From Candidatus Poribacteria bacterium (GTDB taxonomy: Bacteria > Poribacteria > WGA-4E > WGA-3G): a DNA stretch of 64,000 bases. Under the pieces are notes generated by a model. That model saw only the letters and a list, made by a program, of their open reading frames with translations. It was not told where the DNA came from and searched no databases. The stretch is from positions 8,919 to 72,918 of the forward strand of contig PYIY01000190.1 in NCBI GenBank assembly GCA_003635195.1. The letters run 5' to 3'. The translations under genes and the position numbers were made by a program. Every line of letters starts with the position of its first letter. The stretch's first letter is position 1. Shown in pieces: positions 1-64,000 of the stretch.

Positions 1-783
1 TATACAGGCATCGGATACCTCGCCTTGACGGTACGGATAACGTTTTTGATCATAATGCCCTCCCGCATTCGCAACGCCAACATCTGTCCTTTCACCGGAC
101 GCACGGGAGGGATAATCGTATCCGGTAACCCGCTGATCTGCCCAGACCAGCATCCTGCGGCGAGAATACACACATCTGCACTCTGAAAACCGTCTTGTGT
201 TTCAACACCCGTCGCGGTGCCGTTTTCTATGACAATTCTTTCAACAGTGGTATTTTGATGCAACACGCCGCCGCGTCCCTGATAGGCACGCTGGAGTGCC
301 TGGGCCATCAGTCGGTTATCTACTTGATGGTCAGTTTCACAACGAACAGCTGCAGTCACATAAGGTGAAAGTGCACTTTCAATTTCACGTGCTTCTTGTC
401 CGCTCAACCACTCGACATTCAACCCTAAATTTTGTTGTAAGGTATAAGCATGCCGGAGTTGCTCGGCATCATCAGGTTCAATTCCTATAATGAGCGTGCC
501 TTCTGCTCGGTAACCGATTGACATCTTTGTTTCTGTCTCTAACTCATCGACCCATTCTGGGTAACGTGCTAAACTTTGATTGCTGAGTTTGAGGAGATCG
601 AGTTCGTCAATATGTGCTTCAGCGATTGGGCCGAGCATACCGGCGGCTGCCCAAGAGGCACCGCGTCCGGCTTGTCCGCGCTCATAAATGGTGACAGCGG
701 AAACCCCGGCTTTCGCTAACTGCCATCCGATGCCGAGTCCGATCACACCGCCACCAATGATGATAATCTTATTATCTTTCATG
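1..783 (-). CDS. thiO: FAD-dependent glycine oxidase-like oxidoreductase (ThiO/DAO family); C-terminus cut by window edge
   Basis: Absent from the ORF track because it runs off the window. Reverse complement from 783 reads MKDNKIIIIGGGVIGLGIGWQLAKAGVSAVTIYERGQAGRGASWAAAGMLGP..., giving a GxGxxG FAD Rossmann motif. AAAGML and VRPVKGQ motifs match those seen in ThiO. Confidence 0.65.
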
Positions 784-1187
784 ATTCACCTTAATTCCTA
801 ATAGATTGATAAATCAATTTCCGCACCTATCAAAAGTAAGTGCTTTTGACGAGTTTTGATATAAATACGACAAAGACAGATTTCAGAATTGATAAGAGAT
901 ACTATTGGAAAATCTATACCTACATACTAACATAACGTGAAAAAAAATCGCACTAACTTTTGACATGAGCCCAATCTTCTTGTGTTGGAAACGTCTCTAT
1001 AACTTTCAATACATTCATCAGAAAATAAGCCTCTTTTTAGGAGTTGCTTTTTTCTCATGAATTCTGATACAATATCAAGTAAGCGTAGACCCGAAGTATA
1101 GGGCACGCATGATTTCCAAAACCGCTGGTCTTTGGCATTTTCTACCTTCGCTGCGGGATTGACCTAACGATACGGAGGCGCATCGCA

Positions 1188-2657
1188 ATGACAGGATTTG
1201 AGGAATACAGCACTGACGGATTTTATGACGAGATGTTCGCCCCAGATGGGAGTGCCCGTCCGGCTGCCCAGATGTTGGTAGAGCGGATTGAGGGCTTTCC
1301 TGAAGGCGAACTCACGCGTCGCCAAATTGCCGCTGAATACGCCTTGCTCCGAATGGGCATCACGTTCAACGTCTACGCCGACGAGCAGGGCATCGAAAAA
1401 ATCTTTCCGTTTGATCTCATCCCACGAATTATTGATGCCAGTGAATGGGAATGGATAGAACGGGGACTCAAACAGCGCATCCGCGCACTGAATCTATTCA
1501 TTGACGACGTTTACCACGACCAGAAAATTCTCAAAGACCGGATCGTCCCAGCAGACGTTGTGCTTTCATCGGAAAGATACCTACAACCCTGCATCGGTTT
1601 AGACCCGCCGCGCGGGGTCTGGTGCCATATCACTGGCACAGACTTAGTCCGCGATAGCGACGGCCAAGTTTATGTATTGGAGGACAATCTCGGTTGCCCA
1701 TCTGGGGTCTCTTATGTTGTGGAAAATCGACAGTTAATGAAGCGGACCTTTCCCCAACTCTTTGGGATGTCGCAAATTCAACCCGTCGAAGATTATCCGA
1801 GCCAACTGCTAAATATGCTCCGGTACCTTGTAACCGACAAAGTCTTATCTCCTGAAGTTGCGGTACTAACACCGGGCGTTTATAACTCCGCATACTTTGA
1901 GCACTCCTTTCTCGCGCAACAGATGGGGGTTGAATTGGTTGAAGGACGCGATCTCGTCGTAATGGACGGGTTTGTGCATATGCGAACGACAAAAGGCTTT
2001 GAGCGTGTTGATGTCCTCTACCGCCGAATTAACGACGATTTCCTTGACCCGAAAGCGTTCAAACCCGAATCAATGCTCGGCGTTCCGGGATTGATGGAGG
2101 TTTACAAAGCCGGACGTGTCGCTTTGGTTAATGCCCCTGGCACCTGTGTCGCTGACGACAAAGTCGTCTGTGCTTTTGTCCCTGAGATTATCAAGTATTA
2201 TCTCGGCGAAGACATTATCGTCCCAAATGTTCCGACCTACATGTGTTGGAGAGATAGCGATCAGAAATATGTTCTGGAGCATCTTGACGAGCTCGTTGTG
2301 AAAGAAGCCAACCAGTCAGGCGGCTACGGGATGCTGATCGGTCCCCATGCCACTAAAGCAGAACACGAGGAGTTTGCCCGTCGTATCAAAGCCAATCCGC
2401 GCAATTATATTGCCCAACCGACACTCTCGCTTTCACGGGTGCCGGTGCTTATTGACGACCATTTTGAGGGACGGCACGTTGATTTGCGTCCGTTTATCCT
2501 TTATGGTGAAGAAATTTACGTCCTTCCGGGTGGGCTAACGCGGGTCGCGCTGAAAAAAGGATCACTTGTCGTCAATTCATCACAAGGTGGTGGTAGTAAG
2601 GATACGTGGGTTTTGTCAGCTCCGGGATCCCCGCTTGTTACCGGGGAGGAGGCATAG
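1188..2657 (+). CDS. circularly permuted type-2 ATP-grasp protein (COG2308-like)
   Basis: 489-aa ORF. Its length and sequence style (GITFNVY, FPFDLIPR, PGTCVADDK, GGYGM) match the CP ATP-grasp family that always pairs with alpha-E proteins. An alpha-E gene follows 9 nt downstream. Confidence 0.85.
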   Translation: MTGFEEYSTDGFYDEMFAPDGSARPAAQMLVERIEGFPEGELTRRQIAAEYALLRMGITFNVYADEQGIEKIFPFDLIPRIIDASEWEWIERGLKQRIRALNLFIDDVYHDQKILKDRIVPADVVLSSERYLQPCIGLDPPRGVWCHITGTDLVRDSDGQVYVLEDNLGCPSGVSYVVENRQLMKRTFPQLFGMSQIQPVEDYPSQLLNMLRYLVTDKVLSPEVAVLTPGVYNSAYFEHSFLAQQMGVELVEGRDLVVMDGFVHMRTTKGFERVDVLYRRINDDFLDPKAFKPESMLGVPGLMEVYKAGRVALVNAPGTCVADDKVVCAFVPEIIKYYLGEDIIVPNVPTYMCWRDSDQKYVLEHLDELVVKEANQSGGYGMLIGPHATKAEHEEFARRIKANPRNYIAQPTLSLSRVPVLIDDHFEGRHVDLRPFILYGEEIYVLPGGLTRVALKKGSLVVNSSQGGGSKDTWVLSAPGSPLVTGEEA

Positions 2658-2666
2658 GAGGCAGTC

Positions 2667-3665
2667 ATGTTAAGTCGCGTTGCTGAATCAATTTATTGGA
2701 TGAGTCGCTATATTGAACGTGCCGAGAATGTCGCCCGCTTCGTCGATGTCAATCTGCGCCTAATCCTTGACGCACCCGTCGGGATGCAAGCACAGTGGGA
2801 ACCCCTTGTTGCAACCACAGGCGATGATGAAGTGTTTGCTGAGCGTTATGGCGAGGCATCACGTGAAGCCGTCATCCGATTTTTGGCGTTTGACGCTGAA
2901 AATCCAAATTCAATTGTCTCTTGCTTGCGGGCTGGGCGCGAAAACGCCCGCTCCATACGCGAAAATATCTCCTCAGAGATGTGGGAGCAGCTAAACGATG
3001 CCTACTTACTCGTCGCAAACACTTCCGAACAGTGGGCGATGGCAGAACCCCATGAATTCTTTACAGAGATCAAACTCGCATCACACCTCTTCATGGGACT
3101 TACAGATAATATCATGTCACATAGCGAAGGGTGGCACTTCTGCCAGTTGGGACGTTTGATTGAACGCGCGGACAAAACCTCGAGAATCGTTGATGTTAAA
3201 TATTTTATACTCCTTCCCTCTGTTTGGGATGTGGATACACCTTTTGACGACATTCAGTGGGGAGCCCTGTTACATTCTGCCAGTGGTTTTGAGATGTACC
3301 GCCGCACTTATGGGCTCATCTCTCCAGACGATGTTGTCGCTTTTTTACTCTTAGATCGTGAATTTCCACGGTCGGTTCTCTACTGTCTCTCCAAGGCGGA
3401 GGAGTCACTGCACGCGATATCTGGCACCCCGTTGGAAACCTTCTCCAATTCAGCAGAGCAGCGTTTGGGGCAGCTCCGTTCGGAATTCGCGTATGCCCAA
3501 GTCAGACAGGTCCTTGCTTCGGGTTTGCATGAATTCCTTGATGCTTTCCAAACCAAGTTGAATTTAGTCGGTGATGATATTTACAAGACATTTTTCGCAT
3601 TGCGACCTGTCAATGGAGAACCCGCTGCGGAACAGGAACAGTCTCAGTCATCAGTTATCAGTTAA
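2667..3665 (+). CDS. alpha-E domain protein (COG2307-like)
   Basis: 332-aa ORF starting MLSRVAESIYWMSRYIERAENVARF, the hallmark N-terminus of alpha-E proteins. It sits immediately after the ATP-grasp gene. Confidence 0.85.
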   Translation: MLSRVAESIYWMSRYIERAENVARFVDVNLRLILDAPVGMQAQWEPLVATTGDDEVFAERYGEASREAVIRFLAFDAENPNSIVSCLRAGRENARSIRENISSEMWEQLNDAYLLVANTSEQWAMAEPHEFFTEIKLASHLFMGLTDNIMSHSEGWHFCQLGRLIERADKTSRIVDVKYFILLPSVWDVDTPFDDIQWGALLHSASGFEMYRRTYGLISPDDVVAFLLLDREFPRSVLYCLSKAEESLHAISGTPLETFSNSAEQRLGQLRSEFAYAQVRQVLASGLHEFLDAFQTKLNLVGDDIYKTFFALRPVNGEPAAEQEQSQSSVIS

Positions 3666-3736
3666 GGGATGGATTGGAGAATCTAATTTGCCGCTTGACT
3701 GTAAACCAATAACCATCTAAACCAAGAGCGACAGAT

Positions 3737-6700
3737 ATGGCAATTCGTGTAGCAATCAACCATAAATCCCTTTACCAATATGACCGACTCGTCGGTTTGT
3801 CGCCACACGTTTTTCGATTGAGACCCGCCGTCCACTGTCGAACACCTATTGAGGCTTACTCGCTCAAAATTGAACCTGAAAATCACTTTATCAATTGGCA
3901 GCAAGACCCATTCGGTAATTATCAAGCCCGCGTCATCTTTCCTGAACCCACACGCGCCTTATCTATTGAAGTAGATCTCATTGCGGATATGACCGTTATC
4001 AATCCCTTCGATTTCTTCCTTGAGGCGAATGCCGAACACTATCCATTTTTCTATGAAGCACAACTCCGAAAAGAATTAACCCCATTCCTTGAAGTGAAAG
4101 AGAACGGTCCACTGCTGACAGCATGGTTAGCAGGTATCCCGCGTACAAACAAGAAAATGATCGATTTTCTCGTTGACATCAATCGGTCCCTGTCGGAAAA
4201 TGTAAAATACACTATTCGGATGGAACCCGGGGTACAGTCCTGTGAGGAAACGTTGGAAAAGCAGATTGGCTCATGTCGCGATACTGGGTGGTTGCTCGTT
4301 CAAATTTTGCGACACCTCGGTTTAGCAGCTCGCTTTGTCTCTGGCTATCTCGTCCAACTTGTTGCCGATCAGAAACCTGTAGAGGGCCCCGCTGGTCCCG
4401 CCCTGGACTTTACCGACTTGCACGCATGGTGCGAAGTCTACGCACCCGGAGCAGGATGGATAGGTTTGGACCCAACATCCGGACTGCTTGCCGGTGAAGG
4501 ACATATTCCGTTAGTATGCGTCCCGGATCCGGTGAGCGCAGCACCCGTCACAGGCTACACAGATCCGTGTGAAACTGTATTCACCTACAGCAACACTGTC
4601 CAACGTATCCGCGAAGACCCACGCGTCACGAAACCCTACACCGACTCAGAGTGGGCAGATATTAACGCCCTTGGTCAGCAGGTTGATCGAGACATAACTC
4701 AAAACGATATTCGTTTGACAATGGGCGGCGAACCCACTTTCGTCTCAATTGACGATACGGATAGCCCAGAATGGGATACAGAGGCGGATAGTCCCAGAAA
4801 AAGAGAGTTAGGAGCAAGGCTCCTACGCCGTTTGCAGAACAGCTTCGGACCCGGTGGCGCACTCTATTACGGGCAAGGAAAATGGTACCCCGGTGAACCG
4901 TTACCGCGTTGGAAATTCGGCTGTTTCTGGCGTAAAGATGGTGTACCCATTTGGCGAAACGATGAACTCTTCGCTGAACCTGACAAAAATTACGGATTCG
5001 GTATTGAAGATACCAAGCGGTTTATAGATCGTCTCACGGAGCGGTTACATATCGCTACGCATCGGGTGGTACCGGCTTACGAAGATGCACTCTATTTCCT
5101 CTGGACAGAAAATAGACTGCCCGTCAACATCAATCCGCTCGACTTTGACTTCAAGGAAGCGTCCGAACGCCAGCGACTCGCGCAGCTTCTACAAACAGAA
5201 ACCCTCGGCGAGCCGATCGGCTACGCGTTACCCTTACGTTGGAACCTCGTAGACGACGTTTGGGAGAGTTGTGTGTGGACGTTCTCGGATGGACGTATGT
5301 TCTTAATCCCCGGCGATTCACCGATAGGATTTCGTCTACCATTGGAGTCTATACAATGGGTGCCACCTGAAAAGCAAGAAACAGGTTACGAACGTGACCC
5401 ACTTGAACCGCGTGGGGAAAATTTAGACACAATAGGGCAAGCGAACGCCCAAAATGTGCCTACGTTGAAACATGAAGACCGCACACTGACCACAGAAAAT
5501 GACGAAGAGGAGACGGTTTTTCAGACAGCGCTCTGCGTTGAACTCCGTGAGGGTAGGTTATACATCTTTATACCGCCTCTGACGCATCTTGAACACTATC
5601 TTTCGCTCCTTGAAGCCGTCGAAGCAACTGCTGAATCGTTAGATATGCCGGTAATTCTCGAAGGGTATGAAGTGCCACACGATTGGCGCATTCAATCCTT
5701 GAATGTGACACCTGATCCGGGCGTGATTGAGGTAAACATCCATCCAGCAGAAAACTGGGACGAATTGGTGTATAACACCACGACGCTCTACGCGCAAGCA
5801 CGATTAGCCGGATTAAGTGCCGAAAAATTTATGTTGGATGGTAGACACACTGGTACCGGAGGCGGCAATCACGTTATCATTGGAGGGCGTACACCCGCTG
5901 ATAGCCCCTTGTTACGGCAACCTCATCTGTTGCGGAGTCTTATCACCTATTGGCAGCACCATCCGGGTCTGTCGTATCTCTTTTCTGGGACCTTTATCGG
6001 TCCGACGAGTCAGGCACCGCGCGTGGATGAAGGGCGCGATGAACAACTTTATGAACTTGAGGTCGCTTTTGCCCAGATCCCTGATAATGATACAGAAGAC
6101 GTACCACCTTGGTTGATTGATCGGCTCCTGCGCCACTTACTGGTAGATCTTACAGGCAATACCCACCGCGCAGAGTTTTGCATCGATAAACTCTACTCTC
6201 CCGATTCGGCAAGTGGGAGACTTGGACTGCTGGAAATGCGTGCTTTTGAGATGCCACCCCATGCACAAATGAGCATCGCGCAAATGCTCTTAATTCGTAC
6301 CTTAGTCGCCAAATTCTGGAACACCCCTTACAAAGGTAGATTGGTGCGCTGGGGGACAGAACTGCACGACAAATTTATGCTTCATCATTATGTCCGGACT
6401 GATATACAGGAGGTCGTCACTGAACTTCGAGAAGCTGGATACCCATTTGAGATGGCATGGCTTGAGCCTTTTTTTGAATTCCGGTTCCCAAAATTGGGGG
6501 CTGTAAACGTCCAAGATATTGAGCTTGAATTAAGGATGGCAATTGAACCGTGGCACGTGTTAGGTGAGGAGGTAACGCGGGCAGGGACTTCACGTTTTGT
6601 TGATTCTTCTGTTGAACGACTACAAGTGAAGGTGAGTGGACTGACAGACACCCGATACATCGTTACATGCAACGGACGACAATTAATTCTCCACAATACA

Positions 6701-7093
6701 GGGACACGCGGAGAATACATCGGCGGGGTGCGTTATCGCGCATGGCAACCGCCGTCAGCATTACATCCGACTATCGGTATACACTCGCCCCTTGTATTTG
6801 ACATCATTGACACGTGGAACAAACGCACAATCGGGGGTTGTACATATCACGTCTCCCATCCCGGTGGGAGACATTATGACACTTTCCCAGTCAATGCTTA
6901 CGAAGCAGAGGCACGCCGCACAACTCGCTTCGGCGCAGATGGACATACACCAGGGGTCATTCAATCCCAACCCGCAGCACCTACGACAGGCCGTTTCCTC
7001 GCTGAAAGCACACCGCCCGGGCCTATAGACATTCCGCCAGAAGAGGCAAATGCCGAGTATCCGTATACTTTGGATCTCCGCCGAATTCTTTAA
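3737..7093 (+). CDS. large transglutaminase-family protein (N-terminal TGase core plus DUF2126-like C-terminal region)
   Basis: 1118-aa ORF. Cys-His-Asp TGase signature GSCRDTGWLL ... DLHAWCEVY ... GLDPTSG. The long conserved C-terminal part is typical of Rv2566-like proteins. Confidence 0.8.
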   Translation: MAIRVAINHKSLYQYDRLVGLSPHVFRLRPAVHCRTPIEAYSLKIEPENHFINWQQDPFGNYQARVIFPEPTRALSIEVDLIADMTVINPFDFFLEANAEHYPFFYEAQLRKELTPFLEVKENGPLLTAWLAGIPRTNKKMIDFLVDINRSLSENVKYTIRMEPGVQSCEETLEKQIGSCRDTGWLLVQILRHLGLAARFVSGYLVQLVADQKPVEGPAGPALDFTDLHAWCEVYAPGAGWIGLDPTSGLLAGEGHIPLVCVPDPVSAAPVTGYTDPCETVFTYSNTVQRIREDPRVTKPYTDSEWADINALGQQVDRDITQNDIRLTMGGEPTFVSIDDTDSPEWDTEADSPRKRELGARLLRRLQNSFGPGGALYYGQGKWYPGEPLPRWKFGCFWRKDGVPIWRNDELFAEPDKNYGFGIEDTKRFIDRLTERLHIATHRVVPAYEDALYFLWTENRLPVNINPLDFDFKEASERQRLAQLLQTETLGEPIGYALPLRWNLVDDVWESCVWTFSDGRMFLIPGDSPIGFRLPLESIQWVPPEKQETGYERDPLEPRGENLDTIGQANAQNVPTLKHEDRTLTTENDEEETVFQTALCVELREGRLYIFIPPLTHLEHYLSLLEAVEATAESLDMPVILEGYEVPHDWRIQSLNVTPDPGVIEVNIHPAENWDELVYNTTTLYAQARLAGLSAEKFMLDGRHTGTGGGNHVIIGGRTPADSPLLRQPHLLRSLITYWQHHPGLSYLFSGTFIGPTSQAPRVDEGRDEQLYELEVAFAQIPDNDTEDVPPWLIDRLLRHLLVDLTGNTHRAEFCIDKLYSPDSASGRLGLLEMRAFEMPPHAQMSIAQMLLIRTLVAKFWNTPYKGRLVRWGTELHDKFMLHHYVRTDIQEVVTELREAGYPFEMAWLEPFFEFRFPKLGAVNVQDIELELRMAIEPWHVLGEEVTRAGTSRFVDSSVERLQVKVSGLTDTRYIVTCNGRQLILHNTGTRGEYIGGVRYRAWQPPSALHPTIGIHSPLVFDIIDTWNKRTIGGCTYHVSHPGGRHYDTFPVNAYEAEARRTTRFGADGHTPGVIQSQPAAPTTGRFLAESTPPGPIDIPPEEANAEYPYTLDLRRIL

Positions 7094-7140
7094 GGGGTAT
7101 CCGTTGGTGGTTAAAGAGGGCGTTGATTTAATCAAATCAC

Positions 7141-7195
7141 CTCTTAACTGAAACTGACAACTTGAATAGTTATAACTGAGTACTTATAACTATAG
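7141..7195 (+). repeat. CTCTTAACTGA-led heptamer array (STRR-like)
   Basis: ctcttaactgaaactgacaacttgaatagttataactgagtacttataacta has 7-nt periodicity. It lies just upstream of the CDS starting at 7212. Confidence 0.6.
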
Positions 7196-7211
7196 TAGGT
7201 ATAGATAAGAG

Positions 7212-9926
7212 ATGCAACAAGCAGATACAAAAAATTGGAAGGTGATTGCCAATAGTTATCATACAGCGAGATCGACTAATTTGCCTCACGATGAACAGAT
7301 TGATGAGATGTTAAGTCGAGATAAGCAAATCAATCCGCACTGGCACGCCTTCATGCAGGCACTTGATACCTTAGGGCTGGCAGAGATGGAATCTCGCGAT
7401 AAAGAGGTGCAGCGTCTGCTTCGTGAGAATGGTGTCACCTACGTCTTACACGGCGAACAGCACGGGCACCGCCCCTGGGAATTGGACCCTATTCCACTAA
7501 TTATTTCGAAGGCAGATTGGGAGACTATCTCTGACGGACTTACACAACGAGCGGAGCTGCTGAACCTAATCTTGACAGATCTCTATGGCGAGCGAACCCT
7601 AATCAAAGATGGGTTGATACCGCCAGAAGTGGTTTATGCGCATGCAGGGTTTTTGCGAGCCTGTGTCGGGCTTGTCCCCTCCGGATTTCCTTGCCTCTTG
7701 AGTTATGCCACCGATTTGACGCGGGGACCGGATGGCAAAATGTGGATACTCAGCGATCGGGCGCAGGCACCATCGGGAGCAGGCTACGCGCTCGAAAATC
7801 GCACTGCCCTCGCACGGGCATTGCCCAATCTCTTTGGTGAAGTCGGTGTTCATCGACTTTCTTTCTTCTTCCGCGCGCTACAAAACACTGTAGTGGAGCT
7901 ACAACATCAGCTCGAAACTGCCTCCCGTGTTGCACCGAACCAAACGGATAATCCACAGGTCGTCGTGCTGACCCCTGGGCCGCTTAACGAAACTTATTTT
8001 GAACACGCTTATCTCGCAAACTACCTCGGTTACACTTTAGTCCAAGGGGACGACTTGACGGTGTGGGATGGGCGTGTTTGGTTGAAATCGCTTGATGGAT
8101 TGCGTCCTATTGATATTATTCTCCGCCGAGTGGATGACATCTTTTGTGACCCCTTGGAGCTCCGACAGGACTCAAGGCTTGGGGTCGCAGGTTTGCTGGA
8201 AGCGATTCGACAGAGAAATGTGGTTGTCATAAATCCACCGGGCAGCGGTGTTTTAGAAAATCCGGGCTTGATGCCGTTCCTACCAGACATCGCAAAACGG
8301 TTGATAGGCGAAGACCTACGCCTCCCTTCTGTCGCAACATGGTGGTGTGGAGAACCGAAGCAGCGCGACTATGTGTTGGCAAACCTTAAAAAGTTAGTCG
8401 TTAAATCCATTCACCGTCAACCAGGGGGGCGACCACTGTTCGGAACCGAACTTGATAGTACCCAACTTGAGGCACTCCGTGATCGGATTAAGGACAACCC
8501 GCATCTCTATGTCGGGCAGGAATATATTCATTTTTCCACAACGCCTTCACTCGTTGAAGGAAAACTTGAACCCCGGCGAACGATTCTTCGTAGTTTCTTG
8601 TTTGCAGAGGGAGATGGTTATACCGTGATGCCGGGTGGACTTACACGCTGCGCAGGTGAGAAGGCTGAGTTGACAATCTCGATCCAAGATGGTGGCGTTA
8701 GTAAAGACACTTGGGTGCTTGCATCTGAACCTGAGCCGCATGTCAGTTTATGGCAGCGACGTATCACTGAGGTCCGAGGTCCGGCTTCTACAAGTCCGGC
8801 TGGATTGTCGAGCCGGGCAGCTGAGAACTTATTCTGGGTAGGTCGCTATGCAGAACGCGCAGAGGGGCAAGCACGCCTCCTACGGATTATATTGAATAAG
8901 GTTAAGATGAGCAGGATGGGCTTGGAGACTTCGCACTTAGGGCAGGGACCACCTTCCTTACTCTTTACGGAGACTTTCGGTGAAGATCAAAGAGAGGTAT
9001 CCGAACTCGCATATCTCCATAGCATGCTCCGTTCCTTGACCGGCTTAACTTCATCGCACCCCGGTTTCGTCAGCAAAGACGAACAATCATTAGAAAATCA
9101 ACTCCTTTCCATCATGCTCGACACGGAAAACACCGGCAGCTTGGTGTCTACACTTCAAGCACTCCTTAGCGCAGCTTACGCAGTCCGGGACCGTTGGTCT
9201 ACTGACACATGGCGTGTGATGAACGGTATTGAAGATCTATGTGCTGCCCTCGAAAAAAGCGTTGCCGAAGATGGCGATGCAAGTCCACAAATATTGACAG
9301 ACCTCGTCTTGCAAGAGGCGGAATTGGCTTCACTTGATCAACTCATGATTTTTCTCTCAGCATTGAGCGGACTTAATGCCGAAAGCATGACCCAGACAAT
9401 CGGCTGGATGAGTTTGGATATGGGACGGCGTATCGAACGCGCACTCCTTCTCATTGTGCTCTGTCGTTCAAGTCTTGTCGCTGTGCAAGACGAATGGATC
9501 GAAGATCTGCTGCTTGAATCTGTCCTCGCCGCTGCTGAAAGTCTCATCACTTATCGGAGCCGCTACCGTGCAGCCCTGCACTTTCCGACAGTACTTGAGT
9601 TGCTACTTCTTGATGAAGATAATCCGCGCTCGCTCCTCTATCAACTTAAATGCCTTCAGGAACAGATCCGTGTGCTTCCCAGAGAAAGACTCGGATACCG
9701 CCTCAGTGAAGAAGAACAACTTATTTTGGAGGCACTAACACAGCTCCAACTTTCCAACACCATTGATCTCGCCGAGTGTTCGGAACACACAACACAACGG
9801 AACGGATTAGAAAAACTCTTGGTCCGTCTCGCACAGATACTGATTGATATTTCTGATGTCCTGACCCATACCTATTTCAGCCACGTCCAAAGACCTCAGC
9901 AGTTGATTACAACAGACAACCTTTAG
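7212..9926 (+). CDS. fused circularly permuted ATP-grasp + alpha-E protein
   Basis: 904-aa ORF. The N-terminal half is paralogous to 1188..2657 (PGSGVLENPG, GGLTRCA, GGVSKDTWVL). The C-terminal half begins SRAAENLFWVGRYAERAEGQARLL, an alpha-E signature. Confidence 0.85.
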   Translation: MQQADTKNWKVIANSYHTARSTNLPHDEQIDEMLSRDKQINPHWHAFMQALDTLGLAEMESRDKEVQRLLRENGVTYVLHGEQHGHRPWELDPIPLIISKADWETISDGLTQRAELLNLILTDLYGERTLIKDGLIPPEVVYAHAGFLRACVGLVPSGFPCLLSYATDLTRGPDGKMWILSDRAQAPSGAGYALENRTALARALPNLFGEVGVHRLSFFFRALQNTVVELQHQLETASRVAPNQTDNPQVVVLTPGPLNETYFEHAYLANYLGYTLVQGDDLTVWDGRVWLKSLDGLRPIDIILRRVDDIFCDPLELRQDSRLGVAGLLEAIRQRNVVVINPPGSGVLENPGLMPFLPDIAKRLIGEDLRLPSVATWWCGEPKQRDYVLANLKKLVVKSIHRQPGGRPLFGTELDSTQLEALRDRIKDNPHLYVGQEYIHFSTTPSLVEGKLEPRRTILRSFLFAEGDGYTVMPGGLTRCAGEKAELTISIQDGGVSKDTWVLASEPEPHVSLWQRRITEVRGPASTSPAGLSSRAAENLFWVGRYAERAEGQARLLRIILNKVKMSRMGLETSHLGQGPPSLLFTETFGEDQREVSELAYLHSMLRSLTGLTSSHPGFVSKDEQSLENQLLSIMLDTENTGSLVSTLQALLSAAYAVRDRWSTDTWRVMNGIEDLCAALEKSVAEDGDASPQILTDLVLQEAELASLDQLMIFLSALSGLNAESMTQTIGWMSLDMGRRIERALLLIVLCRSSLVAVQDEWIEDLLLESVLAAAESLITYRSRYRAALHFPTVLELLLLDEDNPRSLLYQLKCLQEQIRVLPRERLGYRLSEEEQLILEALTQLQLSNTIDLAECSEHTTQRNGLEKLLVRLAQILIDISDVLTHTYFSHVQRPQQLITTDNL

Positions 9927-9949
9927 GACAGACGTGCAGCATTGAACCT

Positions 9950-10831
9950 ATGAACTATAAAATTACCCATAAGACTGAATACAGTTATAATCACCCCGTG
10001 AATCTCTGTTATAACGAAGCGCGCTTGACCCCCCGGAATTATGCATATCAGCATTGTAGCGACAGCCAATTAACTGTTGACCCCGAACCTGCAGAGTGCC
10101 GGGAACGCCAAGACTTTTTCGGAAACACCGTCCACTATTTCACGATCCAGCAACCCCATAACCAACTTACTGTTACAGTTACAAGTCATGTGGATGTCAG
10201 TGGCAGAGGAAGGCAACGAAATTTTGCCGAGCACTCGGCTTGGGAGGATGCGCACCTGCAGCTACACACAGATTCAGATCCAGAAATCTTAGAGATACGG
10301 CAGTACATTCTTAGTTCACCAATGATTCCAGCAAGGCCCGAACTGCATGCTTATGCTGAGCAATCGTTTACCAAAGGACGGTCGCTACAGGAAGCCGTTG
10401 AAGATTTAAGCACCCGCCTCTACAACGATTTCACCTATGACTCATATTTCACAACAATAGCAACCCCACTTGCAGATGTACTAAAATATCGTCGAGGGGT
10501 CTGCCAAGATTTCGCACACCTCGGTATCGGCTGCCTTCGTGCCTTAGGATTCGCCGCCCGTTACGTCAGCGGCTATATTGAGACCAATCCATCACCGGAC
10601 AAAGAACCTTTAGCAGGTACCGATGCGTCCCATGCGTGGTTCTCTGTCTATCTCCCACAACTTGGCTGGGTGGATTTCGACCCGACGAATAACCAGATAC
10701 CAGCTGATCGGCACATCACGCTCGCTTGGGGGAGGGACTACGCAGATGTAACCCCATTGAAAGGTGTTGTCTTCGGGAGCGGCACCCATGAATTATCTGT
10801 CTCGGTGGATTGTAAACGGGAAAATTTTTAA
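9950..10831 (+). CDS. transglutaminase-like protein (Bact_transglu_N + TGase core)
   Basis: 293-aa ORF with RRGVCQDFAHL ... DASHAWFSVY ... VDFDPTN, a Cys-His-Asp triad. Confidence 0.85.
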   Translation: MNYKITHKTEYSYNHPVNLCYNEARLTPRNYAYQHCSDSQLTVDPEPAECRERQDFFGNTVHYFTIQQPHNQLTVTVTSHVDVSGRGRQRNFAEHSAWEDAHLQLHTDSDPEILEIRQYILSSPMIPARPELHAYAEQSFTKGRSLQEAVEDLSTRLYNDFTYDSYFTTIATPLADVLKYRRGVCQDFAHLGIGCLRALGFAARYVSGYIETNPSPDKEPLAGTDASHAWFSVYLPQLGWVDFDPTNNQIPADRHITLAWGRDYADVTPLKGVVFGSGTHELSVSVDCKRENF

Positions 10832-10903
10832 CCATTCGCAGGGTGTTATGGTAAAGCCCGCAATTATTGAAACACATCAAATCGAAACGATTCTGCTCTC
10901 ATT

Positions 10904-10951
10904 CCCCCCTGATAAGGGGGGTGTTTTTGCTGGGGTGTTTCCCATAGGGGG
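10904..10951 (+). repeat. dispersed intergenic repeat (CCCCCC-TGATAA-GGGGGG hairpin + GTGTTTTTGCTGGGGTGTTTCCC module)
   Basis: Sequence cccccctgataagggggggtgtttttgctggggtgtttcccataggggg. Related copies are at 22815, 23908, 43515 (reverse), 44982-45150 and 49041-49152 (reverse). Confidence 0.7.
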
Positions 10952-11116
10952 TTATCTTCTTACAAGTGTTCACTTATTTTCGGATTTTACTATAAATCAA
11001 GCAATTGATTTCAGTTAAAATAACGCGTAGCTTGGAACGAAGTGGAAAGCGGATCTACGGAGAGGAACGTAAAAACCACCAACCCACTTAACCGAACCGC
11101 AAGGAAAATTAAAAGA

Positions 11117-11401
11117 ATGACAATTAAGGAGTTTCAGAAGCAAATCGAAGCGATTTATTATGAGCGTGATGCAGAACGAGGCGTGCCGCTTACCTTTACG
11201 TGGTTTGTTGAGGAGGTCGGTGAATTAGCAAAAGAAATTCGCAAACAGCCACAGGATATGGAACGGCTGCGCGAAGAATTTGCCGATGTGTTTGCATGGC
11301 TCGCCACATTAGCGAGTCTACTCGGTATTTCCTTAACAGATGCTGCACAAATCTATGCCGAAGGCTGCCCTAAGTGTAAAGCAACTCCTTGTAACTGTTA
11401 A
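11117..11401 (+). CDS. small MazG-like nucleotide pyrophosphohydrolase
   Basis: Track ORF 11042..11401. I prefer the ATG at 11117 (MTIKEFQKQIEAIY...). EEVGELAKE and EEFADVFAWL are MazG-type EExxE/ExxD helices. C-terminal CPKC...CNC cysteine cluster. Confidence 0.7.
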   Translation: MTIKEFQKQIEAIYYERDAERGVPLTFTWFVEEVGELAKEIRKQPQDMERLREEFADVFAWLATLASLLGISLTDAAQIYAEGCPKCKATPCNC

Positions 11402-11415
11402 GACGCAGATTAGGA

Positions 11416-12846
11416 TCATTCTGGTAACGGGCAGCTACCCTCAAATTCGAGAAATGTCGGTTCTCTGTTTATATTCAGTGACGCGCGTCGTCCCTTAAAT
11501 TTAATATTTAATGCTGCTGAATCAAGGAGCTCTATATCCAATTGAAGTATATCGTCAACAGTATTTGACAACTTCAAATACAATACTGAAATTAATCGGG
11601 CGAATTTCTTGAATCTCTCTGGCGTGTTTCTGAAACGTTGATAGAGTTCTGGAATCGGAGATGAGAATGCTTGAAGTCTATTTCCATACTGCGATGAGAG
11701 TTCGCCACGAATTTGAGCCTCTAATAACATTTGATCAAAGACAGTGGTTTGCATTACAGATGGGTTAGCATCTTCCAATTTTTCGTCAAGGAGGACTCGC
11801 TTAGCACGCATGTCGGCAACCTGATCTAAGGTCAACTGCTCCAAAATAACAGGTTCGGTACGATTTTTATACGCACTGGTCACTGTTTCTTCCTTGAGAT
11901 GAATCTCCCATACAGTCTCACACTCAGTTGAAATTTGCGCAACCTTTTGAAGTTTTACCCATGCGGCGTCTTCCTGATGGGCAAAAGCGATAGCCTCCAG
12001 TTGGTCAATGGAACTTCCAGCAGGTACGTCGCGTAAGCGTGTGCGCAATTTCCTCAAGAAGGCCACTTGTGTGGATGAATTCGGACAAAGCGTCAGAGAA
12101 ATCTCCGTTGAATCCCAGCATACCTTTTGAAAGGGAATGAAATAGTACTGTCCATCTACTGAGCGGAACAGGACACATTCATTACCTTCATCTGTCAAGG
12201 CATTAGTGTCGTGTTTCTGGTCGTGTACTGGGGTTACGGAGATAGTATTGAGAAGGCGTTGAATGCCTGCCTCCCAATTTCTATGAAGATCAACATATTG
12301 GATATCCCGCAGCGTTTCGCCTCCGCCGATGTCAATATCTGGAATCTCACATTCGTTCAATTTTACGGGAATAAACCATACCTTGTCAGCGGGTCGCCGA
12401 TGTAACTCTTCAATCGCAACTTTTAACTCTTCACTCATATACGTTTGACTGCGCGCGTTGACTTCTGTTGAGAAACAGGCGATAAAGAAATCTCCATGCT
12501 GAATCGCTTGCTGAATCGCTTGCTTCCACGGCGTGCCGGGCCCTATATTATCTCTGTCCAGCCAGATGTGGATGTCGTGTGAAGCAAGAGTTTGGCAGAG
12601 ACGATCAACAATAGTTCTGTTCTCATGACAATAAGAGATAAAAACGTGCTTCATCTCTCTGGCGTGTTTAATTTCCATGTTGATATGGTTGATTAATCGC
12701 GCTTTGAAGGCTTCGCGACGTTCTCTCCGCACTTCAAGCCCGGGACGAGCTTTGGATAAATCCGGCGGATTTTCCCGTGTGTAAGCCTCATAATCAAATT
12801 CGACTTCTTCTATAGTATCCATTGCGAATCTCCTGACTGCCCTCAT
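11416..12846 (-). CDS. TIR-domain protein with BrnA-like N-terminal peptide and an uncharacterised ~270-aa C-terminal domain
   Basis: KHVFISYCHENRTIVDRL...WLDRDNIGPG...FFIACFS...YMSEELKVAIE...WFIPVKL is a TIR fold pattern (about 12232..12651). Alternative starts are at 12822 (MDTIEE) and 12654 (MKHVFISY). Confidence 0.8.
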   Translation of the reverse strand: MRAVRRFAMDTIEEVEFDYEAYTRENPPDLSKARPGLEVRRERREAFKARLINHINMEIKHAREMKHVFISYCHENRTIVDRLCQTLASHDIHIWLDRDNIGPGTPWKQAIQQAIQHGDFFIACFSTEVNARSQTYMSEELKVAIEELHRRPADKVWFIPVKLNECEIPDIDIGGGETLRDIQYVDLHRNWEAGIQRLLNTISVTPVHDQKHDTNALTDEGNECVLFRSVDGQYYFIPFQKVCWDSTEISLTLCPNSSTQVAFLRKLRTRLRDVPAGSSIDQLEAIAFAHQEDAAWVKLQKVAQISTECETVWEIHLKEETVTSAYKNRTEPVILEQLTLDQVADMRAKRVLLDEKLEDANPSVMQTTVFDQMLLEAQIRGELSSQYGNRLQAFSSPIPELYQRFRNTPERFKKFARLISVLYLKLSNTVDDILQLDIELLDSAALNIKFKGRRASLNINREPTFLEFEGSCPLPE

Positions 12847-13078
12847 ACGCAGTGATTAAACGATGAATTTCTGCATCCTCTGGAATGTAGATAATTACCA
12901 AGATACGATTAGTGACGCTTTTTCCTATAAACATCCACCGGTCCGGGTGCCCTTACGGATCGGGACCGTCATATCCATCTGGATCGTCAAACGCAGAAAC
13001 GACCTCATAAAATTGAACATTGTGCCTCCTCTGCACTTCCTGATATTTATCCTCATCCCATATAAACCCAATGTCCAT
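12794..13078 (-). pseudogene. BrnT-like (DUF497) toxin gene interrupted by one in-frame TAA
   Basis: Minus-strand frame reads MDIGFIWDEDKYQEVQRRHNVQFYEVVSAFDDPDGYDGPDP-TAA-GHPDRWMFIGKSVTNRILVIIYIPEDAEIHRLITAYEGSQEIRNGYY... Both halves are in the same frame and match the BrnT pattern (F.WDe.K...HgvsF.Ea..vF.Dp ... iG....r.l.vvy......iRiIsAr). Confidence 0.6.
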
Positions 13079-13151
13079 GCAGTGAACCCCATACATATAC
13101 GTGATGATTGGAACTGTAAGAAATCCCTTTAAGCATTCTACCACAAGTGCG

Positions 13152-14423
13152 TTAATTCCCGTTCAAAAAATGCTCAAAGTTGCCGCCGAATAGATTGTTG
13201 ACATCCCGTTCAATCTCTGATGAATTGAGTGTCCACCCGACATCAAGCAGCGTTTGGTATTTTTCCACCAGAACATCAGCGATAATCCTACGCGAGTGCT
13301 TCCATTTGTAGACGAGTTGATCCAAGATTCGGGCATCGGAATGCTGCGGGATGACACTCAAGCCGAGCAACTCAATCCGCTCACGTGTGATCTCCTCAAT
13401 AACACTCGGATTATTCATAAACCACCAACACCCGAATATCATCAGGTTCTTGAATTTCCGACCGACGACGCATAATTCATGCTGATTTTCACGCGATAGG
13501 AGCGTCACAAGGAACTTATTATCTGGGTTTTCACGGAGTAACGTTTCCAAGCTCGTCAGATCCGCCTTTCCACTACCGTCGCCTGCCATTTGGAGTTGCG
13601 GATTAACGGCGCGTTTCACACCGATCATTAGTGCAAACGGGACATTGAATTCACGCGAGATGGGTAGTATACAGTTGTCGAACAGTCTACCCAAAACACC
13701 ATCATCTGGGTATTGAAAATCTGGCGGGAGAGAAACCGCCATGTACTTCGGGTTCATCCGTTGAATCCACGCCTCCAAAAATCGGCGGATTTCCTTGTAA
13801 GTTTTTTCTGTTGATAGATTCGGATCAACATCATAGCCGAGACCCCGAAGGTGTTCGTAACCAGTTTCCTGATAGGTATTGATGAGGACATCCATCCGCA
13901 ATGCTGCCTCAAAGCGGGCATCACCCGTTTCGCCTGACTGCCACACCGGTGCCTCTGTCGAGTCAAACGGGTCGTTCGTCATTACAACTTTAGAGACTTT
14001 CGCACGTTCAAAAACTGTGTCAATAAAGGCTTCAACGGTTGTGTCTGCAAAGTAGTCGCGATAGTCCTGCAGATTGCGCGAACCGACATCCAACCCCAAT
14101 TCATTTAAAGTCGTCACAACACCCCGGCACGCTTCACTCACTGGTGAGTTCTCAATGAAGAGCGTCTGCCAAATGAGATCTGCCTGTTCTGCCTTTGTCA
14201 TCGCCCAAAATTGATCGTACGAGGCATCCGATTTACGGAACACTTCAGCGATAAGGTAGTGATACGTCAGCAATTCATCTATGCCCCACAGTAACAACTC
14301 ACCGAAGGGCGGACTAAAAAGATGCGTGTGAATATCTGTGATGCTTTGTATCTCAACAGCATCTAAAACGGCGGTTTTCAACTGTTCTGTAGTAGCAATT
14401 GTTTGCGTGTGGTTTGCGTTCAT
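13152..14423 (-). CDS. uronate (glucuronate) isomerase-like amidohydrolase
   Basis: 423 aa. ITDIHTHL metal motif, ELLTYHYL, and the C-terminal FGCWWFMNNP...SDARILDQL parallel UxaC FGSGWWFND...TDSRSF. Confidence 0.65.
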   Translation of the reverse strand: MNANHTQTIATTEQLKTAVLDAVEIQSITDIHTHLFSPPFGELLLWGIDELLTYHYLIAEVFRKSDASYDQFWAMTKAEQADLIWQTLFIENSPVSEACRGVVTTLNELGLDVGSRNLQDYRDYFADTTVEAFIDTVFERAKVSKVVMTNDPFDSTEAPVWQSGETGDARFEAALRMDVLINTYQETGYEHLRGLGYDVDPNLSTEKTYKEIRRFLEAWIQRMNPKYMAVSLPPDFQYPDDGVLGRLFDNCILPISREFNVPFALMIGVKRAVNPQLQMAGDGSGKADLTSLETLLRENPDNKFLVTLLSRENQHELCVVGRKFKNLMIFGCWWFMNNPSVIEEITRERIELLGLSVIPQHSDARILDQLVYKWKHSRRIIADVLVEKYQTLLDVGWTLNSSEIERDVNNLFGGNFEHFLNGN

Positions 14424-14498
14424 CTAATCCTCCAGATTCAAAAATCCAAAATTTTTCTTTCAGCGTTTTGGACATATCAGATTTCCCATAATATTGGA

Positions 14499-15521
14499 TT
14501 ATAAAACAGAACTGAACGGTGGATATTCCAATCCCCATTGCGTTCTGGCAACATCCATAGTTTTGATAATAGATAGAGACTCATCTAATGGCATCACATC
14601 ACTTTCGAGTTTATCCGCTCGTAAACAGTTGATAACCTCAAGTACTTGGTATTCAAAACCGTTGTCAATAAATGGGATTTCAATTTGTAGGGGTTCTTTC
14701 CCAAGGACTTCAAGTGTTGCGGAGGTCGCTCGTGAAAAGTTCGGGATATATATTGACCCTTTTGTGCCGAAGATACGTGCATCTTGTGAGGTGCGTGTCG
14801 TGATTGCACACGACAAACTCGCAATTTGGCCAGCATCATAGCGGAGTAGGACAGCGGCTTGTTCATCAACACCGGTTTCGCCGATGTGTGCCAGACTCGT
14901 TATCTGCGTTGGCACGCCAAACACCATGGACGCTAAGGAGACAGTATAGACCCCAATGTCCAACATTGCACCACCTGCAAGTTCCAGCGCAAACAATCTA
15001 CCTTTCATATTCTCAGCCGTCAGTACGACCCGATTCCCAAAATCTGCCGTTAACATGCGCGGTTCACCGATCACACCATCTGCCAGCCATTCCCGAACCT
15101 TAACCATTACTGGAATAAAACGGGTCCACATGGCTTCCATGAGGAATTGCTTATGTTCGCGTGCACACGCGATCAACGCCTCAGCCTGCTTCACATCCAC
15201 AGTGAGAGGCTTTTCACATAAAACCGCTTTCCCTGCTTCCAAACACAACATCGCACACGCTTTGTGAAACGGGTGTGGTGTTGCAACGTAGATAACATCT
15301 ACCTCACAGTTATTCGCCAGTTCAACGTAATTACCGTGTCTATGTGGAACATCAAACGTATCAGCGAATGCATCAGCTCTCTTGAGGTCGCGTGAACCAA
15401 CAGCAACAATCTCAGCGTCAGGAATCGCTTTCAGGGCAGTGGCGAACTTATGAGCAATACCACCAGGACCGAGCATACCCCACCTTATCTTTTTTTTCAT
15501 CTGGATATCCATTTTTAACAA
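14499..15521 (-). CDS. Gfo/Idh/MocA family NAD(P)-dependent oxidoreductase
   Basis: IRWGMLGPGGIAHKF Rossmann N-terminus and EKPL motif (LCEKPLT). The alternative start MKKKIRWG is at 15500. Confidence 0.8.
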   Translation of the reverse strand: MLKMDIQMKKKIRWGMLGPGGIAHKFATALKAIPDAEIVAVGSRDLKRADAFADTFDVPHRHGNYVELANNCEVDVIYVATPHPFHKACAMLCLEAGKAVLCEKPLTVDVKQAEALIACAREHKQFLMEAMWTRFIPVMVKVREWLADGVIGEPRMLTADFGNRVVLTAENMKGRLFALELAGGAMLDIGVYTVSLASMVFGVPTQITSLAHIGETGVDEQAAVLLRYDAGQIASLSCAITTRTSQDARIFGTKGSIYIPNFSRATSATLEVLGKEPLQIEIPFIDNGFEYQVLEVINCLRADKLESDVMPLDESLSIIKTMDVARTQWGLEYPPFSSVL

Positions 15522-15970
15522 GCAGGTTTTGATTCGATTTTGCTGGTAATAAAATTAATGATCTCTTCAGGGGGGTGTTTGCCAAATCGGACGTAAACAC
15601 CGCGGAAGTTTTCGAGGCGTGTTGGGTGGGCGAACGGACTGAGCAGAACCCCGTTCGCGTCGGTGTAAAAACTGCGAAATGTTTCCCAAGGTCGCTCCAG
15701 TCTGTAGAAGCAACAACTTGTAATAATAAGTTTATCCGATTCAAACTGGTGGTGAAACGGCAGAAAATATTTATAGAGCGATCCGATCAAAAAAATAGCG
15801 GACAGAACAGCGACATAAATTAATTGGAAACCCAAATAGATAATAAGCAGGAGGAGTACCAGAAAAAGCCCTAACAGTACGGACTTGCGCCAATTCTCAA
15901 CGAGCGGATGTACTGTCCATGAAAGCGTTGTAGGCGCGTGCGACATACGGGTACTTTTTCCTAAGAACAA
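15515..15970 (-). CDS. hypothetical two-TM membrane protein
   Basis: 151-aa ORF with two hydrophobic helices (LLGLFLVLLLLIIYLGF, VAVLSAIFLIGSL). It is co-directional and abuts the neighbouring genes. An alternative start is at 15946. Confidence 0.45.
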   Translation of the reverse strand: MFLGKSTRMSHAPTTLSWTVHPLVENWRKSVLLGLFLVLLLLIIYLGFQLIYVAVLSAIFLIGSLYKYFLPFHHQFESDKLIITSCCFYRLERPWETFRSFYTDANGVLLSPFAHPTRLENFRGVYVRFGKHPPEEIINFITSKIESKPAC

Positions 15971-16000
15971 TCTCTGACATGCTTGTGGAGGCAGGCGGGG

Positions 16001-16420
16001 TTATTCCGTTGTATCTGTGGTGCCGCCATCAATTTCTGTCTTTGACGCATCTTGGGCATCATCTGCCCTCTCTCCGTCCCCTGGCGTTTCAACAGTCCCT
16101 TCACCTGTAGTGTCAACAGGTTCGGCTGTACTTTCTTGCGTCGTCTCCTGCTCAATCGGTGTGAGCTCACCACCGCCGCCTTCACCATAGAAGCGCATCA
16201 GGAAAAGCGAAATAACCATGAAAGCGATGGCGAGCCATGTCGTCAGTTTACCGAGGAAAGTCGCTGCACCGCGTCCCCCAAGAACAGACTGCATCTCCGC
16301 ACCACCAAACGCGCTTGATGAAAGTCCTTCCCCTTTACTGTCCTGTAACAGAATAATCAGCGTCAGAACGACGCAGATAGGCACAAAGAGGAATAATACA
16401 AACCCCATGATAATTTCCAT
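16001..16420 (-). CDS. secG: preprotein translocase subunit SecG with acidic low-complexity C-terminal tail
   Basis: LLQDSKGEGLSSSAFGG...LGGRGAATFLGKLT is the SecG signature, and the gene is in the classical position after tpiA. The last ~60 aa are rich in E, T, D and G. Confidence 0.75.
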   Translation of the reverse strand: MEIIMGFVLFLFVPICVVLTLIILLQDSKGEGLSSSAFGGAEMQSVLGGRGAATFLGKLTTWLAIAFMVISLFLMRFYGEGGGGELTPIEQETTQESTAEPVDTTGEGTVETPGDGERADDAQDASKTEIDGGTTDTTE

Positions 16421-16460
16421 CTAATAGTTCCTCCCATTGGTCAAATTTCGGCGTAACTTG

Positions 16461-17224
16461 CTATACAAACTTCACGATTTGTGCAAACGATTCTGCCTCA
16501 AGACTCGCACCGCCAACAAGGGCACCGTCTACATCCGGTTGCGCCATCAGTTCCGATGCATTTTCCGGTTTAACACTGCCACCGTATTGAATGCGCAGCT
16601 GCGATGCGACTTCCGCCGAGTAAGACTTCGTCAGCAACCCGCGAATGAAGTTGTGAACCTCCTGCGCTTGCGCAGGCGTAGCAGTTTTTCCAGTGCCGAT
16701 CGCCCAAACAGGTTCATAGGCAATAACACAAGATAACAACTCCGCAGCGGATAAGCCTGCAGTGCCGCCTGTAACGTGGTCTTCAATCACCATTTCTGTC
16801 TGTCCAGATTCTCGCTCTTCAAGTTGTTCACCGACACAGATAATCGGTTTTAATCCGTGTGCTAACGCCGCTTTTACCTTCTGATTAACACTCTCATTCG
16901 TCTCACCGAAGTATTGCCGCCGTTCCGAGTGACCGATAATGACGTATTCACACCGGACATCCTTGAGCATCGGTGCGGACACTTCACCGGTAAACGCACC
17001 GCTGTCCTCTGAGTAGACATCTTGTGCTGAGAGACGGATGTTGCTGCCCGCTATCACGTCGCTAACCGCAGCAAGCGAGGTAAACGGCGGCGCAACGATA
17101 ATTTCAACGTCGCTAACCTCGGCAACCAATGCCTTTAGTGCCGTTGTGAGCGCGACTGCTTCCGAAATCGTTTTGTTCAGTTTCCAGTTTCCTGCAATAA
17201 TAGGTGTCCGCATAGTCCTTTCCA

Positions 17225-17225
<1 letters not shown>
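16461..17225 (-). CDS. tpiA: triosephosphate isomerase
   Basis: IIAGNWKLN, IIGHSERR, AYEPVWAIGTG and GGASL motifs. Confidence 0.95.
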
Positions 17226-18316
<1,091 letters not shown>

Positions 18317-18545
18317 TCAAAGAGCAATGAACATGTGGGGCTTTTCATAAATATCAGCTTGCAAGCGATCCCCCTTGATTTGCTATTATCCAATTTTCAC
18401 GATTTAAAATCTTTTTAATTATACCGTAAAATGAAGTAAATTGCAAGTGCTATTTAAACGTATTGGTATTCAATTATCCCGAACTGTTTTGAAATTCAGA
18501 GCATTTTCCAGAGAATTGAATGGCACTGAGTCCATCTAATTTTTA

Positions 18546-18574
18546 TTGACATTTTTGGAGGCATCTGCTATACT
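18546..18574 (+). promoter_or_regulatory. candidate sigma70-type promoter
   Basis: TTGACA (18546-18551), a 17-nt spacer, then TATACT (18569-18574). It lies about 120 nt upstream of the 18698 start. Confidence 0.4.
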
Positions 18575-18697
18575 TTCGCGGAGTGATCGAATGCGGTACG
18601 TCAGGGTTATGAAGGAATTCATTCTATCGTTATTTAACGAAAACCCTCAGCTTAGTGGACTTCATAACAGCTACAATCCATCTGTGAAAGACAAAAT

Positions 18698-21600
18698 ATG
18701 TCAAGTTCATGTTTCCCGTTCAACGTCTCTGCCCCATCGGCGAAGCGAATTTCAATTTATCTCCTAGACCTCCTGTTCGCCCTTTGTATATTCACATCCA
18801 TTGGTCATGCGCAACCACACCTCGTCTTCGTTGTAGGCGAAAATGAGTACCGTTCTGAAGTAACGATGCCCGCATTGGCTCAGGTGTTAGCGGACCACTA
18901 CGGCTTCCGCACTACACTTCTCAGAGACGACGTACTTCAGGGAGGCGAGGCGAACAACATCAACGGTCTTGAGGCGTTAGAGACTGCAGACCTCCTTGTT
19001 TTGTATCTGCGATTTCGTCAACTGCCTGAGGCCCAACTCGCGTTGTTACAAAAGTACATCGACCGAGGCGGTCCCATCGTTGCTTTCCGTACAACAACGC
19101 ACGCCTTTGCTTACGAAGAGAATGATCAGCAGGCGGTGTGGTGGAATAATTTCGGTGCGCGTGAGCTCGGTGCACCGTGGATTTACCACTACGGACACGA
19201 GGCAAGCACCGATGCTACTATCGTTGGCAGTCATCCGATCCTTACAGGTGTGAGTCCAGCATTTCACGTCCGCTCTTGGACTTACCATGTGCGTCCCGAC
19301 TATCCGCCGAAAGATGCCCAGGTCTTAGTGCAGGGTCGCCCTGTATTTCCCGAAGGCGAGCGTGGCGGTGCAGAGACGGTCAATCCAGTTGCATGGACGC
19401 ACACGCACTCCGGCGGGGGGCGTGTATTTACAACCACAATGGGACATCCAGAGGACTTTAGAGTGAGTGACTTTCGCCGCCTTGTCGTTAACGGCATCTA
19501 CTGGTGTCTCAACCGCGAAGCACCGCGCCGCTATCCACCCGGTTGGCGTGTTAAAACCGGACAGCCGTGGCGGGATATGGATTATGGCCCCTACCTTTCT
19601 ACAGCTGTCGCCGCGAATCCTAATAACCTTACTTACAAAGGTCTGGTTATTCCACTCACCCCGGATCTCGCGAGTGGTGCAGTGGTGTTTGACACAGACT
19701 TATTGCGCTACTCTGCGGGTTGGATAGATGGGTTGATTGACTTCGTCGATGTTGCCTATAACGGTTGGCATCAGAGTTTTCCATCGATTGAGGGCAAACT
19801 CCTGTGGGAAAATCCGGTGGGACCCGGTTGGGCGAAAAATGGCAGCTTTGAGGATACACGCACTGTTCCTTTTGGTCCCTTACCCAAGGATTGGGCGCAT
19901 TGGAAGGGATTGTATCTTCACGGGAACCATGTTGTTTTGTCGTATACAGTAGGCACTCGCTCGGTGCTGGAAACCCCGTCGCTCGAAAGCGGAGAAAAAG
20001 GGTTCGCTTTTGCCCGTACTTTCCATCTCGGCCCATCTGCATCGAGTGCGCTTGTCCGTATTGCAACATTCCGTGCCGGGGAAGTGTGTGCCTTACACGA
20101 GTTTCAACGTGGCACCGGGGTTGCCCTATGTCCGCCAGGGGCAGCACCTGGCGCGCAAGGCAGCCTGTTTGCTGCTCTGATTGACGCGCCGAAAGGCGCA
20201 CGGTGGACAGTGAAGGACGAGCTTCGCGTTCGGTTTCCGCCGTCGGAACAAGCAATCTCCGCCAAAATTCTGATCGCTCCAGTGATCCAAGATACACTTG
20301 AGTTGGATGTGTGGACACAATTCGTTGAAACCTCGCCGCCTGTGGTGGATCTGACGAAGTTAATCCGAGGGGGACCGCAGCGTTGGCCGGAAAAACTCGT
20401 CACGGTTGGAGACATTGATATACAGCAGCAGCTCAAGGTGGAAACTTTGAAAATCAACGCAGAGACAGCGACTTGGGATTTCAAGAAAGATGGATACCTT
20501 CCGACAGTACTTTCGATAGATAATCTGTCCCCAGTCCTTGGCGATGTCGGTAGGGCAGATCAGTGTATAGCTGTCCTGCGCCCACCCACCAAAACTACAC
20601 AGTCCGCCTCAGCGGGTGAACAGAAGAGCGACGCTGCTTTGATCGGACACTGGCGTTTCAACGAGGGTAGCGGTTCGCATGCCGTAAGTACGCCACCCGC
20701 GGAGGCAGCAATTGTGCTTGATGGGGTTCGCTGGGAAGCCGGGCAGTCCGGTGGTAGCCTCGCATTCAACGGCGGAGCGGAAGCCCGTTTTGACGAAAAC
20801 CTCGCCCTCGATTTCGACACCACTGACCTAACTTTCGCTGCGTGGATTTCCACCGAAAATGACGGGACAATCTTCGCTGAATCGCTTGAGGCATCGGAGT
20901 GGGTACCCAACGGCAAAACCTTTTTTATCCGGGATGGGAATTTGACGTTTGATGTCGGCTGGGTCGGTGTTATCGGGGGTGCCGCGGGAGGTGGACAATC
21001 AGTCGATGATGGCACTTGGCATCATGTCGGATTAACGTGGCGACATCAGAGTGGGGCAGTGACGCTGTTTTTGGATGGCGAGATTGCTGCCAAAGGTATC
21101 CTTAAGCCAGAAGCACCATTGGAGGATGACGTTTGGAGGCTCGGGTTCACCGCATCAGATTTTCCAGAAGAATCTCCCTGGTTTGAAGGGCAGCTTGATG
21201 ACCTGCATCTATACAACCGCGCCCTCTCACCCGATGAGATGCACACGCTCTACCAACGCCTCCGAGAGCCGCCTCTGATTGCCGCAGCCCTGGTCGAACC
21301 GATTGCGGGGGCGAAATGGCGCGTTGACACCGAGCGTATTTCCCTTGACCAGCCTGCAGACACAACCGCATCGGTACTGATATGGGAGGGTAGCGAATCG
21401 AAACTCCCAGATTTCGCTCGGTTAGCGGCAAACGATGGACTTGACCCTGGTCAACCGTTCGCGATTGACAAGATAAATTGGCCCGCGCAAAATCCGTGGG
21501 CTTCGTGGCTACGTTTCGGCGGGTTCGACTTCTTCCCAGACGGCAATCGTGCCGCGCTTTCTACCTGGAATGGCGATGTTTGGACGGTCACTGGGCTCAA

Positions 21601-22813
21601 TGGTCCCTTGGACACGCTCGACTGGCAACGTATTGCTACCGGGCTGAACCAACCGCTTGGGCTTAAAATTGTCGGACAGCAGATTTACGTTGTCGGACGC
21701 GACCAGATCACCCGCCTCGTTGATCTCAACGCAGACGGCGAAACCGACTTCTACGAGAATTTTAACAATGACACCTACAACAGTGAACACTTCCACGAGC
21801 AGGTTATGGACCTGCAGACCGATGCAGTGGGTAACTTCTACTACATGAAATCTGCCCGACATGCACTGCCTGCGCAACACCCGCACCACGGCACACTCAT
21901 TCGAGTGTCGCCGGATGGGGAACAGTCTACTGTAATCGCTTACGGATTTCGCGCATCAAACGGGCTTGGAATCGGTCCCGGTCCTACGTTCTACGGTACA
22001 GATCAGGAAGGCTACTGGATGCCTGCCAACCGCCTGAACCGTATCACTGTTCCGGGTAGATTCTACGGGAACCGCTGGGGTTGGTATCCACCGAGCGAAC
22101 CGACAGACAGCTATGAGCCGCCCCTCTGCTGGATCGCTCCCTTCGTTGACCGATCCCCGGCGGCACCGGTTTGGATTCCCGCCGGTACCTGGGGGAAAAT
22201 GGGCGATTCGCTACTCTCGCTGAGTTACGGCACTGGAAAAGTATACGCTGTCCTTCAGCACCAAACAGAGGCAACTGTACAAGGCGCACTCACCGAGCTC
22301 GGTGTGGAGCTGCCTACTGGAGTGATGCGTGGAAGATTCCATCAGATCAGTGGAGACCTCTATCTCGTGGGTCTATTCGGCTGGTCGTCCAACAAACAAG
22401 AAGATACCGGTTTCTACCGGATCCGCATGACTGGTACCCCCCTCCGAACCCCTAAATCGTTCCGTGCTGTCAGCGGTGGATTAATCATCAATTTCTACAC
22501 ACCGCTTTCACCGGAGTCCGCCCAAAATCCAGAGAACTGGCGGGTGCAAAGTTGGGAATATCGCTGGACTGAACACTACGGTTCGCCACAGCTTAAGCGT
22601 TCCGGCGAGGAGGGTAGGGACATCCACCCTGTCCAATCTGCAACGCTCTCCGAGGATGGCAAAACCGTTTTCCTCAAAATTCCAAGCCTGACACCTACAA
22701 TGCAGTTCCACGTCAACATCACGGGCAGCTTCGCAGACGGCATCCCCTTGGATTGCTATCTGCACGGCACAATACACACCCTCGAAGATGGACATAGCAC
22801 GGAAGCTCCGTAG
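18698..22813 (+). CDS. giant secreted multidomain protein (ThuA-like N-domain, LamG/concanavalin-like domain, beta-propeller-like C-region)
   Basis: 1371 aa. Hydrophobic leader, then ThuA-like PHLVFVVGENEYRSE...TTMGHPEDF. LamG-type LIGHWRFNEGSG...LDDLHLYNRALSPDEM. The C-terminal region resembles the membrane-bound dehydrogenase domain of Planctomycetes and Verrucomicrobia. Confidence 0.65.
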   Translation: MSSSCFPFNVSAPSAKRISIYLLDLLFALCIFTSIGHAQPHLVFVVGENEYRSEVTMPALAQVLADHYGFRTTLLRDDVLQGGEANNINGLEALETADLLVLYLRFRQLPEAQLALLQKYIDRGGPIVAFRTTTHAFAYEENDQQAVWWNNFGARELGAPWIYHYGHEASTDATIVGSHPILTGVSPAFHVRSWTYHVRPDYPPKDAQVLVQGRPVFPEGERGGAETVNPVAWTHTHSGGGRVFTTTMGHPEDFRVSDFRRLVVNGIYWCLNREAPRRYPPGWRVKTGQPWRDMDYGPYLSTAVAANPNNLTYKGLVIPLTPDLASGAVVFDTDLLRYSAGWIDGLIDFVDVAYNGWHQSFPSIEGKLLWENPVGPGWAKNGSFEDTRTVPFGPLPKDWAHWKGLYLHGNHVVLSYTVGTRSVLETPSLESGEKGFAFARTFHLGPSASSALVRIATFRAGEVCALHEFQRGTGVALCPPGAAPGAQGSLFAALIDAPKGARWTVKDELRVRFPPSEQAISAKILIAPVIQDTLELDVWTQFVETSPPVVDLTKLIRGGPQRWPEKLVTVGDIDIQQQLKVETLKINAETATWDFKKDGYLPTVLSIDNLSPVLGDVGRADQCIAVLRPPTKTTQSASAGEQKSDAALIGHWRFNEGSGSHAVSTPPAEAAIVLDGVRWEAGQSGGSLAFNGGAEARFDENLALDFDTTDLTFAAWISTENDGTIFAESLEASEWVPNGKTFFIRDGNLTFDVGWVGVIGGAAGGGQSVDDGTWHHVGLTWRHQSGAVTLFLDGEIAAKGILKPEAPLEDDVWRLGFTASDFPEESPWFEGQLDDLHLYNRALSPDEMHTLYQRLREPPLIAAALVEPIAGAKWRVDTERISLDQPADTTASVLIWEGSESKLPDFARLAANDGLDPGQPFAIDKINWPAQNPWASWLRFGGFDFFPDGNRAALSTWNGDVWTVTGLNGPLDTLDWQRIATGLNQPLGLKIVGQQIYVVGRDQITRLVDLNADGETDFYENFNNDTYNSEHFHEQVMDLQTDAVGNFYYMKSARHALPAQHPHHGTLIRVSPDGEQSTVIAYGFRASNGLGIGPGPTFYGTDQEGYWMPANRLNRITVPGRFYGNRWGWYPPSEPTDSYEPPLCWIAPFVDRSPAAPVWIPAGTWGKMGDSLLSLSYGTGKVYAVLQHQTEATVQGALTELGVELPTGVMRGRFHQISGDLYLVGLFGWSSNKQEDTGFYRIRMTGTPLRTPKSFRAVSGGLIINFYTPLSPESAQNPENWRVQSWEYRWTEHYGSPQLKRSGEEGRDIHPVQSATLSEDGKTVFLKIPSLTPTMQFHVNITGSFADGIPLDCYLHGTIHTLEDGHSTEAP

Positions 22814-22814
22814 C

Positions 22815-22837
22815 GGGTTTTTGCTTGGGTGTTTCTT
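22815..22837 (+). repeat. short copy of GTTTTTGCTTGGGTGTTTC repeat module
   Basis: gggtttttgcttgggtgtttctt lies directly after the stop codon at 22813. Confidence 0.55.
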
Positions 22838-22899
22838 ATAGCGTTACCCAGTCTTCATTTCGGTTTGACAATTTGAAACATTTCGGATACCCTATTGAT

Positions 22900-23721
22900 A
22901 TGTCAACAACCACCCAGAAAAAAACGATTCAACCGACTGGAAATTTCCGTGCCATTCCTGTTGAAGTGCCGGAGAACCTCATCAACATCCGAGTCATTCT
23001 CTTTGAACCGCGTGAGCCGGGAAATATCGGCGCTGTTGCCAGAGTTGTCAAGGGTATGGGACTGTCGCAGTTGTATCTGGTAAATCCTGTGCCGTTCCAA
23101 GACGTAGATGCAGCGTGGTACATGGCACACGGTGCGAAGGATATTCTTGAAAACTGCCATGTCGTTCCCGAACTGAAAGACGCGCTTGACGGTATCCAAT
23201 ATCTGGTAGGGACAACACACCGTCGCCGAGATGTTCGTCTGCCACAACCTGTGCCTGCAAGAGATGCCGCGCAGACCGTCGCCACAATTTCACAAGACAA
23301 ACAGGTCGCACTGCTATTTGGACGTGAAGATTTCGGTTTGTCTACCGATCAGATAAGCCTCTGCCAATTGACAGCAAGCGTGCCGATGGCGACCAAAAAT
23401 CCGTCTCTGAATCTCGCACAAGCCGTCCAAATCTTCGCTTATGAGGTTTTCGTTGCGAGTCTCAACGAGTACCCGCCAGCCGAGATTGACTACGCCGAGG
23501 TGAACGCCTTGGAAGAGTTCTACGAGCGCATCACACGTTTGTTGGATAAAGTCGGAGTAATTCCGTATAACCAAGACTGGGAGACGTATCTAAAGTCATT
23601 GCGGCGCGTCTTCTCACGCGCGCCATTAGAGGCACGCGACATCGCTACACTGGACATGATTTTCTCTACAACGTTTCGCTACATTGAGCGACTTGAAAAG
23701 GAGTTAGACGAGGACTGCTGA
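22900..23721 (+). CDS. trmJ: SpoU-family tRNA 2'-O-methyltransferase, TrmJ-like
   Basis: IRVILFEPREPGNIGAVARVVKGMGL, LLFGREDFGLS and SLNLAQAVQIFAYEV parallel E. coli TrmJ over the full length. I prefer the ATG at 22900 over the track start at 22825. Confidence 0.8.
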   Translation: MSTTTQKKTIQPTGNFRAIPVEVPENLINIRVILFEPREPGNIGAVARVVKGMGLSQLYLVNPVPFQDVDAAWYMAHGAKDILENCHVVPELKDALDGIQYLVGTTHRRRDVRLPQPVPARDAAQTVATISQDKQVALLFGREDFGLSTDQISLCQLTASVPMATKNPSLNLAQAVQIFAYEVFVASLNEYPPAEIDYAEVNALEEFYERITRLLDKVGVIPYNQDWETYLKSLRRVFSRAPLEARDIATLDMIFSTTFRYIERLEKELDEDC

Positions 23722-23729
23722 CTTTCAGG

Positions 23730-23787
23730 AGCATAGGAAACCTTTAGTTCCCTGTATTTGTAGCATAGGAAACCATTAGTCTCCTGT
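23730..23787 (+). repeat. two 26-nt direct repeats spaced 32 nt apart
   Basis: agcataggaaacctttagttccctgt (23730-23755) and agcataggaaaccattagtctcctgt (23762-23787) differ at 3 positions. Confidence 0.6.
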
Positions 23788-23907
23788 GCAGATGTTCGAT
23801 GAAAACACCATACGAAACAGACAGAAGTTGTCCAAACTTTAGTGAGATTAGGACGCAATAATTTAATTTCTGATATAATGTTTAGGACTTACGCATTTCC
23901 TCTTAAA

Positions 23908-23946
23908 GTCCCCCTAATAAGGGGGATTTAGGGGGTTAAAAACACT
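23908..23946 (+). repeat. copy of CCCCC-TAATAA-GGGGG hairpin repeat
   Basis: gtccccctaataagggggatttagggggttaaaaacac has the same hairpin architecture as 10904 and 44982. Confidence 0.55.
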
Positions 23947-24038
23947 GAAATAACGATTTTTGGGTAAAATGTGTCCCCTTTCTACTCAATTTGCATCCAT
24001 CCTGATGTTATAATTTTTTGAACAGTGGTCATAGAAAA

Positions 24039-25640
24039 ATGAAAACATTTAATACCTTCGGTCCCGTGAATCCTCAAGAACATTACGTCGTCTCACGCGA
24101 AGCGGAACTCGCTGATTTTATCAAACGCGTCAAACTGGGGCGGTATATCGTTATCTTCGCACCTCGACAAACTGGCAAAACTACATTTTTCCAATGGGCT
24201 CTTGATGCCCTCGCCGCCGATACCACAGAAACCTACTTCCCAATTGAAGTTAATTTTGAAGTATATGAAGACTACACCGCGCCCGATTTTTATGCCTCAC
24301 TCTATCAAAGCATTTATGAGGAGATTAAATGTGTCTTCAAGAAACGCGGACGTGTGCTATCTGAAACTCTGAGCCAATTCTTGGAGAACACGAGGTTAAC
24401 CGATCACGTTGCAATGCTCAGATTTTTTCAACAGTTCGCAAATTTTCTCGGAGATGAGAAACTTGTCCTCATTATTGACGAGTTTGATGGTATTCCTCAA
24501 GATGCTTTGCGTGGTTTCCTTCGGTCACTCCGCAGTATCTATGTGCAGCGTTCTATGCGTAAATGCCCTTATAGTGTCGGTATTGTAGGTGTTAAGAACG
24601 TTACGCAACTCAATCTGGACCGTTCTATTTCGCCGTTCAATATCCAAGACGAGTTCATTTTGCCCAACTTCACGCTTGATCAGGTCCACGAGCTGCTTGC
24701 AAAGTATACCGATGAGGTCGGTCAAGCTTTCGCGCCTGAAGTTGTCGAGAGTATCCACAGACAAACCGCCGGACAACCCTTCCTCGTTAACCGATTCGCA
24801 CAGATTCTGACAGAGGAGATGGCCATCCCGAAAAATGAAACGATCCAAATATCACACTTCGCAGAAGCACATACGCAACTCCTTGAAGAAACAAACGTCA
24901 ATATCAACCACCTGGTAACCAATATCCGCAGAAATCCTCGTTTTGAAATCATCCTGATGCGAATCGCCTCTTACGAAAGCGGCACCCGCTTCAATCCACA
25001 CGACGAAATCATTAGTGAACTCGCCACTTACCGTGTCATCACAAAAGGGGCCGACAGGATGTGTGAGATCCTCAACCCGATATATCAGCAGCATATCATG
25101 CAGGCGTTCAAACCGCTTGTCAATGGGTTGGAGCACGAGTATTTTCCCGAGGATACCTATCAAGGTTTGGTTGATTATCTAACCTCTGCAGGTCAGATTA
25201 AAATGGACTCGCTCCTTGACAACTTCCGAGATTTTATTACGCGTGCAGGCATTCGGATCCTATTAGTGCCGGATACGCCAAAGGAATTTGTCGGTCAGCA
25301 TCTTCTCTATGCGTATCTGGATCAATGCGTCCAATTAATACAGGGACATATCTACCTTGAAGGGCAAACTGGGCGCGGCAAAATTGATCTCTCGATTTTC
25401 CACAACGCCAAAAAATACATCGTTGAGACCAAGATATGGGAGGGGCCCCGGTCCTATCAGGCTGGCAAAAAACAACTCGCAGCATATCTCAAACTGGAGG
25501 GTGTAAATGAAGGATACTACGTCGTCTTTGATCATCGTGCCGAGCCAGAACCTCGCGTAGAAACAGAGACAATAGACGGTTTGACAATCCGGAGTTACGT
25601 CATACCTGTTGTCCAAGAAGCCCCTTCACAACAGGGATAA
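24039..25640 (+). CDS. P-loop AAA-type ATPase fused to a C-terminal PD-(D/E)XK nuclease-like domain
   Basis: Walker A FAPRQTGKTT, Walker B LVLIIDEFD, and a C-terminal GKIDLSIF...YIVETKIW (D...E.K) motif. I prefer the ATG at 24039 (MKTFNTFGPVNP). Confidence 0.7.
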   Translation: MKTFNTFGPVNPQEHYVVSREAELADFIKRVKLGRYIVIFAPRQTGKTTFFQWALDALAADTTETYFPIEVNFEVYEDYTAPDFYASLYQSIYEEIKCVFKKRGRVLSETLSQFLENTRLTDHVAMLRFFQQFANFLGDEKLVLIIDEFDGIPQDALRGFLRSLRSIYVQRSMRKCPYSVGIVGVKNVTQLNLDRSISPFNIQDEFILPNFTLDQVHELLAKYTDEVGQAFAPEVVESIHRQTAGQPFLVNRFAQILTEEMAIPKNETIQISHFAEAHTQLLEETNVNINHLVTNIRRNPRFEIILMRIASYESGTRFNPHDEIISELATYRVITKGADRMCEILNPIYQQHIMQAFKPLVNGLEHEYFPEDTYQGLVDYLTSAGQIKMDSLLDNFRDFITRAGIRILLVPDTPKEFVGQHLLYAYLDQCVQLIQGHIYLEGQTGRGKIDLSIFHNAKKYIVETKIWEGPRSYQAGKKQLAAYLKLEGVNEGYYVVFDHRAEPEPRVETETIDGLTIRSYVIPVVQEAPSQQG

Positions 25641-25657
25641 CGCTGAGGAAAAAACCT

Positions 25658-25861
25658 GTGAAAGATAAAATACTTGAGGAAATTGAGGCAATCGCAAAAG
25701 CAGTGGGTGAATGCTCTATTGAAGATGTGACGCGTCGTGGTATGGATGCGCTTGAAAAAGAGCTTAATCCAGTTGAAATCAGTCGCTTTATTGTCGAATT
25801 ACGACGGATAAAATCAGGTTACCTAAAATCCAAGGTCGGTTCCCAATTGATAAATCAGTGA
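25658..25861 (+). CDS. hypothetical small protein (67 aa)
   Basis: GTG-initiated ORF 17 nt after the ATPase-nuclease gene on the same strand. I recognised no motif. Confidence 0.3.
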   Translation: MKDKILEEIEAIAKAVGECSIEDVTRRGMDALEKELNPVEISRFIVELRRIKSGYLKSKVGSQLINQ

Positions 25862-26002
25862 AATGGATTTGAAATAAATAATTGAGTGGACCGACAAGAA
25901 ATTAGAGATTCAACTTGAAATTCTTGGGTGTACTAACGTATCATATATGTAAGGAATCTAAACAGTCTTGTAAGTACGAAGTGTTCATGAAACAGGCGAA
26001 AA

Positions 26003-29000
26003 ATGCGATACATCAAACCCATCGTTTGGCTCATCTTTATCTTTTCCGGTGCCAGTGGACTCATCTATCAAGTCATCTGGATGCGGCAGCTCACGCTCAT
26101 CTTCGGTAGCACCGTCTTCGCAACGAGCACCGTCCTCACAGCGTTCATGGGTGGACTCGCGCTCGGCAGCTACTACTTCGGGAAGAAGATTGACGAAAGC
26201 ACAGAATCACCGCTACGCATCTACGCACTTCTTGAAGCCGGTATCGGGGCATTCTGCCTCGTTTGGCCACTCATCTTAACCGTACTCGGCGCACTCTATG
26301 TCCTAATTCATCGCAATATCACATCAGAATTCTATACGCTCTCGCTTATCCGATTCGTGCTAACGTTCGGTGTCCTGTTAATTCCGTCTACGTTGATGGG
26401 CGGTACGTTACCAGTGCTAACCCGTTTCTTCGTGAAAAGATTGGAGCAGCTTGGCACAAACATCGGAATCCTCTATGCACTGAACACATTCGGCGCAGTC
26501 ATTGGGACTGTTGCAGCAGGATTTTTCCTGATTGAGGCCTTGGGTATCCGATGGACACTCGGCGTTGGCATCGCTATCAATTTCGTAGTAGCAGCGATTG
26601 CGATAGTGTTAGCACGGAAGGCGTTAGCAACAGAAGCAGACGAACCTCAAGAAGAAACACAACAACTGGAGTCTGAAGATGTCACGCATCAACCTGAGAG
26701 ACTTCTCGTACTGTGGGCAATAGGCATTTCAGGCTTCTGTGCTTTGGCTTATGAGGTATTGTGGACTCGCATCATGGTCTTTTTCCTCGGCAGTACGACT
26801 TACGCCTTTGCAACAATGCTTGCGGCGTTCTTATTCGGCATCGCTTTGGGAAGCATGGTGCTTGCACGCTGGGTTGATCGGATCAAACAGCCTGTCGCAA
26901 TTTTCGGGATCATCCAACTCGGTATCGGGGTGTTCGCGCTGATACTCATGCCAGCGTTTGAGGAGTTGTACGCGATGAGTCGCGCCTTCCAATCCACTTT
27001 CGGTGGCAGCAGATTCTGGACATTCTTTTCCTGTTTCCTGGTGATGTGTCTGCCGACATTTCTGATGGGGGCGAGTTTTCCGCTGGTAACGAAAATCTAC
27101 ACCGGTAGTGCGCGTCAACTCGGTAAAAGCATCGGAAACGTCTATGCGGTCAACACGGTCGGGAGCATTTTAGGATCATTCTGTGCAGGGTTTATTCTGA
27201 TTCCGCTCTTAGGCATCCGGCCGAGTATTGTCTTAACAGTAGCCTTGAACTCAGGCATCGGATGTTTGCTTATCTTGAAAAACAGATGGCAGACCGAGAC
27301 CGGAAAATCACTGCTACAAGGGGTAGGGATCGGGATGCCGCTCCTCAACGCAGGGTTAGCAGTGATCCTATTGCTCACGGTGAATCAACCGCTTTTTTTG
27401 AAGAGCGCGATCTTCAAAACCCAACGTCCCGGCGATACGCTTGTTGATTACAATGAAGAAGTGGATGCCACGGTAACGACCTTAAAAGACGATGAAGGGG
27501 TCTATCGCCTTTATGTTGATACAAATCAGGCAGCGGATGCCTCGCGGTGGGATTCGCCATCGCATCGCGTCATCGCACATCTGCCGCTGTTACTACACCC
27601 ACGCCCAAAACGCGCACTCGTCGTCGGGTTCGGGATGGGACTCACCTCGTATTCAATAACCCAGCACGGTGTGCAGGTCGATGCAATAGAGTTGTCGAGC
27701 GGCGTACTCTCCGCAGCACGCGAATATTTTACGCATATCAACGGAAATGTGTTTGAAAGTCCACTGTTTAACTACAAACTCAACGATGGACGCAACCACA
27801 TCCTGATGACAAAAACGAAATACGATATGATCTCGACAGGTATTATCCATCCGCTTGTCAGTGCCGGGAGTTCCAACATCTACACCGCGGATTTTTACCG
27901 CTTGTGTCGTAGAATTCTCACAGAAGACGGTATCATGTGTCAATGGGTACCGTTGCATCGGCTGCCAGAGGAACACTATAAAATGATTGTCCGCACGTTC
28001 ATTGAGGTGTTCCCTGAGACAACGCTCTGGTATAAATATACACCCGATTTCGTGATTCTCATCGGGACGCGTGAACCGCTCCAAATCAATTACAAAAACT
28101 TCATTGCCCGTGCCCAGATAGCGAATATCCGCGAAGGTCTCGCCGCAGATGATTTGGACGGCATGTCGCTACTCGATTCATTTATGATGGGGCCGGAGAC
28201 AGTGCGCAAATACGTCGGTGCTGGACCGATCCATACAGACAATCGTCCGCGGTTGGAATTCTTCCATGGCGCAGATCTCGTAGCCACGACAACCCAAAAC
28301 GTCAAAGGTATGGCTGAATATCGGGAACGCGTGCGGCCGTATCTCACAAACTATGGAGCAACACTCGCGGAGCAAAAGACAACTCGTGAAAAATTGGATA
28401 CCTACTTTAAAGCCACCGAGAAATTAATCCTTGGACAGATCGCTTACGCGCGTGGACAGTACCAAAACGCTGCGAACCTCATGAACGAAGCAGTAGCAAT
28501 CAATCCGGTTGACGAAACAATTCGCTATAATTTCGGGATCGTCTCAGGTTTGATTCGCGAAGGCGATCAGGAAGAACTTAGACGGATGCAGCAAGAAATC
28601 CAGCGGACAATGGCGCAAAATCCTGACGACTTTGAAGGGCATCTACACTTGGGAATCTTATTTGAGAAACAAGGTGAACTTGGAAAAGCATCGAGCGAAC
28701 TTGAAGAATTCCTCAGACACGAACCGAGTAGATCGGATGTCTACCTAATCCTGGGACCGCTTTATCAACGCCAAGGACGCTACAAAGAAGCACTGCGCAC
28801 ATACAAACGCTTAGAACAACAGGAGCCTGAATTACCTATTCCGATTCTTGCTGCGATGTCCCAACTCCACTTGATACTCGAAGATACGGATGAAGCCGAA
28901 AAATACGGGCAAAAAGCCATTGCGGCAGACCCCAATTCGTGGCGTGCCCATTACTTCCTCGGAAACGTTTACGCCGCCACGGATCAACAGCAAAAACAGA

Positions 29001-29131
29001 TAGAACACTATGACTACGCGTTAAACGCACTTGATAAAATCATCCAGAATACTCCAAATTCAAGTGATTTACAGAACTTACAGATTGAAAGAGAACAGAT
29101 CCAAAATGAACTGGAAAAACTAAAAAAATAA
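26003..29131 (+). CDS. fused polytopic membrane domain / spermidine synthase-like methyltransferase fold / TPR-repeat protein
   Basis: 1042 aa. N-terminus FSGASGLIYQVIWMRQLTLIFG with about 12 TM helices. Central spermidine-synthase-like VVGFGMGLT...LNDGRN...DMI...IH. The C-terminal TPR repeats include GELGKASSELEEFLRHEP and GRYKEALRTYKRLEQ. Confidence 0.8.
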   Translation: MRYIKPIVWLIFIFSGASGLIYQVIWMRQLTLIFGSTVFATSTVLTAFMGGLALGSYYFGKKIDESTESPLRIYALLEAGIGAFCLVWPLILTVLGALYVLIHRNITSEFYTLSLIRFVLTFGVLLIPSTLMGGTLPVLTRFFVKRLEQLGTNIGILYALNTFGAVIGTVAAGFFLIEALGIRWTLGVGIAINFVVAAIAIVLARKALATEADEPQEETQQLESEDVTHQPERLLVLWAIGISGFCALAYEVLWTRIMVFFLGSTTYAFATMLAAFLFGIALGSMVLARWVDRIKQPVAIFGIIQLGIGVFALILMPAFEELYAMSRAFQSTFGGSRFWTFFSCFLVMCLPTFLMGASFPLVTKIYTGSARQLGKSIGNVYAVNTVGSILGSFCAGFILIPLLGIRPSIVLTVALNSGIGCLLILKNRWQTETGKSLLQGVGIGMPLLNAGLAVILLLTVNQPLFLKSAIFKTQRPGDTLVDYNEEVDATVTTLKDDEGVYRLYVDTNQAADASRWDSPSHRVIAHLPLLLHPRPKRALVVGFGMGLTSYSITQHGVQVDAIELSSGVLSAAREYFTHINGNVFESPLFNYKLNDGRNHILMTKTKYDMISTGIIHPLVSAGSSNIYTADFYRLCRRILTEDGIMCQWVPLHRLPEEHYKMIVRTFIEVFPETTLWYKYTPDFVILIGTREPLQINYKNFIARAQIANIREGLAADDLDGMSLLDSFMMGPETVRKYVGAGPIHTDNRPRLEFFHGADLVATTTQNVKGMAEYRERVRPYLTNYGATLAEQKTTREKLDTYFKATEKLILGQIAYARGQYQNAANLMNEAVAINPVDETIRYNFGIVSGLIREGDQEELRRMQQEIQRTMAQNPDDFEGHLHLGILFEKQGELGKASSELEEFLRHEPSRSDVYLILGPLYQRQGRYKEALRTYKRLEQQEPELPIPILAAMSQLHLILEDTDEAEKYGQKAIAADPNSWRAHYFLGNVYAATDQQQKQIEHYDYALNALDKIIQNTPNSSDLQNLQIEREQIQNELEKLKK

Positions 29132-29139
29132 GTAACCTT

Positions 29140-29290
29140 CAGTTGTCGGCCATTGGCTGTCAGAAAGAATGGCTATCGGCTTTCAGTTAAGAGGTTTTTA
29201 ATGAAGTTACGCCCTCTTGCTGACTGCTGACGGCTGATAGTTAACTGCTATTCTTCTGACTACTGATGGCTGATAGCTGACAGCCATCCC
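29140..29290. repeat. inverted pair of heptamer (CTGAnnG/CTGATAG) arrays
   Basis: The left arm ttcagttgtcggccattggctgtcag...ttcagttaagagg opposes the right arm cctcttgctgactgctgacggctgatagttaactgc...gctgatagctgacagccatcc. This forms an imperfect long palindrome between two + strand genes. Confidence 0.6.
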
Positions 29291-29312
29291 TGAGGAGAAC
29301 ACAGAACACACC

Positions 29313-31322
29313 ATGTCTCAAGAATCTTCCTTAAAACGGACCCACTATTGTGGTGACCTGCGTTTAAGCGACGCGGGGACCACCGCGCAACTCAACGGTT
29401 GGGTCAAACGCCGTCGCGACCACGGCGGTGTTATTTTTGCCGATTTACGCGACAGAACAGGCATCACACAAGTCGTCTTTGATCCACAGATCGACGAAAA
29501 AGCACACGCTATTGCGGATGCTGTTAGAAGCGAATTCGTACTGAATGTTAGCGGCACTGTCCGCGAACGCGAACCGGGTGAGTTGCTTTTGCACGCTGAC
29601 GCGGCTTATCAAACAGACCTCGCCGAAGGCACGCTGTCTCCAGCATTCCGATCCCTGTTCTCCGATTTAGACCCGAAATACACGCTCTCCGAAGAAATTG
29701 AGGTAGCAACCCGAGTCGAAGGCGAGCAGTGGCTGGTTACTGATGTCGAGAACAATCGGACATATCACATTGAGAACCAAGAAGCCGGTCTAATCATCTA
29801 TCAAGGTACAGTCAACCCCGAACTTGATACAGGTGAGATTGAGGTCGCTGTGGATTCGCTACACATTTTGAATACTGCCAAAACGCCGCCGTTCCCTGTT
29901 GAAGACGATATTGATGTCGCAGAAGACATTCGGATGCGTTACCGGTTCATCGACCTGCGCAGACCTGAGATGCAAAAAACACTGGCGATGCGACATAAAG
30001 CAGCCCTCGCAGCACGCAATTATATGAATGAGCAGGGTTTTCTTGAAATTGAGACACCTATCTTGATGAACAGCACGCCTGAAGGCGCACGCGATGTGCT
30101 CGTCCCGAGCCGTCACTATCCCGGTCGGTTTTACGCGCTCCCGCAATCACCACAGCAGTTTAAGCAGATCCTCATGATGAGCGGTGTTGACCGGTATTTC
30201 CAGATCGCGCGATGCTTCCGCGATGAGGATACCCGTTCCGATAGACAGTTGGAGTTTACGCAGCTGGATATTGAGATGTCCTTCGCAGACACAGACGATG
30301 TGCTTCAGGTAACCGAAGGGTTGATGAAACGGATATTTGAGGAGGCAGGCGATATTCCTGTCCAAACCCCGTTTCTAAGACTCCCCTACTACGAATCGAT
30401 GGCACGGTTCGGAAACGACAAACCCGATACACGGTTCGGCATGGAACTCACAGACCTCTCCGATGTCATGGCAGACTGCGACTTTCAGGTATTCACGCGC
30501 ACTTTGGAAAGTGGTGGACAGGTTAAAGCAATTGCTGTACCCGGTGGTGAGGACTTTTCACGCAAAGACATCGACGACCTGACTGCATTCGTCGCTACCT
30601 ATCGCGCAAAAGGACTGGCATGGGTCAAAGTCACGGCAGAAGGTTTCTCATCAGGGATCGTCAAGTTCTTCACAACGGAGCAACTCGAAACAGCGCAAGA
30701 GCGGACAGGTGCGCAACCCGGAGACATTATGTTCTTCGTCGCTGACAAGCCGAAGGTCGTCGCCGATGCGCTCGGTTATCTTCGCCTTCATCTCGGAAAA
30801 AAACTCAACCTTATCGACGAAACGCAATACAACTTCCTCTGGATTGTCGACTACCCACTGTTCGAGTGGAACGAGGAAGAGAACCGATATGAACCGTTTC
30901 ATCACCTGTTCACTAGTGGAACAGAAGAGACATTGCCCCTGTTAGATACGGATCCGGGGAAGGTTCAGAGCCAACATTACGACCTCGTCTGCAACGGATA
31001 TGAAATCTGTAGTGGGAGCGTCAGAATCCACCAATGGGACATCCAACAAAAGATCTTCGATATCCTGAACATTACACCCGAAGAGGTCGAAAGCCGGTTC
31101 GGCTATTTCATAGACGCGTTGTCGTATGGTACACCACCGCACGCCGGTATCGCACCCGGACTCGATCGGATTGTCATGCTGATGCGGAACGAGGAGAACA
31201 TCCGCGAAGTGATCGCGTTCCCGAAATCGCAACAAGGACTCTGCCCGCTGACGCATGCCCCCTCTGTTGTATCGGAGGATCAGTTAGAAGAATTGTCTAT
31301 CCGCGTTGATGTAGATGGCTAA
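29313..31322 (+). CDS. aspS: aspartate--tRNA ligase with ~78-aa insertion in the N-terminal OB domain
   Basis: Collinear with bacterial AspRS (YCGDLR, FADLRDR, TPEGARD, FYALPQSPQ, QIARCFRDED, GTPPHAG, AFPK). It is 669 aa, longer than the roughly 590 aa that is typical. Confidence 0.95.
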   Translation: MSQESSLKRTHYCGDLRLSDAGTTAQLNGWVKRRRDHGGVIFADLRDRTGITQVVFDPQIDEKAHAIADAVRSEFVLNVSGTVREREPGELLLHADAAYQTDLAEGTLSPAFRSLFSDLDPKYTLSEEIEVATRVEGEQWLVTDVENNRTYHIENQEAGLIIYQGTVNPELDTGEIEVAVDSLHILNTAKTPPFPVEDDIDVAEDIRMRYRFIDLRRPEMQKTLAMRHKAALAARNYMNEQGFLEIETPILMNSTPEGARDVLVPSRHYPGRFYALPQSPQQFKQILMMSGVDRYFQIARCFRDEDTRSDRQLEFTQLDIEMSFADTDDVLQVTEGLMKRIFEEAGDIPVQTPFLRLPYYESMARFGNDKPDTRFGMELTDLSDVMADCDFQVFTRTLESGGQVKAIAVPGGEDFSRKDIDDLTAFVATYRAKGLAWVKVTAEGFSSGIVKFFTTEQLETAQERTGAQPGDIMFFVADKPKVVADALGYLRLHLGKKLNLIDETQYNFLWIVDYPLFEWNEEENRYEPFHHLFTSGTEETLPLLDTDPGKVQSQHYDLVCNGYEICSGSVRIHQWDIQQKIFDILNITPEEVESRFGYFIDALSYGTPPHAGIAPGLDRIVMLMRNEENIREVIAFPKSQQGLCPLTHAPSVVSEDQLEELSIRVDVDG

Positions 31323-31332
31323 GGCAGGAAGG

Positions 31333-31405
31333 GTTGTCAGTTGTCGGTAAAGTTACAAAAGTGATCTCTTAACTGACAACTGAAAACTGACAACTGAAAA
31401 CCAAT
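31333..31405. repeat. heptamer array with internal hairpin (GTTGTCAGTTGTC ... AACTGAC AACTGAA x2)
   Basis: gttgtcagttgtcgg ... ctcttaactgacaactgaaaactgacaactgaaaaccaat. cagttgtc pairs with gacaactg. Confidence 0.6.
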
Positions 31406-31420
31406 AAAGGAGATAGCACG

Positions 31421-32107
31421 ATGCAAGAGAAAATACGCACTGCCCCGACACTCGTCTATCCCGAATCAGACGGAGAACCGATGGCAGAAACGCCGAGACA
31501 TCAGCAAGTAATGATAGATTGTATGGATGTCCTGCGGAACCGTTTCCGCGGGATCCCAGATGTGTATATCGCTGGGAATATGTTCTTGTATTACGAAGAG
31601 GGGAATCCTCGGAAGAGCGTCTCCCCGGATGTGTTCATGGTGCGCGGTGTGTCTAAACAAGAACTCCGGACCTATAAGACTTGGAAACAGCAGCCGTTTC
31701 TGGATTTTGTGTTAGAAGCTGCGAGTCCGAGCACATACACGAGAGACTTCAATGAGAAGATAGAGATTTACGCGAAGATTCTGAAGGTCAAAGCGTATTG
31801 CATCTACGACCCGTATTACGAGATTGATCCGTATTTCGTTGGGTTCCGGCTTGTCGGTGAAGTTTATGAGGAGATCCCTTTTGTGAACGGGCGGATTCCT
31901 CTTGAAGTATTGGGCTTGGAGTTGGGCGAACATGAGGGTGTGCTGCGTTTCTATGATCCTGTTAAATCAGCGTGGTTATTGACTTCTGAAGAACGTGTTG
32001 CACAAGAATCCCTAGCACGGCAGGCTGCGGAGTCTCGGGCCCAACACGCTGAAGCCGAACTCGAAAAACTACGCGCAGCACTTGAACGTCTGGAATCAGA
32101 TAAATAG
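31421..32107 (+). CDS. Uma2-family (DUF820) endonuclease-like protein with C-terminal coiled coil
   Basis: PESDGEPMAETPRHQQ..., SPDVFMVRG and the overall length match Uma2 family proteins. Confidence 0.75.
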   Translation: MQEKIRTAPTLVYPESDGEPMAETPRHQQVMIDCMDVLRNRFRGIPDVYIAGNMFLYYEEGNPRKSVSPDVFMVRGVSKQELRTYKTWKQQPFLDFVLEAASPSTYTRDFNEKIEIYAKILKVKAYCIYDPYYEIDPYFVGFRLVGEVYEEIPFVNGRIPLEVLGLELGEHEGVLRFYDPVKSAWLLTSEERVAQESLARQAAESRAQHAEAELEKLRAALERLESDK

Positions 32108-32117
32108 GAGATTGGTC

Positions 32118-35100
32118 GTGAAAATCAGCGGATACCTCCCTATAGTCCTCCTAACATGCATCGGATTAGCGTTTACAACAGCAGATGCCCAAGAAAACCT
32201 TGCCCAACAAGCGTACGCTGTTTTTCAACAAAGTTGTTTGAATTGTCATGGACCATCCGGTTCCTTTAAGGAAGCACTCTTGATTGACCGCACCGCGCTT
32301 GTTGATACTCAGGTCGTCATTCCTGGGGACCCAGAAAACTCAGAGTTCTATAGACGACTCCTTGGACCGACTGAAAATGGACCACAAATGCCACTCAATC
32401 TGCCGCCACTCTCACCAGAAGCCGTTGAAACGATTGCGCGTTGGATTACTATAGGCGCGCCTGATTGGAATGTCCAGCACGACATCAATTTCATAACCAC
32501 GGATACAATACTCGATACCATCCGAAACCATCTAAAATCGCTGGATCCCTTTGACCGTCCCTCCGCACGGTACTTTACAATGACGCATCTCTATAACGCA
32601 GGTGAAACGCCTGAAACCCTCAGCGACTATCGGATCGCGCTCTCTAAACTCGTAAATAGTCTCTCGTGGAAGTTTGAGATTACCAACCCGACCCCCATTG
32701 ATGAGGCACAAACAATCTTCCATATCGACCTACGGCGTTACGAATGGAATACCATAACCGATATCTGGCCACAAATTGAGCAAGCATATCCCTACAACAT
32801 TGCGTTTGATCCAGGAACACAAGCCGGTCTCCTTGAAAAACTGACGCAACTGCAGACTGAAACGGGCAGCACAGTGCCGTTTGTCCATGTGGATTGGTTT
32901 CTTGCGACTGCTTCGTTGCCACCGCTCTATCACGACATTTTAGACCTTCCACAAACAGACCGTATCTTAGAGACACAATTGGGGGTGAATGTCGCGAGTA
33001 ATATCACGAACGCACCGGGGATAGATGTCTGGCGTGCGGGCTTCAACGATTCGGGTGTCTCCAATCACAACCGCGTTGTCGAACGCCACACGTCTCGGTA
33101 TGGAGCATATTGGAAAAGTTACGACTTTGCTGGCAGTGCAGGTTCGCAGAATATATTTACCCATCCGCTTGATTTCACACACGACGGTGGCGAAATTATC
33201 TTTAATCTCCCCAACGGGTTGCAGGCATACTTGCTGGTTGATGCGAACGGTAACCGACTCAACGACGCTCCCATTGAGATTGTTTCTAACCCCGCAGCGA
33301 ACGATCCTACGGTTCGGAACGGTCTCTCGTGTATCGGGTGCCATACGCAAGGCATGAAGAAGTTTAAAGATAGTGTGCGAGCGGCGATTGAACAGGATGA
33401 CAACCCACCGTATAACAAGGAACACGCATTCCGCTTGTATCCTGAGCAGTCAGTGCTTGATGACCTGGTGGCAAAAGATACCGTTAGGTTCCAGCAGGCA
33501 CTGGAAAAAATTGGCGGTCCGTTTGCCGATGACACCTCAAGACAGCGATTCTTCAAGCGATGTGAAAACGAACCGATCCAACGGTTTCATGAGTTATTTC
33601 AGGCACCCTTAGATGCCTCGCATGCTGCTGCCGCAGTCGGATTGGAAACGGAGGCATTCCTCACACAGATCCGTGAGAAACAGAGCCTGAAAAACTTGGG
33701 ATTACAGACCCTCACAGATGTGAACGGCACGGTAAAACGGGATGCATGGACATTTAACTTTGACCAAGTGATTTCTGCATTGAATACCCCTGATAGTACC
33801 CTGCCGCCAGTCGTGCAGCGTCCAGAACGCCTCCCCGGTGATGGTGTTCATATTCCCGACCCAAACCTCCGTGCAGCAATTGCAGAGGCACTTGGTAAGG
33901 GTGATCCTACAATTGTTTCAATTACAGCAGAGGAAATGGCTACATTGACAAGTCTTGTTGCCAATGACAGAGGTATTCAAGATTTGACAGGAATTGAGTT
34001 TGCTGTAAATTTGAAACATCTAAACCTTCTCAACAATTTGATATCCGATTTATCGCCATTGGCGAGATTACACAACTTGGAGAGACTAGATTTTCCCAAT
34101 AACCAAGTCTCTGATCTATCTCCATTAGCAGGGCTCACGAGACTGGAATTTTTAAGCCTTACCGCTAACCGCATATCTGACCTGTCCCCCTTGGCAGAAT
34201 TACCCAACCTGAAAGAATTTTACTCTTGGCACAATCCCGGCATATCCGATATTTCCCCACTGGTAGGACTCACAGTCATAGATATTTGTGGCGCAACTAT
34301 ACCAGATCTTTCGCCCCTTACCAGAGCAACAAATTTGAAAAAACTGTATCTGAATGCTTGCAATATACCGTCGGACCTATCACTGTTGAGAAACTTAACA
34401 GGGTTAACACATCTCGGGCTTGGCGAAACTAAAATATCGAATATATCTCCTTTAGAAGGGTTGACTAACCTCAAATGGATAGAACTTCGCGCAAATCCTA
34501 TATCAGACCTATCACCTTTAAGAAACCTAACAGGGTTAATACATTTGAACCTTGAAGAAACCAAAATATTATCGGATATATCTCCTTTAGAAGAGTTAAC
34601 TAACCTCGAATGGCTGAACCTCGCGTTCAATGCTATATTGGATATATCTCCTTTAGAAGGGTTAACTAATCTCAAATGGCTAAACCTCGCGTCTAATGCT
34701 ATATCGGATGTGTTTTCCTTAGTAGAGTTAACCAATCTCAAATGGCTAAACCTTGACGACAACAAGATATCAGATTTTTCGCCTTTGGACAGTTTACGTG
34801 AGAATATAACGATCTCCTGGCTCCGAAATCCGGGGGCACCTCAAGGGGGACCTAAAATAGAAGGACCTTGGTTATGGGTACTGGTACCGGGTGAACGTCT
34901 TGACAGTGACACTGATTTTCTTGCGCAAGCAAGTAGTGGTACTGTAACGGAACTGCTGGTTGCTGCCAACGGTGCGACAGAGGGAAGTTCTGTTGGAAGT
35001 GTGGAAGAAGGAAGCCCTATTGGAAGCAACGTCTGGTTCTCCCATGAAATCTCGCCTGAGGGAGGCGAAAATATCAATGATATGCTGCATTCCCTTGGCA

Positions 35101-36449
35101 TTGGCATGGATAGAGACGACAGAAACGACCATGTTATCTACGGCTCTGTGGTACTGCATTCACCGCGGGAACAGCGTACAAAGATGTTTGTTGGGAGCAA
35201 TAATCGGGTCAAAGTCTGGCTTAACGGACACTTGATTTACGAGTGGGTTCAGTCACTTCCTGGGGCTGAAGATTACCATGATTTTCTTCCGGTTATGCTG
35301 AAGCAGGGCAGAAATGTTTTGTTAGTTGCCTCTGACCATCCGGTGGGGAGTTGGAGAACCTATTTTGGGTTTGAAGAAGGCACAGAATATATCGTCTTAA
35401 ACCCGCGTGTCGGCTACACCTTCTCTGAGCCAAAAATTCATGTCGGTGATACATTTACCCTCGATCTCAGCACAGAAAACGTTTTTGATTTAGCAGGCTG
35501 GCAATTTAATATCGCCTTTGATCCAGCGGTGCTTGAAGCAATTGAGGTAAACGAAGGTGATTTTCTGAAAGCACAAGGTGGTACGACTTTCTTCCAAAGC
35601 GGGACAATTGATAACACAGCAGGTAAAATTACAGGTCTCAGTGCAACGCGCCTCAACGAAGACGGCATCACTGGCACAGGAACACTGTTATCGGTGACCT
35701 TCTCAGCGAAGGCAGGTGGCGAAACCCAATTATCACTGAGCAACTTCCAATTGGGTTCTATCACGGGTGAAATCATTAATGCTGGACCCCATGAGGTCAT
35801 CATCGTTATAGAGGGGCAGCTCGCTACCGGAGACGTAAACCGGGATGGACAGGTGAACGTCCTGGATCTGATCCTTGTCTCTCGACACCTCGGGAAAACT
35901 GTGCCCCCCGATTCGGATGTAGACCTGAATGGTGATGGTGTTATCAATATCCAGGACCTTATCATCGTGGCGCAACACTTAGGCGAGTCAACGACCTCGG
36001 CTGCACCGTCAATTTTTCCTGTAGATGATATAGACGGAATAGATCCAACCATGATACAAGCATGGATAGCACAAGCGCAAATTGAAAACGACGGTTCCAG
36101 CGCCTTCCAACAAGGTATCGCAAATCTCCAGCAGCTTCTCACACTGTTCATCCCAGAAGAAACCGCCTTACTTCACAACTATCCAAACCCATTCAATCCA
36201 GAAACGTGGATACCGTATCAACTGTCCGAACCGGCTGAGGTTACCTTGCGTATCTACGCTGTGAATGGCAGTTTGATCCGAACATTAGCAGTGGGACAAA
36301 TGCCCGCCGGCATCTATCAAACCCGCACCCGTGCCGCATATTGGGATGGCAAAAATGACGTAGGCGAACCCGTCGCAAGTGGTATCTATTTTTACACACT
36401 CACAGCAGGTGATTTTAACGCCACCCGAAAAATGCTAATCCGCAAATAG
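32118..36449 (+). CDS. giant secreted protein: CxxCH-containing N-region, LRR block, beta-sandwich, cohesin-like, dockerin repeats, T9SS/FlgD-Ig-type C-terminal domain
   Basis: I prefer the GTG at 32118, preceded by AGGAG. CLNCH at 32235-32249 and CIGCH at 33330-33344. 22-23-aa LRRs (NLxxLxLxxNxISDLSPL) span about 33990-34800. Cohesin-like block around 35440-35790. GDVNRDGQVNVLD...DLNGDGVINIQD is a dockerin. The tail NYPNPFNPETWIPY...GIYFYTL is a C-terminal sorting-type domain. Confidence 0.8.
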   Translation: MKISGYLPIVLLTCIGLAFTTADAQENLAQQAYAVFQQSCLNCHGPSGSFKEALLIDRTALVDTQVVIPGDPENSEFYRRLLGPTENGPQMPLNLPPLSPEAVETIARWITIGAPDWNVQHDINFITTDTILDTIRNHLKSLDPFDRPSARYFTMTHLYNAGETPETLSDYRIALSKLVNSLSWKFEITNPTPIDEAQTIFHIDLRRYEWNTITDIWPQIEQAYPYNIAFDPGTQAGLLEKLTQLQTETGSTVPFVHVDWFLATASLPPLYHDILDLPQTDRILETQLGVNVASNITNAPGIDVWRAGFNDSGVSNHNRVVERHTSRYGAYWKSYDFAGSAGSQNIFTHPLDFTHDGGEIIFNLPNGLQAYLLVDANGNRLNDAPIEIVSNPAANDPTVRNGLSCIGCHTQGMKKFKDSVRAAIEQDDNPPYNKEHAFRLYPEQSVLDDLVAKDTVRFQQALEKIGGPFADDTSRQRFFKRCENEPIQRFHELFQAPLDASHAAAAVGLETEAFLTQIREKQSLKNLGLQTLTDVNGTVKRDAWTFNFDQVISALNTPDSTLPPVVQRPERLPGDGVHIPDPNLRAAIAEALGKGDPTIVSITAEEMATLTSLVANDRGIQDLTGIEFAVNLKHLNLLNNLISDLSPLARLHNLERLDFPNNQVSDLSPLAGLTRLEFLSLTANRISDLSPLAELPNLKEFYSWHNPGISDISPLVGLTVIDICGATIPDLSPLTRATNLKKLYLNACNIPSDLSLLRNLTGLTHLGLGETKISNISPLEGLTNLKWIELRANPISDLSPLRNLTGLIHLNLEETKILSDISPLEELTNLEWLNLAFNAILDISPLEGLTNLKWLNLASNAISDVFSLVELTNLKWLNLDDNKISDFSPLDSLRENITISWLRNPGAPQGGPKIEGPWLWVLVPGERLDSDTDFLAQASSGTVTELLVAANGATEGSSVGSVEEGSPIGSNVWFSHEISPEGGENINDMLHSLGIGMDRDDRNDHVIYGSVVLHSPREQRTKMFVGSNNRVKVWLNGHLIYEWVQSLPGAEDYHDFLPVMLKQGRNVLLVASDHPVGSWRTYFGFEEGTEYIVLNPRVGYTFSEPKIHVGDTFTLDLSTENVFDLAGWQFNIAFDPAVLEAIEVNEGDFLKAQGGTTFFQSGTIDNTAGKITGLSATRLNEDGITGTGTLLSVTFSAKAGGETQLSLSNFQLGSITGEIINAGPHEVIIVIEGQLATGDVNRDGQVNVLDLILVSRHLGKTVPPDSDVDLNGDGVINIQDLIIVAQHLGESTTSAAPSIFPVDDIDGIDPTMIQAWIAQAQIENDGSSAFQQGIANLQQLLTLFIPEETALLHNYPNPFNPETWIPYQLSEPAEVTLRIYAVNGSLIRTLAVGQMPAGIYQTRTRAAYWDGKNDVGEPVASGIYFYTLTAGDFNATRKMLIRK

Positions 36450-36954
36450 TATCAAATGACTATGCCATTGCACTCCCCATGATTATTTATAGGGACCACT
36501 ATAAACAACCCTGTTGCCCTCCCGAAGACTTCTTGCCTTTCACGAGAACTTGTGTTATTATTTAAGGTATGGCGACTAACGCTCAAGAAGAAAAGCACCA
36601 AGTTTACATTGACGCAATGATACCGAGTTATCTTGTCGCGCCTTACCCCGGAGGCGATATTGGAGGAAACTCATGTGTAACAACGATCCCGGGGAAGACA
36701 TCTTAGAAGCAAAGTCACGTCTCGCCGCGCTTTTTGGCGACTTAGAAACATATATGGAATTTATGATGAAACGCCAAGAGAAGCGGATAAAACAAGGCGT
36801 AAAATACGTGGATTTACCGATCGTTCGGGTAAAGAAACCGGAGAAGCCTGAGGTTTAAGTCTGCGAATTGGCAAGACAAGGAGGTGTTTTTCCACCCTTC
36901 CAATCTTCCTGACTTCCATATTTTCAACTCTCTTTTTAAGGAGGTTACGTAATT

Positions 36955-38553
36955 ATGAATGAAAACGAAAACGGAAACAAACCAAAAGTGAGTCTCGGTC
37001 TACTCTACGGAATTATCATTGCCATTGTTGCAGGGGCAATCATTGGAGGGTTCGCGCCTGACTTCGCAGTCCACACAACGATACTCGGTGAAGTATTCTT
37101 AAATCTACTGAAGATGATAGTCGTGCCGCTCGTTGTCCTGTCTATGGTCGTCGGGATAACAAATTTAGGTGATATTCGCAACATCGGTTCTATCGGCGGA
37201 CGAACCGTCCTGTATTACATGGCAACAACCGCTATCTCCGTTATCATCGGGATGATTCTTGTCAACATCATCTCGCCGGGAAAAGGGCTATCACAAGGGG
37301 AAGAACGTCCTGATCTGAGCTACACATTGTCTGGCACCGAGATGCTCACCGTTGAGATGAGTGGCGAATTCAATCGGACGTATAACAATAAATATGTCAT
37401 CACGCTCGCCGATCAAAACCTGCGTGGCGAAGTGGAATCTATTTCCGAGACAACAGCCACAGTGAAATCGTGGCAACCGCTATCTGAAGACGCTCGTTAC
37501 GTAACAACAGACACCGGTGAACGCCTGTTATTCATTGATGGTCGTCTTGAAACCATAACACCTCAAAGCATGGGTACTGGTGTTAATATCAACCTGCCGA
37601 TTGCCACAAGAGTGTCCGGCAAAATGGAACGGACAATGGGTAGTACCATCAAAGAGGTATTCCTCGGCAACGAAGAGACCGGCAAAGAAGGGATGATCCC
37701 GTCAAATGTCTTCAAAGCGATGGTGCATACCGACATTTTGCCTTTAATCTTTTTCTCGCTTCTCATCGGTGCCGCCTTGTCTATGCTCGGTGAACTTGGG
37801 AAACCGGTTGTTGCTGTGATTTCGGGACTCAATGAGGCGGTGATGAAACTCGTTCACTGGATTATGTATGTTGCCCCTCTCGGTATCTTCGGTTTAATCG
37901 CAGGGAGGATTGGCGAGGCAAAGGGATTCGCCGGTTTCTGGCCCGAACTCGTCGCCGTGGGCAAGTACAGTGCGACAGTCGTGTTAGGCCTCGGCGTACA
38001 CGCTGTTATCGCTTTACCGATACTCTTACTGCTCCTTGGGCGCAGAAATCCGCTTAATTACTTCAAAGGCATGGCAACCGCGTTACTCAACGCCTTTTCA
38101 ACAGCGAGTTCAAGCGCAACACTGCCCTTAACGATGGAGGGGGTCGAGAATCAGAACGGTATCTCCAGCCGCACCTCCAGTTTTGTACTCCCCTTAGGGG
38201 CAACCATTAACATGGACGGCACCGCACTTTACGAGGCGGTCGCTGTCATGTTCATCGCTCAAGTCTACGCGATTTCTATGGATCCGGCACAACAGGTGGT
38301 CGTCGTGCTCACCGCGACGTTAGCAGCCATCGGTGCTGCAGGGATTCCAGAAGCGGGTCTCGTCACAATGGTTATCGTGCTGAGAGCTGTAGATCTCCCA
38401 GTCGAAGGTATAACGCTCATTCTCTCTATTGATTGGCTGCTCGACCGGTTCCGTACCACAGTTAACGTCTGGGGCGACAGCATCGGTGCAGGCGTAATTG
38501 AGACGTATGAATCCAGAGACAGAAATGCAACCGAAGCCCCAGCAACATCGTAA
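36955..38553 (+). CDS. dicarboxylate/amino acid:cation symporter (DAACS/SLC1 family) with ~120-aa extra loop domain
   Basis: LKMIVVPLV, SSSATLP, NMDGTALYE and DRFRT(T)VNVWGD motifs of the GltP/GltT family. It is 532 aa against about 420 aa typical. Confidence 0.85.
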   Translation: MNENENGNKPKVSLGLLYGIIIAIVAGAIIGGFAPDFAVHTTILGEVFLNLLKMIVVPLVVLSMVVGITNLGDIRNIGSIGGRTVLYYMATTAISVIIGMILVNIISPGKGLSQGEERPDLSYTLSGTEMLTVEMSGEFNRTYNNKYVITLADQNLRGEVESISETTATVKSWQPLSEDARYVTTDTGERLLFIDGRLETITPQSMGTGVNINLPIATRVSGKMERTMGSTIKEVFLGNEETGKEGMIPSNVFKAMVHTDILPLIFFSLLIGAALSMLGELGKPVVAVISGLNEAVMKLVHWIMYVAPLGIFGLIAGRIGEAKGFAGFWPELVAVGKYSATVVLGLGVHAVIALPILLLLLGRRNPLNYFKGMATALLNAFSTASSSATLPLTMEGVENQNGISSRTSSFVLPLGATINMDGTALYEAVAVMFIAQVYAISMDPAQQVVVVLTATLAAIGAAGIPEAGLVTMVIVLRAVDLPVEGITLILSIDWLLDRFRTTVNVWGDSIGAGVIETYESRDRNATEAPATS

Positions 38554-38640
38554 TTAGTTTTTAGTTGTCAGTGTGGGTTGCTACACAACCCTTTCAGTTG
38601 CTTCGCAGTGAGAGAAAGAGAGTTTGGGGTTCTCCCAACC

Positions 38641-38687
38641 CTCTTGTAACTGATAACTGATAACCAATAACTGATAACTATAACATC
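38641..38687 (+). repeat. CTCTTGTAACTGA-led heptamer array (TAACTGA x n)
   Basis: ctcttgtaactgataactgataaccaataactgataactataacatc ends at the ATG at 38688. Confidence 0.6.
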
Positions 38688-41024
38688 ATGAACACACAAA
38701 ACGAACCGAACCCACAAAAACCGACACTCAGCGGTGCAACAATCCTCGCAATCCTCAGCGTCGTACTCGCTGCCGTATGGATCGCTTTTGCTTACTACAA
38801 AGGCAACAATTCCAACGGTAGTCGAACGATGCTACTCCATCCGGTAGTTCCGATACTGCTGATTGTATTGCTCACGCGTATTTACCGCTGGGTTGATATA
38901 AGAAGCATCGTTATACTGGAAATAATCATGATAAGCGTCTGGATTTTTATACGCTTGTTGGGTGTACTGATGCCTTTCATTTTGGGGTTCGGTTTCGCTT
39001 ACGTCTTCAGGTTCCTCTGGAACGCGCTCCCGTTTAAAAAACAATACCAACGCGGCATCGCAACCACCGTGATTGTGCTCGTCTGTGGTGGTGTGCTTTT
39101 CTATACCGGCAAACAGGTGAGTAGACAAGCCCGCCAGATGGGTGTCGGATTGCTGAAGTTTTACCACGAAACTATTTTGCCTTATGCTATCGGCGAGACC
39201 TTTCAGACAATCGCTATCAGTGTTAATTCGCGGAGTAATGGAGGCGAGGTTATCGAAGGCAACAAGGAGGCCCCTCCCGGAGAAACGTTCTATCTCGGCA
39301 CGAACCACGGAATCTATGAAATGCGACCGGATGATAAAGGGAAACCCTCCCCTGTCGGTATTACCAATGGTGCCCTCCTCGGCAAATCTATACAAGCACT
39401 CACGGCGAATAAAAACATTATCTACGCTGGCACGCAAAGTGGTTTATATCGCTACTATAAGACACCGTCCGCTGATGAAGAAAACGACGAAAGTCCAACG
39501 CAGGTATGGCACAAAGTGGAAGACACCCCGTTTGATACGCTTTCCATCCAAGCTGTCAACGTTCCACACTGGGATGATGCACAGATTTATGTCGGCACAC
39601 AAAAAGGGCTTTACGCCAGTAACAACACAGGCGAAACATGGAACTCGGTCGCGCCTAACATTTATAGTGAAAGATCCGTTGTTGGTATCATTTCTACTAC
39701 AGATGGAAATGGCGATCGCGTAACTTATGTCGCCAGTACAGCACAGATTGACCCAGAAATCGCCTTAGAACAAAAGGAAATCGAAACTACAGTCGCGGAA
39801 ACTGACATGATGCCTTCAGCAGAACAGCCTGAACAGACAGATACCGCGCCTATTGTACAGGAAACCGCTTTACAACAACCCAACGCCTCACCTATAAACA
39901 CAACGGTGCATTGGTATCTCGAAGGCTCTTCTCTCGGATGGGAAGAACACTCTTCAATACCACAAGTGGTTTATACACTTGCAGGTGGAGATGGAGCGAC
40001 AGGGGACACAAATGAAACCTCACAAGCCTCCGATATCGAATTATATGCCAGCACATCCGATGGACTCTATGAATTGTATCGTCTTCGCGATCCGCAAAAA
40101 ACGGAAAGGACACCTGTAATTTCCGGGACATCAGCAACCCCACTGTTAGCCTCTGCACCTTCCGGAGTATACGTTGGTAACAATACTGCTATCTGGTATC
40201 GCACCTCTTCCACTGCCAGATGGCGACACTTTAGGACATACAGGGAAGGCATCAGCCACGCCTATGAGGACCAACCTATCGTTGAACAGGCAAAATCGTA
40301 TTTGACCGAAAGAATACCGACAATTGCGCAAACCGGTGGCGAGGCTGTCAGAGAGATATTTCAGTTCACAAGTTCCATCGCTTTTGGCTTTGGCGGTTTT
40401 TTAGCGACAGCATCGCTCGCACTCATCGTGTTCGTGTACGCGAACCAATCGTTCGATAACTATTTCAGGAGTTTCCTCACGCTCGTGCCTGAAACGCATC
40501 GTGACGCTGCCAAAGCATATCTGCGTGAAATTGACAAGAATCTACAAGAGTTTCTAAGAGGACTTGTCACAGTCATCACAATTGTCTCCATAATTTCCTC
40601 CATAGCTTACAGTATCATAGGTGTTCCGTTCGCTTTAGTTATCGGTATACTCGCAGGGATCTGTAACGCTATACCGACCTTCGGTCCCTTTATCGGTGGG
40701 GCTTTCGCGTTTGTAGCGATGTTGATGGGCTTGGCAGCTGGAGATTTCGGGGAGATCGATTTCCTCATTCGCTGCGCATTTGTATTAGGGGCCATCCTCG
40801 GTATTCAGGCAATTGACAATTCCCTTATTTCCCCAAAAATCATGAGCGATGCCATTGATGTAGACCCGTTGTTGATTATGTTCGCCGTAATTGTCGGGGC
40901 AGCTGTACTCGGTTTTTGGGGAGTATTGCTTGCAATTCCTACTATTGTTGTGATAAAATCGGTTATTGCCGTTTCCGCTGACAGAATAATGGAGGGGGAC
41001 TCGAACGCGAAAACTGTCGAGTAA
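38688..41024 (+). CDS. AI-2E (PerM/UPF0118) family transporter with ~370-aa inserted non-membrane domain
   Basis: The C-terminal half (ICNAIPTFGPFIGG, NSLISPKIM, GFWGVLLAIP) is AI-2E-like. The insert has repeated G(T)xxGLY motifs (GTNHGIYE, GTQSGLYRY, GTQKGLYAS, TSDGLYEL) suggesting a beta-propeller. Confidence 0.7.
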   Translation: MNTQNEPNPQKPTLSGATILAILSVVLAAVWIAFAYYKGNNSNGSRTMLLHPVVPILLIVLLTRIYRWVDIRSIVILEIIMISVWIFIRLLGVLMPFILGFGFAYVFRFLWNALPFKKQYQRGIATTVIVLVCGGVLFYTGKQVSRQARQMGVGLLKFYHETILPYAIGETFQTIAISVNSRSNGGEVIEGNKEAPPGETFYLGTNHGIYEMRPDDKGKPSPVGITNGALLGKSIQALTANKNIIYAGTQSGLYRYYKTPSADEENDESPTQVWHKVEDTPFDTLSIQAVNVPHWDDAQIYVGTQKGLYASNNTGETWNSVAPNIYSERSVVGIISTTDGNGDRVTYVASTAQIDPEIALEQKEIETTVAETDMMPSAEQPEQTDTAPIVQETALQQPNASPINTTVHWYLEGSSLGWEEHSSIPQVVYTLAGGDGATGDTNETSQASDIELYASTSDGLYELYRLRDPQKTERTPVISGTSATPLLASAPSGVYVGNNTAIWYRTSSTARWRHFRTYREGISHAYEDQPIVEQAKSYLTERIPTIAQTGGEAVREIFQFTSSIAFGFGGFLATASLALIVFVYANQSFDNYFRSFLTLVPETHRDAAKAYLREIDKNLQEFLRGLVTVITIVSIISSIAYSIIGVPFALVIGILAGICNAIPTFGPFIGGAFAFVAMLMGLAAGDFGEIDFLIRCAFVLGAILGIQAIDNSLISPKIMSDAIDVDPLLIMFAVIVGAAVLGFWGVLLAIPTIVVIKSVIAVSADRIMEGDSNAKTVE

Positions 41025-41061
41025 CCAACAGTGGAACTTATTCGCAAGGAAATACAAAAAA

Positions 41062-42471
41062 ATGGAAACCAGACTCCCCATTGTTGCCATTGTCGGCAGA
41101 CCCAACGTCGGAAAATCATCGCTTTTCAACAGAATCACTGCATCCGCACCTATAACTGTGCCTTACACATACGATGATGTTGAAACTGAAACGAGCGATG
41201 AACCGCGCGAGATAAAAAGAAAGAGAACGCCGCGTAAATTCGCTGTCGTCCATGACACACCCGGTGTAACTCGCGATAGGAATTACGCAGACGTGGAATG
41301 GGCAGACCGCGCCTTTACCATCGTTGATACCGGCGGATTGGACATCGATCCGGACGACAGGCTCATCGATAACGTACAAGCACAAGTAGATGCCGCTTTG
41401 GATGAAGCAAGCCTTGTGCTGTTCGTCGTTGACGCACGCACCGGTATCATGCCACATGATATGAGCGTTGCCGATAAACTCAGAGCCACCGATAAACCGA
41501 TCTTTCTCGTCGTTAACAAGGTGGATACTGAGCGGTTCCGCAATGAAGCTGCCGAGTTCTACGCGCTTGGATTTCCAGAAACGATGTGGACATCGTGCGT
41601 CCAAAACGACGGGATCCGAGAACTCCTTGACAATGTCGTGGACAACCTACCGGAGACCAACGAAACACTACACAATACATCTGGCACCATAAAGATCGCG
41701 ATTGTCGGCAGACCTAACGTCGGAAAATCCTCGATTATTAACAACCTATTGGGTGAAGAGCGAATGATCGTTGATGACCGACCCGGCACGACGCGCGATG
41801 CCGTCAATATACAAATCGTTCACGACAATATCCCTTTTGAGATCGTTGATACAGCTGGAATGCGACGTAAATCAGCAATCAACGACGAACTCGAATCCGC
41901 AACTGTTAAACGCGCCATACACAGCATCCGCCAAAGCGATATTGCCGTCCTTGTCTTGGATGTAACCAAGGAGGTAGCGCAACAAGATAAGACGATTGCC
42001 AAATTCATTCAACGACAAGGCAAAGCCTCCGTTTTAGTCATGAATAAATGGGACCTGATTGAAAAGGATAACGCAACACATCCGGCATTTATGGATAAAC
42101 TTGACGCGCAAGTTCCACAGCTCGATTATGTGCCACGTGTCTTCGTCTCTGCTGTTACGGGGCAACGCGTTACCCAAATATTAGCGACAGCCTTAGAAGT
42201 TCATCGAGAGTATTGCACACATATACCGACACCGGCACTCAACGAATTGCTGCTGGAATTACGCAACGCCCATCCACCGCCACGCGTCAAAGGGGTGCGT
42301 CCCGCGCTCAAATACATTACGCAGGTTGAGACAAAACCACCGACCTTCCTTATCTTTGGACGAAACGTAAACCGAGTCGGTCAACCGTATGAGTCATACC
42401 TCATCAACAATATTCGCAGCGAATTCGGATTCCACGGTACACCGATACGTATCTTTTACCGTAGATCATAA
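41062..42471 (+). CDS. der: ribosome-associated GTPase Der (EngA), with ~35-aa insert after the first P-loop
   Basis: Two G domains (GRPNVGKSS twice, DTGG/DTAG, NKVD/NKWD) plus a KH-like C-terminus. Confidence 0.9.
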   Translation: METRLPIVAIVGRPNVGKSSLFNRITASAPITVPYTYDDVETETSDEPREIKRKRTPRKFAVVHDTPGVTRDRNYADVEWADRAFTIVDTGGLDIDPDDRLIDNVQAQVDAALDEASLVLFVVDARTGIMPHDMSVADKLRATDKPIFLVVNKVDTERFRNEAAEFYALGFPETMWTSCVQNDGIRELLDNVVDNLPETNETLHNTSGTIKIAIVGRPNVGKSSIINNLLGEERMIVDDRPGTTRDAVNIQIVHDNIPFEIVDTAGMRRKSAINDELESATVKRAIHSIRQSDIAVLVLDVTKEVAQQDKTIAKFIQRQGKASVLVMNKWDLIEKDNATHPAFMDKLDAQVPQLDYVPRVFVSAVTGQRVTQILATALEVHREYCTHIPTPALNELLLELRNAHPPPRVKGVRPALKYITQVETKPPTFLIFGRNVNRVGQPYESYLINNIRSEFGFHGTPIRIFYRRS

Positions 42472-42491
42472 CCCGCAAAAGGAGGAACGCT

Positions 42492-43463
42492 TTGTCCCGA
42501 TTTAAAGTCTTTATCACACGCCCGATTCCGGAAGAAATTCGTGCGAAAATCGCAGAAGAATGTGATGTTGATATGTGGCATACAAGTGCTATCTTACCAC
42601 CTATCGCCGAAAAAATTCCGCCACTGGACGGGTTAATGACTTATGGACACGAACCTGTCTCCCCGGAGATGATAGCGACTGCGCCAAACCTCAAAGCAAT
42701 CTCCGTTGTAGGGGTCGGTTATGATCATGTCCATGTCGAGGCTTGCAGAGAACGCGGCATTGCAGTCGGACACACACCGGGAGTCCTCAGCGACACCACC
42801 GCTGATATGACAATGGCACTCCTGCTCGCCGCCGCACGAAACATCGTGCCAGCGTATAATCACGTCCAAGTGTCTAAAGAGTGGAAGTATTACGACCCGA
42901 ATATCCTTTGGGGTACTGATGTCCATCACGCCACGTTAGGGATCGTGGGCATGGGCAGAATTGGCTATGCTGTCGCCAAGCGCGCAAAGGCATTTGACAT
43001 GCGCGTGCTTTACTACAAACGCGAACGTCGACCCGACTGGGAGCAGGAACTCGGCGTAGCGTACGTCCCTTTTGAAGACCTCCTGCAAGCCTCCGATTTC
43101 GTGTCGCTCCACGTGCCCCTAACCGACGAGACAACACACCTCATCGGCAAAGCAGAACTTGATATGATGAAAAATACCGCTATTTTAGTCAACATCGCGA
43201 GAGGTCCCGTCGTTGACCACTACGCCCTATATGATGCGCTCAAACAAGGGCAGATTGCCGGTGCTGCTGTTGACGTAACCGAACCGGAACCGATCAATAC
43301 GGATCACCCGCTCCTCGGTTTAGACAATGTCCTCATCGCACCACACCTCGGCAGTGCTACTGTCCAAACGCGGATGAAAATGGCAACTATGGCGATGGAA
43401 AATTTGCTCGCGGGGTTAAAGGGAGAACAGTTACCTTACGGTGTGCTTCAGCCAGACTTTTAA
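42492..43463 (+). CDS. D-isomer-specific 2-hydroxyacid dehydrogenase (glyoxylate/hydroxypyruvate reductase-like)
   Basis: GIVGMGRIGYAVAKR NAD motif, NIARGPVVD, and PHLGSAT with the catalytic His. TTG start preceded by AAGGAGGA. Confidence 0.85.
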   Translation: MSRFKVFITRPIPEEIRAKIAEECDVDMWHTSAILPPIAEKIPPLDGLMTYGHEPVSPEMIATAPNLKAISVVGVGYDHVHVEACRERGIAVGHTPGVLSDTTADMTMALLLAAARNIVPAYNHVQVSKEWKYYDPNILWGTDVHHATLGIVGMGRIGYAVAKRAKAFDMRVLYYKRERRPDWEQELGVAYVPFEDLLQASDFVSLHVPLTDETTHLIGKAELDMMKNTAILVNIARGPVVDHYALYDALKQGQIAGAAVDVTEPEPINTDHPLLGLDNVLIAPHLGSATVQTRMKMATMAMENLLAGLKGEQLPYGVLQPDF

Positions 43464-43514
43464 TAGTCGTCAGCAGTCAGCAAGAATGGCAATCAGAGGT
43501 TTCTGATGAACATA

Positions 43515-43540
43515 GGGGAAACACCCAAGCAAAAACACAC
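43515..43540 (-). repeat. reverse-oriented copy of GTGTTTTTGCTTGGGTGTTTCCCC module
   Basis: ggggaaacacccaagcaaaaacacac is the reverse complement of the module at 10921. Confidence 0.6.
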
Positions 43541-43587
43541 CTCTTTGCTGACCGCCGAAAGCCGAAAGCCACAATAAAGGAGGAAAG

Positions 43588-44895
43588 ATGCTAGAAAAAC
43601 TATTTGAAATAAAACAGCACAACACCTCTGTGAGACGTGAATTGGTCGCGGGTTTGACGAATTTTATGACCATTTCGTATATTATCTTCGTGCAACCCAG
43701 TTTTCTTTCAGCCGCTGGTATGAATCCTGGGGCTGTCATGGTCGCGACCTGCGTATCGAGTGCAATCGCAACATTCGCCATGGCATTTCTAACGAACTAC
43801 CCTGTCGTCTTAGCACCCGGCATGGGGCTTAACGCCTATTTTGCATTTGAGATTTGCGGCAGTTCAGGCTTACCGTGGCAGGAAGCCTTAGGCATCGTTT
43901 TCATAGCAGGTCTGCTGTTCCTTATACTCTCATTTGTAGGGATACGTGAAGCCATTATGAATGCCCTTCCGACTTCGCTCCAAAACGCGATTGCCATCGG
44001 AATCGGGCTGTTCATCGCCTTTATTGGGCTACAGATGAGTGGGATTATAACAAAAGATCCCGCCACATTTATTACGCGTGGAGAACTTGACTCCAAACAC
44101 ATTCTCCTTTCGCTCTTTGGGATCGCCGTAATACTCGGACTTATAGCCCGCAAGGTGAAAGGCGCGATTCTGTTTGGTATTCTTATTGCAGCCGCTGCTA
44201 ACCTTATTTTCGGATTCGTTAGCTACGAAGGAATTGCTGCATTGCCACCGGATCCAACGCCAACACTCTTTAAATTACGGTTCCCCAACATCTTCGCAAA
44301 ACTCGAACTTATTCCGGTTCTCTTTGTGTTCTTCGCGATTGATATGTTTGACAGCATCGGCACGCTCACGGCTATCGGTTATAGAGCGCAACTCATGGAG
44401 GAGGGAAAACTCGCAAAAGCCCGACGTGCACTTATGGTAGATGCAGCCAGTACCGTCGGTGGTGCCTGCCTCGGCACCTCGACCGTGACATGTTACATCG
44501 AAAGTGCAACAGGTATTGCCGAAGGTGGACGCACCGGTCTTACCGCTGTTTTCACAGGGATTTTCATGTTGCTTGCCCTCTTTTTCATCCCGCTCATTAA
44601 AGTTATCGGCGGCGGCTATCCCATCAATCCCATTATCGCACCAGCACTTATTGTTGTCGGTGGGCTGATGCTCAGAAACATCACCCAGATCGATTGGGAA
44701 GACATCACAGAGTCGATCCCTGCGTTCCTCACAATGTTGATGATGCCACTCTCTTTCAGCATCACAGACGGCATCGGTTTCGGGATTATCTCGTTAGCGT
44801 TCCTCAAGTTGGTAACCGGACGTAGCAAAGAAATCCATCCGATCATATACTACTTCGCACTCTTCTTCGTCGCCTGCTACATCGGCGGTCTGTAG
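43588..44895 (+). CDS. NCS2/AzgA-family purine (adenine/guanine/hypoxanthine) permease
   Basis: The N-terminus FEIKQHNTSVRRELVAGLTNFMTISYIIFVQP is typical of PbuG/AzgA-type permeases. About 12 TM helices. Confidence 0.85.
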   Translation: MLEKLFEIKQHNTSVRRELVAGLTNFMTISYIIFVQPSFLSAAGMNPGAVMVATCVSSAIATFAMAFLTNYPVVLAPGMGLNAYFAFEICGSSGLPWQEALGIVFIAGLLFLILSFVGIREAIMNALPTSLQNAIAIGIGLFIAFIGLQMSGIITKDPATFITRGELDSKHILLSLFGIAVILGLIARKVKGAILFGILIAAAANLIFGFVSYEGIAALPPDPTPTLFKLRFPNIFAKLELIPVLFVFFAIDMFDSIGTLTAIGYRAQLMEEGKLAKARRALMVDAASTVGGACLGTSTVTCYIESATGIAEGGRTGLTAVFTGIFMLLALFFIPLIKVIGGGYPINPIIAPALIVVGGLMLRNITQIDWEDITESIPAFLTMLMMPLSFSITDGIGFGIISLAFLKLVTGRSKEIHPIIYYFALFFVACYIGGL

Positions 44896-44981
44896 AAGCA
44901 ATGCGCAATCACCATCCGCCGTTGGCGGGGTTTCAAACCCCGCCTTTGGCTGGTGGGTACGGTTTTACCGTGTACTCACCT

Positions 44982-45150
44982 GCCCCCTTGATAAAGGGAG
45001 ATAAAGGGGTGTTTTTGCTTGGGTGTTTTTGCTTGGGTGTTTCTGCGTATTCTGCGTATTGCTTGGTGTCTTTGATGGGGGTGTTTTTGCTTGGGTGTTT
45101 CTGCGTATTCTGCGTATTGCTTGGGTGTTTCTGCGTATTTCTGCGTATTT
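44982..45150 (+). repeat. composite repeat array (hairpin + GTGTTTTTGCTTGG / GTGTTTCTGCGTATTCTGCGTATTGCTTGG / CTGCGTATTT units); left inverted repeat of the island
   Basis: 45006-45066 is a perfect 61-nt reverse complement of 49067-49127. The unit order is partly permuted between the two arrays. Confidence 0.85.
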
Positions 45151-45461
45151 CTTGCGATCTGCATTCGCAACCGCACCAGACTACAGCAGCCTTCAAAATC
45201 CTGATTCAGACAGTGTAAATCTAAGTCCTCTTCCTATCTATAAAATTTCATAGCAACTTTCACAGCATCCACTATTAAAAACCGATCAAAACCCAGGCAC
45301 TGTATAGGTTTACAAATGATTTTACAACCTACCGCTTTTTGGATTTTGCTATGAAAACTGTGAAACGCTCGCCACTTCCTTTCTCGAATTTTTGTGCAAT
45401 ACAGTTGTATGCCTCCCCAACTTCTGCTAAAATAGTAAACAAAAGGAGTGCTAAACAGTCT

Positions 45462-45668
45462 ATGAAAACCACACAATCAAAAAACACAACCAACAAAAAA
45501 TCGAAACAACGCCTCACTTTCCCGGTCTACGATGAAGAGGACATCCTTAACTGGGATGCTGCTATAGTCACCCCTCCACCGCGTCCATCCGGCACAATAC
45601 GGGTTAGATTAATATACAAGGGACGCAGTAAACCAATGCCAGTTGGAAATTTTTGGGAAGAGGAATAG
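45462..45668 (+). CDS. hypothetical small basic protein (68 aa)
   Basis: ATG at 45462 preceded by AAAGGAG. MKTTQSKNTTNKKSKQRLTFPVYDEEDILNWD... The first ORF inside the island ends 24 nt before the next start. Confidence 0.4.
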   Translation: MKTTQSKNTTNKKSKQRLTFPVYDEEDILNWDAAIVTPPPRPSGTIRVRLIYKGRSKPMPVGNFWEEE

Positions 45669-45691
45669 GCATTTGGATCTTATCAAAAAAT

Positions 45692-47074
45692 ATGGAAACC
45701 ATTGATCCCAAACAGCGCATCGCGCAAGGCGAAAATACCATAACCGAGTTCAAAGAGAACTTCGATCAGGAAGTAATTGAGACCGCTGCTGCGTTTGCTA
45801 ATACCGATGGCGGCACGATTCTTATTGGCGTGTCTGACAAGCAAGAAATCAGAGGTATCACCATCGGCAAAGAGACACTAAGAGACGTGTCAAACAGGAT
45901 TTCGCAAGCGACTGAGCCGCGGGTGGTTCTGGAAATTGAATCAGTTGATATAGAAGAAAAATCAGTGTTGTTAATACATATCGCAGAATCTTCCATAAAA
46001 TCCGTCTCAGTTAAAGGCAGATGCTATAAGCGGGTGGGCAATAGCAACCGCGTCATGTCCCCACAAGAGATTTCCCAGATGCACCTCAACGCCACTGGAC
46101 AAACTTGGGATCAATTCTCAGTGACACGTGCTGGAATTGATGATATAGATGAGAAAAAAGTCGGATGGTATCTGACCCGTCGAGAAACAATCCGGAATGT
46201 GTCTAAACCGCAAGATATGAACATGGCAGCGTTTTTGAAGAACATCAATGGTATCAGCGATGATGGAACACCAACCCACGCGGGTCTTCTTTTCTTCAGT
46301 AAGCACCCCCAACGGAGATTCTTCTACAATGCACAATTACGAGTTGTCAGATTCAAAGGCACATCTGTCACCCATCCGGTCATTGATCGGCTTGATTGCG
46401 ACGAGACGCTCTGGGAAAACGTCGATACCGCCGAGGAATTTATAAGAAAAAACATCCGCCTTCTCAGTTTTCGGACCTCAAAGAGTTTCCAACGAGACGA
46501 TAAGTTTGAGTATCCGCTGAAGGCACTGCGAGAGGCGATTATCAACGCCTTGATTCACCGCAACTATCAAGAAACTGCGGATGTCCGAGTTTTTATATTT
46601 GATAACCGTTTTGAGGTTATTAGTCCCGGCACTTTTCCAGAAGGCGTTAGTCCAAACGAACCGACTCACAAACCGGTAAACCCTACTTTGAGTCAATTCA
46701 TGTTTGATGTCGGTTTCATTGAACGGTACGGTGCCGGCATCAGGATGATGCGCAGATTATGTGAGGAGTGGGGAAACAAAGCCCCGCGTTATGAATTTCA
46801 CCCGCTTGAGACCAAAATCATCTTTGATTCCCCAATTCAAGAGAGCACTTATGTTGAAATTAACGACATTTCAGAGCAGTTGAACGAGCGTCAAAAGAAC
46901 GCTTTTTTCTATGTGCAAAGACACGGACAAATTGCGACAAAGGAATATGTAGCGATCAACAATATCTCGCGCAAGATTGCCTATCAGGAACTAAAGGATA
47001 TGACAGATAAAGGGTTATTGTCCACGACAGGAAAAGGAAGAGGAAGCCGATACGTCCGAAAAGTAAGCGATTAG
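45692..47074 (+). CDS. Schlafen/AlbA_2 domain + HATPase_c_4-like + C-terminal wHTH protein (COG2865-type putative regulator)
   Basis: GENTITEFKENF...AAFANTDGGTILIGV is AlbA_2. ALREAIINALIHRNY...VISPG...ERYGAGI is HATPase_c_4-like. C-terminal HTH NERQKNAFFYVQRHGQIATKEY. Confidence 0.75.
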   Translation: METIDPKQRIAQGENTITEFKENFDQEVIETAAAFANTDGGTILIGVSDKQEIRGITIGKETLRDVSNRISQATEPRVVLEIESVDIEEKSVLLIHIAESSIKSVSVKGRCYKRVGNSNRVMSPQEISQMHLNATGQTWDQFSVTRAGIDDIDEKKVGWYLTRRETIRNVSKPQDMNMAAFLKNINGISDDGTPTHAGLLFFSKHPQRRFFYNAQLRVVRFKGTSVTHPVIDRLDCDETLWENVDTAEEFIRKNIRLLSFRTSKSFQRDDKFEYPLKALREAIINALIHRNYQETADVRVFIFDNRFEVISPGTFPEGVSPNEPTHKPVNPTLSQFMFDVGFIERYGAGIRMMRRLCEEWGNKAPRYEFHPLETKIIFDSPIQESTYVEINDISEQLNERQKNAFFYVQRHGQIATKEYVAINNISRKIAYQELKDMTDKGLLSTTGKGRGSRYVRKVSD

Positions 47075-47110
47075 GTAAGCGATTAGGTAAGCGATTAAGT
47101 GAACGATTAG
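47063..47110 (+). repeat. four tandem 12-nt repeats (GTAAGCGATTAG)
   Basis: gtaagcgattag gtaagcgattag gtaagcgattaa gtgaacgattag spans the stop codon of 45692..47074 and ends 3 nt before the AAGGAG RBS of the 47130 gene. Confidence 0.85.
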
Positions 47111-47129
47111 CGCAAGGAGTAACACCCAC

Positions 47130-48476
47130 ATGCCAAGGGGAAAAGGCGAAGGCATCACCAAAATAGCCGTGAAAGGTTTCAAGTCGATAGCGGAGGAACG
47201 CGCAATTGACATCCATCCGCTGACGCTCCTTGCTGGCGCGAACAGTTCTGGGAAATCCAGCATCATGGAACCACTCTTGCTGCTAAAACAGACGCTGGAG
47301 GCACCGTATGATCCAGGACCGCTGTTGATTGATGGACCAAACGTTCAATTTACTGAGGCAGCACAATTTTTGTCCACATTACCCGACGGGAAAAGAGCAG
47401 ATCGCTTTCAACTTCAAATTGAAAGTCGGGAACATGGCTATTTTGACTCAGTCCAGACAATTTTCAAAAAAGGAGACAGGGGCATTGAAATTGTCAAAAT
47501 GACTGCAGAAAAAAGATCCGCTTTCAATCCTCCATTATTTTCCCCTGAACGTGCTACCTTATCACCCGATATGCCAAATGTGAGGCGTTCCAAATGCATC
47601 TTAGAATCATTACCTGACGACTATCGCTCTAAAGGCTCACACATTCCGACTATAATGACAGATCACCTTAACAGAGAAATTACCAAAAGTATTCATCTTC
47701 CCGGCTTACGAGGCAACCCGGAACGCAGTTACAAGTTGACAGGAACTGGTTCTCGGTATCCCGGCACGTTTGAAAATTACGTTGCGACTCTCATTCACGA
47801 GTGGCAGGAAAGAACAGATAAACCCTTGGAAACATTAGGTAACCCTTTTGATAGGCATAAACTGGGAGAAGAATTTCAAAATTATCAAAATTATAGTAAC
47901 CCTGCTGCTGTTCTCGCCGAAGTTCTTAATATACTTAGTCTGACAGGACACGTCAGGGCTAAAAAAATTGGTGACACCCGCATTGAGCTTCAAGTCGGTC
48001 GTCTTCTTCACCATCGAAACAATGAAACAGATATGGTCAACATCACCGATGTAGGGCTTGGTGTGTCTCAAGTTTTGCCTGTTTTAGTTGCCCTGATTGT
48101 TGCACGCCCGTCACAATTGGTCTATCTTGAGCAGCCCGAGCTGCACCTCCATCCCCGCGCCCAAGTTGCATTGGCACAAGTCATAGCAGACGCGGCAAAA
48201 CGGGGGGTACGTGTTGTTGCCGAAACCCACAGTTCACTGCTACTCTTGGGAATCCAAACACTTGTTGCAGAAGGAGACCTCTCACCGGAATTGGTGAAGC
48301 TGCACTGGTTCACACGCCGTGAAGATGGGGTAACTGAAGTTGCCAGTGCTGACTTAGATGAGGCAGGAGCTTACGGAGAGTGGCCCGAAGATTTTGATGA
48401 TGTAGACCTCAAAACACACAGTCGTTATCTCAATGCTGTAGATAGGCTTCGATTTGGCAAAGAGGAGGCATCTTGA
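47130..48476 (+). CDS. ABC-type (AAA_15/AAA_21-like, OLD/RecF-like) ATPase
   Basis: Walker A GANSSGKS (47232-47255), Walker B QLVYLEQPELHLHP (48114-48155), H-loop VVAETHSSLLL. The C-terminal WFTRREDG...GEWPEDF tail resembles DUF3696-type ATPases. Confidence 0.8.
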   Translation: MPRGKGEGITKIAVKGFKSIAEERAIDIHPLTLLAGANSSGKSSIMEPLLLLKQTLEAPYDPGPLLIDGPNVQFTEAAQFLSTLPDGKRADRFQLQIESREHGYFDSVQTIFKKGDRGIEIVKMTAEKRSAFNPPLFSPERATLSPDMPNVRRSKCILESLPDDYRSKGSHIPTIMTDHLNREITKSIHLPGLRGNPERSYKLTGTGSRYPGTFENYVATLIHEWQERTDKPLETLGNPFDRHKLGEEFQNYQNYSNPAAVLAEVLNILSLTGHVRAKKIGDTRIELQVGRLLHHRNNETDMVNITDVGLGVSQVLPVLVALIVARPSQLVYLEQPELHLHPRAQVALAQVIADAAKRGVRVVAETHSSLLLLGIQTLVAEGDLSPELVKLHWFTRREDGVTEVASADLDEAGAYGEWPEDFDDVDLKTHSRYLNAVDRLRFGKEEAS

Positions 48477-49006
48477 GAGCAAGAGATTCAAAACGGTTGG
48501 TGATTGATGCTGATGTTGCCCGAGCCTCCGGTAGTGAAACAACAACCCATCCACGCGCCGAACATTGTCGTGATTTTCTAAACGCAGTTTTGTCGCTAAG
48601 TCACCGCATCGTGATGACAGAGAAAATCAACAACGAATGGAAAAATCACCAATCCCGATTTGCCCGCCGGTGGCGGGTGTCAATGGATGCACGCAAGAGA
48701 ATAAATCGCATTGATCCACCAGAAGATGAAGAACTTCAAGCCAAGGTCACAACTACAACAAATGACGCAGATGAAATTGAAGCACTGCGAAAAGATTTCC
48801 ATCTCCTCCAAGCCGCACTCGTAACAGATCAGACCATCATTTCGCTTGATGAAACTATCCGAGGGCTTTTCAAACAAGCATCGCAACAGGTCGGTGAAAT
48901 CCGAAACATTATCTGGGTAAATCCAGATAGGACAACAGAAGAACAACCCATCACTTGGCTCCAAAACGGCGCATCCCCTGAACCCCATCGTCAACTTTCC
49001 GCTTGA
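48473..49006 (+). CDS. PIN-like putative nuclease (177 aa)
   Basis: The TTG start overlaps the ATPase stop by 4 nt. LVIDADVA (D12/D14), E50, KDFHLLQAAL (D108) and IISLDE (D126) are spaced like the four acidic residues of PIN domains. This is my inference from pattern only. Confidence 0.5.
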   Translation: MRARDSKRLVIDADVARASGSETTTHPRAEHCRDFLNAVLSLSHRIVMTEKINNEWKNHQSRFARRWRVSMDARKRINRIDPPEDEELQAKVTTTTNDADEIEALRKDFHLLQAALVTDQTIISLDETIRGLFKQASQQVGEIRNIIWVNPDRTTEEQPITWLQNGASPEPHRQLSA

Positions 49007-49040
49007 TACAATATTCGTTATGAGTATCGCGAGCGACAAG

Positions 49041-49152
49041 AAATCCGCAGAAATCCGCAGAAACACCCAAGCAATACGCAGAATACGCAGAAACACCCAA
49101 GCAAAAACACCCAAGCAAAAACACCCCTATCAAAGACACCAAGCAAAAACAC
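49041..49152 (-). repeat. right inverted repeat array of the island
   Basis: aaatccgcagaaatccgcagaaacacccaagcaatacgcagaatacgcag...aagcaaaaacac. Its reverse complement matches 45006-45150, including a perfect 61-nt stretch. Confidence 0.85.
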
Positions 49153-49263
49153 TCGCTTCTACAAAGGATACTGGTACGACTGAAAACTCTTAAAAATCCG
49201 CGTCATCCGCGATAATCCGCGATTTGCGGCGTACTCGCCCAAATGCGATCTGCATTCAGACAA

Positions 49264-50136
49264 TCATCCCCGCCAATTTAGATCAATACTGGTATACCCG
49301 TGTGTATATTGCTGAAAATGTAATGGTAAATCCGCTAAGAACTGCCTACCGTCGTCTGGGATCTCCCACGGAATATCAATATGGTGAGTCCGACTCCGAA
49401 AACCGATCGCACACGACAACCGTATCTCATCAATCTGGTTCGGGAATGCGCCGTGATACGTCCGATGCGCAAACACAATCATATCCCCTGGATTCGTAAA
49501 GAGCGGCACCAACCCCGGAATATCAAAACCGACGTATGCCTTTTCTTCTTCACCCGCCTTATAGAAGGAACGCCTGTCCGCTGTCATCTTGAAACCTTCA
49601 GGTCCTTCCCAATTCTCTACATGAGAATCTTCAATCACGCACAGACCACCGTGTTCCGGACGAGAACCGGTCAAGTAAAACCATTTGCCTGAGGGCCACA
49701 AACCACGATTCAGCACATCGCCCGAATTCTTTGGCGCGTCCGTTGAAAACCCACACCAATCCGTATGCCACGCGACAGGTTGGGATCCGGGCATCCGAAT
49801 GATAGCAGCAGAGCGGTGGACAGTCATCTCGTCTGTGCCAATCAGATGGCGGTGGATTTTCATAAAAGGTGCGTATCCGAGCAGCTGCCAAGCCCCCGGT
49901 CCAGACTCCACCCAAGCGTGTCGAGTACGACTCTGCCCGTGTTCCAATTCTCCGTTTGGATCTGTGCCATCAAAAACCGCCTGTTTGAGACTGTCCACTA
50001 ACTCAGGAGGCAGAACATCTTTAACAATCGCGAAACCGTGCGCCTCCAAGCATTCGGACATCTGAGAAAGTTGATCCACCTCAAATTCATAAGTATAACT
50101 AAGTTCCGGTTTCTGAATCTCTAAATATTCCTTCAT
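49264..50136 (-). CDS. phytanoyl-CoA dioxygenase (PhyH) family Fe(II)/2OG oxygenase
   Basis: Family-typical N-terminus (GFAIVKDVLPPELVDSLK), HTDW (HxD) and a distal His in AHRTYHGAFPN. I prefer the ATG at 50136 (MKEYLEI); the track start is 50154. Confidence 0.75.
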   Translation of the reverse strand: MKEYLEIQKPELSYTYEFEVDQLSQMSECLEAHGFAIVKDVLPPELVDSLKQAVFDGTDPNGELEHGQSRTRHAWVESGPGAWQLLGYAPFMKIHRHLIGTDEMTVHRSAAIIRMPGSQPVAWHTDWCGFSTDAPKNSGDVLNRGLWPSGKWFYLTGSRPEHGGLCVIEDSHVENWEGPEGFKMTADRRSFYKAGEEEKAYVGFDIPGLVPLFTNPGDMIVFAHRTYHGAFPNQIDEIRLSCAIGFRSRTHHIDIPWEIPDDGRQFLADLPLHFQQYTHGYTSIDLNWRG

Positions 50137-50346
50137 AAGTGACACCCCAAGCATTTTGTCAGTTATAGTCGCCTACTGTAAATGTTGCGTGTTAGCATCT
50201 TAGCAAACATTCGTTATCACGTCAATTTCAAATTCTTCGCCGTAGGTTATATCCTTGCACTAATTACTAAGTTTTGCTAAAATAATACTACTAACGCTTA
50301 GACACTTTCACAAGGCAACGACAGCACTTTACTTAGGACCCCAGAA

Positions 50347-50982
50347 GTGATACCGTCAATCCAAAGCATCACACAGACAGACACAAATTACCCAAAAAGG
50401 TTAAAAAAATATCTAAAAGCAGACACTCCAGAAACGATCTGGACCCGCGGGAATATCAACTTGTTACCGGGACAAAACACCGGTTTAAACGGAGATCTTT
50501 GGGCACTCTTCTGCTCCAGCAAATGTCCCGGGGAAATTATTTTGAAGGCGCACAACTTGGCACAGACATTCAAAGAAAGAGAAATCCCAACGATCGGAGG
50601 CTATCACTCGCCAATTGAAAAAGAATGTCTACGCGTCTTACTACGCGGTGTACAACCGGTCCTCTTATGTCCGGCACGAAGCATTGAAAATATGCGGCTA
50701 AAACCGGCATGGAAAGATGCCCTATCCCAAGAACGACTATTAATCTTATCTACTTTTGGGAGTCAGCATCGGCGATCAACAGCGACGTTGGCGAACCAAC
50801 GCAACGCCTTCGTTGCAGCACTTGCAGACAAAATCTGCATCGCGCATGCTGCTGAAGGCAGCAAAACTTTAGAATTCGCACAAGTGATAGTAGCGTGGGG
50901 TAAACCTGTTTTCACCTTTGAGACACCAGCAAACGATGCCCTCTTTCAACTTGGGGCACAACCCCTACTCGGAGGAACATAA
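50347..50982 (+). CDS. divergent DprA/Smf-like Rossmann (SLOG) domain protein
   Basis: YPKRLKKYLKADTPETIWTRGN parallels DprA YP..L..i.dPP..L...G. The later pattern IGGYHSPIEKE...LLCPARS...LILSTF...NQRNAFVAALAD...AAEGSKT follows the DprA Rossmann core. There is no SAM-like N-domain or C-terminal WH. Confidence 0.55.
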   Translation: MIPSIQSITQTDTNYPKRLKKYLKADTPETIWTRGNINLLPGQNTGLNGDLWALFCSSKCPGEIILKAHNLAQTFKEREIPTIGGYHSPIEKECLRVLLRGVQPVLLCPARSIENMRLKPAWKDALSQERLLILSTFGSQHRRSTATLANQRNAFVAALADKICIAHAAEGSKTLEFAQVIVAWGKPVFTFETPANDALFQLGAQPLLGGT

Positions 50983-51884
50983 TGGCGAAAACCGTTTTTG
51001 TAGGAGATCATGAACTGACCTTCCCAGGTCCACACCTCGGTGTGCTTCGGGACTGTAACGCTGTGCTTGACTCAGCAGAAGGCTTGCATAACCAGATAGC
51101 AGAAGACGGGTATCTGCTCGTTCGTGGCTTAATTGATAAAGAAAAGATTATCGCGGGGCGCCGGGCTATCTTGGAATACGCTAATGGAAATGGAAAAGAC
51201 GACGTTTTCAAACCCGACACCGACATAATGGAGGCAATCGCTGGTGCCGGGAGTCCCGGACGAACGATGGGCACACCCGCTGTTACACACCATCCAGATG
51301 TCCAGTCCGTATTGGAAGGCGACGAACTCTTCAAATTCTTCCGAAACTTTTTTGGTGGCGATACCCGGACGTTTGATTACAAATGGCTCCGATTCGTCCG
51401 TCCTGACGGTTGGTCGGGTCCGCATTTCGATTTCGTCTATATGGGCAGAGGTTCAAAGCAGTTGCATACCTGTTGGGTCCCGTTCGGCGATGTGCCTGCA
51501 ACAATGGGGACATTGACTGTCTTGGTCGGGTCACATAACCTACCCAGTTTCGCACGGATTCGGGATACCTACGGTAAAACAGATGTTGATAAAGACGGCA
51601 CACCTGGGCATTTCGGACGCGACCCGATGGAAATCAGCGATAAATACGGTGGTGAGTGGAAAACAGCCGATTTTGAGATGGGGGATGTCATCATCTTCAC
51701 GATGCACACGATGCACACCTCTACCAAGAACCTGTCAGATCGGTGGCGTATCAGTTGCGACATCCGTTTCCAACCGGCAGAGCATCCGATCGATGAACGG
51801 TGGGTCGGCAAAAACCCCATTTCTCACACCGGAAGCCAGAAGATCTCATTTGAGGAAGCGAAGAAGCAGTGGGGATTGGAATAA
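50982..51884 (+). CDS. phytanoyl-CoA dioxygenase (PhyH) family Fe(II)/2OG oxygenase
   Basis: DGYLLVRGLIDKEKI, PHFDF (HxD) and MHTMHTSTKN...R. The ATG overlaps the upstream TAA by 1 nt (TAATG). Confidence 0.8.
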   Translation: MAKTVFVGDHELTFPGPHLGVLRDCNAVLDSAEGLHNQIAEDGYLLVRGLIDKEKIIAGRRAILEYANGNGKDDVFKPDTDIMEAIAGAGSPGRTMGTPAVTHHPDVQSVLEGDELFKFFRNFFGGDTRTFDYKWLRFVRPDGWSGPHFDFVYMGRGSKQLHTCWVPFGDVPATMGTLTVLVGSHNLPSFARIRDTYGKTDVDKDGTPGHFGRDPMEISDKYGGEWKTADFEMGDVIIFTMHTMHTSTKNLSDRWRISCDIRFQPAEHPIDERWVGKNPISHTGSQKISFEEAKKQWGLE

Positions 51885-51899
51885 TCCGCATACTTAAGC

Positions 51900-51971
51900 G
51901 GGATATGTGTATTTTTTCGTAATTTCTATATATATTGGAATGTATATGCATAGTTTGTATACATATACACC
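51900..51971 (+). repeat. diverged third copy of the 72-nt Fic-flanking repeat
   Basis: gggatatgtgtattttttcgtaatttctatatatattggaatgtatatgcatagtttgtatacatatacacc aligns without gaps to 53124-53195, with 15 mismatches in 72 by my count. Confidence 0.7.
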
Positions 51972-52014
51972 TCAATACGTGATTTCCACTTCTTCCCGTG
52001 GTTTTGCCAGAAGT

Positions 52015-53100
52015 TTATTCTGATAATAATTCCATAAGGTCTCTATTGATGTAGTAGTACTCCCGTCCTATTTTCACTCGCTCAAGCAAACCGAGTGCTA
52101 CGATTTCGTTCAAGTACCTTGTAGCTGTAATGCGACTACACGCCAGTTCTCTCTCAACGATGCTGATTTTGCAGTAGGGCCACTTGAAAAGTAGATCGAC
52201 AAACCCTTCGCGCTCAACGGCTTTCGCTCTGCCGCTCGCTTTTATCATGAAGTTATTGATAAGACGATTAATTGCCTCTATTTTTCCTGCGGTGTCTCGC
52301 GAGGTTTGTTCCACTGCTTCCAAGATGTAGAGAATCCACTGATGCCAACTTCCGTTTTCCGTGACTTCACGAAGATAGCGATAATACGCATCCCGATTTT
52401 GGATAAGAAAACGACTGAGGTAAAGTATTGGGACATCAAGTAGTCCTTGATATACCAGATAGAGAATGTTGAGTATACGTCCTGTTCGTCCATTGCCATC
52501 CCTGAACGGGTGTATTGCCTCAAACTGGTAGTGCATTACGGCCATTTTGACAAGCGGTTCAAATTCATCAGTCTTATCATTAATGAATCGCTCAAGGTTC
52601 GTTAACAATCTGATAAGGTTTCCGTATCCGGTTGGAGGTCTGTAAATAAGCTGCTGTGTTGCTCGGTTTTCAATCACTACCGGACCGCTACGCACTTTCA
52701 TTTTTTCGTCAAAGATACGTGAGCAGATCTGCTCAAAGAGTTGTATGTCCAGAGTTGAACCTTCTCGGATGCTCCTGACCCCTTCCCACAATGCCTCGCG
52801 GTAGTGTAGTACTTCTTTGGTGTTGGAGTCAACCTGGTTTCTGTCAGATGCTATCGCTCGGTACAGATCATCGTTCGTCGTAACGATGTTTTCGATTTCC
52901 GAACTCCTGCGTGCCTCCTGAAGCGGTAGTGTATTTATCAGAACCTCTTCGTTTGGCAACGTCTTCACCAAGGCATTTGCCTTAGAAAGTTCGGTCATCG
53001 CCGATATGCATGCTTTGAGGATGGCACGCGATTCGAGATCTGTAGCCGGAGGAAGTTCAGGGAGATCGTTCCATGGAAGATTTGGATTGAATTGAGGCAT
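52015..53100 (-). CDS. Fic family protein (Fic_N + Fic core + C-terminal wHTH)
   Basis: The canonical Fic motif HPFRDGNGRTGR is present (AIHPFRDGNGRTGRILN). I prefer the ATG at 53100 (MPQFNPNLPW) because the track TTG start at 53145 lies inside the repeat. Confidence 0.9.
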   Translation of the reverse strand: MPQFNPNLPWNDLPELPPATDLESRAILKACISAMTELSKANALVKTLPNEEVLINTLPLQEARRSSEIENIVTTNDDLYRAIASDRNQVDSNTKEVLHYREALWEGVRSIREGSTLDIQLFEQICSRIFDEKMKVRSGPVVIENRATQQLIYRPPTGYGNLIRLLTNLERFINDKTDEFEPLVKMAVMHYQFEAIHPFRDGNGRTGRILNILYLVYQGLLDVPILYLSRFLIQNRDAYYRYLREVTENGSWHQWILYILEAVEQTSRDTAGKIEAINRLINNFMIKASGRAKAVEREGFVDLLFKWPYCKISIVERELACSRITATRYLNEIVALGLLERVKIGREYYYINRDLMELLSE

Positions 53101-53123
53101 TGTTGTCACCAACCTTGATAATT

Positions 53124-53267
53124 GGACATGTATACTTTTTCGCAATTTCTATGCATATCGACATCAATATGTATAATTTGTATACATATACATCCGGACA
53201 TGTATACTTTTTCGCAATTTCTATACATATCGACATCAATATGTATAATTTGTATACATATACATCC
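53124..53267 (+). repeat. two tandem 72-nt AT-rich repeats
   Basis: 53124-53195 and 53196-53267 differ at one base (ctatGcat vs ctatAcat). They contain the palindromic GTATAC/TGTATACA cores. Confidence 0.9.
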
Positions 53268-53294
53268 AATATTTGGTATTTGGCACCCTCACGA

Positions 53295-54470
53295 TTACCC
53301 AAACAACGCACGTCGGATCTGACGCACCGCCTGACGAATCCGATCCTCGTTTTCCACAAGCGCGATACGGATATACCCCTCACCGTTATGCCCAAACCCG
53401 GCACCCGGAGAGACACAGACTTCTGCATCATTCAGAAGCTTCATCGAGAAGTCCAGAGAGTTCAAGTGCCGCCATGTTTCAGGAATAGGCGCCCAAACGA
53501 ACATGGAAGCCTGCGGTTTCGGTACCGCCCATCCGATCCGATTTAATCCTTCCACAAGCACATCGCGGCGTTTCTGATAGATCGCAGCGTTTTCCATCAC
53601 CGTGTCTTCTGGCGTGCGGAGTGCCATGATTGCAGCGACCTGAATCGGTGCGAAAATCCCGTAATCGTAGTAGCCTTTAATCCGAGCGAGTGCCTCGATA
53701 ATATCTCGATTTCCAGCTGCAAACCCGCACCGCCAGCCTGCCATGTTATAGGATTTGGATAAGGAAATAAATTCAATACCCACATCCTTCGCGCCTTTTG
53801 CCTGTAAGAAACTCGGTGCCTTGTAGCCATCAAAAACGATGTCCGCATAAGCCAAATCGTGGACGACAACGATTTCCTGTTGTTTCGCGAACGCCACGAT
53901 CTCCTCAAAAAACCCAAGATCGACAACAGCCCCCGTTGGGTTATGTGGGAAACTTAAGATTAACATCTTCGGCCTCGGCCAAATATCGCGTGTGATCTCA
54001 GTCAGTGAAGGGATAAAATCGTTCTCTTCAGTGAGCGGTATACTCACAACGCTTCCACCTGCAAGCACAACGCTGTATGTATGAATCGGAAACGTCGGAT
54101 TCGGCACCATCGCCAAGTCGCCTTCGTCAATCATGGCTAAAGCGAGATGTCCAAGCCCCTCTTTGGTACCGATGACAGCAATCGCTTCCTCATTCGGGTC
54201 AATGTCAACACCGAACCGGCGTTCATAATGCCAACTGACTTCCCTGCGTAAATTGTAGATGCCGCGCGAGGCGGAGTAACGGTGGTTTCGCATCTCTTGT
54301 GCGGCTTCTGTCAACTTATCAATGATAGGTTGCGGTGTCGGTTGATTCGGGTTACCCATCCCCAAATCTATAATATCTATACCTTGCTGTCGACGTTCGT
54401 GTGTTAACTGTTTTAGCTTACCAAACATGTATGGTGGGAGCCGATTTAAGCGTTTTGAAAATATATTCAT
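53295..54470 (-). CDS. class I/II PLP-dependent aminotransferase (AlaC/aspartate aminotransferase-like)
   Basis: LPPYMFGKL...IIDLGMGNP N-terminus, SLSKSYNMAGWRCG with the PLP lysine context, and RIAL near the C-terminus. Confidence 0.85.
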   Translation of the reverse strand: MNIFSKRLNRLPPYMFGKLKQLTHERRQQGIDIIDLGMGNPNQPTPQPIIDKLTEAAQEMRNHRYSASRGIYNLRREVSWHYERRFGVDIDPNEEAIAVIGTKEGLGHLALAMIDEGDLAMVPNPTFPIHTYSVVLAGGSVVSIPLTEENDFIPSLTEITRDIWPRPKMLILSFPHNPTGAVVDLGFFEEIVAFAKQQEIVVVHDLAYADIVFDGYKAPSFLQAKGAKDVGIEFISLSKSYNMAGWRCGFAAGNRDIIEALARIKGYYDYGIFAPIQVAAIMALRTPEDTVMENAAIYQKRRDVLVEGLNRIGWAVPKPQASMFVWAPIPETWRHLNSLDFSMKLLNDAEVCVSPGAGFGHNGEGYIRIALVENEDRIRQAVRQIRRALFG

Positions 54471-54672
54471 TTTTTAAATTTTGGGTTTTCGCTCATTTTT
54501 TTCCTTCGTCAAAAAATGGTTTCCGATGCGTTTCAACTGATTCTTTTCCATAAGGTCGTGAACATATAGAAGCCACGATCGCAATCCTCGTTTTTATCAA
54601 ATTGAAAACCGTTTTCTGACAGACAAAGGTAAGGAAACGAACAGAAATTATTTATGTTAACGAATTGATTTA

Positions 54673-56103
54673 CTATATCCTATCCATTATGCTCCAATAT
54701 GACCGTAATCGGTCACCCCAATTCGATATTATCCGTTTCGGACTTGGATGCACCATTTCCTGCCGGTGGAGTTTGGCTTCTTGGGCAAGCAGTTTATCTT
54801 GGCATGTTTTGACAACTTCACTGTAAGCTGCGTCGCCTACAAGATTTTGCGTCTCCCCGGGATCATCGTGCCGATCAAACAGCTGCGCAAGTCCAAACTG
54901 TGCAGCATCTGGTCCGGGAGGCAGGAAATCCTCCGTTGTCTTTGGTTTATATTCTGTAACGTATTTATACTGTTCAGTGACAATCGCGCGTCCCCAGTAA
55001 TTGCTCTCTATGTAGGCATAATCGCGCCACGGGACATCTCGCCCTTCAACAAGCGGACGCACGCTGGTTCCCTGTAACCCTTCTGACACATTGATACCGG
55101 CGTAATCACAAACAGTAGGGAATAGGTCTACACCGGAAACAAAATGCGCTTCATCAAACCGATCTTTCTCTATGGGAATCCCTTCCCCCAAACATGCTAC
55201 GATGAAGGGGACTCGGACGCTCTCTTCGTAAAGCGTGAATTTCTGGAACATCTGATGGCTTCCACACGCCTCGCCGTGATCCGCGCTAAAGAGGATGAGT
55301 GTGTTATGGTGTAAAGATGTTTCCCGCAGCAGCGCGAGCACTCTTCCGATCTCCGCGTCAACCTTTTCGATGAATCTGTAATAATTCCATCTCAAGTAAC
55401 GCCACTGAAGTTCATCCCAATCACGTATCCCTTTAAGGATAGCAGCATGGATAAGCGCGTCATCAACCCTTCGACAGACGCGATGCAGCACCGTCTCCCG
55501 CGCATCGTAATCGAAGTTTTCAGGAAGTGGGGGCAACGCATCTTCCGAAACAATCCCCTGTTCCACTGGGTTCGGAATACGTTTTTCTTCGTGGTTATGC
55601 AGATACTCGCAGACATCATGCGGATCAACATACCCAATCTGGAGATAAAACGGTTCCTCTCCATCATAACTGGTCAAGAAATCTGCAACCGCATGGGTAG
55701 ATGCCGAATCGTAATATGCTGCGCCGCCTGCACCAATATTGCGTTTCCCGTAATAAAGCACCTCGAAACTTTCACGGACATTCCGACCTGGAACGTGCCA
55801 CTTGCCACAGTGGAACGCCTTATAGCCATTTTTGCTGAGCACTTGACCAATATCCGAAATTTCTGGGTGCAGGTATCCACCGTTGAAGGGTACCCCTGTT
55901 TCGGAAGTATACAACCCCGTTGCCCAACTCGAACGGGCAGCGGCACATACCGGATCCGTACAATATGACTGACGAAAGGAGATGCCATTCCTGTGAAGCG
56001 CATCAATATTAGGTGTCCGAAGATACGGGTTTCCGTAAGCAGAGATCGCATCCCACGAGTGTTGGTCAGTGTTGATAAAGAGAATATTCGGACGTTCGCT
56101 CAC
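54673..56103 (-). CDS. sulfatase (alkaline-phosphatase superfamily) with C-A-A-A-R active-site motif
   Basis: PNILFINTDQH, CAAARSSWATG (55933-55947) and FSADHGE motifs. Confidence 0.85.
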   Translation of the reverse strand: MSERPNILFINTDQHSWDAISAYGNPYLRTPNIDALHRNGISFRQSYCTDPVCAAARSSWATGLYTSETGVPFNGGYLHPEISDIGQVLSKNGYKAFHCGKWHVPGRNVRESFEVLYYGKRNIGAGGAAYYDSASTHAVADFLTSYDGEEPFYLQIGYVDPHDVCEYLHNHEEKRIPNPVEQGIVSEDALPPLPENFDYDARETVLHRVCRRVDDALIHAAILKGIRDWDELQWRYLRWNYYRFIEKVDAEIGRVLALLRETSLHHNTLILFSADHGEACGSHQMFQKFTLYEESVRVPFIVACLGEGIPIEKDRFDEAHFVSGVDLFPTVCDYAGINVSEGLQGTSVRPLVEGRDVPWRDYAYIESNYWGRAIVTEQYKYVTEYKPKTTEDFLPPGPDAAQFGLAQLFDRHDDPGETQNLVGDAAYSEVVKTCQDKLLAQEAKLHRQEMVHPSPKRIISNWGDRLRSYWSIMDRI

Positions 56104-56891
56104 GCATCCCCCCTTATCTTCTCTTGCAGCACCAACGTCTCGAAAAAGGTGGAAGCGATGGCAATGTTTCCATCCGCATCAAGCCACCAATACGAAGGCA
56201 AAAGTCCAGCACCATAAAGGTAATACCCCTCAAGTGAGAAAGGTATCTCTATCGACGCAAGGAAACCGATCCTGCTTTTGGGTCTAAGCTGCTCCAAGTC
56301 TTCAAATAGTGTGAGTTCCACTCCGTTGCCTGACGCTCGGATTGTCTGCGCAAGCGCAGGGATTACGTCGAAAAGTGCCCAATTACACGTCAGTTTGATA
56401 GATGCGTCCACTGTTCCAACAACGATTTCAGTCCCGTTAATGCGAAGCTGCACCTCCGAATCTTTAACCAGATACCCTTCACACGTCAATTCGGAATATT
56501 TATCATCGCCACTATTTTGGGCATCAACGCGCCAACTGTCTGTGAGCGGGCGGTAGTGCTCATCACGACAACGGAACCGCATCTGTAGATTCTCGCCGCT
56601 TGTCGTATTCTCATATTGGACAGAATAGTGCCACAGCCCCTCTTGCTTACTGCGTTCAACGATAACTGTCCCGATGCTCAGCGTCTCCTTTGCATCTCCT
56701 CCAGCATAACCGCGCCAATAGTTTGGTAGAATATTGTAGATGTGCGTGATAGCTTGCCCTGTTCGGGTGTCCCGCGCAGCGGTATCCGTGTAACACCTGC
56801 CAAGTGTTCCAATCAATTCCTGTGCAAATTGGGGGGTTTGCGCACCATAATTGTAGTCAAACGACCAGTGATGCTCACCGTTATCATTCAT
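56100..56891 (-). CDS. hypothetical protein (263 aa)
   Basis: The track ORF 56100..57158 is trimmed to the ATG at 56891, which overlaps the nfi TGA (ATGA). Its own stop overlaps the sulfatase ATG by 4 nt. I recognised no motif. Confidence 0.5.
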   Translation of the reverse strand: MNDNGEHHWSFDYNYGAQTPQFAQELIGTLGRCYTDTAARDTRTGQAITHIYNILPNYWRGYAGGDAKETLSIGTVIVERSKQEGLWHYSVQYENTTSGENLQMRFRCRDEHYRPLTDSWRVDAQNSGDDKYSELTCEGYLVKDSEVQLRINGTEIVVGTVDASIKLTCNWALFDVIPALAQTIRASGNGVELTLFEDLEQLRPKSRIGFLASIEIPFSLEGYYLYGAGLLPSYWWLDADGNIAIASTFFETLVLQEKIRGDA

Positions 56892-57562
56892 GTGCGTATT
56901 CTGGAGGTTTTGCCGGATGCTGCGTTGTGCGCATAACGCGTCGTTTCGGGCAGGCGATAGCCTCGACAACACGCCAACACCCACACACGGGCTGAATCCA
57001 AGGAGATTCGGTGCCCTATAGATACATACACCACCCGAACATTTGCACGCGTGCGGACTACAGCACCGATGACTTCTTCTTTGTCTGTGAGGTACGTGTA
57101 AGCACCTTGTTCCGAGCCTGGTTCTTCGTATCGTCCCCAGAGTCGGGATTTTGCACAACCGATTGTCGGTTTATCCAAGACCAATCCTAAGTGAGAAGCA
57201 AGCCCAAATCGTCTCGGGTGGGCAATGCCCTGCCCGTCTACGATGACCAGATCAGGTTCTGTTTGCAACTCTGCAAATGTTGTCAGCAGTGGTGGGATTT
57301 CCCGAAAGGACAACAACCCCGGTATATAAGGAAAACGAACAGGGCTCTCTGTAACCACGCTTTCTACCACCTGCAGTTCGGGAAAACTAAGGACTACCAC
57401 GGAGGCAAGTGCGGTGTCCTTTTTCAACCCGATGTCTACTCCAGCAACGGTGTTGATTCTCCCAAACCGGTCTGTTTGAACCACCTGAGAGCGAAGTTCG
57501 TTTTGGAACTGCCGCGCTTCTTCAGGTGTAACATCCCACGAGTGGAGGGCGCGATATTTCAT
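56888..57562 (-). CDS. nfi: endonuclease V
   Basis: VAGVDI, PYIPGLLSFRE, VDGQGIAHPRRFGLASHLG and GHRISL are Nfi hallmarks. Confidence 0.9.
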   Translation of the reverse strand: MKYRALHSWDVTPEEARQFQNELRSQVVQTDRFGRINTVAGVDIGLKKDTALASVVVLSFPELQVVESVVTESPVRFPYIPGLLSFREIPPLLTTFAELQTEPDLVIVDGQGIAHPRRFGLASHLGLVLDKPTIGCAKSRLWGRYEEPGSEQGAYTYLTDKEEVIGAVVRTRANVRVVYVSIGHRISLDSARVWVLACCRGYRLPETTRYAHNAASGKTSRIRT

Positions 57563-57721
57563 AGCTGCCGCTGTTCGTTTTCGATGTAAACGTTATTTTG
57601 TTTTACAATATTTCAGGCACCAAGACACGGGGGTAAACCCCCCGCCGGATACACCATAACATTATAACACAAAAATCTTCAATTGTCAAGCCGTTTCAAC
57701 ACAGTCTACGCGTAGAAACGC

Positions 57722-57874
57722 CTATTTTTTGGATGTCGTTTCTTTGACTTCAACAGCACCAGGTTTAGTGATATGCCGGATGCCAGCGAAAAAAGCAGAA
57801 AGAATTAAGTAACCACCGCCAATACCGATGAGGGCACCTAAACTGCCGATAATGATTTCTACTCCGTTGAACAT
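57722..57874 (-). CDS. possible small membrane protein (50 aa)
   Basis: Below the track cutoff. Minus strand reads MFNGVEIIIGSLGALIGIGGGYLILSAFFAGIRHITKPGAVEVKETTSKK, preceded by a GGAGAA RBS-like sequence. Confidence 0.3.
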   Translation of the reverse strand: MFNGVEIIIGSLGALIGIGGGYLILSAFFAGIRHITKPGAVEVKETTSKK

Positions 57875-58231
57875 CGTCCATTCTCCCCAACATAAGATTT
57901 ATATAATAGCCCTATGTGAGCCTGTTGACGTTTTTTCAGGTTTTAACCTGTTACCAAAATTATTGCAATATACGAAACTATTTATTAATCGGTTACAAAT
58001 GTGTCTATTAAATTTTTTCCGACTAACAACAGAATTAGTAGGAATTCACATGAATCACGCTACAGAAGTAGCAAGAATCATGCCAACGCAAAAACACCAA
58101 AATGGAGGGATAAGTTAGGAAAGTGTGTATCACTTGACACAATTTGACAGGAGATTTGGTGGAAATGTATCAAAATAGAAACACTTTGATATGACTTCAT
58201 CTGATATATGCACTTTTTCACGCTTAGAGAG

Positions 58232-58984
58232 TCATAGGTCAAGCATGGAAAGGATACTCGGTGGTACAAGGTGTTCAATCGTTTCGCCGCATGCCAACAA
58301 TTCACGCACCTCCGTTGAGGACATATAAGCATAAGCATCTGGTAACAGAATGCTTGAAACATAGGAAGCATACTGACGAACCTCTGGTTGTGCCATGAAC
58401 GACGCTATCGTCTTGATATCCGCCTCCGCACGGTTCGCGACAATAAAGCGAGCCGACACAAACAACTCCCGCAATTCGGTGTGGAAATCGGTATAGTATT
58501 TTGGGTCAAAAATCCTGACAAGGGTGTCATATCCGACAATGAAGTGGAACTCGGTATCCGGTGGGAATATAGATTTTAAAGCGGCGACCTTGTCAATATA
58601 TCTACCGTGGCTTGATACACCGACGGAAAACGCTTGTCGGCTTTTCGCGTATTGCTTGACCGTCAAAAGTCGAGCAGCAAGCGGCAAACCGAACACAACT
58701 TTATCTACGTTCGCCTTCGCGAGGAGTAGGAGCAGTTCATCCAACTGGTATTTAACGATCGTCTCCTCCATCATCCGTGTATGTGCAAGCGTCAACGGAT
58801 TGAAAGAACCTGAAAAAATGCCGAGTTTCTTGCCGCAATTAAGTATTGGCGGCGCAGCGCGATGGACAAGCTCTATCTGTGGTGGTGCCGATGGATCCAA
58901 CCGATTAAAGAGTTCAGTGTACCGTCCATAGTCCGGATGGCTCTCGCATTTTTGTATTAACAGTGCTAATAGTGAGTTCCCCAT
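58232..58984 (-). CDS. NMN/NaMN adenylyltransferase-like nucleotidyltransferase
   Basis: GSFNPLTLAH ((H/T)xGH-type motif) and MSSTEVRE (ISSTxxR-type motif). Confidence 0.6.
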   Translation of the reverse strand: MGNSLLALLIQKCESHPDYGRYTELFNRLDPSAPPQIELVHRAAPPILNCGKKLGIFSGSFNPLTLAHTRMMEETIVKYQLDELLLLLAKANVDKVVFGLPLAARLLTVKQYAKSRQAFSVGVSSHGRYIDKVAALKSIFPPDTEFHFIVGYDTLVRIFDPKYYTDFHTELRELFVSARFIVANRAEADIKTIASFMAQPEVRQYASYVSSILLPDAYAYMSSTEVRELLACGETIEHLVPPSILSMLDL

Positions 58985-59036
58985 TATTGCTTACCTGTGT
59001 TCTTGTCCCAGTCAAAAGATTTACGTGAAGATAGAA

Positions 59037-59828
59037 TTAATCTATGTCGGCTTCGGCTTTTTTTGCTTCTTCCCAGATTGCGTCTAAACTTTCTAAGTTC
59101 TGTGCTTCAAAATTCGTGCCACGGCGTTTCAATTCTGCTTCCATCCATTTAAAACGCTGTATAAATTTTCGGTTCGCCTGCCGCAATGTTTCTTCCGCTT
59201 GGATCTCCATAAAACGGCACAGATTAACGATAGCAAACAACAGGTCCCCGAGTTCCATCGCTGTTGATTCTGGTTCATTTGCGTTGATACTAACCTTAAC
59301 CTCTTCGAGTTCCTCTTCAACCTTAGCAACAACATCGGTCAGTTCATCCCAATCAAAACCGACCCGTGCTGCACGATTCTGTATCTTCTGTGCGCGGAGC
59401 AGCATAGGGAGCGCGTTCGGAATTCCATCAAGTACGGATTCCCGATCCTCATAACCCGCCTCTTGACGTTTGATCGCCTCCCAGTTTTTCACAACCTCAT
59501 CCGAACCTTCAACATCTACATCACCAAAGACATGCGGATGCCGTCGAATCAGTTTCTCTGTTAATGTCTCAATTACGCCGTAAATGTCAAAATCTTCGTG
59601 TTCGGCTGCAATCTGTGCTTGGAGCATGATGTTTAAAAGTAGGTCACCGAGTTCCTCTTTCAACTTTTCTGGATTACCCGCATCAATCGCTTCAAGGGTT
59701 TCGTAGGTTTCCTCAATAAGTGTAGATTTCAGCGATTCATGCGTCTGCTCGCGATCCCACGGACATCCATCCTCGCTTCTTAGTGTTGCTATGACACCGA
59801 CCAACTCTTTAAATAGATCTTCTGGCAT
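59037..59828 (-). CDS. mazG: nucleoside triphosphate pyrophosphohydrolase MazG (tandem-domain form)
   Basis: CPWDREQTHESL, EETYE...EELGDLLL, HPHVF, and a second EExEE...ELGDLLF repeat. Confidence 0.9.
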   Translation of the reverse strand: MPEDLFKELVGVIATLRSEDGCPWDREQTHESLKSTLIEETYETLEAIDAGNPEKLKEELGDLLLNIMLQAQIAAEHEDFDIYGVIETLTEKLIRRHPHVFGDVDVEGSDEVVKNWEAIKRQEAGYEDRESVLDGIPNALPMLLRAQKIQNRAARVGFDWDELTDVVAKVEEELEEVKVSINANEPESTAMELGDLLFAIVNLCRFMEIQAEETLRQANRKFIQRFKWMEAELKRRGTNFEAQNLESLDAIWEEAKKAEADID

Positions 59829-59839
59829 ACCGACCTCCT

Positions 59840-61123
59840 TTACTTCGTCCCTGTTTTGCTTTTCAAGTTTTTTACCTGTTTTTGGACCTCTCGGTAGCGT
59901 TTCGCTTCCGGGAAATAGGTCAGGTAGAGTTCATAGAGTTGCAACGCGCGAGCATAGTTTTTTTCTGTTTCTGCCTTACGCGCGCGTTTCTCTAAGGCAT
60001 CCGCCTTCGCATTCAACAATTCACTGAGCAGTTGCGTAGCACGTACAGCGAAAACGCTTTGACTATATATCTCTCGAAATCCTTCTAACGCCTTCACTAT
60101 TTCAGCATACGGTTTCTTATCCGCTGCCTTTTTCAGTCGATCAAGCTGTGTCTCGGCTTCAGTGGCAAGACGTGTCACGGATTTTTTCGCACTTTGGCAC
60201 AGTTCTGTATCCGGTAAGATCTCTGCGATTTGGGCATAAAGTGTGAACGCTTCACCCAGTTTGCCATCTTTCTCAGCGATTTGTGCCTTTTCAAACCCAG
60301 ATTTAATCTGTTTCGCAGGTCCGTGAGCGATAAGCCACTCCCGCATCTTTGTCTTTGTTGACCACTTTGGAGAAAGACTGTGCGTTTCATTTTCCCACCC
60401 CTCAAGAGTCACATCCGCGCCCCATTCCGTATAAAATCCAGATGCGCGCTTCGCGCGTGGATAGTGCGGATCATCCAATTCACCTGCGCCGAAGAAGATA
60501 GGGTGCCCGCGAATCAGTTCCGCTGGCGGTGGTTCCGTATCCACATTGCGTCTACCTGCACCCAGAATCAGAAAACCTGCTAACCGATCCAGCAGCTGCT
60601 CACCTAAAACGGTCGTCGAATAGCCGCCTTGGCTATAACCCCCCATGAAGATATAATCCTTCGCAATATTCAAACGCGCGGATACAAGTGCTACGACTTC
60701 ATGAAAGAACGCCTTTTCAGGTGCTGTTTTGGTAGGCGGAAGGTGTCCCTTGTAATAGTCATCAGTTGCGTAATTCATACCGACAATGATAAATCCTTTT
60801 CCTTTTGTTACCTGTTTGAAGGGCCACGTCGTCGCTTTTCCACGGTAGCCGTGGTAACAGAAAATGATCGGAAATGGACGTTTGTCGGTGTAGTCAACTG
60901 GAACGTAAAGTAGGAACGTCTTTCCCGTTTTTAGAGCCGTGAAACCCACTTCCGTACCCGGCAATAATTCCGCGGCGGACGTTGGCATATCAGCGGCAAG
61001 GACACCATTACACAATAGAAAAAAAAGGAGTGTGCTAAAGCAAGCCGTTTTTCCGCTGCGGTGTGAATGATTGCAACAGAAGCATTTGATATGGCAAGCT
61101 GCGTTGAAAAGGTGGGTCTTCAT
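59840..61123 (-). CDS. secreted alpha/beta-hydrolase (esterase-like) with helical/TPR-like C-terminal region
   Basis: Trimmed to the ATG at 61123 (ATGA overlap with the upstream gene). Signal-like segment, FCYHGY, nucleophile elbow GGYSQGG, and a helical repeat tail. Confidence 0.65.
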   Translation of the reverse strand: MKTHLFNAACHIKCFCCNHSHRSGKTACFSTLLFFLLCNGVLAADMPTSAAELLPGTEVGFTALKTGKTFLLYVPVDYTDKRPFPIIFCYHGYRGKATTWPFKQVTKGKGFIIVGMNYATDDYYKGHLPPTKTAPEKAFFHEVVALVSARLNIAKDYIFMGGYSQGGYSTTVLGEQLLDRLAGFLILGAGRRNVDTEPPPAELIRGHPIFFGAGELDDPHYPRAKRASGFYTEWGADVTLEGWENETHSLSPKWSTKTKMREWLIAHGPAKQIKSGFEKAQIAEKDGKLGEAFTLYAQIAEILPDTELCQSAKKSVTRLATEAETQLDRLKKAADKKPYAEIVKALEGFREIYSQSVFAVRATQLLSELLNAKADALEKRARKAETEKNYARALQLYELYLTYFPEAKRYREVQKQVKNLKSKTGTK

Positions 61124-61875
61124 GCGTCTGTGCCACTCTCTTGAAGTGTCTCTAATTGAAGAATCAGTTGACCAAGTTGCAGTCGTAATAACAACGTATA
61201 GATTTGCATCAGAAGCGTAACCTGTGCTTCCGTTGGTAGATCGCTGGCATAAATCACGGCGAGTAACCTGTCCGCGCGTTCGCGGACCTGCTCGGCTTTC
61301 TCTAAATCGTCTGCTTCTGTCTCTGGCGTGCTTTCCTTGATAAACTGCCAAATACGATCTTGAATTTCGAGCATATAATTCTTTGCCATTGCCGTGCGTG
61401 CCTTCTTAGCAGAATCTACCCAAATGGTATTCGCCTTCCAATTCAGCATAAAGGCGATACTGTTGATAACTACATCTCGGAGCGTATCTTCACCGGAGAG
61501 GAGTTCTTCTAAATTGGTTATACCCTCTGCTTCTGCTGAGAAGGTGCGAACGCGCGTAAAGTCTTTCAGGTTTGTCAACACCAACTCGTTGTCGGCGATG
61601 AGCCGCCAAAAGTCAGCACTCGTTGAAAGCAAGACCTCCACACGATTGCAAACTGCGTCGGGAATTTGTGCGCGGACACAGTAGTAGTGAAGACTGTGAA
61701 GCTGACTCCGAAAGCGTTGCAAGTTCTCAGTCGTCTGGATTTCCGACGCGTATGCGATATGCGGGAGGAGTTCCTCTCGAATCTGATTCAAAAGTGTAGG
61801 GACAGTGCGTTCAATGTTCATATCTTTTACGTGTGGAGGCAATAGCCAATCAAATAGTGTTTCTAATCCTGACAA
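61120..61875 (-). CDS. hypothetical helical protein (251 aa)
   Basis: A long ORF translationally coupled (ATGA) to the hydrolase gene. I recognised no motif. Confidence 0.45.
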   Translation of the reverse strand: MSGLETLFDWLLPPHVKDMNIERTVPTLLNQIREELLPHIAYASEIQTTENLQRFRSQLHSLHYYCVRAQIPDAVCNRVEVLLSTSADFWRLIADNELVLTNLKDFTRVRTFSAEAEGITNLEELLSGEDTLRDVVINSIAFMLNWKANTIWVDSAKKARTAMAKNYMLEIQDRIWQFIKESTPETEADDLEKAEQVRERADRLLAVIYASDLPTEAQVTLLMQIYTLLLRLQLGQLILQLETLQESGTDA

Positions 61876-61990
61876 CTGACAACTTCTTTTAATAGGATAA
61901 CAGGTTTCCCGTAAAAAGTCAATTTGACAATTATCAAGAAACTATGTTAAAATGTGGATAAAAAATACACGGAGCGGACGGAGAATTGTC

Positions 61991-62539
61991 ATGAAATTGT
62001 CCATCATTGCTATCATCAGTATCGCCTTCTTCGGGATGCTCGCGGGTTTCGCCGACGAAAAGATAGAACCGGCACCGCCAAAAGTAGGCGACACAGCACC
62101 CGAGTGGACGCTCCAAGACCCCGAAGAAAAAGAACACAACCTGAAGAAATTGCGCGGCAAAGTTGTCTTCCTGATTCTGGGCAACCGTAAAATTCGGAAA
62201 GAAGACGACAAATGGGCAGCGGCGTTCCAGAAGGATTACCGAGAGAACAAAAAGGTTGTCGCTTATATCATCGCCGATATGCGGAGCGTCCCGGGGTTCA
62301 TACCCAAACGGTTTATCAGAGGACAACTCAAGAAAAACCCACCCCCTGTGAAATTCTTAACAGACTGGAAGGGCGAGGTGCATAAACGGTATCAGACGGA
62401 AAAAGAGAAACCGACGCTCTATCTAATCTCACAGAAAAGTACGATTGTATTCCACCGAAAAGCGAATTTCAAACCAGAAACTTACGTCGAACTTAAAAAG
62501 GAAATTGACAAACTTTTAGCAGTACCTGATGAAAAGTGA
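61991..62539 (+). CDS. secreted thioredoxin-fold (redoxin/TlpA-like) protein lacking CxxC
   Basis: I prefer the ATG at 61991 (MKLSIIAIISIAFFGMLAGFA signal). VGDTAPEWTLQDPEEKEHNLKKLRGKVVFL is a redoxin-type N-terminus, but no cysteine pair follows. Confidence 0.5.
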   Translation: MKLSIIAIISIAFFGMLAGFADEKIEPAPPKVGDTAPEWTLQDPEEKEHNLKKLRGKVVFLILGNRKIRKEDDKWAAAFQKDYRENKKVVAYIIADMRSVPGFIPKRFIRGQLKKNPPPVKFLTDWKGEVHKRYQTEKEKPTLYLISQKSTIVFHRKANFKPETYVELKKEIDKLLAVPDEK

Positions 62540-62695
62540 TCTTTTGTGGATATACACTGTCCGACCACACCGTTTTACGTAGAATACTCCGTAACTATAT
62601 CCAACCCTTTAGGATGGAAAGGATATGTCTATAAAAACAAAAGTAGAAAATTATATGGGTTCATCAGGATGGTAGACGGAAAGGAGGTAGGTAGA

Positions 62696-63556
62696 ATGTT
62701 TGTTGGAAAAACCGTTGAAGACTATTTGTCTAGCCCAATCTTTCCACTTGTTACGGGGCTGCTTCTTGGCGGATTCGGGTTGTTCGCGATGCGGATAGCG
62801 GCAGACGATACGCTATTTCACATTTTAGCATTGTTTCTAACCGTCTGCGGTTTCTCCGCCGCTGCTTATGGGCTTATGGGAACATTAGGGGACAAACAGC
62901 CCAAAAAACTCACTAAAAGTGAGCGGCAAGAAGTACACACCCTTTCTCAGAATCTAAAGGTACGTTACCCAACTTACACATTGAAGGTTCAGAAATTAAA
63001 AGAGAAACACGGAATGCTTCATGAGAGATTCCCTGAAGTTCGGTCTTATGCTGAAGAGTTCAACCTCCAACTCAGGACATTCCAGTCCGGGTTAACTGAA
63101 TTGGAGACACAACTCCACGATAACCTGAGGAAGCACGCCCCTGTTATAGATAACGACGATGTGGACGGTGTCGCTAAAAAGATCATTTGGTCGGATAAGC
63201 AGCTTGAGTTGACGCAATTAAGTACCGCCTTAAAAACATTAGCTGAGACAGAAAACCCGATAGTGCCAGAGACTTACCGGAGCGTGTTGGGGCGTATTCG
63301 TAAAGACCTCAAAAGACTTGATGACGGCGTAACACTTTACCACGACTTGCTGATAGCATGCACCAAAGAAGTCTCCACGTTTGATGCCATCCAAGCATTG
63401 AAAGAAGAAGTTGCGGCGGTTGACGCGCTAATGTCTTTGCACGAAGCCGAGTTGCAAGAACTAGAGACGAACACCCAAACGCAATACGAGATGTCAAAAA
63501 TGGCACTCTCAATGTTTCAAGAACGTTTTGACGAGTTCAAAGCGAGTTGCGAATAA
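62696..63556 (+). CDS. hypothetical membrane-anchored coiled-coil protein
   Basis: ATG at 62696 is preceded by AAGGAGG at an 8-nt spacing. Two TM helices are followed by a long helical region. Confidence 0.5.
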   Translation: MFVGKTVEDYLSSPIFPLVTGLLLGGFGLFAMRIAADDTLFHILALFLTVCGFSAAAYGLMGTLGDKQPKKLTKSERQEVHTLSQNLKVRYPTYTLKVQKLKEKHGMLHERFPEVRSYAEEFNLQLRTFQSGLTELETQLHDNLRKHAPVIDNDDVDGVAKKIIWSDKQLELTQLSTALKTLAETENPIVPETYRSVLGRIRKDLKRLDDGVTLYHDLLIACTKEVSTFDAIQALKEEVAAVDALMSLHEAELQELETNTQTQYEMSKMALSMFQERFDEFKASCE

Positions 63557-63577
63557 CCGTGAAAGGACATGGATACG

Positions 63578-64000
63578 ATGAAATATCTCGTCACCGGCTG
63601 TGCTGGGTTCATTGGATGGAAAGTGACGGAATTCTTATTGGAAGCAGGACACACCGTTATCGGGATTGATAACGTAAATACTGCGTATGACACACAAGTC
63701 AAGCGGTGGAGACTCAAGCAACTCGAAGGGACCCCAAATTTTGAATTTCACCGTTCTGACATCTGCGACCAGGACGCATTGCGAGGTATGTTCAACACCC
63801 ATTATGACGCTGTGATTAACCTTGCAGCACGCGCCGGTGTGCGGCAGTCTGTGGAAAACCCGTGGGTATACGTTGATACGAACGTGACCGGAACGCTGAA
63901 TCTACTGGAGTTGTGCCGCGAGTTTGAAGTCAGTAAATTCGTCCTGGCTTCAACATCAAGCCTCTACGGTGCAAACAATCCACTCCCCTTCAGCGAGGAA
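63578..64000 (+). CDS. NAD-dependent epimerase/dehydratase (SDR family), 3-prime end beyond window
   Basis: MKYLVTGCAGFIGWKV gives a GxxGxxG motif. NLAARAGVRQS and ASTSSLYG are typical of UDP-sugar 4-epimerases. Confidence 0.85.
   Translation, partial: MKYLVTGCAGFIGWKVTEFLLEAGHTVIGIDNVNTAYDTQVKRWRLKQLEGTPNFEFHRSDICDQDALRGMFNTHYDAVINLAARAGVRQSVENPWVYVDTNVTGTLNLLELCREFEVSKFVLASTSSLYGANNPLPFSEE

Follow-up and report, generated by a model that had tools for sequence, protein, structure and literature searches.

A BrnT-family toxin gene overlapping the gene of a TIR protein with a BrnA-derived N-terminus in Poribacteria sponge symbionts

CapRel-type fused toxin-antitoxin proteins and Panacea-domain antitoxins follow a common principle, the recombination of toxin-antitoxin parts. 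That such parts combine with modules for sensing or defence is known (PMC11980606, PMC13064477, PMC13069673), and the same principle operates in modular defence operons of the toxin-antitoxin-chaperone and PezAT-Hachiman kinds. In the BrnT/BrnA pair of Brucella abortus (PF04365 and PF14384), the toxin gene comes first, the gene of the partner overlaps its 3' end, and the antitoxin, a DNA-binding protein of about 100 aa, neutralises the toxin by binding to it, and their complex represses its own promoter. BrnA carries its RHH domain at the C-terminus, and the BrnT-BrnA fusions listed in a survey of RelE/ParE toxins involve RHH or HTH domains only, with no mention of TIR (PMC11980606). On the side of immunity, the closest described systems include bSEFIR, a single-gene anti-phage protein of Bacillus sp. 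NIO-1130, in which the SEFIR assignment requires the SEFIR model to outscore the TIR model on the N-terminal domain (Millman et al., 10.1101/2022.05.11.491447). Like other single-protein TIR-like NADase defences, it has about 400-430 aa, of which 230-260 form a C-terminal domain behind an N-terminal domain of the TIR superfamily.

Here we describe a two-gene cassette that shares features with both. It lies in a 64,000-nucleotide stretch of DNA (the window) from a Poribacteria sponge symbiont. As in BrnT/BrnA, a toxin gene of the same family comes first and is overlapped at its 3' end by the gene of its partner. The partner differs from BrnA in being 468 aa long, with a TIR domain and a further domain of 255 aa, and no promoter of its own is evident. 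The original prediction, made from the letters of the window, held that this architecture was not known as described. No description of it turned up in literature searches that covered the BrnT-TIR combination, bSEFIR and fusions of an antitoxin to TIR, papers naming both 'BrnT' and 'TIR domain' describe no such pair, and no PADLOC model recognises the cassette as a system.

The toxin gene has 94 codons and occupies positions 12794..13078 of the minus strand, from an ATG at 13078 to a stop codon at 12794-12796. With a single in-frame TAA read through, its product matches the Pfam family BrnT_toxin (PF04365) with an E-value of 3.8e-13 and a score of 50 bits against a cut-off of 34.5, which bears out the BrnT-like toxin that had been predicted. 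The PDB toxin 7vd7 is matched both by the single sequence (E 1.8e-4) and by the family profile (E 5.5e-8), and the profile also matches the PDB toxin 3u97; there is no BrnT-BrnA complex among the PDB matches. Residues D8, E9, K11 and R47 align to D6, E7, K9 and R41 of Brucella BrnT, and equivalents of four of the five residues critical for its RNase function are present. Because the position equivalent to E7 varies within the BrnT subfamily of the window, the activity of the toxin is uncertain. A tblastn search of plasmids with the window BrnT gave no match, and the canonical plasmid BrnTA pairs used below were reached with the 7vd7 toxin sequence as the query. A weak BrnT-like tblastn match elsewhere in the window, at 22690-22839, falls within an ORF of 1371 aa and was discarded as spurious.

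The in-frame TAA (12953-12955) takes the place of Gln42, which is present in all relatives. The break is therefore a nonsense codon, CAA to TAA, and not a frameshift. Position 12955 is an A in the window and a G, giving CAA, in every related contig from four sponge metagenome runs. Hence, the stop is private to the window assembly, where it could be real or an error.

The partner gene (11416..12822, minus strand) encodes a protein of three parts, namely a BrnA-derived head, a TIR domain and a C-terminal domain (CTD), as judged from homologue lengths and alignments. The window contains a longer frame of 476 aa (11416-12846, minus strand), which the original prediction described. The aligned homologues begin at the equivalent of its second ATG, at 12822 (MDTIEE...), and the best 120 homologues listed are mostly 453-473 aa long at an identity of about 56-91%. 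Since the homologues start there and a Shine-Dalgarno sequence, AGGAG, stands at 12830-12834, 7 nt before this ATG, the real start is 12822, giving a product of 468 aa and an overlap of 29 nt with the BrnT 3' end (12794..12822, minus strand), as read from the sequence. The predicted overlap is thus real, and the start is the second of the three that the original prediction had named (12846, 12822 or 12654). The geometry of the overlap is alike in all related loci, including BrnT loci outside Poribacteria (L020-L027, L037-L062 and L071-73). A start as late as M65 (12654), which would leave the BrnA-like segment untranslated, is hard to reconcile with the strong conservation of residues 1-57, with the purifying selection that acts on them, and with homologues that start at the equivalent of 12822.

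The head comprises residues 1-57 (12652..12822, minus strand), as delimited by hhalign and dN/dS. It carries the motif T-x-EE-x-EFDY-x2-Y-x5-P-x2-S-x2-R-x-G-x-E-x4-RREAF. Behind the motif, KARLINHINMEIKHAREM is what remains of the RHH beta-strand and first helix. Residues F9, D10, Y11, R35, F39 and L43 of the head do not vary among 83 homologues. Direct comparison with BrnA gave no match. A Pfam scan of 19 N-termini of the family gave no match to BrnA_antitoxin (PF14384) at E<=10, and hhalign found no similarity between the head and six canonical plasmid BrnA proteins (probability 0.3). The resemblance is detectable only through an intermediate subfamily. In the closest BrnT relatives outside Poribacteria, the partner is a protein of 102-113 aa with the same overlap, and these sister-clade partners pass the Pfam BrnA_antitoxin model with E-values of 7e-14 to 3e-15. 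Residues 1-51 of the TIR protein align with the first 51 residues of these partners at an hhalign probability of 99.1% (E 1.5e-18), and the RHH part of the same partners aligns with canonical BrnA at 97.7%. The homology reaches up to the RHH beta-strand, where the remnant KARLINHINMEI is aligned with KARITIRIDAEI, and the TIR_2 domain comes next. Thus, the N-terminal half of a BrnA subfamily has been kept and the RHH helices have been replaced by the TIR domain, with loss of the DNA-binding part and, probably, of the autorepression of BrnTA. This is in agreement with the original prediction on two points, the BrnA-like N-terminal peptide and the TIR domain in the RHH position. A lack of profile similarity to BrnA, which was to count against it, applies to the direct comparisons and is overcome by the sister-clade subfamily.

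Because the RHH domain of BrnA is C-terminal, the N-terminal half is the only remaining part that could bind the toxin. By exclusion and context, the head is hence the predicted toxin-binding element. Its AF2 confidence is low (pLDDT 48-65), as expected of a segment that would fold on binding. In the model, a helix spanning residues 28-56 runs into the first TIR strand at residue 59, so that the head directly abuts the TIR domain.

The head is also the one constant feature beside this clade of BrnT. It is found with RHH (L039 and L042-L062), alone in proteins of 55-63 aa behind an intact BrnT in two lineages (L020/L037 and L071-73), doubled (L049), fused to TPR (L024-27), fused to FRG-TPR (L041) and, in Poribacteria, fused to the TIR-CTD body. 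An hmmsearch found it on none of the CTD-family members outside Poribacteria.

The TIR domain spans residues 58-200 (12223..12651, minus strand) according to Pfam TIR_2, the family profile and Foldseek, with Glu132 at the catalytic position (12427-12429). The TIR_2 match has an E-value of 8e-27 and covers residues 68-199 of the 476-aa ORF; the Pfam TIR model reaches only 0.011 on the same protein, and SEFIR gives no match. Searching the PDB with a single TIR sequence in phmmer returned nothing, and a family profile was needed. This profile matches the TIR domains of SPARTA TIR-APAZ, Cat1, PdTIR, Roq1 and AbTir, as well as BtpA and TcpB weakly, and it aligns E132 with E77 of the CrtSPARTA TIR chain. 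Residues E131, E132 and L133 are conserved in at least 90% of the sequences. A Foldseek search with the full-length model, a check proposed together with the original prediction, returned TIR matches only, at a probability of 1.0. The TIR domain appears to be of the enzymatic prokaryotic immune type and is a predicted NADase. Its best profile and fold matches, with the catalytic Glu aligned, are SPARTA TIR-APAZ, Thoeris ThsB and CRISPR Cat1. Unlike these systems, the cassette and its flanks contain no Argonaute, ThsA or CRISPR partner. Furthermore, the CTD is not an APAZ domain, and whole-protein Foldseek comparison to TIR-APAZ chains gives a TM-score of about 0.23. The TIR domain is followed by a variable linker (residues 201-213; 12184..12222, minus strand) with a dN/dS of 0.66 and a pLDDT below 50.

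The CTD (residues 214-468; 11419..12183, minus strand) belongs to a widespread family that is found C-terminal to interchangeable effector domains of kinds typical of defence proteins, and that comprises at least 523 clusters at 50% identity (E<=1e-3). Among 94 members, the N-terminal partners include TIR_2 (64), SEFIR (32), DUF4062 (8), PNP (4), CHAT (4), caspase (3) and cyclase (3), and the CTD also occurs in many non-symbiotic bacteria with caspase, CHAT, PNP or deaminase N-terminal domains. It matches nothing in Pfam, NCBIfam or PADLOC. Its AF2 model is confident (pLDDT 90.7, pTM 0.89) and has no whole-domain match in the PDB (TM <= 0.27). The original prediction of some 270 C-terminal residues of unfamiliar fold therefore holds for a domain of about 255 aa. 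Partial resemblances to PilZ, Hcp or a tail-tube barrel were too weak to use. We presume the CTD to be the sensor or regulatory part of the protein.

In layout, the TIR-CTD body of the window protein resembles bSEFIR, and the CTD was considered as a candidate for the bSEFIR C-terminal domain. PADLOC, likewise suggested as a check, matches its bSEFIR model (PDLC03957) to residues 56-238 of the window protein only (profile positions 25-203 of 412, E 4.6e-9), which is the TIR part alone. The same model matches 43 of the 94 proteins with a CTD of the window type, and one of them, the SEFIR-headed P0244, whose CTD is 44% identical to that of the window, does so over profile positions 35-367 with an E-value of 2e-75. 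When only the CTDs of P0244, the window protein and four further proteins were scanned, no PADLOC model was matched, so a C-terminal domain shared with bSEFIR is no more than a possibility; NCBIfam has no model either. The window protein further differs from bSEFIR in that TIR_2 is its best Pfam model, and bSEFIR has neither an antitoxin head nor a toxin partner.

The whole cassette (11402..13151, without assigned strand) is a present-or-absent insertion with convergent housekeeping genes on either side, as follows from synteny in 18 loci and from empty-site contigs, in which position 13152 is joined to about 11370-11380 and the cassette is absent. In the window it is flanked by an amidohydrolase-like gene (13152-14423) with weak similarity to glucuronate isomerase and by a convergent MazG-like gene (11042-11401), consistent with the predicted placement between sugar-metabolism genes and a MazG-like gene. 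Across the window and the 18 syntenic loci, the flanks consist of amidohydrolase, GFO/IDH/MocA, MazG and transglutaminase-like genes; in these 18 loci, the Poribacteria setting is one of housekeeping genes and not a defence island. Metatranscriptome contigs cross both the BrnT/TIR junction and the amidohydrolase-to-BrnT junction. In a scan for promoters and terminators, nothing exceeded what shuffled sequence would give, and the region upstream of BrnT had no site. As the BrnT and TIR genes show no promoter of their own, co-transcription with the upstream amidohydrolase gene is probable. Autorepression by the cassette appears unlikely because the RHH domain is gone and there is no promoter-like site upstream.

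BrnT sequence lies directly upstream of the TIR gene in all 18 syntenic Poribacteria loci, at one locus position, so the adjacency is conserved in relatives; its absence had been named as a finding that would speak against the original prediction. The cassette is disrupted in three of these loci, and the listed homologues of the TIR protein appear to be confined to the Poribacteria clade. At a dS of about 1, dN/dS is 0.13 for BrnT and about 0.13-0.15 for the head; it is 0.14 for the TIR domain and 0.15 for the CTD. All these parts of the cassette are under purifying selection.

Gene decay is asymmetric. Among 19 genomes, both genes are intact in 13, BrnT is stopped and the TIR gene intact in three, both are broken in three, and in none is the TIR gene broken while BrnT is intact (hypergeometric p 0.02, from a small table of phylogenetically non-independent genomes). 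The absence of the last class is the asymmetry that toxin-antitoxin logic predicts, whereas the three cases with both genes broken would also be produced by joint decay of a dispensable locus. BrnT divergence tracks that of the head (partial r 0.52, Mantel p 4e-4), and does not track that of the TIR domain or the CTD; the correlation could be due to mere physical linkage. In several lineages BrnT is knocked out or deleted, and the TIR gene shows no visible change. The TIR protein thus functions, or is at any rate retained, in the absence of BrnT.

In our judgement, there is an even chance that the two genes of the cassette together form a hybrid, part type II toxin-antitoxin pair and part single-protein abortive-infection effector. 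BrnT would be a RelE-like RNase toxin, and the second gene would have begun as brnA, retaining a toxin-binding head of ~50 residues and exchanging the RHH domain for the TIR domain and the 255-aa CTD. The two genes would be co-transcribed, probably together with the amidohydrolase gene, and translationally coupled. The head of the TIR protein would bind and silence BrnT one-to-one, the TIR-CTD body would act as an NAD+-consuming effector, and the CTD would sense an infection cue and drive TIR assembly. With the antitoxin head built into the defence protein, a cell would be unable to lose that protein while BrnT is active, and if a phage degraded the TIR protein, inhibited it or shut off its synthesis, BrnT would be freed as a second, RNA-cleaving arm. 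Computation shows the homology of each part, the domain replacement, the conservation, selection and gene order, the catalytic residues and the pattern of gene decay; head-toxin binding, NADase activity, CTD sensing and the anti-phage role are all predictions. If the head does neutralise BrnT, the protein would be a natural antitoxin whose regulatory DNA-binding half has been swapped for an immune effector-sensor body, and type II toxin-antitoxin biology and TIR/NAD+ immunity would be joined in a single polypeptide. The model would offer a simple account of how defence genes become 'unlosable' and guarded against phage inhibitors.

A rather unlikely alternative is that the link serves addiction only. 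BrnT and the head would then be a selfish toxin-antitoxin module fused to an independent TIR-CTD protein, and the fusion would stabilise the cassette with no cross-talk between the RNase and the TIR domain. The head that stands alone as a 55-63-aa partner does look self-sufficient, and its presence on bodies as different as TPR and FRG-TPR argues against a TIR-specific mechanism. The present-or-absent insertion fits this explanation as well, and so does the continued constraint on an intact TIR gene in lineages whose BrnT is dead or deleted. However, the fusion is in frame and the head is constrained like the body across the divergence, which suggests that the physical link matters, and loss of the RHH domain removes the autoregulation that a purely selfish pair normally needs. 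The same constraint bears on the far less probable view of the cassette as a relic, in which the head has no function and remains from an accidental gene fusion or deletion, and BrnT is being lost. Of 16 cassettes that are otherwise intact, 3 do have a stopped BrnT, other cassettes have lost it by deletion, and the window copy is stopped too. The low dN/dS of BrnT and the head over deep divergence and the invariant motif residues of the head speak against such a relic, and the window stop is absent from all related contigs.

Control could also run in the reverse direction, with BrnT primarily not a toxin but a regulatory or sensor subunit that is docked on the head and keeps the TIR domain unassembled until titration, for example by phage RNA or protein, frees the NADase. 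In favour of this, TIR NADases generally become active on assembly, the head directly abuts the TIR domain, and the E7-equivalent of BrnT is variable in this subfamily. We nevertheless consider this quite improbable, as the TIR gene is still intact in lineages whose BrnT is stopped or deleted, a state that would be lethal if BrnT were what restrains a lethal NADase, and BrnT retains the D, K and R catalytic equivalents under strong purifying selection. The chances are slight that the TIR protein is a 'eukaryote-like' effector that modulates TIR/Toll signalling of the sponge in the manner of TcpB/BtpA, with an incidental link to BrnT. The organism is a sponge symbiont, the clade-restricted homologues and the chromosomal, syntenic position outside a defence island would suit a host-interaction factor, and the TIR profile does weakly match BtpA and TcpB. 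Against this, informal inspection noticed no signal peptide or secretion-associated feature, the catalytic Glu, like the best TIR matches (SPARTA and Cat1), points to enzymatic prokaryotic immune TIRs, the CTD is common in bacteria that are not symbionts, and neither the antitoxin head nor the toxin-antitoxin-like decay pattern would be given a role.

Beyond the hybrid reading of the Poribacteria cassette, we tentatively suggest that the ~45-residue head is a portable toxin-docking adaptor, by which a BrnT RNase has repeatedly been hung on varied sensor or effector scaffolds to form a class of 'toxin-armed' immune proteins, the RNase being freed when the scaffold recognises a ligand, assembles or is destroyed. 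This is a possibility that we would put below an even chance. In Poribacteria the scaffold that carries the head is the TIR-CTD body; other sponge-associated bacteria have it on TPR arrays and on FRG-TPR. If the suggestion is right, a single sensor would fire both NAD+ depletion and RNA cleavage in the TIR version. Whereas known modular toxin-antitoxin systems follow the same recombination principle, the portable piece here would be a putative toxin-binding antitoxin head on enzymatic or repeat bodies. The head would then provide a short, transferable candidate toxin-binding peptide that occurs alone or on RHH, TPR, FRG-TPR and TIR bodies. The CTD family, large and unnamed, with a confident predicted fold and no solved relative, could provide the sensor domain of single-gene defence proteins, and the conserved cassette adds a putative defence/toxin-antitoxin element to the biology of uncultivated sponge symbionts.

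The loci with non-TIR forms of the head have RM, Abi, PIN and Pycsar-type TIR genes as neighbours.

The TIR gene lies on the minus strand (ATG 12822 to 11416) and its 5' end overlaps the BrnT ORF by 29 nt. The original prediction had it as a 476-aa ORF beginning at ATG 12846. The overlap with BrnT was correct, but the start was not, as most of the best 120 homologues are 453-473 aa long, those that were aligned start at the position matching ATG 12822 (MDTIEE...), and an AGGAG is found 7 nt 5' of this ATG, whereas none precedes ATG 12846. Hence, the gene product is 468 aa. Pfam places a TIR_2 domain in the middle of this protein (E 8e-27) and gives no match in its first ~57 or last ~255 residues, which contain the segments that we call the head (residues 1-57) and the C-terminal domain, CTD (residues 214-468). 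The 94-codon BrnT ORF (minus strand, start ATG 13078, stop codon 12794-12796) matches Pfam BrnT_toxin (E 3.8e-13) when read through a single in-frame TAA, and it also matches the solved structure 7vd7, annotated as 'toxin'. An amidohydrolase-like gene (13152-14423, minus strand) ends 73 nt 5' of the BrnT ORF, and the 3' end of the TIR gene faces a convergent MazG-like gene (11042-11401). A scan of the window showed no promoter-like site 5' of BrnT.

The N-terminus had been proposed to resemble that of the BrnA antitoxin, with TIR in place of the RHH domain. Direct comparison did not show this: head sequences gave no Pfam BrnA match at E<=10, and hhalign found no similarity between the head and six canonical plasmid BrnA proteins. 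The relationship emerged through the closest non-Poribacteria relatives of BrnT (48-65% identity). Their partner proteins begin with the same motif as the head, MNTT.E.EFDY..Y.....P.PS.I.RGPEAR.KRREA, and the partner start overlaps the BrnT 3' end in nearly all of these loci, most often by 29 nt. Where they come from soil and other metagenomes, the partner proteins are 102-113 aa long, continue as ...AKARITIRIDAEIIEQFK....G.GYQSLINQALREWL, score above the Pfam BrnA_antitoxin threshold (E 7e-14, 3e-12 and 3e-15) and match canonical BrnA in their RHH part (hhalign 97.7%). Residues 1-51 of the TIR family align to residues 1-51 of these partners (hhalign 99.1%, E 1.5e-18, 45% identity), and the alignment extends into the RHH beta-strand (KARLINHINMEI vs KARITIRIDAEI). 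The TIR protein is thus a BrnA whose RHH helices have been replaced, as proposed. Furthermore, 83 sequences all share F9, D10, Y11, R35, F39 and L43, and head codons 10-57, which lie outside the overlap, have a dN/dS of about 0.13-0.15; the head is translated and constrained and does not lie upstream of the true start. At the related locus L035 (225-583, low-coverage contig), an internally deleted BrnT is followed by a head with a truncated RHH (P0399; Pfam BrnA E 6e-4), a decaying BrnTA of intermediate type.

Judging by its partners, the head behaves as a portable module beside the window's BrnT clade. It is joined to RHH; it stands alone (55-63 aa), following an intact BrnT, in L071-73 and in L020/L037 of a Gammaproteobacteria MAG; two tandem heads with no other domain (108 aa) follow an intact BrnT at L049:935-1258; and it is combined with TPR repeats (140-312 aa, L024-L027:3257-~4195), with FRG and TPR (455 aa, L041:3257-4621) and, in Poribacteria, with TIR and the CTD. 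A profile search found no head on CTD proteins outside Poribacteria. Several of the non-TIR head loci sit among restriction-modification, Abi, PIN and Pycsar-type TIR genes; the neighbours of L024-L027 and L041 include Eco57I-type RM, cNMP-binding CAP12-type TIR, PIN and PLD/SNF2 genes. The TPR arrays of L024-L027 end in a conserved tail (..GEWEKA..DII..F..YESV.DFE..NGV.LP.DIAAMLT). As the RHH of BrnA is C-terminal (PMC11980606), its N-terminal half is the candidate toxin-binding part, and the occurrence of the head by itself next to intact toxins speaks for its being sufficient.

A genome scan gave 19 loci, every one in MAGs of Candidatus Poribacteria, which are sponge symbionts. The order amidohydrolase, BrnT, TIR gene and convergent MazG was found in 18/18 syntenic loci. 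BrnT sequence immediately precedes the TIR gene in each of the 18, and the geometry is identical in the 15 that are undisrupted; the BrnT-TIR adjacency is therefore conserved in relatives. Across these loci the TIR protein is 55-92% identical, against 85-95% for the amidohydrolase, and the cassette evolves faster than its flanks. Contigs from the sponge metatranscriptome runs X21, X22 and X24 run from the amidohydrolase stop (13152) straight into the MazG end (~11370-11380), skipping 1771-1820 nt relative to the window; they represent an empty site, and hence the cassette is a presence/absence polymorphism among related Poribacteria. In the same runs, low-depth contigs cover both cassette genes, some of them reaching across the BrnT/TIR overlap and the amidohydrolase-to-BrnT junction (DNA carry-over is possible), which is compatible with co-transcription.

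The in-frame TAA of the window's BrnT (12953-12955, minus strand) corresponds to CAA (Gln) in relatives. Position 12955 is G in every related contig of four sponge metagenome runs, which makes the nonsense codon private to the window assembly; it may be real or an error. BrnT inactivation is recurrent among Poribacteria cassettes. L007 and L013 have stops in place of Trp codons, in P0111, P0114 and one contig of run X1 the TIR protein is fused to the first codons of BrnT through in-frame deletions, and the cassettes of L015, L016 and L018 are wrecked by IS insertions or frameshifts. The deletions of X1 (window 12824-12980), P0111 and P0114 are independent events that take out most of BrnT, the fusion reading MDIGFV...::...EFDY. 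At L015:1100-5000 (OZ251998, Poribacteria), two mobile elements destroy the cassette, a frameshifted TnpB/OrfB-like IS within BrnT after about codon 12 and a 448-aa transposase gene within the TIR gene after about aa 197. Residues D8, E9, K11 and R47 of the window's BrnT align to D6, E7, K9 and R41 of Brucella BrnT, whose RNase activity depends on five residues including these four, and the E7-equivalent position varies within the window's BrnT subfamily.

The TIR part of the family profile is closest to the TIR domains of SPARTA TIR-APAZ, Cat1, PdTIR, Roq1 and AbTir, and Foldseek on the AlphaFold model also gives a TIR fold. Glu132 (12427-12429), within a nearly invariant EEL motif, aligns to E77 of the CrtSPARTA TIR chain, which is the catalytic glutamate of SPARTA. 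A profile of residues ~206-468 collected 523 clusters (50% identity) at E<=1e-3, and nearly all matches listed carry the CTD at the C-terminus or close to it. The CTD (window 11419-12183; P0241-P0389) is a large unnamed family. In 94 members the N-terminal partners include TIR_2 (64), SEFIR (32), Pfam TIR (16), DUF4062 (8), CAP12/Pycsar TIR (5), PNP (4), CHAT (4), caspase (3), nucleotide cyclase (3) and, singly, deaminases, a pattern that fits a sensor or regulatory domain staying constant while its effectors are swapped. The fold predicted from a diverse alignment (pLDDT 90.7, pTM 0.89) is a beta-barrel followed by a helical region and a three-stranded sheet; it had no whole-domain match in the PDB, and no CTD model was found in Pfam, NCBIfam or PADLOC. 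The PADLOC bSEFIR model is matched by 43/94 members, and in one of these the CTD shares 44% identity with that of the window. CTD-only segments match no PADLOC model, so the CTD is at most a candidate equivalent of the C-terminal half of the validated bSEFIR protein (Millman et al.), and we regard bSEFIR as the closest analogue of the TIR protein, not its family.

We give about even odds to the cassette combining a toxin-antitoxin pair with an abortive-infection effector in one hybrid system. The head would keep the putative BrnT RNase inactive, and the TIR-CTD body would be a putative NAD+-consuming effector triggered via the CTD. As antitoxin and effector are a single polypeptide, a defence protein that is lost, degraded, inhibited or no longer made would free the RNase. 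An addiction-only fusion, in which BrnT and TIR have no cross-talk, is unlikely. In 16 genomes BrnT divergence correlates with that of the head (partial r 0.52, Mantel p 4e-4), whereas that of TIR or the CTD shows no such relation; the correlation would be predicted by co-adaptation and also by linkage.

Both genes are intact in 13 of 19 genomes and both broken in three, BrnT is stopped beside an intact TIR gene in another three, and an intact BrnT beside a broken TIR gene occurs in none (p = 0.02, from a small sample of non-independent genomes). The TIR gene stays intact in lineages that lack BrnT, which speaks against BrnT acting on the TIR domain as a brake or sensor, a reading that we consider improbable. 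A host-directed, eukaryote-like TIR effector seems very improbable, and a decaying relic is the least probable of all, as it is disfavoured by dN/dS: BrnT (0.13), the head (0.13-0.15), TIR (0.14) and the CTD (0.15) are under similar purifying selection, whereas the linker (0.66) is relaxed.

A RelE/ParE survey describes BrnT-BrnA fusions only with RHH or HTH domains and leaves TIR unmentioned (PMC11980606). In the literature searched, a single paper mentions both 'BrnT' and 'TIR domain' and it is unrelated, and work on antitoxin-TIR fusions dealt with operon-level combinations of toxin-antitoxin and defence genes, not with BrnT plus a head-TIR-CTD protein. Each part of the cassette belongs to a known kind, and the exchange of modules is a familiar theme; what is new is this architecture, which was not found in the literature searched.

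The cassette is also mosaic. In L011 (4745-6404), BrnT and the head are window-like (91% and 83% nt), whereas TIR, the CTD and the flanks are L012-like; between L004 and L005 only BrnT differs (71%), the rest of the cassette being 90-96% identical. The L011 mosaic and this contrast indicate recombination within the locus. Of the syntenic Poribacteria loci, only about half have the GFO/IDH/MocA-type oxidoreductase gene that adjoins the amidohydrolase (window 14499-15521); it is absent from L003-L006, L011-L014, L016 and L018 and is thus a second indel of the neighbourhood. Downstream of MazG, genes for 904-aa and 293-aa proteins (window 7212-10831), presumably 'transglutaminase-like' as in such operons, are syntenic in about half of the loci.

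Follow-up and report, generated by a model that had tools for sequence, protein, structure and literature searches.

Do the two overlapping genes at positions 47130-49006 of this stretch of DNA (the window, 64,000 nucleotides in all) form a kind of defense system that has not yet been named? The source genome is that of one of the sponge-symbiont Poribacteria. The first-pass annotation, made from the sequence alone, proposed a pairing of an ABC-type ATPase with a PIN-like protein and placed it outside the named systems. However, HEC-03 and the NsnB-NsnC portion of Menshen both contain such a pairing, and the window pair is a new branch of this known ATPase-PIN kind rather than a new kind. It is probably a self-contained ATPase-nuclease module of the type found in HEC-03 and in the NsnB-NsnC core of Menshen, and a function in phage defense is suggested by that kinship. 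The genes and their presumed ribosome binding sites are as follows.

47130-48476, forward strand: ATPase gene (ORF with ATG start, 448 aa)
48473-49006, forward strand: gene for the PIN-like protein (ORF with TTG start, 177 aa)
47114-47119, forward strand: Shine-Dalgarno-like AAGGAG, read from the sequence, 10 nt 5' of the ATPase ATG
48462-48468, forward strand: Shine-Dalgarno GAGGAGG within the 3' end of the ATPase gene, 4 nt 5' of the PIN TTG

Both ORFs, annotated from the outset as overlapping and tightly coupled, are real genes: homologues of the PIN-like protein fall into 2146 clusters at 50% identity, the ATPase is found at 556 or more genome loci, and the two co-occur almost without exception. 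They overlap by 4 nt (TTGA), such that the TTG start of the PIN gene shares bases with the TGA stop of the ATPase gene as cTTGA; in one relative (L001), an ATG occupies the position equivalent to this TTG. Promoter and terminator scans returned sites no more numerous than in shuffled sequence, and an Rfam scan of 44-54 kb of the window gave no match.

Judging from its profile matches and motifs, the ATPase is an ABC-type protein of the NsnB/HEC-03 (DUF3696) clade. Pfam assigns it to AAA_21 (2.4e-25) and AAA_15 (5.5e-21) and detects no nuclease domain, in agreement with its initial description as an OLD/ABC-type AAA_15/21 ATPase without a nuclease domain of its own. The C-terminus resembles Pfam DUF3696 (E=0.0022), at 18.6 bits under the 22-bit cut-off. 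Among PADLOC models, the best matches are NsnB (1.7e-52), the HEC-03 ATPase (2.6e-38) and PDC-M55A (2.3e-34), followed by weaker matches to AriA (6e-24) and GajA (about 1e-9). The following elements are distinguished along the gene.

47235-47258, forward strand: Walker A, G36-A-N-S-S-G-K42-S43, invariant in alignment A4
47370-47669, forward strand: hypervariable insert, residues 81-180, assigned to ABC Insert-1 by position
48048-48071, forward strand: ABC signature in a GxG variant, D307-VGLGVSQ314, placed by motif conservation across loci
48117-48155, forward strand: Walker B, LVYL-E334-Q335-PELHLHP, in which EQ replaces the canonical DE dyad
48222-48233, forward strand: H-loop, E365-T-H367-S, invariant in alignment A4
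48282-48395, forward strand: DUF3696-like C-terminal tail (KLHWF...DG.TE...LDEAGA.G.WPEDF), strongly conserved, sub-threshold for Pfam DUF3696

The Walker A, Walker B and H-loop motifs had all been correctly recognized, although the Walker A lysine is K42 and not K41 as first numbered. Across 80 ATPase loci, GANSSGKS is present in 75, DVGxGxSQ in 76 and ETHS in 78, and the Walker B dyad is EQ in 79. With a natural E-Q dyad at this position, the ATPase is probably a slow hydrolyzer and might not cycle at all. The insert at residues 81-180 has a mean pairwise identity of 0.23-0.58 within Poribacteria and 0.14-0.37 outside the phylum, as compared to 0.8-0.94 for the core, and may be a sensing surface. 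By analogy with AlphaFold 3 models of NsnB-NsnC (PMC12065111), the PIN protein is predicted to dock on the DUF3696-like tail.

The PIN-like fold of the small protein, put forward initially as a matter for structural checking, is borne out by modeling. The AlphaFold2 model is a single domain (pLDDT 93.6, pTM 0.89) with strands at residues 8-11, 45-48, 77-79, 121-123 and 147-149, and together with Foldseek it places the protein in a three-layer alpha/beta/alpha fold with a central parallel sheet. PIN-like nucleases account for all ten of the best Foldseek matches in the PDB and for most of the first 50, among them VapC (7vwo, the best match), HARP (7e8j and 7og5), Nob1 (2lcq) and PAE2754; these top matches are modest, with probabilities of 0.87-1.0, TM scores of 0.37-0.64 and a best E-value of 5e-3, none falling below 1e-3. 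Alignment conservation identifies an acidic tetrad, with these codons.

48506-48508, forward strand: D12
48635-48637, forward strand: E55
48794-48796, forward strand: D108
48848-48850, forward strand: D126

Among 46 PIN proteins derived from the ATPase loci, D12, E55 and D108 are present in all and D126 in 44, and the four residues are 92-100% conserved among 144 cluster representatives. Three of the acidic residues singled out by the first-pass annotation (D12, D108 and D126) thus belong to the tetrad, while two others do not: E50 (8/46) and D14 (17/46) are poorly conserved, and the conserved glutamate is E55. D119 is conserved as well (45/46). In the model, D12 closes strand 1, E55 and D108 lie in the helices that follow strands 2 and 3, respectively, and D126 comes directly after strand 4; by this secondary structure the four residues are at canonical PIN positions. 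Other conserved elements are C32, W56, W67, W148-x-N-P and W162. At the sequence level, the window protein has no significant match in Pfam, NCBIfam, PHROGs or PADLOC, its Pfam PIN_12 match reaching only E=0.061. Weak PIN_12 matches occur in 12 of 43 family members (best 0.003, under the gathering score), and PIN_8, PIN and PIN-TPR-GreABC match family members sporadically. A profile search of PDB sequences detected no sequence-level relative, and a search of viral folds in BFVD gave no meaningful match. Given the modeled fold and tetrad, the protein is a predicted stand-alone nuclease effector.

The two genes are conserved as a pair far beyond Poribacteria. In a locus search anchored on the ATPase alignment, the PIN gene is directly downstream of the ATPase gene in 78 of 80 loci, and the pairing is obligate; the co-occurrence that the initial proposal called for is therefore observed. 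Where the PIN start can be placed (48 loci), it lies between -11 and +5 nt from the ATPase stop. The pair is present in Poribacteria, cyanobacteria, Acidobacteriota, Chloroflexi and Methanothrix-type archaea, and the pairing holds in five bacterial phyla as well as in archaea. The distribution of the ATPase is patchy: out of 185,579 species genomes, no fewer than 556 contain it, which is a minimum count. Bacterial and archaeal ATPases are about 50% identical, which indicates horizontal transfer. Searches of 72,556 plasmids and 50,697 phage records yielded no copies of the PIN family. There is also no third conserved gene, as clustering the neighbors of 87 loci yielded only shadow ORFs of the pair across phyla. 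A redoxin gene downstream of the pair in Acidobacteriota was considered as a third component and rejected as lineage-specific synteny, and DprA-like and AlbA_2 genes were rejected because they vary within Poribacteria. The defense-island context initially described does not extend to other phyla, where the neighbors are housekeeping genes (redoxins, rpsB/tsf in Nostocales, and Hsp70-like proteins) and a type I restriction system adjoins the pair at only about one locus.

HEC-03 (Hma-embedded candidate 3; Payne et al. 2024 preprint, bioRxiv 10.1101/2024.01.29.577857) is the closest tested relative. It is a two-gene phage defense system, cloned from Pseudomonas cichorii ATCC 10857, in which the gene for a DUF3696 ABC ATPase overlaps that for a PIN protein; in E. 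coli, defense requires both genes, and the system is toxic on induction (bioRxiv 10.1101/2024.01.29.577857). Like the window pair, it has a DUF3696-tailed ABC ATPase of roughly 450 aa followed by a small overlapping PIN protein, which has 157 aa in the cloned system and 169-177 aa in the plasmid relatives examined. The window ATPase is 28% identical to the HEC-03 ATPase WP_025259138.1 over about 350 residues (BLASTP, E=8e-23), and the two have in common the motifs G.NSSGKS, DVGFGVSQ, EQPE.HLHP and E(S/T)HS, the HEC-03 Walker B reading MEQPEIHLHP. The NsnB model scores them almost equally (176.9 bits for a true HEC-03 ATPase and 177.3 bits for the window ATPase). The HEC-03 ATPase model, in contrast, gives the window ATPase 130 bits, through its C-terminal part only, and a true member 765 bits.

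The PIN proteins are further apart. The HEC-03 PIN model (PDLC04147), a match to which is required for PADLOC to call HEC-03, recovers a true HEC-03 PIN protein at 9.4e-86, but has no match at E<=1 among eight diverse members of the window family and does not detect the window protein itself at E<=0.1. Direct comparison of the window and HEC-03 PIN proteins gives E=0.13 by BLASTP and E=0.0077 for profile against sequence. Aligning the family with the HEC-03 PIN profile (hhalign) gives a marginal E=2.4e-4, with a probability of 43% and only the N-terminal 56 columns covered, and forced longer or global alignments do not sensibly align the C-terminal acidic residues. As its PIN protein lacks a match to the HEC-03 model, the pair counts as a lineage of its own rather than as a detected HEC-03. 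The first-pass annotation had taken a match of the pair to an already named system as grounds for abandoning its proposal; PADLOC supplies such matches for the ATPase half and none for the PIN half. The loci differ as well. In the six HEC-03-type plasmid loci examined, the PIN gene is followed by a third gene, encoding an RNA ligase in five cases and an HNH endonuclease in the sixth, whereas the window family has none. The window family was also not found on plasmids, and its hosts are archaea and bacteria of other phyla.

Menshen (NsnABC; Millman et al. 2022; Li et al. 2025, PMC12065111) provides the other point of comparison. NsnB has a GxG signature variant and an EN Walker B, and in AlphaFold 3 models the PIN-like domain of NsnC sits between two NsnB DUF3696 tails (PMC12065111). 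The window ATPase matches positions 2-334 of the 345 in the NsnB model, and both have a non-canonical Walker B (E-N or E-Q), the GxG signature and a DUF3696 tail. The N-terminus of NsnC is PIN-like, as is the window partner. However, NsnC continues into a C-terminal nuclease or toxin domain, while the window partner is a single domain without one, and PADLOC finds no NsnC match for the window proteins. The upstream sensor NsnA (ParB-DUF262 + ParBDB) is absent from window-family loci, and Pfam annotation of seven distinct pair contexts (12 loci) contains no DUF262. All 35 N-terminal PIN-like families of NsnC are reported to be inactive docking or recognition domains lacking D-E-D-D (PMC12065111), which is conserved in the window PIN protein.

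Other known systems are less similar. PARIS (AriA/AriB), Septu (PtuA/PtuB) and Gabija (GajA/GajB) also combine an AAA_15/21 ABC ATPase with a nuclease effector, but their ATPases, which have no DUF3696, are far more distantly related, and their effectors are Toprim (AriB, GajA) or HNH (PtuB) rather than PIN; neither window protein matches Toprim, DUF4435 or HNH. VapBC is likewise a two-gene operon with a small PIN nuclease, and VapC is the best structural match. There the partner is the small DNA-binding VapB in place of a 448-aa ABC ATPase; unlike in VapBC, the window PIN protein is encoded second and has the additional conserved cysteine, tryptophans and W148-x-N-P.

It may be that the pair operates as follows. 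The ABC ATPase would oligomerize, its DUF3696 tail holding the small PIN nuclease inactive in a putative complex, and the hypervariable insert would recognize an infection signal or other invading element. Nucleotide binding at the E-Q Walker B site would then switch the complex, releasing or activating the PIN protein. Through metal bound at D12, E55, D108 and D126, the PIN protein would cleave nucleic acid, with RNA the likeliest substrate, and this cleavage would stop translation in the infected cell.

The same features can be read in other ways. The pair could be a toxin-antitoxin-like or stress module, in which a VapC-like toxin, the PIN protein, is paired with the ATPase as antitoxin or ATP gauge, and growth is arrested when nucleotides are low or under stress. 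The VapC-like fold, the tight cassette of overlapping genes, the E-Q dyad (better suited to binding than to turnover), the housekeeping and redox neighbors outside Poribacteria and the toxicity of induced HEC-03 are all consistent with this. It is nevertheless unlikely, though not negligibly so: HEC-03 needs both of its genes against phage, and the insert resembles a diversifying recognition surface. The distinction is also not a sharp one, as many toxin-antitoxin modules defend as well. It is also conceivable, if rather doubtful, that the family is the free-standing, active form of a PIN module that was later made into an inactive docking domain in Menshen, its E-Q ATPase being a non-hydrolyzing nucleotide gauge that frees an RNase at low ATP. 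If so, the pair would be an ATP-gated growth switch that slow-growing symbionts, cyanobacteria and methanogens keep in their chromosomes, with phage defense as just one of its uses.

Menshen suggests two further alternatives. Like the reportedly inactive PIN domains of NsnC, the PIN protein could be a catalytically silent adaptor, the real effector being elsewhere or absent, and its sub-threshold sequence matches to PIN families would fit. This is improbable given that the D-E-D-D positions are 96-100% conserved across phyla, unlike in NsnC, and that the pair has neither a C-terminal effector domain nor a conserved third gene. Alternatively, with NsnB as the best PADLOC match of the ATPase and a partner resembling the NsnC N-terminus, the pair could be a decayed Menshen from which NsnA and the effector portion of NsnC are gone. 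But the two-gene form lacks NsnA in all 92 pair-bearing loci examined, and conservation across phyla, clear constraint and intact catalytic residues are not expected of a remnant, which makes this reading very improbable. A vertically inherited role in RNA processing or quality control, such as that of an ATP-regulated maturation nuclease, would agree with the structural matches to the RNase P HARP and to Nob1, with the rpsB/tsf neighbors in Nostocales and with the single chromosomal locus at which the pair occurs in about 50 Poribacteria species (73-93% identity). There is little chance of this, however: at least ten Poribacteria genomes have clean empty sites with both flanks intact and no pair, the PIN gene is lost in one further genome and truncated in another, and the wider distribution is patchy, the similarity of bacterial and archaeal ATPases indicating horizontal transfer. 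The pair is instead an accessory module, gained and lost at one Poribacteria hotspot, and the self-contained ATPase-nuclease module remains the preferred reading.

No model of the PIN family exists in Pfam, NCBIfam, PHROG or PADLOC. Without a partner model in PADLOC-DB v2, the pair is probably not called, and defense censuses of sponge symbionts, cyanobacteria and methanogens probably miss it. By sequence, it appears intermediate between the described systems, with the architecture of HEC-03, an NsnB-like ATPase and an apparently active PIN domain. This combination makes it a simple two-protein model for control of a PIN partner by a DUF3696 ATPase, and useful for tracing the origin of the inactive PIN domains in Menshen.

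The mobile immune module initially proposed for this locus stands as regards accessory gain and loss, but not as regards its ends. The flanking inverted repeats (45005-45154 and 49037-49146, 97-100% complementary) were considered as the ends of a mobile element and rejected: other sites, whether occupied or empty, lack them, and their 23-mer core occurs at 104 or more places in Poribacteria genomes, as a dispersed repeat. Nor is the Schlafen-type regulator, also proposed as part of the module context, a consistent companion, as it is present at 17 of 50 Poribacteria loci and at none outside the phylum. The gene upstream of the window ATPase is AlbA_2/HATPase_c_4 by Pfam, and in some genomes the hotspot contains SoFic, a Schlafen-GHKL gene and a HigB/HigA-like pair. 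Filled or empty depending on the species, the hotspot constitutes a natural experiment from which gain and loss could be dated.

The pair consists of a 448-aa ABC ATPase and a 177-aa partner protein in a member of Candidatus Poribacteria, a sponge-symbiont phylum. Both open reading frames are present as the first-pass annotation described them. The genes and repeats of the locus are as follows.

45005-45154 and 49037-49146: inverted repeats, 150-nt, 97-100% complementary
45653-47074, +: Schlafen/AlbA_2, HATPase_c_4 (GHKL-like) and winged-helix protein (PADLOC pAgo model, 3.5e-27)
47130-48476, +: ATPase gene, ATG start 10 nt 3' of AAGGAG
48473-49006, +: small-protein gene, 177 aa, TTG start overlapping the ATPase stop as cTTGA
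50347-50982, +: stand-alone DprA-like protein (DNA_processg_A 2.5e-12; PADLOC PsyrA 1.5e-18; ShosA weak)
52015-53145, -: SoFic-type Fic gene (PADLOC SoFic, 3.2e-110)
51901-51972, 53124-53195 and 53196-53267: 72-nt repeats flanking the SoFic gene

GAGGAGG lies 4 nt 5' of the TTG start of the small gene, and a relative (L001) has ATG at that position. A 12-nt unit (GTAAGCGATTAG), repeated four times in tandem, occupies the gap from the AlbA_2 stop to the ATPase ribosome-binding site (47058-47110).

The small protein is unrecognised by any family library searched. Its family is large, with 2146 clusters at 50% identity, and consists almost entirely of stand-alone proteins of about 170-190 aa. Conserved residues include D12, C32, E55-W56, W67, M71, D108, D119 and D126, followed by W148-x-N150-P151 and W162; E50 and D14, acidic residues first listed as being spaced like those of a PIN nuclease, are not conserved in the family. 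The AlphaFold2 model is confident (pLDDT 93.6, pTM 0.89; 43 sequences) and has five strands with alternating helices. In Foldseek comparison with the PDB, PIN-like nucleases account for all ten best matches and most of the top 50, including VapC (7vwo), HARP RNase P (7e8j and 7og5), Nob1 (2lcq), PAE2754 and VapBC2, with probabilities of 0.87-1.0, modest E-values (best 5e-3) and TM-scores of 0.37-0.64. D12 is modelled at the end of strand 1 and D126 after strand 4; E55 and D108 sit in the helices that follow strands 2 and 3, respectively. In the model, this is the canonical PIN arrangement. Matches to PIN_12, PIN_8 and PIN are weak but recur across family members. We conclude that the small protein is a divergent PIN domain, probably an active one.

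The ATPase matches AAA_21 (2.4e-25) and AAA_15 (5.5e-21) in Pfam, with a sub-threshold C-terminal match to DUF3696. Its top PADLOC match is NsnB of Menshen (1.7e-52, nearly the whole model covered); the HEC-03 ATPase (2.6e-38, C-terminal part) and PDC-M55A are also among the best, and AriA, Old and GajA score far below these three. Of the 80 genome loci compared, 75 carry GANSSGKS at Walker A and 79 have an E-Q dyad at Walker B instead of D-E; the signature motif is of the GxG type (DVGxGxSQ), with ETHS as the H-loop. The same peculiarities, including those of the Walker B dyad and the GxG signature, are reported for NsnB (PMC12065111). Conservation is strong in the core and in the C-terminal tail. 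Residues 81-180, assigned to ABC Insert-1 by position, form a hypervariable stretch, even among Poribacteria. There is no solved structure for any close homologue. An in-frame insertion of 26 residues, at about 235-260 (47835-47912), is shared only with the two closest Poribacteria relatives, and its DNA includes a stretch similar to the 12-nt intergenic unit.

A search with the ATPase across 185,579 species genomes yields 556 loci or more, of which the best 80 were examined for pairing: 46 Poribacteria records and two MAGs with matching synteny come first, followed by cyanobacteria, Acidobacteriota, Chloroflexi and Methanothrix/Methanosarcinales archaea. The small gene lies immediately 3' of the ATPase on the same strand in 78 of the 80; of the other two, one is a contig end and one (L042) has lost the gene. 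A further locus (L053) retains a truncated copy. Where the start can be placed (48 loci), the distance from ATPase stop to PIN start is -11 to +5 nt, most commonly -4. Small-protein homologues (76% to about 40% identity) lead to seven distinct contexts, all with the ATPase directly upstream. Across phyla, no other gene is conserved alongside the two, and no copy was found in the plasmid and phage collections.

The claim that this pairing was unnamed fails, since HEC-03 of Pseudomonas cichorii, already tested, joins a DUF3696 ABC ATPase to a PIN protein encoded by an overlapping gene, and E. coli is defended against phage only when both genes are present (bioRxiv 10.1101/2024.01.29.577857); its A and B labels in PADLOC are swapped relative to the Payne et al. 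preprint. The pair here shares the HEC-03 architecture. The two ATPases are 28% identical (E=8e-23), and the NsnB model scores them alike, at about 177 bits each. Between the PIN proteins, no likeness is detectable by BLASTP or the PADLOC model; with a profile built from eight HEC-03-type PIN proteins, alignment is confined to the N-terminal half of the family here (E=2.4e-4, probability 43%), where the first Asp and the Glu line up. In Menshen, the N-terminal PIN-like domain of NsnC is modelled clamped between two NsnB DUF3696 tails, and catalytic residues are reported absent from all NsnC PIN-like domains (Li et al., PMC12065111). The ATPase here is NsnB-like and its partner retains the full PIN tetrad. 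NsnA is missing, with no DUF262/NsnA gene in any annotated pair context, as is the effector domain that NsnC carries at its C-terminus.

The best-supported reading is that the pair would be a defence module against invading elements, with a PIN nuclease gated by the ATPase. The earlier interpretation as a defence system is partly supported. Sensing would fall to the variable insert of the ATPase, and DUF3696 would serve to retain the nuclease or let it go, an analogy drawn from HEC-03, Menshen, PARIS and Septu. We infer the complex, trigger, substrate and defence phenotype of the pair; RNA would be the favoured substrate, given the VapC, HARP and Nob1 matches. In plasmid HEC-03-type loci (L095-L099), a third gene (about 2500-3230) directly follows the pair. 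It encodes an 'RNA ligase family protein' on plasmids of Aeromonas, Azotobacter, Tistrella and Rhodococcus and an HNH endonuclease on one of Acinetobacter, a hint that RNA is the target of the HEC-03 PIN protein and that a repair or counteracting function accompanies it.

In Poribacteria the locus is syntenic: Der, glyoxylate reductase, sometimes a permease, variable genes and the ATPase-PIN pair precede PhyH(-), beyond which lie an optional DprA-like gene, PhyH, an optional SoFic gene and an aminotransferase. Anchoring on PhyH(-) gives 80 Poribacteria loci, 50 with the pair and 28 without. At least 10 of the 28 are clean empty sites, with both flanks intact and PhyH(-) abutting the permease. 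This makes the pair an accessory module tied to a fixed hotspot. Among the 50 occupied loci, the Schlafen-GHKL gene occurs in 17, a DprA-like gene, adjoining a PhyH-family gene, in 18, and SoFic in 9. SoFic is a known defence gene that, being present in so few related loci, seems to have inserted separately, and the DprA-like gene may be another accessory or defence-related one. The Schlafen-GHKL protein, from its pAgo-model match, is similar to the SLFN-GHKL portion of the SLFN-pAgo proteins described recently, minus Argonaute; no locus outside Poribacteria has this gene upstream of the pair. In the closest relative (L012), a Gp49 (HigB-like) and HTH_37 (HigB/HigA-like) toxin-antitoxin pair (466-1091) lies upstream of AlbA_2 in the same hotspot. 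Neighbours outside Poribacteria are ordinary genes, with a type I restriction system in about 1 of 29 loci.

The inverted repeats at 45.0-49.15 kb exist as first noted and are composites built on a 23-mer, TTGCTTGGGTGTTTCTGCGTATT. This core has no Rfam match and occurs at 104 or more places in Poribacteria genomes, in many copies per chromosome (more than 20 in one); it is a dispersed multi-copy element that looks REP- or MITE-like. Their proposed role as ends of a mobile island is rejected, since the core is dispersed and other hotspot sites, whether occupied or empty, lack it. In the Poribacteria chromosome OZ242029.1 the locus is split into two halves about 220 kb apart (L029 and L232), one an empty site (Der, glyoxylate reductase, permease, PhyH(-)) and the other carrying AlbA_2, ATPase, PIN, DprA-like, PhyH, SoFic and aminotransferase genes; the hotspot is thus also a rearrangement breakpoint.
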